The notes beneath the pieces were generated by a model, which did no database searches, was not told where the DNA came from, and saw nothing but the letters and a program-made list of their open reading frames with translations. This document shows positions 1-64,000 of a DNA stretch of 64,000 nucleotides, one piece after another. The stretch lies in NCBI RefSeq assembly GCF_009914755.1, contig NC_060936.1; one strand, given 5' to 3'. The number at the start of each line of letters is the position of its first letter. Position 1 is the first letter of the stretch. Made by a program: the position numbers and the translations under genes. Source of the DNA: the human T2T-CHM13v2.0 reference genome, Homo sapiens.

Positions 1-2819
1 TGAATGTGTGGGAGAAATTTCTCATATTCCAACTAGGAATAAAAATAGAAGTGGAGATGGATAAAGATTAGAAATGCAAATCATAGTAAAAAACAATTCC
101 TAAAAGATAAACTGTATTTTGGAAGGTGGAAGAGAAAAATGGAGTGGGGGGTAAAATAGTCTTATAAACTCCTAAAGGATATTTTCAAACATCCTTCCAT
201 GAAAGAGAAAGGTATACAAAAGAATACGAACGAGGGAAGATGAGAGAGGAACTACAATTTGAATATGCCTGCAAGTGACTTCAGAACTGTAACCAAATTT
301 CAAATTTTTATCTTGGAAATAAACTGAAATGTCAGGACAATCTGTCAGGCTCGCGTTGAAATAAAATGTTAACGTGCTAGACTGAATCTGGTAATCGGAA
401 AACCATGCTTAAAACTCAGAGGGTAGCTAGGTAACATCTCTCCTACTCTCTTAGGACTCACTGTGGGGTTAGAAACCAGTATTTCTCGTTGTCTAATCAG
501 TAATTCCACAACTAATCGGTGTTTAAAATTGTGGGGTGCCCCATAAAATAGAAGGGGTTTCTTGGTCATCTTTCAGTGTGATAGAAACATGGTCTAACTA
601 GGAAGGAAAATGATGCTACAGCACTACTGTAATGGAACAGAGCCTATACGTACATACATGTACATGGATTTATATCACATTTAGCCAGGATAAATTGCTT
701 CAATAAATTCTGTTCCTAGGAGAGGCCAGCTCAAGCTGATGATTGGGTACTGGGAAATGAGAGCTTCATTCTTCTTCACACAGCCCCAGGATGAGGGGGG
801 TTTTCTGGTTGGTTGGTTTGTTTTAAATACATGATTTTTTTAGCACTTTCGGGAACTACAACATGCTACAAAAAATAAATGCAAGTAAACAAAAGTAAAT
901 AAATGCAATGACCAGGACCATTAAGGCTGAAAACTTAGAGCATGTCTGGAAAGCAATTCATCTCTGCAAAAATTCCTAACTCCTGTGCTAGAGAAAATTT
1001 CACTACATGTCCCAGAATCTGCTTTCCTAATATAATCACAAAATGAGAATTTTATTTCAACGAGGTCCTCTAATATATTTTCAACCAGGAAGTAAACTAC
1101 AAGGGCTAGAGTAGACACAACACAAGGATCAGGCAGGATTCCTTACTTTTATCTTGATTCTGTTATTTGATGCTAAATTTTCTCATTTTTCTACCTATTT
1201 AGAGGAGGGAAAGAGTTCTTGCTGAGAAGTGGGACAGTATTGGCATAGGAAGTGGTGAAATAAATTCTGGAATGGCTTCCCTCAAACCACAAAATTCAAA
1301 ATGTAACTTGCCTTTGCACAATCACATCACACTATATGGCTTCCAAATTTTATTTAGTGGCACACTTACTAGAAAATAGAGATGAAAAATCATGACTTTC
1401 TGAAAGAAAAAAAAACAAAAACAAAAAAATTTGGGGGGAAAAAGCATTAAAATCTAACAGAAGTAAGTATTTTCATTGCTCTTAAATATTCAACTGACAG
1501 CCACTAACTAGGATTTCCTGCTTCCTTCTAAATTTGCTGGCCTTTGTTTTACCATTTTCACCAAAGGGAGATCACAATGAGAGGAAGAAGCCTCTCTTCT
1601 TAAACACCCACAATTATTCTTAAATCTTTCCCTCAATCTCTTGCCTCTTGTCGTTTCCATTATTCTTGTTTAAAATTTTTTTCACTCTAAAGTGATTTTT
1701 AAAATTTAAGTATTTAACAAAAATAAGAATGATCTGTCTCCCCATTAAAAAAAAAAACACAGCTAACACCTTTTTTAAAAAAATTTCTCCTTCACTCCTG
1801 GTCTGCTGCATCAATTGCTACATATAAAGAATGTCATTTTGCTGATTTCTATCTAACACTTAAAACAAATCTTTAATTATCAGTGAGGTCTCACTGATGC
1901 CATCTCAAAAACAAAAAGCAACACATTTCTGTAGTGTAAACAGACTGAGACATAAAGGGAAATCTTGAAAAACAATGCTGCCACTCACTAGAATTTAACT
2001 CACAGCTCATTTATAACCATACTGCTTGACAAGCAGATCATGTGTCTGGGCATGGCACTCAGTGTGTCATCTCCTTCCCAACCTATTCTTCAGGATGAAA
2101 CATAAGCATTTTATAGAACTAAACAATAAATGACAGAAGAGGGATACACACATTAAGAAGCACTGACAAGGAGAAGTGGGATGCTTTCAGCAAACATCTT
2201 AGAACAGGGAAGACAAAGATGCATAAAAAAGCTGTCCTAGAGGCCAACATCTGCAGAAAAGGCTCAGGTACTCAGTCACCAGAATTTTTTAAATGATTAA
2301 AAAAACTTAATACTTACTCAAAAGAGAAAGTTACGTAAATGCTGGGAGAGAACTGAAGAAAACCCAAGATTTAGAGAATGATTTTTAATAACTGAGATAA
2401 TTTCATAAAATCTCAGAGGTAGATCCTAAAATGGTCACTGTGTAAGAAAACAGATTATTTATGTATATCTAGATATATGTCTATATCTATATATTTTAAT
2501 AGACTAAGCATGGAGTCTGTCACTGAGGACTACAAAGTAAATTCTCTAAACCTCGTGTGATATTACCATTACAATATAATTTAATAAGAAAAAAGAATGC
2601 AGATATGGTGTGATGTGATCTTTTCTCTAGTAACCAACTGATGTTAATAAGATGGCCCAACTCTAAGCAAGGAATAAAAGCCACATACAAACACATCCAG
2701 GGGCCTGTTATCAGGTTCCTAATGACAAAAAGCAGATACTGCTAGGTACAAAAAAATTAGAAGGATAATGCACTGTAAGTATCAAAGAGTCATAAAAATC
2801 TAGAAGATGTTAAGATTAG

Positions 2820-2930
2820 CTATCATTCATTCATTCATTAATTCATTCAGAAACCACTAATAAGGAACTACCAAGTGCTAGGCAAAGTGGATATAAAAAC
2901 AAAAAGACAATAGGCCTTTACACAAAAATA
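2820..2930 (-). mobile_element. L2 LINE 3' end fragment
   Basis: (TCAT)n tail followed by a ...ctaccaagtgctaggca motif typical of the L2 3' end. Confidence 0.6.
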
Positions 2931-3085
2931 ATATTTTACTCATCTGTCATGAAAGAAATCATCATCATTAAGAATGATGGCTTAATTTACAAGTTCAATT
3001 AGTCAGAGGTTGATCAGTATACATATCATTTAGACGCTATGTATATGGTCATTTATCAAATTATTTTGCTAGCAACTCCAGATTA

Positions 3086-3434
<349 letters not shown>

Positions 3435-3504
3435 TTAAGAAGGAAGAAGTTTGAAATTAATAACCGTAATTTGCTTTTTGGATTATACACATTTAGTGAG
3501 TTTT

Positions 3505-3740
3505 AAAATTCATTAATTCACCAAATAATTTACTCAGTGCCTAAGCACAGTGCCATATGCCCTAGGCCCAAGTAATTCAAGAGTAAATGAGACAGACATG
3601 ATTTCTGCCCTCATAGAGCTTATTTACATTCTAAAAGGAAGAAACAAGTAATAAGCAAGTAAGCTAAATAATTTTAGATTAACAGCAGATAACTGCTATT
3701 AAAGGAAAATGAAATTGTGATGTGTTAGTGACTGGGTGAG
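3505..3740 (-). mobile_element. L2 LINE fragment
   Basis: attcattaattcaccaaataatttactcagtgcc... and ctgccctcatagagctt...acattcta, L2 3' end motifs. Confidence 0.65.
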
Positions 3741-4272
3741 GGTTATTTCAGTTTTCTGACTAGAAAGGGGATGGCTGCATTATCTGTAATCAAAAGAGGT
3801 ATGGGGTAGAATATAGAGATCTAGATTAAAACTTCAGGAAGCCTTTCTTCTCACAACACAGTAGATATTCAATAAATATTCACTGATTTAATATTTAATA
3901 AATATTTAAAGTCTATATTAAGTTTGCACTTAACTTCAGGTTTCTGCAGAAAGCTGCTGGATCCACAAAATATTTGCTATGCAGGTATTTATGTATTTAA
4001 GGCTACACATATTTTAAATCCATATTTATGACTATGTTATGCCTAAGGCACTTTATATGACCACAGCCAACCAAGTCTATGCTTTTGTCACCCAAATAAC
4101 ATGAAGCTCTGTAGTTTTTGGTTACACTGCTAAAAATGGAAAGAAGGGAATAGTTTGTCAGGTTAACCCCTAATCAAACCTTAAAAACAAAACCTCACCT
4201 GAGCTATTAAGATATATATATATATATTCAAGTACAAGAGAATGCCAATAGAGTATGCAGCAGAAAGGACAC

Positions 4273-4569
<297 letters not shown>

Positions 4570-4576
4570 TGGCACG

Positions 4577-5333
4577 TTTTTTTTTAAATTTTAATATTAT
4601 TATACTTTAAGTTTTAGGGTACATGTGCACAACGTGCAGGTTTGTTACATATGTATACATGTGCCATGTTGGTGTGCTGCACCCATTAACTTGTCATTTA
4701 CATTAGGTATATCTCCTAATGCTATCCCTCCCCCCTCCCCCCACCCCACAACAGTCCCCAGTGTGTGATGTTCCCCTTCCTGTGTCCATGTGTTCTCATT
4801 GTTCAATTCCCACCTATAAGTGAGAACATGCGGTGTTTGGTTTTTTGTCTTTGCGATAGTTTGCTGAGAATGATGGTTTCCAGTTTCATCCATGTCCCTA
4901 CAAAGGACATGAACTCATCATTTTTATGGCTGCATAGTATTCCATGGTGTATATGTGCCAAATTTTCTTAATCCAGTCTATCGTTGATGGACATTTAGGT
5001 TGGTTCCAAGTCTTTGCTATTGTGAATAGTGCCGCTATAAACATACGTGTGCATGTGTCTTTATAGCAGCATGATTTATAATCCTTTGGGTATATATCCA
5101 GTAATGGGATGGCTGGGTCAAATGGTATTTCTAGTTCTAGATCCCTGAGGAATGGCCACACTGACTTCCACAATGGTTGAACTAGTTTACAGTCCCACCA
5201 ACAGTGTAAAAGTGTTCCTATTTCTCCACATCCTTTCCAGCACCTGTTGTTTCCTAACTTTTTAATGATTGCCATTCTAACTGGTGTGAGATGGTACCTC
5301 ATTGTGGTTTTGATTTGCATTTCTCTGATGGCC
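4577..5333 (-). mobile_element. 5'-truncated L1PA (young primate L1): ORF2 C-terminus plus 3'UTR
   Basis: ORF 4898..5320 translates as the ORF2p C-terminus ([21 protein letters not shown]...[12 protein letters not shown]); G-rich 3'UTR; TSD tggcctggcac at 4565-4575 and 5329-5339. Confidence 0.95.
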
Positions 5334-5344
5334 TGGCACTTTTA

Positions 5345-5900
5345 TATAGTACTTTTGGGAGTACATATTTAGACGATCTTTCTGGAAGTCAATTTGGCAA
5401 TATTTATATTAAATGTCTTAAAATGTTTTATATCCTTTGAACATTTCATTCTTCTTTCAGTCTCTCTATTCTAAAGATAAAACCAGACATGTGGACCATT
5501 TTTGCATTGAGCGTTTAACCACAGTCATCTTTATGACCAAAAAAGAACAGGAATTTAAACAAGAATGGATAAATATAAATTAAGGTACTGCCTTATAATA
5601 AACTATCTTTAAGTTATAAAAGAATAACATTTTGAAAACTAAAAATATGAGAAAATGCCGTATGTTAAATGGGAAAAAAAAACAGAATATAAAATTGTAC
5701 ATGCACCATAATTGTAAATCTACAGAAAAGCAAACAAAATAATAAGCATAGAAAAGATAAGGGAATTAACATCAAAATGTTGATAATGGTTATCTCTGGA
5801 TAATGGCATCCTAGGTGATTCTATTTTCTTCCTTGTACTTTTAGTATTTTTCAAAGTCTCTACAATAATCACAGATTGCTTTTAGTAAATCAAAAAATTA
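5345..5900 (+). mobile_element. Old L1M(E) 3' fragment
   Basis: Degenerate L1ME-like motifs (ctttctggaagtcaatttggcaata...; tggttatctctgga...). Confidence 0.55.
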
Positions 5901-5959
5901 TAATGTAATCTAATAAGAAAAAAGAATGCAGATATGCATGATTGAAAAAAGTCTGAGTT

Positions 5960-10605
<4,646 letters not shown>

Positions 10606-10637
10606 CAGCTGCATTTTTCAAGGTTGGTGCTCTAAGA

Positions 10638-11929
<1,292 letters not shown>

Positions 11930-12787
11930 CTTTAAGAAATACACAAGCAGTAGAGGGCCCTAGATTGATCAAACAGAAGGCTGAAATTAATTTCTGGATT
12001 TCAAGCTCAGACATGCAGAAACTGGCTTCAAAGAAAGGAGCCAGCTTAAATAGACCAAATAGTTTTGCAGCAAATGACTGAAAACAGATGAGAGTGAGAA
12101 TTAGGCTGAATCATAAGTTAGGCAACACATAGCCAAAGCTTAGGAACCTACCTGGAAGCAGCTTCATACAGGCAACTACTTGAAGTTTTTTTTTAAGGCT
12201 TTCTAGGCTTTCAGAGGATTCCAGGACTATTTTGAGCTATCCCCAGAAAGGTTAATAAAGCAAAAACAAAGAAGCAACAACTTGCTAAAGTGACAGCAGG
12301 AAGCAAAGTTAGAAATAACTGGAGAACATTGTATTTATCTATGTTTGGCCTCAGTGTGCATTTTAGAAGTTGAAAAACTCCTGGAAACCAATAGGATGCT
12401 GAACAAAAACTAAACAAAAAATTTTAGTTTGTTCTGCCATTTTCAGATAAAGTATGATCCTCAAAACAATAAACCAAAAGTAATCAACCCCAAAACACTG
12501 ATCTTTTAAAATTACCTTTTAATTTAAAGGACCAATTTAAAATCTTAAACAGGCTGCAAAGAACAAAAAACCTGACAGGCTTTAATATTAAAGTATAAGA
12601 TTGGTTCTGGATAGGAAATAGCTGCACTATCCCACAATGACAATCACTGAGACACTTAGAAGTTCTCAGGAAAAAATATTTATTTCCTAAGTCTGTCCAC
12701 ATATTTTCAACAGTGATCTATTTGGGGTTATTCCAATGCTCGCCAATTCACTCTCACCAGTCCTAAACATGTAAGTGTAAAGTATTA

Positions 12788-15701
<2,914 letters not shown>

Positions 15702-16812
15702 AGACTACTATACTAACTCACCTTTGCTTTGGTTGGGAACCTTCGTTAAATGTTTGCCTACAAAATTTTAAAAGCTTATCTTTTTATACAAGTTTATCTT
15801 TTCATACAACCTTTCCTGAATTGTAACACTCATCCTTCATTTCCTAGGAAGTGATATAGCAAATACTTTCAAAATTGAATTGAATCTTGCCTCATTGTAA
15901 ACAGGCAGTCAGTCCATTATACAGAAGACCAAAAAAAAAAAAAAAAGTTTTTAAACAAAAGGACAAACAAGAGAAAGGAAGGAAACAAAATACTATGATT
16001 TAACAGGAACAAAACCCAACATTCTTTCAACACAAAGTGTCCACAAGGGAAATGTCGAAGAGAAAATGTCATGATAAAATATTTTTAAGATATAAAATGA
16101 CTCCAATGCAAAATATTTGTTGTTGTTGATTTTTGTTTTGTTTTTAGCTCAAAGGAGTTATTATTTCTCGTCATTTATGTTCCTTACTTGTGTTTATCCA
16201 TTCCCACTGGGTCGACAGAAACATTTCAATTTTATTTTCTTTACAGTCTATTTTTCTTCCTGATTCTTCAAGAGTAAGTTCCTTGATCTTAACTTCTATT
16301 TATGAAAGTTCTGGCCTGAAAAGAACCTTGAGGGGTTATCGAGTCCATCCTTCTGCTTTCCAGGAGAATTCATAACTAATGCTATCAGATGGATGAGAAG
16401 GTATCAAAAGAAAATGCATTGTTTCCCTGCCTAGTAGCATGCTAATTTAATATGCACATTCATTCACGATTTGCAATTTTTTAAAAACGAAAGTAAAAAT
16501 TAAAATGCCAAAAGAGGAAGGTACTTAAAAAATGCATTTATCAGCTAAAATTGCTCAAACATAAATTCAACTGTCAGGTCTAAAATTAACAAGCAGGAAA
16601 AGTTGCTGCCTGCCAATGTAAAGTCTTTAGTCCCTAGAGATGTCTTCTGAAGTTGTATCTCATTTGTAGCACCCTTCACCTACAACACTTAGACCTGGCA
16701 AACTTAGACCATCCTTGCCAATAAACTACAATTATAAATGGCAATTTTGTGTGTGTGTGTGTGTGTTTATAGTTGGTATAGGTTTTTATTCCAAACAGAA
16801 AATGAAAAGTTA

Positions 16813-18864
<2,052 letters not shown>

Positions 18865-18999
18865 CTATGAAGAAATATGGTTAATTTTCTATAATTATTT
18901 GAAAATGAAAAAAAAAACAGGACTAGAAGTCTTGGAAATGGGAAAATTATAATTTTTTAAAATGTGGGGCAAGGGAGGTCGAGTACAGAAATCGTAGAC

Positions 19000-21260
<2,261 letters not shown>

Positions 21261-24200
21261 AAGACCAACCGTCTTTTAACACATCATACCAACTCTGATG
21301 TGTTTTCACATATCATAAATTTATTTGATCCCTCCTAAAAAAACCTTAGGGGAAGGCAACATGTCAAAATGAGTAAATGTCAGAGAAGCTTAAAAATTAT
21401 TTTCTTTGACATATTTTTAAAGAGACAGAAGACTTTTTCATGAACTCCAAAATCGTAGGACCATTTTCTGAGAAACCAACAACAAAAGAAATGAATGCTT
21501 TTTCCTTTTAAATGAATGCTGCATTTGTTTTTCTCAAAGAAACACCTGTACCTTAACTTTAGTACTTTTATTAAGGGATAAGGGACAATTATATACCAGT
21601 ATGCTAACTAGTCTCAAGAAAAGAGCTAGCTTTATTAGACATTTACGTGGAGTTCTATCTGTTCCACCTAAAACTTCCTTGCAAGGAGAAGGCTCCTCCT
21701 TATCAGACGTGGATAGGAGGCTGCTGTAACACTAACTCCCTCCCACTGTAGCCTAGGAAAAACTCGGTCTTGACATGCACAAAACAATAACTTCTGAGAA
21801 CTTCAGAGCAGCTGTGTTCAGACAGAGCCAGTGACTTTACTCCAGGCAAAGAAGTAGTTTAAGAGTTGGTTGAAAAAACAATTTTCATTTTGGGTTGGAA
21901 ATGAGGAAAGGAAAGAGAACAAGATACAGTAAGTAGAGCTATTAACATTTTAAAACCGTGGTAAACAAACGTGTTTAAAAATTACAACACTGAAACTACC
22001 ACAGGGTGTAAACTTTGATCCACAAGTTGAAAGATGAGCAGTGTTATCACTCTAGCTTTCTGCTAGATGGTAGCACTAGTGAGAAAAAAAAAATCTTGGG
22101 TTTAATAGTGCCCTAGTCAAAGCAATCACCAATTCTAGGGCAGAAGACCAAAACAAGGGACTCTGCTCTCTCACTGGGTAATTTTCTGTACTGCTGCCAG
22201 GCAAACTGGAAATGTTCTGAATGTCCAATAGCAATGCACTTACTGTGAAATACTAGAACCCAGCTCAGTAGTTAATGCTAACGGGTCAGCAATGAATTGG
22301 TCTCAATGTGCTATAGGGGCAACTTCTTGGCCAGGGAGAAAGGCTTCAGCTGATTGCAGAAAACCAAAGGTTAATACAACTACGTACTCTGGTTTCTCTT
22401 CATGTAATAGCTTTACTGATATTTCAGACATTATTTCCCTTCTCAAAAGTAAAAGGAGAAGAGAAGGAATGTAAAAGCAAAATCTACGCAAGAGCAAAGA
22501 AGTTATTAATTGGCTATATTAGTCCAATTCGTTATTAAATGATACACAACTATCAAACAAAGGGCAAAGCCCTGTCCCTTTTCTGTACAGAATTAAGAAC
22601 TGGTAAGACTACTTAGCAGAGCTTGCAAACTTTTCTTTAGCTTCTTTTCTTACAGACATGTTACATTTCGCAAGAGCCTCCACTTACCTTACAACTTCCA
22701 TGTGTAAGTACAAATTGTGTTTGATTTCCCCAGCCCTTGGCCTAAGATATTATGACATAGCTTTAGTTTCTGAGTCTGGACACAAAGGAAAAAACTGAAC
22801 ATTTTTCACTTTCCTGAAATAACATGTCTATTTTATTTACACTATTTAAAAACACATTATGTAAGTTAACTAAAACAAACTGCAACCACCCATTCGACAA
22901 CTCTTCGAGAATGACTGGGGAAGCCACATTTAACAAAACAAACTTCATTTTAGTATATTTCTGCTTAGAATGCCCATAAAGACTGATATCGCTACAAGAA
23001 TTACACTACTGCAAAATTTTTAAACACAGGACTCATGTGAGCTTGCTGAGAAAACTCTGCACAACCCCTACACACCTGTACTTAATATGACATGACCCTC
23101 AGAGATACTAAAACACCCTCTGTTAAGCAGAAAACAAACTTTTAAAGTTAGGAAAGTAGCAACGCGGGAATCTGGGTAGGAGGTGCCCTGGGTTGTAAAC
23201 ACCCCAGTCAGAGAACATAACAAGCAATTCAGAGCAACATATTAAGTCCCTATGGGGCTCCAACTTGGACTGCTTAAGTCCCAAGACCACATCCTGGTGT
23301 CTGGGAAGAGTTTGGGTAATAGAAGAGAGGGAGAAGGAAAATCAGAGAAGCGATGAAAGCGTTCTATTTTTCTCCTTCTCAACCCCCATCCCAGCATCTT
23401 GGAGGCTGGTCACCAGTCTGGGTGCCATATCCACCAGAAGCCCTAAATCAATATCCCAACCACCTGATACCTAGGCTAAAGACATGTGTATATCAGCCAT
23501 CTCCTTCCCAAACACCTCTTATCGCTCTCAAGGCTCATATCCTTCCAGAAGCCATGCCTTATGGCGACTCAGCTCACCCATACTGTCCTCTTAAATTAAT
23601 TCACTTAATTTTCTCCAAATCCATACTTTCTCTCTGATATCATGTCCCTGATGTTCTTTTAATTAATTCAATCAAAATGCCATGACCCTCATTTCCAATA
23701 ATCCACCCCATCTATCTTTTCTGCCAAACCCAACGGGGTGTTGTGTCACCAGATCAAGATCTTTGTTCTCATCTACTCATTCCTACCTCCTTCCTATTAC
23801 CCTTTTCCAATTCCAAGCTCCTAATCCCACTCTTTGGGAAGCCCTGGGTTTCTAACTTAGTTTAGTATCCCTCCTCTTTCTCCCATTCCACCCCATCCCA
23901 TGATCCTTCCATTAGGCTCCACTAGACTACCCTTCCCTCAGGATTCAATTCCCCTCTCCTTGCCACGCCCTGTGCCCCCCGGGGCTACTTACACCAAGTT
24001 CTCCCCACACTTCAAGCCTCTGGCCCCGCCTTCCCCCCAAAGGAAGGAGGCGGGAGTAGGGAGAGAAGGGCGGCGCTCGGCAACGTAAAAGCGATCTCCC
24101 ATTAGCGCTCATCGCCGCCAATCGAGGCTTCCTTCTCTCCCATTGGTCGGCTTTGGCCTATGCCCCACCCTCTTCCTCAGACAGGGCCCGGCCACCGCCT

Positions 24201-24320
24201 CAGCGCCCCCGTCCAACACAGACTGGGAGGGGAGACCCCAGCCTGGAACGCTGGGACTGGCCAGAGTTGAAAGGGAGACTCCCGTCAGATCATGGACTAG
24301 CTAATGTTAAAAGGACTTAC

Positions 24321-24451
24321 CGGCTGGTAGCTCCGTTGCCTCCCGCCTGCCCGCGCTCGGTCCTACAATCTGTCTCCAGCTCCTCCTTTCCCCCCTTGGC
24401 GGAACGGATACTTTCCTCCCGTCCGGCCAGGCGCGCTCAACTCTCGCGAGA
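24321..24451 (-). other. ATF7: ATF7 non-coding exon 1 (5'UTR); TSS approximate
   Basis: Minus strand reads ...GGAGCTGGAGACAGATTGTAGGACCGAGCGCGGGCAGGCGGGAGGCAACGGAGCTACCAGCCG|GTAAGT, which I recognise as the ATF7 mRNA leader; no ATG in the exon; the position ~39 kb downstream of ATP5MC2 matches the known gene order. Confidence 0.82.
24442..24451. promoter_or_regulatory. CGCG element (TCTCGCGAGA palindrome; BANP / ZBTB33-associated motif)
   Basis: Perfect 10-bp palindrome at the presumed TSS of the CpG island. Confidence 0.85.
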
Positions 24452-24819
24452 AGTCATGGGGCCGCGGGGGAAGGGCGAGATCCGTGGGGGCTGAGTTGGA
24501 AAGCGGCCGAGAGGCGGGGGCTCCGGGAAAAGAAGGGGCCGGGCTTACTGTGGGCAGGGCTGGGGAGGGAGACTGAGCGAGTACTGTCCACACAGGTCAC
24601 ACGTGTTCGGCTGCAGAATCTAGCGGGAGAAAGAAAGGAAAAAGGAGAGAGGATCTTTACAGGTGCCTGTAGTGGTGGTTACTACTATCTTTCAGAGTCA
24701 TCGCTTCCTTAACGGCAAAGTAATTTAAAATACCCTTAGCGCTAGAAATAAAGTCCATGTACGGACAAAGCAATCCACCTGCACAGCAATTCTAACACTA
24801 CCATTTTACTAGCCCTATT

Positions 24820-25300
24820 GCCTTGGGTGAAAACCTTCTCTGAGTCTCTGTACAATGGGACTAACAATCTCATTTTATTCAAATAGTTGTAATGATCAAA
24901 TGAGATACATGAAACTGCTTGGGGATTTTTTAAAATCACTATATTATTCAGCAAATATTTTCACAAAACGTAGGGCATACTACATGCAAAGCATTGTTCT
25001 GCAGTCGAATGCTCTATCCCTGAGCTATACCCCCCGTGCAAAGCATTGTTCTAAGCATGGGGTTAAGGAGTTACCAACCCAGGTAGAATTTATATTTGAG
25101 TGAGGAAGGGGAGACAGTTAAAAAGCCAATAAACACAAATATTTCAAATAGTGAAAAGCGCTTCAGGATAGTGAGACAGAAGGTGACTAGGAGTGGGGAA
25201 GAAGCTTTACTCCTAGTGTTTGAGAGAAGACCTCTTTGAGGAAGTAACACACCAGGAGTTGAATTATGACCTGGGAAGATTTCGGGGGAAATATCAAATG
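24820..25300. mobile_element. MIR fragment (~24820-24925) and L2 fragment (~24945-25300)
   Basis: ctctgagtctctgtacaatgggactaaca...gttgtaatgatcaaatgagat (MIR core); tattcagcaaatattt...aagcattgttctaagc (L2). Confidence 0.6.
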
Positions 25301-25374
25301 CAAAGTCTATAGTCTTACATTTATATGTCTTGTTCAAGACAAACCAGGAAAAGAAAAAAGAAAAACAAAAAACA

Positions 25375-27222
<1,848 letters not shown>

Positions 27223-27344
27223 CTCTTTATTGTTGAGTTATAAGAATTCTTTATATATTCTAGATACTAGATGCTTATCAGATATATGATTTGCAGATAT
27301 TTTATCTCATTCTGCAGGTTAGTTGTCTTTTCACTTTCTGATAG

Positions 27345-27645
<301 letters not shown>

Positions 27646-28936
27646 CTGAAGCTCAAAAGTTTTATATTTTGATAAAGTCCAATTTATCTTGTTTGTGCTG
27701 TTGGTGTCATATCTATATCTAATAAACCATTGCCTAATACAGTATCATAAAGATTTACACGTGTGCTTTCTTCTAAGAATTTTGTTGTTTTTAGCTCCTA
27801 CATTTAGGTCTTTGATTCATTATGAGATAATTTTGTATATGGTATGAGGTAGAGGTCCAATTTCGTTCTTTTCCATGCACAATTGTCCCAGCACCATTTG
27901 TTGGAAAAGATATTATTTCCCTCATTCAATCCTCTTGGCACCCTTGCCAAAACTCATTGGACCTTAAATATATTGGTTTACTTCTGGACTTTCAATGTTA
28001 TTTCGTTCTTCTATATGTCTGTCCTTATGCCAGTATCAAAAGGCTTGATAATTTTAGCTTTGTAGTAAGTTTTGAAATTAGGAAGTATGAATCCTCCAAT
28101 TTCGTTCTCTTTTTTCGAGATTGCTTTGGATATACTGGGTCCCTTACATTGCCACATGAATTTTAGGGTCAGCTTGTCAATTTCCACAAAAAAGCCATCT
28201 AGGATTTTAATAGGAATTCCCTTGAATCTGTAGATCAAGGAGTATTGCCATCTTAACAATATCGTATTCCAATCCACGGACATCGAATGTCTTAACATTT
28301 ATTTAAAGCTTCTTAATGTCTTTCAACTGTATTTTTTGTAGGTTTACTTTGTTTTTTATTTTGTATTTTTTTGATTTTTAAATTTTTTTAGAGACGGGAT
28401 TTCACCATGTTGCCCAGGCTGGTCTCAAACTCCTGGGCAACATGGTGAAACCCCATCTCTAATGGGGTTAGATCCACCCACCTTGGCCTCCCAAAGTGCT
28501 GGGATTACAGGTGTGAGCCACCTCACCTGGACTTATTTTGTTTTTTAAGTTAGAGACAGGGTCCCGCTTTGTTGCCTAGGCTGGTGTCAAACTCTTGGTC
28601 TCAAGCAGTTCTCCCACCTTGGCCTCCCAACGTGATAGGGTTACAGGCATAAGCCACTGTGCCAAGCTGTGTTTTGTGGTTTTCATTGTACAAATCTTGT
28701 GTTTCTCTTGTTAAACTTACTCATATTTTTTATTTTCTTTTTTGAGACGGGTCTCACTTTGTCACTTAGGCTAGAGTGGTGCAATCATAGCTCACTGTAA
28801 CCTCCAACTTCTGGGCTCAAATGATCCTCCCACCTCAGCATCCTGAGTAGCTAGGACTACAGGTGCATGCCACCATGCCTGGCTAATTTTTTTTTTTTTT
28901 TTTTTGCTCTCCTGCCTTGGCCTCTCAAGGTGCTAG

Positions 28937-29113
<177 letters not shown>

Positions 29114-29510
29114 TAAGTGTGTTGTTAGCTGTTGTTTTTTTGGTAGCTGTACTTTAATCAAAGTGAGGAAGTTACCTTCTATTCCTAGATTGTTGAGTGT
29201 TTTTATCATGAAGGAGTGTTTGATTTTATCAAATGTTTTGTCTATTTAGATGATCATGTGGTTTTTGTCTCCTGTTAATATGGTGTATAACATTGATTAA
29301 TTTTCATTTGTTAAACCAACCTTGCATTTCTGGGATAAATCTCAGTTGGTCATAGGGCATAATCTTTTTACATGTTGCTGGATTTAAGTTTTCTAGTACT
29401 TTGTTGAAGATTTTTGTGTCTATATTTATAAGAGATGTTAGTCTGTAATTTTCTTCTTGTGATGTCTTTATCTGGTTTGATTACCAATCAGGGTAATACC
29501 GATCTCATAG

Positions 29511-29777
<267 letters not shown>

Positions 29778-30164
29778 TGATCCCCACACCTCAGCCTCCC
29801 AAAGTGCTGGGATTACAAGCATGAGCCACTGCACCCAACCTCCTCTTCTATTTTTTTAGAAGAGTTTGTGAAGAATTGGTGGTATGGCCAGGTGCAGTGA
29901 CTCATGTCTGTAATCCCAGCACTTTGAGAGGCTGAGGTAGGAGAATTGCTTGAGGTTAGGAGTTCAACCTGGACAACATAGTGAGATCCTATCTCAACAG
30001 AAAATACTATGTGTGTAGTGCCAGGAATCATGGTGGCACATGCCTGTAGTCTTAGCTACCTCAGAAGGCTGAGGCAGGAGGATTGCTTGAGCCCAAGAGT
30101 TGGAAGTTGCAGTGAGCTATGATCTTGCTACTGCACTCCAGTCTGGGCAACAGAGCAAGACCGT

Positions 30165-30442
30165 GTAGAAAGAAAGAAAGAGAGAAAGAGAGAGAGAGGG
30201 AGAGAGGGAGGGAGAGAGGGAGAGAGGGAGGGAGGGAGGGAGGGAGAGAGGGAGGGAGGGAGGGAGGGAGGGAAGGAAGGAAGGAAGGAAGGAAGGAAGG
30301 AAGGAAGGAAGGAAGGAAGGGCAAGACCCTGTCTAAAGAAAGAAAGAAGGAAGGAAGGAAGAGAGAGAGAGGGAGGGAGGGAGGAAGGGAGGAAGGGAAG
30401 CGGGGAGGGAGGGAAAGGAAGAAAGGAAGGAAGGAAGGAAGG
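30165..30442 (+). repeat. Polypurine (GAAA/GA/GGGA/GGAA)n tract expanded from an AluJ tail; includes (GGAA)12 at 30271-30318
   Basis: Read directly from the sequence. Confidence 0.95.
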
Positions 30443-30771
30443 GTGTTAAGTGTTCTTTAAACATTTGACTGAATTCACCAGTGAAACAACATGGTCCTGG
30501 GATTTTCTTTGTGGAACTTTTTTATTTTTAATGAGTAATTCAGTCTCTTTTCTTGTTATGGGTTTATTTAATTTTTTAAAATTTCCTCTTGAGTCAGTTT
30601 CAGTAGCTTGTGTCGTTCTAGGAATTCTTATATTTCATCTAGATTATCTAATTATTGGCATGCAATTTTCATAATATTCCCTTATAATCATTTTTATTTC
30701 TGTGAGCCTGATGATAACATTCTTTGTTTTATTCCTGATTTTAGCAATTTAAGTCTTCTCTCTCTCTCTCA

Positions 30772-31226
30772 TTTTATTTTTATTTTTGAAAGCAATTTTA
30801 TAACTTTATTTGATGTATCTGACTATCAGCAGTTAGTTCTCATCCACATTGCCTGTAGATTTTTGAAAGCGGTAACGGGTACATTGGTAACCAAAGTATA
30901 GAGCTTATTTGGTGAATCTTCATCCTCATTATGTTTTCTGGACAACCGCATACGGATAAGGTCTTGGACATTCCTTATTCCTTTGGCCCAGACAGCTTTG
31001 TTGAGTCTAGTATCAATGCGCACATCTGGAGTTCCCATCTCCTTCATGGCAAATTTCCAGATCTCTTTGCATGCCCAAGGGGAACGCTTCTTGAAGCCCA
31101 CTCCGTGGATGCACCTGTGAAGGTTGACGGTGTATTCTCGGTCACCACCTTGTTGATGACAGAACAGCCCTTTTTCTTCTCGCCACCCTTCTTTGCGGGC
31201 CATTCTGCTGGGCCCAAGTTGGAAAG
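30772..31226 (-). pseudogene. RPL31 (ribosomal protein eL31) processed pseudogene
   Basis: Intronless; ORF 30826..31203 contains [18 protein letters not shown]...[30 protein letters not shown]...[14 protein letters not shown]; 5' CTTTCC leader, AATAAA at 30805-30810 (minus strand), decayed A tail 30772-30787; frameshifts near both ends. Confidence 0.95.
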
Positions 31227-31227
31227 C

Positions 31228-31850
31228 TTTATTTATTTATTTATTTGAGACAGGGTCTTGCTCTATTGCCCAGGCTGAAGTGAAGTATGTGCATAGCTCA
31301 CTGCAGCCTTGAGCTCCTGGGCTCAAGCGATCCTTCTGCCTCAGCCTACTGAGTAACTAGGACTACAGGTACATGCCACCATGCCAGCTCAGCTAATTTT
31401 TTGAATTTTGTTTTGTGTAGACACATCTCACTTTTGTTGCCCAGCCTGGTCTCAAACTTCTGGCTTTGACCAGGAATGGTAGCTCACACCTGTAATCCTA
31501 GCACTTTGGAAGGCTGAGGCAGGTGGATTGCTTGAGTCCAGGAGTCCAAGACCAGCCTGAGCAACAGGGCGAAATCCCTGTCTACAAAAAATACAAAAAT
31601 TAGCCAGGTGTGGTGGTTCACACCTATAGTCCCAGCTACTAGGGAGGCTGAGTTGGGAGGATCGCTTAAGCCCAGCAGTTCGAGGTTGCAGTGAATGGCA
31701 TGTCACTGCACTCCAGCCTGGGCAACAGAGTGAGACACTGTCTCAAAGAAAAGCCAAAAAATCCCCCCAAAAAGTCCTGGCTTCAAATGATCCTCCTGCC
31801 TCAGCCTCCCAAACTGTTGGGATTACAGGCATGAGCCAGCAGGCCCAGCT
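31228..31850 (-). mobile_element. AluJ with a nested opposite-strand Alu (+ ~31468-31770)
   Basis: Inner TSD aaacttctggctt / aaagtcctggctt; outer TSD agtcttctctct shared with the RPL31 retrocopy. Confidence 0.88.
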
Positions 31851-31989
31851 GAGTCTTCTCTCTTTTTATCTTGGTCCATCTAGCTAAAATTTTGTCAATT
31901 TTGTTCATCTTTTCAAAGAATCAACTTTTGGTTTCATTGATTTTATCTATTATTTTTTCATTCCTTATTTCATTTATTTCCAGTCTAGT

Positions 31990-38487
<6,498 letters not shown>

Positions 38488-38526
38488 ATAATTTCTGTCT
38501 CTTTATTGATATTCTCTATTTGGTGA

Positions 38527-39674
<1,148 letters not shown>

Positions 39675-39788
39675 TCATGCCTGTAATCCCAGCACTTTGG
39701 GAGACCGAGTGGGGAGGATCACTTCAGCTCAGGGGTTCGAGTCCAGCCTGGGCAACATAGGGAGATGCTGGCTCTACAAAAAAATTTA

Positions 39789-39998
<210 letters not shown>

Positions 39999-40057
39999 TC
40001 AGGGACAATTGCTATTGACTGCTTTTTTTCTGTGTCAGATTTTCTCTGCATGTGTCA

Positions 40058-40412
<355 letters not shown>

Positions 40413-40899
40413 CTAAAGGTGAGGTATAAAGTGTGACCCAGGAGGAGGTGGGCTACACTCCAAAAGACTACTTGAGTTTTCTAATTTATACAAATTGAAA
40501 TTTGGGGAACATGTATGGGAATAGATACTAAGGGTTGGGATAATAGTGTAAGCAACACAAAATTGGATCTGGCCCAGTTTATTGATATGGGCTCACTGCG
40601 TTGAATGTTGCAGCTTGAGGAGTTAGAAAGTGCTCTAACAGTTTGAGTGGTTGGCTAAAACATATTCCAAAGATGTCCCACACTAGCATGAATTGAAATT
40701 GCTGGACCTGTCTTGGTTTAACGCAGAGGAAGGGATTCAAAGCCTTAGGGAATTGGAATGTTAGAGTGCATTTGTCATTTAAGACTTACTTACCTACACA
40801 GGGAGGGTCCAGACGACTTACCGTTCTATGAGAAATAAATTTGTGAGAGGGCCCCAGCATCCTCAAAGAGCTCTGTGATCCCTCTCCTCTGTAGGTCAA

Positions 40900-41465
40900 G
40901 TTATAGCCCGACTGGTTCGTTTTGCCCACTGCCCTGAAAAAAACCAATGCACTAGGCTGGGTGTGGTGGCTGACACCTGTAATCCTAGCAGTTGAGAGGC
41001 CAAGGTGTGTAGATCGCTTGAGCCCAGGAGTTCGAGACCAGCCTGGGCGACATCGCAAAACCTCATGTCTACAAAAAATAGAAAAAATTGGCTGGGTATG
41101 GTGGCACTCACCTGTAGTCCCAGTTACCCAGGAGGCCGAGGTGGGAGGATCACCTGAGCCCAGGAGGTCTAGGCTGCAGTTTGCCATGATCGCACCACTG
41201 TACACCAGCCTGGGCAACAGAGTGAGACCCTGTCTAAAAAAAGAAAACAAAAACAAAAACAAGCAAAAAATACCAATGCACTGAGAACTGCAGCAAATAA
41301 AGAGTTTAATTATTGCAGGTCCAGCCAAGAGGATGGATGGAAGAAATTTCTCAAATTCACCTCTCCAAGAATTCAGAGGCTAGGGTTTTTAAGGGTACTT
41401 TGACAGTCAGAGGCCTGGGGAACTGAAACAATTGATTGGCTGGAGATGAAATCACAGGGGTATCT
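40900..41465 (-). mobile_element. Partial MER4-group (LTR8-like) LTR with an Alu insertion (40955-41270)
   Basis: gttatagcccgactggttcgttttgcccactgcc...aaagagtttaatt...ctcaaattcacctctcc...gtttttaagggta resembles the reverse-complement LTR8-type 3' end; Alu TSD accaatgcact. Confidence 0.55.
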
Positions 41466-43018
41466 AATAAAGACCACCAGAAGCAGTTTGCTTTTAGCTG
41501 GCAAGGCCAGCAATACACTTTGACTGTCCTATCTCAGAGCTATGTCAACTTTCCAGTCCACTGGAGAGTTCACAAGGATCTTGATTGCTTTTTTCTTCCA
41601 CGAGATATTATGCTGGTCCATTACATTGATATTATTTTCTTATTTTAGAGACAGGATCTCACTCTGTTATCCAGGCTGGAGTGCAGGGGTGTGATCATAG
41701 CTCACTGTAAACTCAAACTCCTAGGATCAATATATTCCCCATTTGGTTATGTTACTCCAGCCCATTTACCAAATGACTTGAAAAGTTTCCAGTTTTGAGT
41801 GGGGCCCAGAACAGAAGTCTCTGTAACAGGTCCAGGGTGCTGTGCAAGCAGCTGTGCTGCTTGAGCCATGTGATCCAGCAGATCCAGCGGTGCTTGAAGT
41901 GTCAGGGGCAGATATGGACACTCTCAAAGGTCTTCAATCCTCTGCAAAGAAGTACTTTTTTTTTTTTTTTTTTGAGACAGAGCCTTGCTCTTATCGCCCA
42001 GGTTGGAGTGCAATGGCACAATCTTGGCCCACTGCAACCTCCGCCTCCTGGGTTCAAGCGATTCTCCCTGCCTCAGCCTCCCAAGTAACTGGGATTACAG
42101 GCGCCTGCCACCATACCCGGCTAATTTTTGTATTTTTAGTAGAGACATGGTTTTGCCATGTTGGCCAGGGTGGTCTTGAACTCCTGACCTCAGGTGACCT
42201 GCCCGCCTCGGCCTCCCAAAGTGCTGGGATTATAGGCATGAGCCCCGGCACCTAGCCAGAAGTACTCTCCTTTTGAGAAGTAGCTCTTGGCCTGCTACTG
42301 GGCCTTAATAGAGACTCAGTACTTAACCTTGGGTCACCTAGTTACCATGGAACCTGAGCTGCTCATCATGAACTCGGTGTTATCTGCCCCACCAAGTCAC
42401 AACATTGGGCATGCAAAGCAGCATTGCATCATCAAATGGAAGTGGTGTGTACATGATTGGGCTTGAATAGTCCCTGAAGGCACAGGTAAGTTACATGAAG
42501 AAGTGATCCAAATACCTGTAGCCCCCATTCCTGTTACTCTGCCTTCACTCTCCCAGCCTGCACCTATGGCCTCATGGAATGTTGCCTATGATCAGTTGAC
42601 AGAGGAAAAGAAGACCCAGGCCAGATTTACAGATGGTTGTGTACATTACACAGGCACGACCCAAAAGTGGACAGCTGCACACAAAAGTCCCTTTCTGGGA
42701 CACCCCAAAGGACAGTGGTGAAGGGAAATCCTCCCAGTGGGGCAGAACTTCAAGCATTACACCAGGTCGTTCACTTTGCTTGGAAGGAGAAATGGTCAAA
42801 CATGCAATTATATATTGATTCATGGGCTGTAGCCAATAGTTTGGCTGGATAGTCATGGACTTGGAATGAACACTATTAGAAAATTGGTGACAAAGAAATC
42901 GAAAAAGAGGTATATGCATAGACTTCTTTGGGCAAAAAAATGAAAAGATATTTGTGTCCCATATGAATGGTCACCAAAGCATGACCTCAGAAGAGGAGGA
43001 TTTTAAGAGTTAAGTGGA

Positions 43019-43426
43019 ACAATCAACAGAGTAAACAGAGTCTATAGAATGGGAAAAATATTTGCAAACTATGCATTTGACAAAGGGCTAATATCCAGAA
43101 TCTACAAGGAACTCAAACAACTCTACAAGAAAAAAAAAACCCCATTAAAAAGTGACCAAAGGAATAAACATTTTCCAAAAGTCATACAAGCAGCCAACAA
43201 ACACAAAAAATGCTCAACATCACTAATCATCAGAGAAATGCAAATCAAACCCACAATGAGATACCATCTCACACCAGTCAGAATGGCTATTACAAAGTCT
43301 AAAAACACTGTAATCTCAGCTATTAGGTGGCTGAGGCACAAGAATTGCTTGAACCCGGGAGGTGGAGGTTGCAGGGAGCTGAGATCACTCCACTGCGCTC
43401 CAGCCTGAGAGAGACCTTGTCTCATT

Positions 43427-43457
<31 letters not shown>

Positions 43458-43586
43458 AAAAACAACAGATGTTGGCAAAGATGCAGCGGAAAAGGGAATG
43501 CTTACATACTATTGGTGGGAATTTCAGTACAACCTTTATGGAAAACAGTATGGAGATTACTCAAAGAACTAAAAATAGAACTACCA
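43019..43586 (+). mobile_element. Older L1 (L1PA13-16/L1PB-like) ORF2 3' fragment containing a 5'-truncated Alu (43308-43452)
   Basis: ORF 43049..43408 [23 protein letters not shown]...[12 protein letters not shown]; Alu TSD aaagtctaaaaaca. Confidence 0.85.
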
Positions 43587-44930
43587 GTGGAGCAGAACAG
43601 AGGCCTCAGAACACCACACATCTACAATCATCTGATCTTTGACAAACCTGACAAAAACAAGAAATGGGGAAAGGATTCCCTATTTAATGAATGGTGCTGG
43701 GAAGATTGGCTAGCCATATGTAGAAAGCTGAAACTGGATCGCTTCCTTACACCTTATACAAGGATTGATTCAAGATGGATTGAAGACTTGAATGTTGGAC
43801 CTGAGACCATAAAAACCCTAGAAGAAAACCTAGGCAATACCATTCAGTACATAGACATGGGCAAGGACTTCATGACTGAAACACCAAAAGCAATGGCAAC
43901 AAAAGCCAAAATAGACAAATGGGATCTAATTAAACTAAGGAGCTTCTGCACGGCGAAGGAAACTACCATCAGAGTGTACAGGCAACCTACAGAATGGGAG
44001 AAAATTTTTGCAATCTACCTATCTGACAAAGGGCTAATATCCAGAATCTACAAAGAACTCAAGCAAATTTACAAGAGAAAAACAAACAACCCCATCAAAA
44101 AGTGGGCAAAGGATATGAACAGACACTTCTCAAAAGAAGACATTTATGCAGCCAACAGACACATGAAAAAATGCTCATCATCACTGGCCATCAGAGAAAT
44201 GCAAATTGAAACCACAATGAGATACCATCTCACGCCAGTTAGAATGGAGATCATTAAAAAGTCAGGAAACAACAGATGCTGGAGAGGATGTGGAGAAACA
44301 GGAATGCTTTTACACTGTTGGTGGGAATGTAAACTAGTTCAACCATTGTGGAAGACAGCGTGGCAATTCCTCAAGGATCTAGAACTAGAAATACCATTTG
44401 ACCCAGCAGTCCCATTCCTGGGTATATACCCAGAGGATTATAAATCATGCTACTATAAAGACACATGCACATGTATGTTTGTTGCAGCACTATTCACAGT
44501 AGCAAGGACTTGGAACCAAATGTCCGGCAATGATAGACTGGATTAAGAAATGTGACACATATACACCATGGAATACTATGCAGCCATATAAAAGGATGAG
44601 TTCATGTCCTTTGCAGGGACGTGGATGAAGCTGGAAACCATCATTCTCAGCAAGCTATCACAAAGGCAGAGGACCAAACACTGCATGCTCTCACTCATAG
44701 GTGGGAATTGAACAATGAGAACACTTGGACACAGGGCGGGGAACATCACACACCGGGGCCTGTCAGGGGGTGGGGGGCTGGGGGAGGGATAGCATTAGGA
44801 GAAATACCTAATGTAAATGACGAGTTGATCGGTGCAGCAAACCAACATGGCACATGTATACCTATGTATCAAACATGCACATTGTGCACATGTACCCTAG
44901 AACTTAAAGTATAATAAAAAAAAAAGAAAA
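43583..44930 (+). mobile_element. 5'-truncated L1PA (approx. L1PA5-7), A>G hypermutated
   Basis: ORF 43512..44546 encodes the ORF2p C-terminal third; complete 3'UTR and A tail; right TSD ttaagtgga at 44936-44944. Confidence 0.93.
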
Positions 44931-46675
44931 ACAAATTAAGTGGATATGGTGACCCATTTTATGGATGCCAGTCAGCCCTCTTTCCCAGCCACCCCTGTCA
45001 TTGTCCAATGGGCTAATAAACAAAATGGCCATGGTGGCAGGAATGGAACTTATGCATGGGCTCTTTAACATAGACTTCCACTCACCAGGGACAACCAGGC
45101 TACCACTGCTGCTGAGTGCCCAATCTGCCAGCAGCAGAGACCAACACTAAGTCCCCACTATGGCCAATTTCCTAGGGTGATAAGCCAGCTCCCTGGAGGC
45201 AGATTGATTACATTGGACAGCTTCTATCATGGAAGGAGTAGCTTTTGTTTTTACTGGAACAGACACTATAGATACAGATTTGCCTTCCCTGAATGCAATG
45301 CTTCTGCCAAAACTACCATCAGTAGACTTATAGAATGGCTTATCCACCATCCTGGTATTTCACACAGCATTGCTTTTGATCAAGGAACTCACCTCACAGC
45401 AAAATAAGCACACCAATGAATCTGTGCTCATGGAATTCACTAGTTTTAACATATTCCCCACCATCCTGCAATAGCTGGTTTGATAGAATGGTGGAATGAC
45501 CTTTTGGAAACTCAGTTACAGCTCCAGCTAGGTGGTAATATATAAGTAAGAGCTGGGGCAAGTTTCTCCAGAAGGAGATATGAGTTGAATCAGTGTCCAA
45601 TATATGATGTTATTTTCTCCATAGACAAGATTCACAGGTCCAGGAGTCAAGGGGTAGAAATGGGAGTGACACCACTCACTGTTACCCCTAGTAACCCCCT
45701 AGTATCCCCCTGGCAAAAAAAAAAAAATTTTTTTTTTTTTTGACAGAGTCTTGCTCTGTCGCCCAGGCTGGAGTGCAGTGGCATGATCTCGGCTCACTGA
45801 AACCTCTGCCTCCTGGGTTCAAGTAATTCTCCCGTCTCAGTCTCCTGAGGAGCTGGGATTACAGGTGGACAACACCATGTCCGACTAATTTTTGTATTTT
45901 CAGTAGAGACGGGGTTTCACCATGTTGGCCAGGCTAATCTTGAACTCCTGACCTCAGGTGATCTACCCATCTCAGCCTCTCAAAGTGCTGGGATTATAGG
46001 CGTAAGCCACCAAACCCGGCCACCCTAGAAAATTTTGCTTCCAATTCCTGCAACCTTATGGTTTGCTGGCCTAGAGGTCTTACTTCCAAAGGAAAGAATG
46101 CTTTTGCTAGGAGACACAACAATGATTCTACTGAAATAGAAGTTAAGACTGCTAGCTGTTCACAGGACACCTGCCACATGGACTCCTCATGCCTCTGAAT
46201 CAACAGCCAAAGAAGGGAATCACTGTGCTAGTTGGGGTGATTGATCCCAACTACCAAGGCGAAATTGGACTGTTACTGAACATTGAAGTTAAGGAATAGT
46301 ATATCTAGAATACAGGAGATCTCTTAAAGTGTCTCTTAGTATTACCATGCCTTGTAATTAAGGTCAATGGCAAACTACAACAACCCAATCCAGGAAGGAT
46401 TACTAATGGTTCAGACCATTCAGGTATGAAGGTTTGGGTCACTCTACCAGGTAAAGAAACATGACCAGCTGAAGTGCTTTCTGAAGTCAAAAGGAATGGG
46501 TACTTGAAGAAGGTAGTTATCAATAACAGCTACAACCACGTAACCAGTTACAGAAATGAGGACTGTAATAATGTTATGTGTATTCCTCTTTATTTTGTTA
46601 TAAATATGCTTGTGTATGTATACACACACTCACACACACACACACACCTCTCTCTCTTTATATATGTATATGTAT

Positions 46676-47925
<1,250 letters not shown>

Positions 47926-48046
47926 TGTATCAGGCAAATATCTTTGTCTTCCTCTTATTCCCTTATGTAACATAAGACACGGTGGCTCACACCTGTAATC
48001 CCAGCACTCTGGAGGCCAAGGTGGGAGGATTGCTTGAGGTAAGAAG

Positions 48047-48369
48047 TATATATATATATAATATATATATTATAAATATATTATATTATATATAATATAT
48101 TATATAATATATATAATATATTATATTTATAATATATTATATAATATATATAATATATTATATTTATAATATATTATATAATATATATAATTATATATAT
48201 TATATAATATATAATATATATAATAATTATATAATTATAATATATATTATATAATATATTATATATAATTATAATATATATATTATATATATAATATAAT
48301 ATATATAATATAATATATAATATATATATATAGAGAGAGAGAGAGAGACAGAGAGAGAGAGAGACAGAG
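48047..48369. repeat. AT-only low-complexity (TA-rich) tract followed by (GA)n
   Basis: About 285 bp containing only A/T, then (GA)n to ~48369. Confidence 0.95.
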
Positions 48370-51250
<2,881 letters not shown>

Positions 51251-51387
51251 CTGTAGCATTTTATTTATTTGTTTATTTGAGACAGAGTCTTGCTCTATTG
51301 TCCAGGCTAGAGTACAGTGGCATTATCTTGACTCACTGCAACCTCTGCCTCCGAGGCTCAAGCCATCCTTCCACCTCAGCCTCCTGA

Positions 51388-51549
<162 letters not shown>

Positions 51550-51589
51550 TGAGCCTGGTCCGCATTTTATTTCTTGAAGCAAACAGAAA

Positions 51590-53950
<2,361 letters not shown>

Positions 53951-53969
53951 CTGGCAGACAGGCTCATAA

Positions 53970-54978
<1,009 letters not shown>

Positions 54979-55136
54979 TCAAAGTCTGTTTAGCCGCTGG
55001 AAGTCACTAAAAGATATTAAGGAGGGTGATTGATGAAACTCACATGTTAGATAACTCTAGCAGCAATATAGAGTTTGGATTGAAGAAGGAAGATATTGGA
55101 AACCAGAAGACATTTTGAATAACTTCCTGATTTTTA

Positions 55137-56680
<1,544 letters not shown>

Positions 56681-58355
56681 CTTGCATTTGTGAGACACTA
56701 ATGTTATCCAAGAAAAGAAATACATCTCTGGAGATTTTTGAAAAGATTGACTGCAATTGTCAGGGTCGTGTGCAATACCACCTAAAGTCACAGGCTGGAT
56801 AAGATGATCTCAGAATCCCCTTTTCCTGTTGGGTTCCTTAGACAGGAGCTCTGGCATTGTCTTGCTGTCTGTGAAAATGGTTTTTTTTTTTTTTTTGATA
56901 GAAAACTGGTACAAGAACCAAAAGCACCCTTAAAGGCAGGAGGACTGAGGCCAATTAAACTAACAACTGTAATGAGGTGGATGTAGGAAGAGAAGGAGGC
57001 AAAAGAGGGTCGAGAAGTATAACCCAGATGCCTCAGGCCTCCTGAGTCCCCAGCTCACTTCCTTAGGTAAAAGATTTAGGCTGAGAGTTGTCCTCTCTTC
57101 AGCTCTGTAAGGGAAAACCAACAGAGGCCTCACCAGTCTCTGGAACGCCTAGCTCTTTCAGGCAGGGAGTCTTTTGCCAAAGCAAACAATCCCAGCTCTA
57201 CGATTGTGCTCTGGCTGGGGTAGGAGAGAACAAAGATCCCTTTCTTTGCTTCCCCAACCCTATGGCTCCAGCCAAAGGCACTGTTTACACAATCTTCCCT
57301 GGTGAAGAATTTGTTCCTTTTCTCTCTAGGTTGCAGCTGGAAAAGATTGATTCTCTCCTTGCCTATTCGTTTTTCCCATGTCCCTGGGCAGGAAAAGTGT
57401 CCAATACCCAAACCTCCCACCTCCAGAGATGTGAGCATACTTAACAGTAACTTCAGGCCCTTTTGTGATGTGACAGAGAACCTTGATTTTAGTGGCAGAA
57501 AGCCTATCTGGCCAGGAAAGGGAGGCTGGAAACATCAGGAGCTTGGTTTCTCTACATTCCAATTCCATTTATTCCACTCTCTCATTCCCTAGGCTTTCTC
57601 AGGCACATTTCCAAAAGTGAATCAAATAATCAAAATCCATGGCAGATTTGGGCTCCTTCTTTTAAAGCCTGATCAGGTGGGTAGGATGAAAATAGTATTT
57701 TCTAGTGGGAGAAGTTATTCTTTAGTCTTTAGTTTATTATTAACTCCAGCAGCACAGATGTCTCCTCCACGCCCCGAAAACAAAAGCAAGAGGGAGAAAA
57801 GGAAAGCCCAGAGTGGTAGAGTCTAATTTTAGTACTGGCAGAGAATCCTAGTGTTAAGTTACTTCTGGTAAACTGGTAACTAAGAAACAACAGAGATAAA
57901 GATAATTTTCACAATTTAGGTTTCCAAGTAGTTTTAAGACCTAATTTTGCTTATTTCCATGACATCTCAGGGAGGCAGATAAGGTGTTACCCATTTCACA
58001 CAAGAGAAGGAATTGAAGCACAGGAAGAATTAACCAAAAGCCATTCATGAGTGACTGGAACCCAGGATTCTGGGACTTTCAATCTGGTCAACTTCACAGG
58101 GCCAAGCTGCTTTCTGAAAAATTTATGGGTCTTTTGTACTGCACACATTTTCCCTGAGCTACATTTTCTCCCTATCTTAAATCCCTACTGACTATTCTCC
58201 TGTTGCTAAGCGAGCTATGGGCTAGCTGTTTGTTACCCTTTGCAGCTATGTTTTGGAAACTTGAAGTCCCTACTCCAGATGTTGGGAGATGGGAGTGGAA
58301 AAGCCATGGGGATACAGAGGGGTTACAAGTCTGTTTAGGCTCAGATACCATCCTG

Positions 58356-58388
58356 ACACACACGCGCGTGCACACACACACACATACA
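58356..58388. repeat. (CA)n with an internal CGCGCGTG; 33-bp alternating purine-pyrimidine tract
   Basis: Read directly from the sequence. Confidence 0.85.
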
Positions 58389-58638
58389 GGCTCACCCCAA
58401 CCACCCCCCAGCAAGATATGCAGAGTTCATTTCTGTAAAAGCAGCCACACAGTTCCTGGAAGGCTGTAATCCACTATGGTTAAAAATATCTATCTTGGGG
58501 ACAGAGCCGAGCCAACCAAACAGCCTACCCATAAACTCAGAAAATAAGCAGTGGGGTAGAATGAACCCAGTGGTAGGCAAAATGCTACCTATCTGTAAGA
58601 TAAGAGCAGGGATAGTAATAATAAGAAACACAGATTAA

Positions 58639-62545
<3,907 letters not shown>

Positions 62546-63249
62546 TTGGCTCTTTAATGCTCTTTTGGCTGAGGGTGGATGGGAACCAGAAAATAGCTTC
62601 ATGGAGGTTAAATTTAAGTCTTTAGGGATAACAGAGTTCGAAAAAGAGGAAAGTGAGCAAAGATGCAGGGAAAGAAAGCAGAAATGAGCAGAGAAAGGAA
62701 AAGGCAGGAAGATATGGTAAAGACAGGAAAACATCTGAAAAATGACAGTCACTTTATGTAGTGTATAGGACTAAACAGATAAAGCAGAGAAAGTTGAGGT
62801 GACTTTTTGAACCATTAACTGATAAAACCAGTCTTATGCTTAAGGAGGATTCACCTGGCAGTGGTAAGGAGAAGTAAATGCTGGAGGGAAGAGACTGGAG
62901 GCAGAAGGCCAGTTAAGAGGTTCTTGCAATAGACGAGGTGGATGACAATAAGGGCCTGAGCCAGGAGAGTGACAGTGGAAACAGAAAGCCTATTAGCCAA
63001 CATTTTAAGCCAGAACTTGAAGTTGCTACTGACCCCAATCTTCCCAGGCAAGTAGCAGGCCATGCCAGGTGAAAATAATTTAAAATGTTATGCTATTTCA
63101 AATAAAGCTTTCCTGAAACAGAATTAAGAAAAAGTGAGCTCAGCCAAATCCATGTTGAGTTTAGCACCATCACTACCCTTCGGGCCTTGTACTCTCACGA
63201 AGGCACTCAGCCAACTGTGGAAAAGAAATATACACAGGAGACTCAAGAA

Positions 63250-63396
63250 ACATCTTATTAATACAGTATTTATTTGTCTTTTCTCTGTCAAACCCTGAGC
63301 CAACCACGTTCCCCAGGCTGCCTGGGGAGGTATAGGAAAAGGAACACACGGGGCCAACCAGACGCGGGAGAACTATGGGAGGTGGAGACGGCTCCT
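63250..63396 (-). other. ATP5MC2: ATP5MC2 3'UTR
   Basis: Lies between the stop codon and the polyA site; I recognise AGGAGCCGTCTCCACCTCCCATAG... as the ATP5G2 paralogue UTR; cleavage position approximate. Confidence 0.85.
63269..63274 (-). terminator. ATP5MC2: Polyadenylation signal AATAAA of ATP5MC2
   Basis: Plus-strand tttatt; a GU/U-rich downstream element (tgtttcttgagtctcctgtgtatatttctttt on the minus strand) follows about 20 nt later. Confidence 0.85.
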
Positions 63397-63511
63397 TCAC
63401 ATGGCAAAGAGGATGAGAAAGGCTACCATCAGACAAAAGAGCCCCATGGCCTCCGAGAGGGCAAAGCCCAGAATGGCGTAGGAGAAGAGCTGTTGCTTCA
63501 GAGAAGGGTTC
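63397..63511 (-). CDS. ATP5MC2: Last coding exon of ATP synthase F0 subunit c, isoform 2 (ATP5G2)
   Basis: After the acceptor ...cttctccttctaccag|G the exon translates as (R)[37 protein letters not shown], the subunit c C-terminal helix with the proton-carrying Glu; missed by the ORF track because it is a spliced exon without its own start. Confidence 0.97.
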
Positions 63512-64000
63512 CTGGTAGAAGGAGAAGAGAAAAGACTGAATTTCTAGTTCACACAAAGAAAAGGATAAATATCTAAGATGGGCTCAGGGAGAATCCCCCT
63601 CTTCAAGATTATCTCACATAATAAAGAAGCTTTTAGGGTAACACCATCATGCCCAAATTCTTGCCCTGATTCCCCAAAGGCTCTACAGGAACTGAATGAA
63701 GGGGGAGCAGGCAATCTAAAATCCTGTAACATGGCCCAGGTATAATCATGACCTTCACTAATGGTTCACCCATCTCATTACCACAAATTAAGACCTCTTG
63801 GCCCAGACACTTAATATCCAGGGCCCAAATAGGATGGAAGAGGCATCCAGAGTGGAAGGGTCTATCTAGAGCAGTGTTTTCAAACTTTAAGCAGAACTCC
63901 AATATAGTAAACATCTAAAAGCCAAACTGCAATGGTACAAAAGTAGTGGGGAAATTTTAACGGCTTGGTCTCCCCTTTATTCTCTAAGACAGTCTCTGGG
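63512..64000 (-). other. ATP5MC2: ATP5MC2 last intron (3' part)
   Basis: Polypyrimidine tract and AG at 63512-63513 on the minus strand. Confidence 0.9.

What the first reader, a model, noticed from the sequence alone, without database searches (positions are those of the whole stretch)
43583..44700. L1 copy carrying an ADAR-like A>G hypermutation signature: probable A-to-I edited RNA fixed in the genome by retrotransposition
Against the primate L1PA consensus as I recall it, I count about 30 sense-strand A>G substitutions in ~1.1 kb, versus about 3 T>C. Eight fall within 44 bp: ACAAGGATTGATT...GATTGAAGACTTGAATGTTGGACCTGAGACC for ACAAAAATTAATT...GATTAAAGACTTAAATGTTAGACCTAAAACC (G at 43762, 43763, 43767, 43782, 43790, 43797, 43803, 43805). 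Others include 43689, 43704, 43878, 43939, 43952, 43955, 43958, 44063, 44077, 44208, 44409, 44433, 44481, 44499, 44506, 44621, 44654, 44671 and 44672. The protein shows it as serial K>E, K>R, N>D, I>V and R>G changes (NEW, EDW, TRIDS, IED, VGPET, IET, PED, FVA, TVART). The 5' neighbour is almost always T or A and almost never G, the established ADAR preference. In-window control: the L1PA at 4577-5333 keeps A at the homologous sites it covers (IKT, PKD, FIA, TIAKT). Neutral decay gives CpG transitions on both strands and APOBEC3 gives G>A, so neither explains this. Inference: the source RNA was double-stranded, was hyper-edited, and was then reverse transcribed with inosine read as G, making an RNA edit heritable. 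A>G cannot create stop codons, consistent with the frame staying open for over 300 codons. It also raises the question of whether edited ORF2p acted in cis or the RNA was mobilised in trans.
Basis: partly seen in the sequence, partly recalled or inferred. Interest (0 to 1): 0.9.

Follow-up and report, generated by a model that had tools for sequence, protein, structure and literature searches.

The report
RNA-edited L1 copy fixed in genome
An old human LINE-1 copy carries over three times the usual number of A-to-G changes, confined to one half of a likely two-template insertion, most likely because ADAR edited its RNA before it was copied into DNA, which would make an RNA edit heritable.

Summary
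The A>G excess is real. Against 21 same-subfamily copies the L1PA at 43583-44912 has 31 A>G at 516 A sites (6.0%; controls 1.8%, p=1.6e-8) and 5 T>C, while its other divergence is low. All 31 lie in 43587-44672, and no other copy examined shares more than 3 of them. New here: the L1 is the 3' half of a composite insert within one 11-bp target duplication. The 5' half (43017-43586) copies an old L1M+Alu locus on chr7. It shows similar background divergence but only 2 A>G at 215 A sites (p=0.0004). Nearby Alus lean the other way. So the signal belongs to the L1 template, not the locus. The 5' neighbour order U>A>C>G matches ADAR, and there is no excess of A>T or A>C. Against: no 3'-G preference, weak 5'-G depletion versus neutral controls, no dsRNA partner or parent found, no orthologues available. 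The open frame is not unusual. Best reading: ADAR-edited L1 RNA, reverse-transcribed and fixed (0.72). I found no such case in ten literature searches.

The parts
42720..43018 (+). Left flank: internal sequence of an old endogenous retrovirus, the insertion target (ERV-L-like pol label is recalled, not tested)
   Evidence: 39 paralogues at 80-82%. In four paralogues that also appear (C5:15001853-63, C6:145062620-30, C10:84851442-52, C11) this flank runs straight into the right flank with an 11-base overlap.
43008..43018 (+). Left target-site duplication, 11 bp (10 of 11 identical to 44934-44944; possibly 14 bp from 43005, 11 of 14 identical), preceded by a T-run as at L1 endonuclease sites
   Evidence: overlap of flank hits; sequences
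43017..43586 (+). 5' half of the insert: copy of an old L1M ORF2 fragment with its own truncated Alu, taken from G000:C7:112595521-112596069; not A>G-enriched
   Evidence: Only one of 39 other loci scored covers positions 1-566 including the Alu. 24 derived states shared with chr7 against 23 outgroup L1M copies. 3-nt microhomology with the target at the 5' join. A>G 2 of 215.
43307..43450 (+). 5'-truncated Alu with poly(A) inside the L1M piece, present at the same position in the chr7 donor
43583..43586 (+). Middle junction: 4-nt microhomology between the L1M piece and the L1PA; no GT donor at the chr7 breakpoint; junction unique in the genome
   Evidence: 18 of 22 L1M outgroups have the state that makes the 4-nt match; chr7 itself now differs at one base; one hit at up to 2 mismatches, the window itself
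43587..44672 (+). A>G-enriched segment of the L1PA (ORF2 C-terminal part): 31 A>G at 443 A sites (7.0%)
43583..44912 (+). 5'-truncated L1PA (L1PA7-like; label recalled, not tested against Dfam), with deletions of 4, 5 and 1 nt near 43609, 44515 and 44547
   Evidence: 90-92% to its best paralogues; indels
44673..44912 (+). End of ORF2 and 3' UTR with no A>G against the same-subfamily majority (0 of 75 A sites)
   Evidence: p=0.01 under uniform placement; p=0.006 against the controls' split of 155 and 33
44913..44933 (+). Poly(A) tail
44934..44944 (+). Right target-site duplication; the retroviral target continues after it

Best explanation
This L1PA copy carries 31 sense-strand A>G changes within 1.1 kb, likely left by ADAR deaminating its RNA before reverse transcription, and it sits in a composite insert whose unmutated 5' half was copied from a chr7 locus, likely by a template switch in the same event. 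Steps: (1) inferred: an L1PA RNA paired with an antisense L1 sequence over the ORF2 C-terminal region but not the last 240 nt; (2) inferred: ADAR converted about 22-25 of its A to inosine (31 seen, less 6-9 expected from ordinary decay); (3) shown by anatomy: target-primed insertion with a poly(A) tail and an 11-bp duplication; (4) inferred: the reverse transcriptase put C opposite inosine, and 4 nt past the last edit it moved by a 4-nt microhomology onto the chr7 L1M+Alu template, copied about 566 nt and joined the target by a 3-nt microhomology; (5) inferred: the copy was dead on arrival and left no daughters. The edits were not filtered for protein function, so the ORF2p that did the work was likely made from unedited RNA.
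For: Size and purity: 31 of 516 A against 188 of 10232 (p=1.6e-8); A>G is 31 of 34 changes at A against 188 of 307 in controls (p=0.0003). Counts in 48 near-full-length controls are Poisson-like (mean 7.3, variance 7.9; P(>=30)=2.6e-10). Template-specific: first A>G 4 nt past the junction; the 5' half has 2 of 215 (p=0.0004) with similar other divergence (6 of 512 against 25 of 1324, p=0.42). Not a local DNA bias: 52 window Alus show A>G 54 of 2676 against T>C 84 of 2656 on the + strand, the opposite direction. Not inherited from a sampled lineage or from L1M. 5' neighbour rates U 0.100, A 0.080, C 0.036, G 0.011 follow the U>A>C>G order reported for human ADAR1/2 (PMC4408787); A/T against C/G is 24:6 against 97:91 in controls (p=0.005). 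Edits are clustered and bounded. 16 of 23 in-frame edits are non-synonymous, as for all A sites (251 of 367; p=1.0). One edited site has a neighbouring C>T (44207-8), as expected if a new CpG arose early and then decayed (weak). ADAR-type A>G is known in two avian retroviruses (PMC12925331).
Against: No 3'-G enrichment (5 of 31 against 87 of 514 A sites), although human hyper-edited sites show it (PMC4365171); 3' A is enriched against controls instead (16 of 31 against 47 of 188, p=0.005, one of eight such tests). 5'-G depletion against neutral controls is only p=0.14. The A/T 5' preference is equally the WA motif of polymerase eta. No unedited parent or antisense partner was found: none among 39+39 best-scoring copies, none in 43.5 kb at the chr7 donor. 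Edited sites are no more paired than other A in folded paralogues (p=0.28-0.66), so the duplex must come from outside. ADAR1 did not edit ectopic L1 RNA in 293T cells by Sanger sequencing (PMC5224506). An AT>GG doublet at 44526-7 and three small deletions are not ADAR products. Only 8 of 35 differences in the 5' half fall on the window lineage, an unexplained asymmetry. A two-step origin (chr7 piece first, L1PA later with a deletion) is not excluded and would weaken the control against synthesis errors. Controls were picked for similarity, which narrows their spread; with strong overdispersion the count alone gives only p~1e-5.
Confidence: 0.72

Rival explanations
1. Error-prone DNA synthesis at insertion: polymerase eta or a reverse transcriptase under nucleotide imbalance put G opposite T while making the sense strand of the L1 part.
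For: A/T 5' preference is the WA hotspot (PMC6423074). Tandem changes (43762-3, 44671-2, 44526-7) and three small deletions occur. No 3'-G preference.
Against: Only 3 A>T or A>C changes, no more than controls; polymerase eta should add many (recalled spectrum, not from a call). The excess stops within 4 nt of the template junction and spares the last 240 nt, though one sense strand crosses all three parts if the insert is one event.
Confidence: 0.14
2. The G alleles were inherited from an unsampled source element or minor lineage that already carried them, by editing in an earlier round or by drift.
For: Searches score only the best 40 of 11,000-19,000 candidates. No Dfam consensus was available. 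43952 is a shared variant.
Against: The edited 32-mer has no other match at up to 2 mismatches; at 3 mismatches 10 loci carry just 2 of its 5 G. Five of those 10 were tested (L012, L081-L084) and are ordinary (8-13 A>G). 16 non-synonymous edits in about 300 codons are unlikely in an active source (inference). The junction is unique.
Confidence: 0.08
3. Post-insertion process at the locus (transcription-coupled A>G bias, regional mutability) or a chance outlier among many L1 copies.
For: The locus was picked from a whole-genome read because it looked unusual. About 6-9 of the 31 changes are expected from ordinary decay.
Against: The adjacent 5' half has no excess. Alus at 36-52 kb show A>G 10 of 576 and T>C 24 of 658. 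Neighbouring genes are on the minus strand, which predicts the opposite bias. Other substitution types are low. The composition test gives p=2.4e-9.
Confidence: 0.05
4. Assembly or consensus error in this reference.
For: No second assembly could be checked.
Against: The copy has unique anchors on both sides, the changes are of one type on one strand, and they end at a biological junction.
Confidence: 0.01

Closest known systems
APOBEC3 DNA-edited retroelements fixed in vertebrate genomes (Knisbacher and Levanon, PMC4866542, passages seen; Carmi et al. 2011, recalled and cited there)
   Same: A single retroelement copy with a strand-specific, clustered excess of one transition against its subfamily, acquired before or during integration and inherited since.
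   Different: Those are G>A from C-to-U on cDNA, mainly in LTR elements. The published filter keeps G-to-A and discards A-to-G alignments, so this mirror class was filtered out of that screen. Here it is A>G in a non-LTR element.
ADAR-type A-to-G hypermutation of retroviruses: Rous-associated virus, avian leukosis virus, HTLV-2, STLV-3 (review PMC12925331, passages seen)
   Same: Inosine in a retroelement RNA is read as G by reverse transcriptase and passes into DNA.
   Different: Those are exogenous viruses, with up to about 50% of A changed in an inverted repeat. Here it is a germline L1 with 7% of A changed over 1.1 kb and no internal inverted repeat.
Hyper-edited cellular RNA in inverted Alu and L1 repeats (Porath et al., PMC4365171; Orecchini et al., PMC5224506; passages seen)
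   Same: Clusters of A>G, G depleted at the 5' neighbour; truncated L1s in transcripts are known ADAR targets.
   Different: Those are RNA-level only. They show 3'-G enrichment, which is absent here. Ectopic full-length L1 RNA was not detectably edited.
Chimeric LINE-1 insertions (Law and Burns, PMC13174262; outline, section 10, passages and supplement searches seen)
   Same: A foreign segment fused in sense to the 5' end of a truncated L1, inside one target duplication at an endonuclease-like site; explained by template switching or RNA ligation.
   Different: The partner is a locus-specific copy of an old L1M with an embedded Alu, not a small RNA, Alu RNA or mRNA exon. The main text never mentions editing, and this locus was not found in the six supplements searched.

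Membership tests
ADAR hyper-edited sequence | Excess of A>G over all other changes on one strand | tested here: met
   31 of 56 against 188 of 1026, p=2.4e-9; T>C 5 of 273
ADAR hyper-edited sequence | Clustered, bounded tract | tested here: met
   8 in 50 nt p=0.006; gaps of 10 nt or less 12 against 7.5 expected, p=0.03; 0 of 75 A in the tail
ADAR hyper-edited sequence | 5' neighbour U>A>C>G with G depleted | tested here: inconclusive
   Rank order met, G 1 of 30 (p=0.03 against A sites); p=0.14 against neutral A>G in controls; A/T against C/G p=0.005
ADAR hyper-edited sequence | 3' neighbour enriched for G | tested here: not met
   5 of 31 against 87 of 514 (p=1.0); small n. So it is filed as ADAR-like, not as a proven member
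ADAR hyper-edited sequence | Long double-stranded substrate | tested here: inconclusive
   No internal pairing bias; source locus and partner unknown
ADAR hyper-edited sequence | All changes present from insertion (shared by orthologues) | not testable with these tools
APOBEC3-edited retroelement | Sense-strand G>A excess | tested here: not met
   G>A 5, against 4-17 in controls
Polymerase eta mutagenesis | A mutated after A or T (WA) | tested here: met
   24 of 30
Polymerase eta mutagenesis | Accompanying A>T and A>C transversions (recalled spectrum) | tested here: not met
   3 of 34 changes at A against 119 of 307 in controls
Chimeric LINE-1 insertion | One target duplication around both parts, poly(A) at the 3' end | tested here: met
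   11-base overlap of the two flanks in four paralogues; 10 of 11 identical
Chimeric LINE-1 insertion | Identifiable donor of the 5' part elsewhere in the genome | tested here: met
   C7:112595521-112596069, 24 shared derived states and the same Alu
Chimeric LINE-1 insertion | Both parts present or absent together across species | not testable with these tools
   No orthologues; similar background divergence of the two halves (p=0.42) is only indirect
L1PA7 subfamily | Diagnostic positions of the Dfam or Repbase consensus | not testable with these tools
   No repeat library on hand; the label is recalled. The copy groups with 21 paralogues sharing 9-12 of 15 chosen variable sites

The most novel reading that the evidence does not exclude
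This is a fossil of ADAR acting on a germline L1 RNA tens of millions of years ago, and one member of an overlooked class of A>G-edited retrocopies, the mirror of APOBEC-edited elements. The inosine-rich tract also caused the RNA to break or the reverse transcriptase to stall, which triggered the switch onto the chr7 template, so editing both rewrote and truncated the insertion.
Probability: 0.25. Interest if true: 0.85.

Novelty: new variant of a known kind. Interest (0 to 1): 0.62.

Why it matters
ADAR1 is reported to restrict L1 without editing it (PMC5224506), and a genomic screen for edited retroelements kept G>A and discarded A>G (PMC4866542). A fixed A>G-edited L1 would show that edited RNA can complete retrotransposition in the germline, turning a transient RNA change into inherited sequence. 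It gives a cheap genome-wide test with a built-in null (T>C), a way to date past ADAR activity on retroelements, and a caution for dating: this copy looks as diverged as its peers in total, but over half of its differences are of one type. The chimeric anatomy provides a same-locus control that a lone hypermutated copy would lack.

Tried and rejected
Search for a parent or sibling: none among the best-scoring copies. The two small deletions each recur at separate loci (4 and 2 others, none shared); those six loci were not read. No L1PA parent in 43.5 kb at the chr7 donor; an 86% L1 at C7:112606601 lacks the first 181 nt and is too distant. A wider stretch of chr7 was not read, so a more distant parent stays open. 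Screen for other edited copies: of 10 loci sharing 2 of 5 G in the hot 32-mer, 5 were tested and none is enriched; 0 of 54 other L1PA copies exceed 2.5% A>G against their nearest neighbours. Mosaic with older L1M: rejected, G is a minority state at all 31 sites in 24 L1M loci. Internal hairpin as substrate: no support. Open frame as evidence: rejected. Pairing with the inverted L1PA at 4602-5333 in a minus-strand read-through RNA: rejected by reasoning, since it would give T>C on the + strand and covers only 12 of the 31 sites. Splicing as the origin of the middle junction: no GT at the chr7 breakpoint. CpG decay of new CG sites as a clock: too few sites (4 CG, one of them the shared 43952, and 1 TG). 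Earlier scan findings were not available.

Full report
Observation. The L1 at 43583-44912 (+) was compared with real paralogues from the same genome. One search gave 29 close copies of mixed subfamily; against their column majority the window has 34 A>G and 5 T>C among 72 changes. Searches added 20 copies matched on the 3' half. From the 50 controls then held (29 + 20 + the in-window L1PA) I kept the 21 that share at least 9 of 15 subfamily-variable sites with the window. Against these the window has 31 A>G at 516 A sites (6.0%) and 5 T>C at 273 T sites; leave-one-out controls have 188 of 10232 (1.84%) and 104 of 5428 (1.92%); binomial p=1.6e-8, z=7.1. Other changes are few (25 of 1324 sites, 1.9%; controls 1.9-3.8%), so A>G is 31 of 56 changes against 188 of 1026 (p=2.4e-9). 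With four more loci, each of 55 sequences was scored against its 12 nearest neighbours: the window has 30 of 513 (5.8%), the next highest 2.5%, and no copy carries G at more than 3 of the 31 sites. The edited 32-mer is unique at up to 2 mismatches. Ordinary decay would give about 6-9 A>G, so the excess is about 22-25.

Extent. The 31 changes lie between 43587 and 44672 (443 A sites, 7.0%); the last 240 nt have none at 75 A sites (p=0.01; p=0.006 against controls). They are clustered: 8 in 50 nt (p=0.006). In 24 older L1M loci G is a minority state at every one of the sites, so this is not a mosaic with an older family.

The 570 bases 5' of the L1PA look like an older L1M with an Alu in it. A genome search found one other locus covering the whole piece, Alu included: C7:112595523-112596071. 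It shares 24 derived states with the window against 23 outgroup L1M copies, has the Alu at the same place, and continues into L1M sequence on both sides where the window stops, so chr7 is the donor or its close sister. The flanks of the whole unit are an old endogenous retrovirus (39 other hits each). In the four paralogues that appear in both lists the left and right flank hits abut with an 11-base overlap, so 43019-44933 sits in one target duplication (43008-43018 and 44934-44944, 10 of 11 identical) with no loss of target. There are 3 nt of microhomology at the 5' join and 4 nt at the middle join, no splice donor at the chr7 break, and no second copy of the junction. The simplest reading is one target-primed event with a template switch, as for known chimeric L1 insertions (PMC13174262). 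A two-step history, with the L1PA landing in the tail of an earlier chr7-derived copy and deleting its 3' end, is not excluded.

The internal control. Polarised with L1M outgroups and 45 Alu hits from the window (the five Alu sites were assigned by hand, two or three at weak CpG columns), the 5' half has 8 window-lineage changes in 512 sites, 2 of them A>G at 215 A sites. That differs from the edited tract (p=0.0004) while other changes do not (6 of 512 against 25 of 1324, p=0.42). Unpolarised, the same test gave 7 of 218 and p=0.11, because five of those seven are G>A losses on chr7. The first A>G is 4 nt past the junction. Fifty-two near-full-length Alus in the window show the opposite strand bias (A>G 54 of 2676, T>C 84 of 2656; p=0.009), as expected from minus-strand genes. 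The in-window L1PA has 1 A>G at 256 A sites. The excess therefore came with the L1PA template.

Which process. 5' neighbour rates are U 0.100, A 0.080, C 0.036, G 0.011, the order reported for human ADAR1 and ADAR2 (PMC4408787). A/T against C/G is 24:6, against 97:91 for neutral A>G in controls (p=0.005); the control C class is inflated by CpG sites. G depletion alone is p=0.03 against base composition, p=0.14 against controls. The 3' side does not fit: G is 5 of 31 against 87 of 514, where human hyper-edited reads are G-enriched (PMC4365171). The A/T preference is also the WA motif of polymerase eta (PMC6423074), which makes that the main rival. Against it, changes at A are 31 G to 3 T or C, where controls have 188 to 119 (p=0.0003); the expectation of many transversions from polymerase eta is recalled, not taken from a call. 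A pure A>G change bounded by a template junction is what inosine in the template would give. Folded paralogues show no extra pairing at the edited sites, so the duplex would have been formed with an antisense L1; its end near 44672 could mark where homology with a partner of another subfamily ends (inference). No parent or partner was found.

Protein. Of 23 edits in the in-frame part 16 are non-synonymous, the same share as for all A sites (251 of 367), while control A>G are 75 to 50. The edits were not filtered by selection, which fits a single burst in a copy that never transposed again. Whether edited ORF2p worked in cis cannot be decided; with this density an edited protein would likely be dead. 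The 320-codon open frame is ordinary (11 of 44 controls are longer).

Literature. Ten searches (six aimed at edited retrocopies fixed in genomes) returned no title or abstract describing an A>G-edited L1 fixed in a genome; the library lacks most subscription papers, including Carmi et al. 2011, which I know only from recall and which may touch on A>G. Seen as passages: PMC4866542 (its filter keeps G-to-A, not A-to-G), PMC2873906, PMC5224506 (no editing of ectopic L1 RNA by Sanger sequencing, low-frequency editing not excluded), PMC4365171, PMC12925331 (A-to-G hypermutated avian retroviruses), PMC5974252 (nothing bearing), PMC4408787, PMC6423074. PMC13174262: outline, section 10, passages and two supplement searches; the locus was not found, but the hg38 prefixes I searched came from a recalled offset and one large file could not be read.

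Verdict. ADAR editing before reverse transcription is the best mechanism (0.72), with error-prone synthesis the main rival (0.14). Each ingredient is known (edited retroelements, ADAR-mutated retroviruses, chimeric L1s), but I found no description of their meeting in a germline L1. It is one locus, without orthologues or a partner strand, so interest is 0.62 and novelty is a new variant of a known kind.

Noticed in passing
window 43017-43586 and L032:1498-2052 (G000:C7:112595521-112596069): An old L1M fragment with its embedded Alu was copied from chr7 to chr12 at the 5' end of a younger L1. RepeatMasker-style annotation would read this as nested independent insertions. From recalled coordinates the donor would lie in an IMMP2L intron, antisense to the gene; not checked.
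   Followed up: yes
window 43017-43582 against L032: Only 8 of 35 differences fall on the window lineage; the L1M part splits 3 to 13. Either this gene-dense region mutates about three times more slowly than the chr7 site, or the true template was a lost sister of the chr7 locus.
   Followed up: partly
L032:1-2570: The chr7 donor element has a 5' inversion: about 930 bases of ORF2 in reverse, then the forward 3' part.
   Followed up: no
window 43005-43018 and 44931-44944: The two copies of the target duplication differ by A/G at 43009 and, if it extends to 14 bp, also at 43007; the left copy has G in both.
   Followed up: no
window 44515-44555: A tight cluster not explained by ADAR: 5-nt deletion, AT>GG doublet at 44526-7, 1-nt deletion near 44547 and G>A at 44555.
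   Followed up: no
whole window, 52 Alus: T>C exceeds A>G on the + strand (84 of 2656 against 54 of 2676, p=0.009), also between ATF7 and ATP5MC2 (24 of 658 against 10 of 576), suggesting minus-strand germline transcription through the intergenic region.
   Followed up: partly
L006 (G000:C19:56603366-56604712, -): The mirror outlier among controls: 0 A>G and 9 T>C against its neighbours (1 and 11). Could be chance or a transcription-linked bias.
   Followed up: no
window 4577-5333: The minus-strand L1PA used as control is itself set inside an Alu-flanked stretch and belongs to a younger subfamily (0 of 15 variable sites shared with the focus copy).
   Followed up: partly
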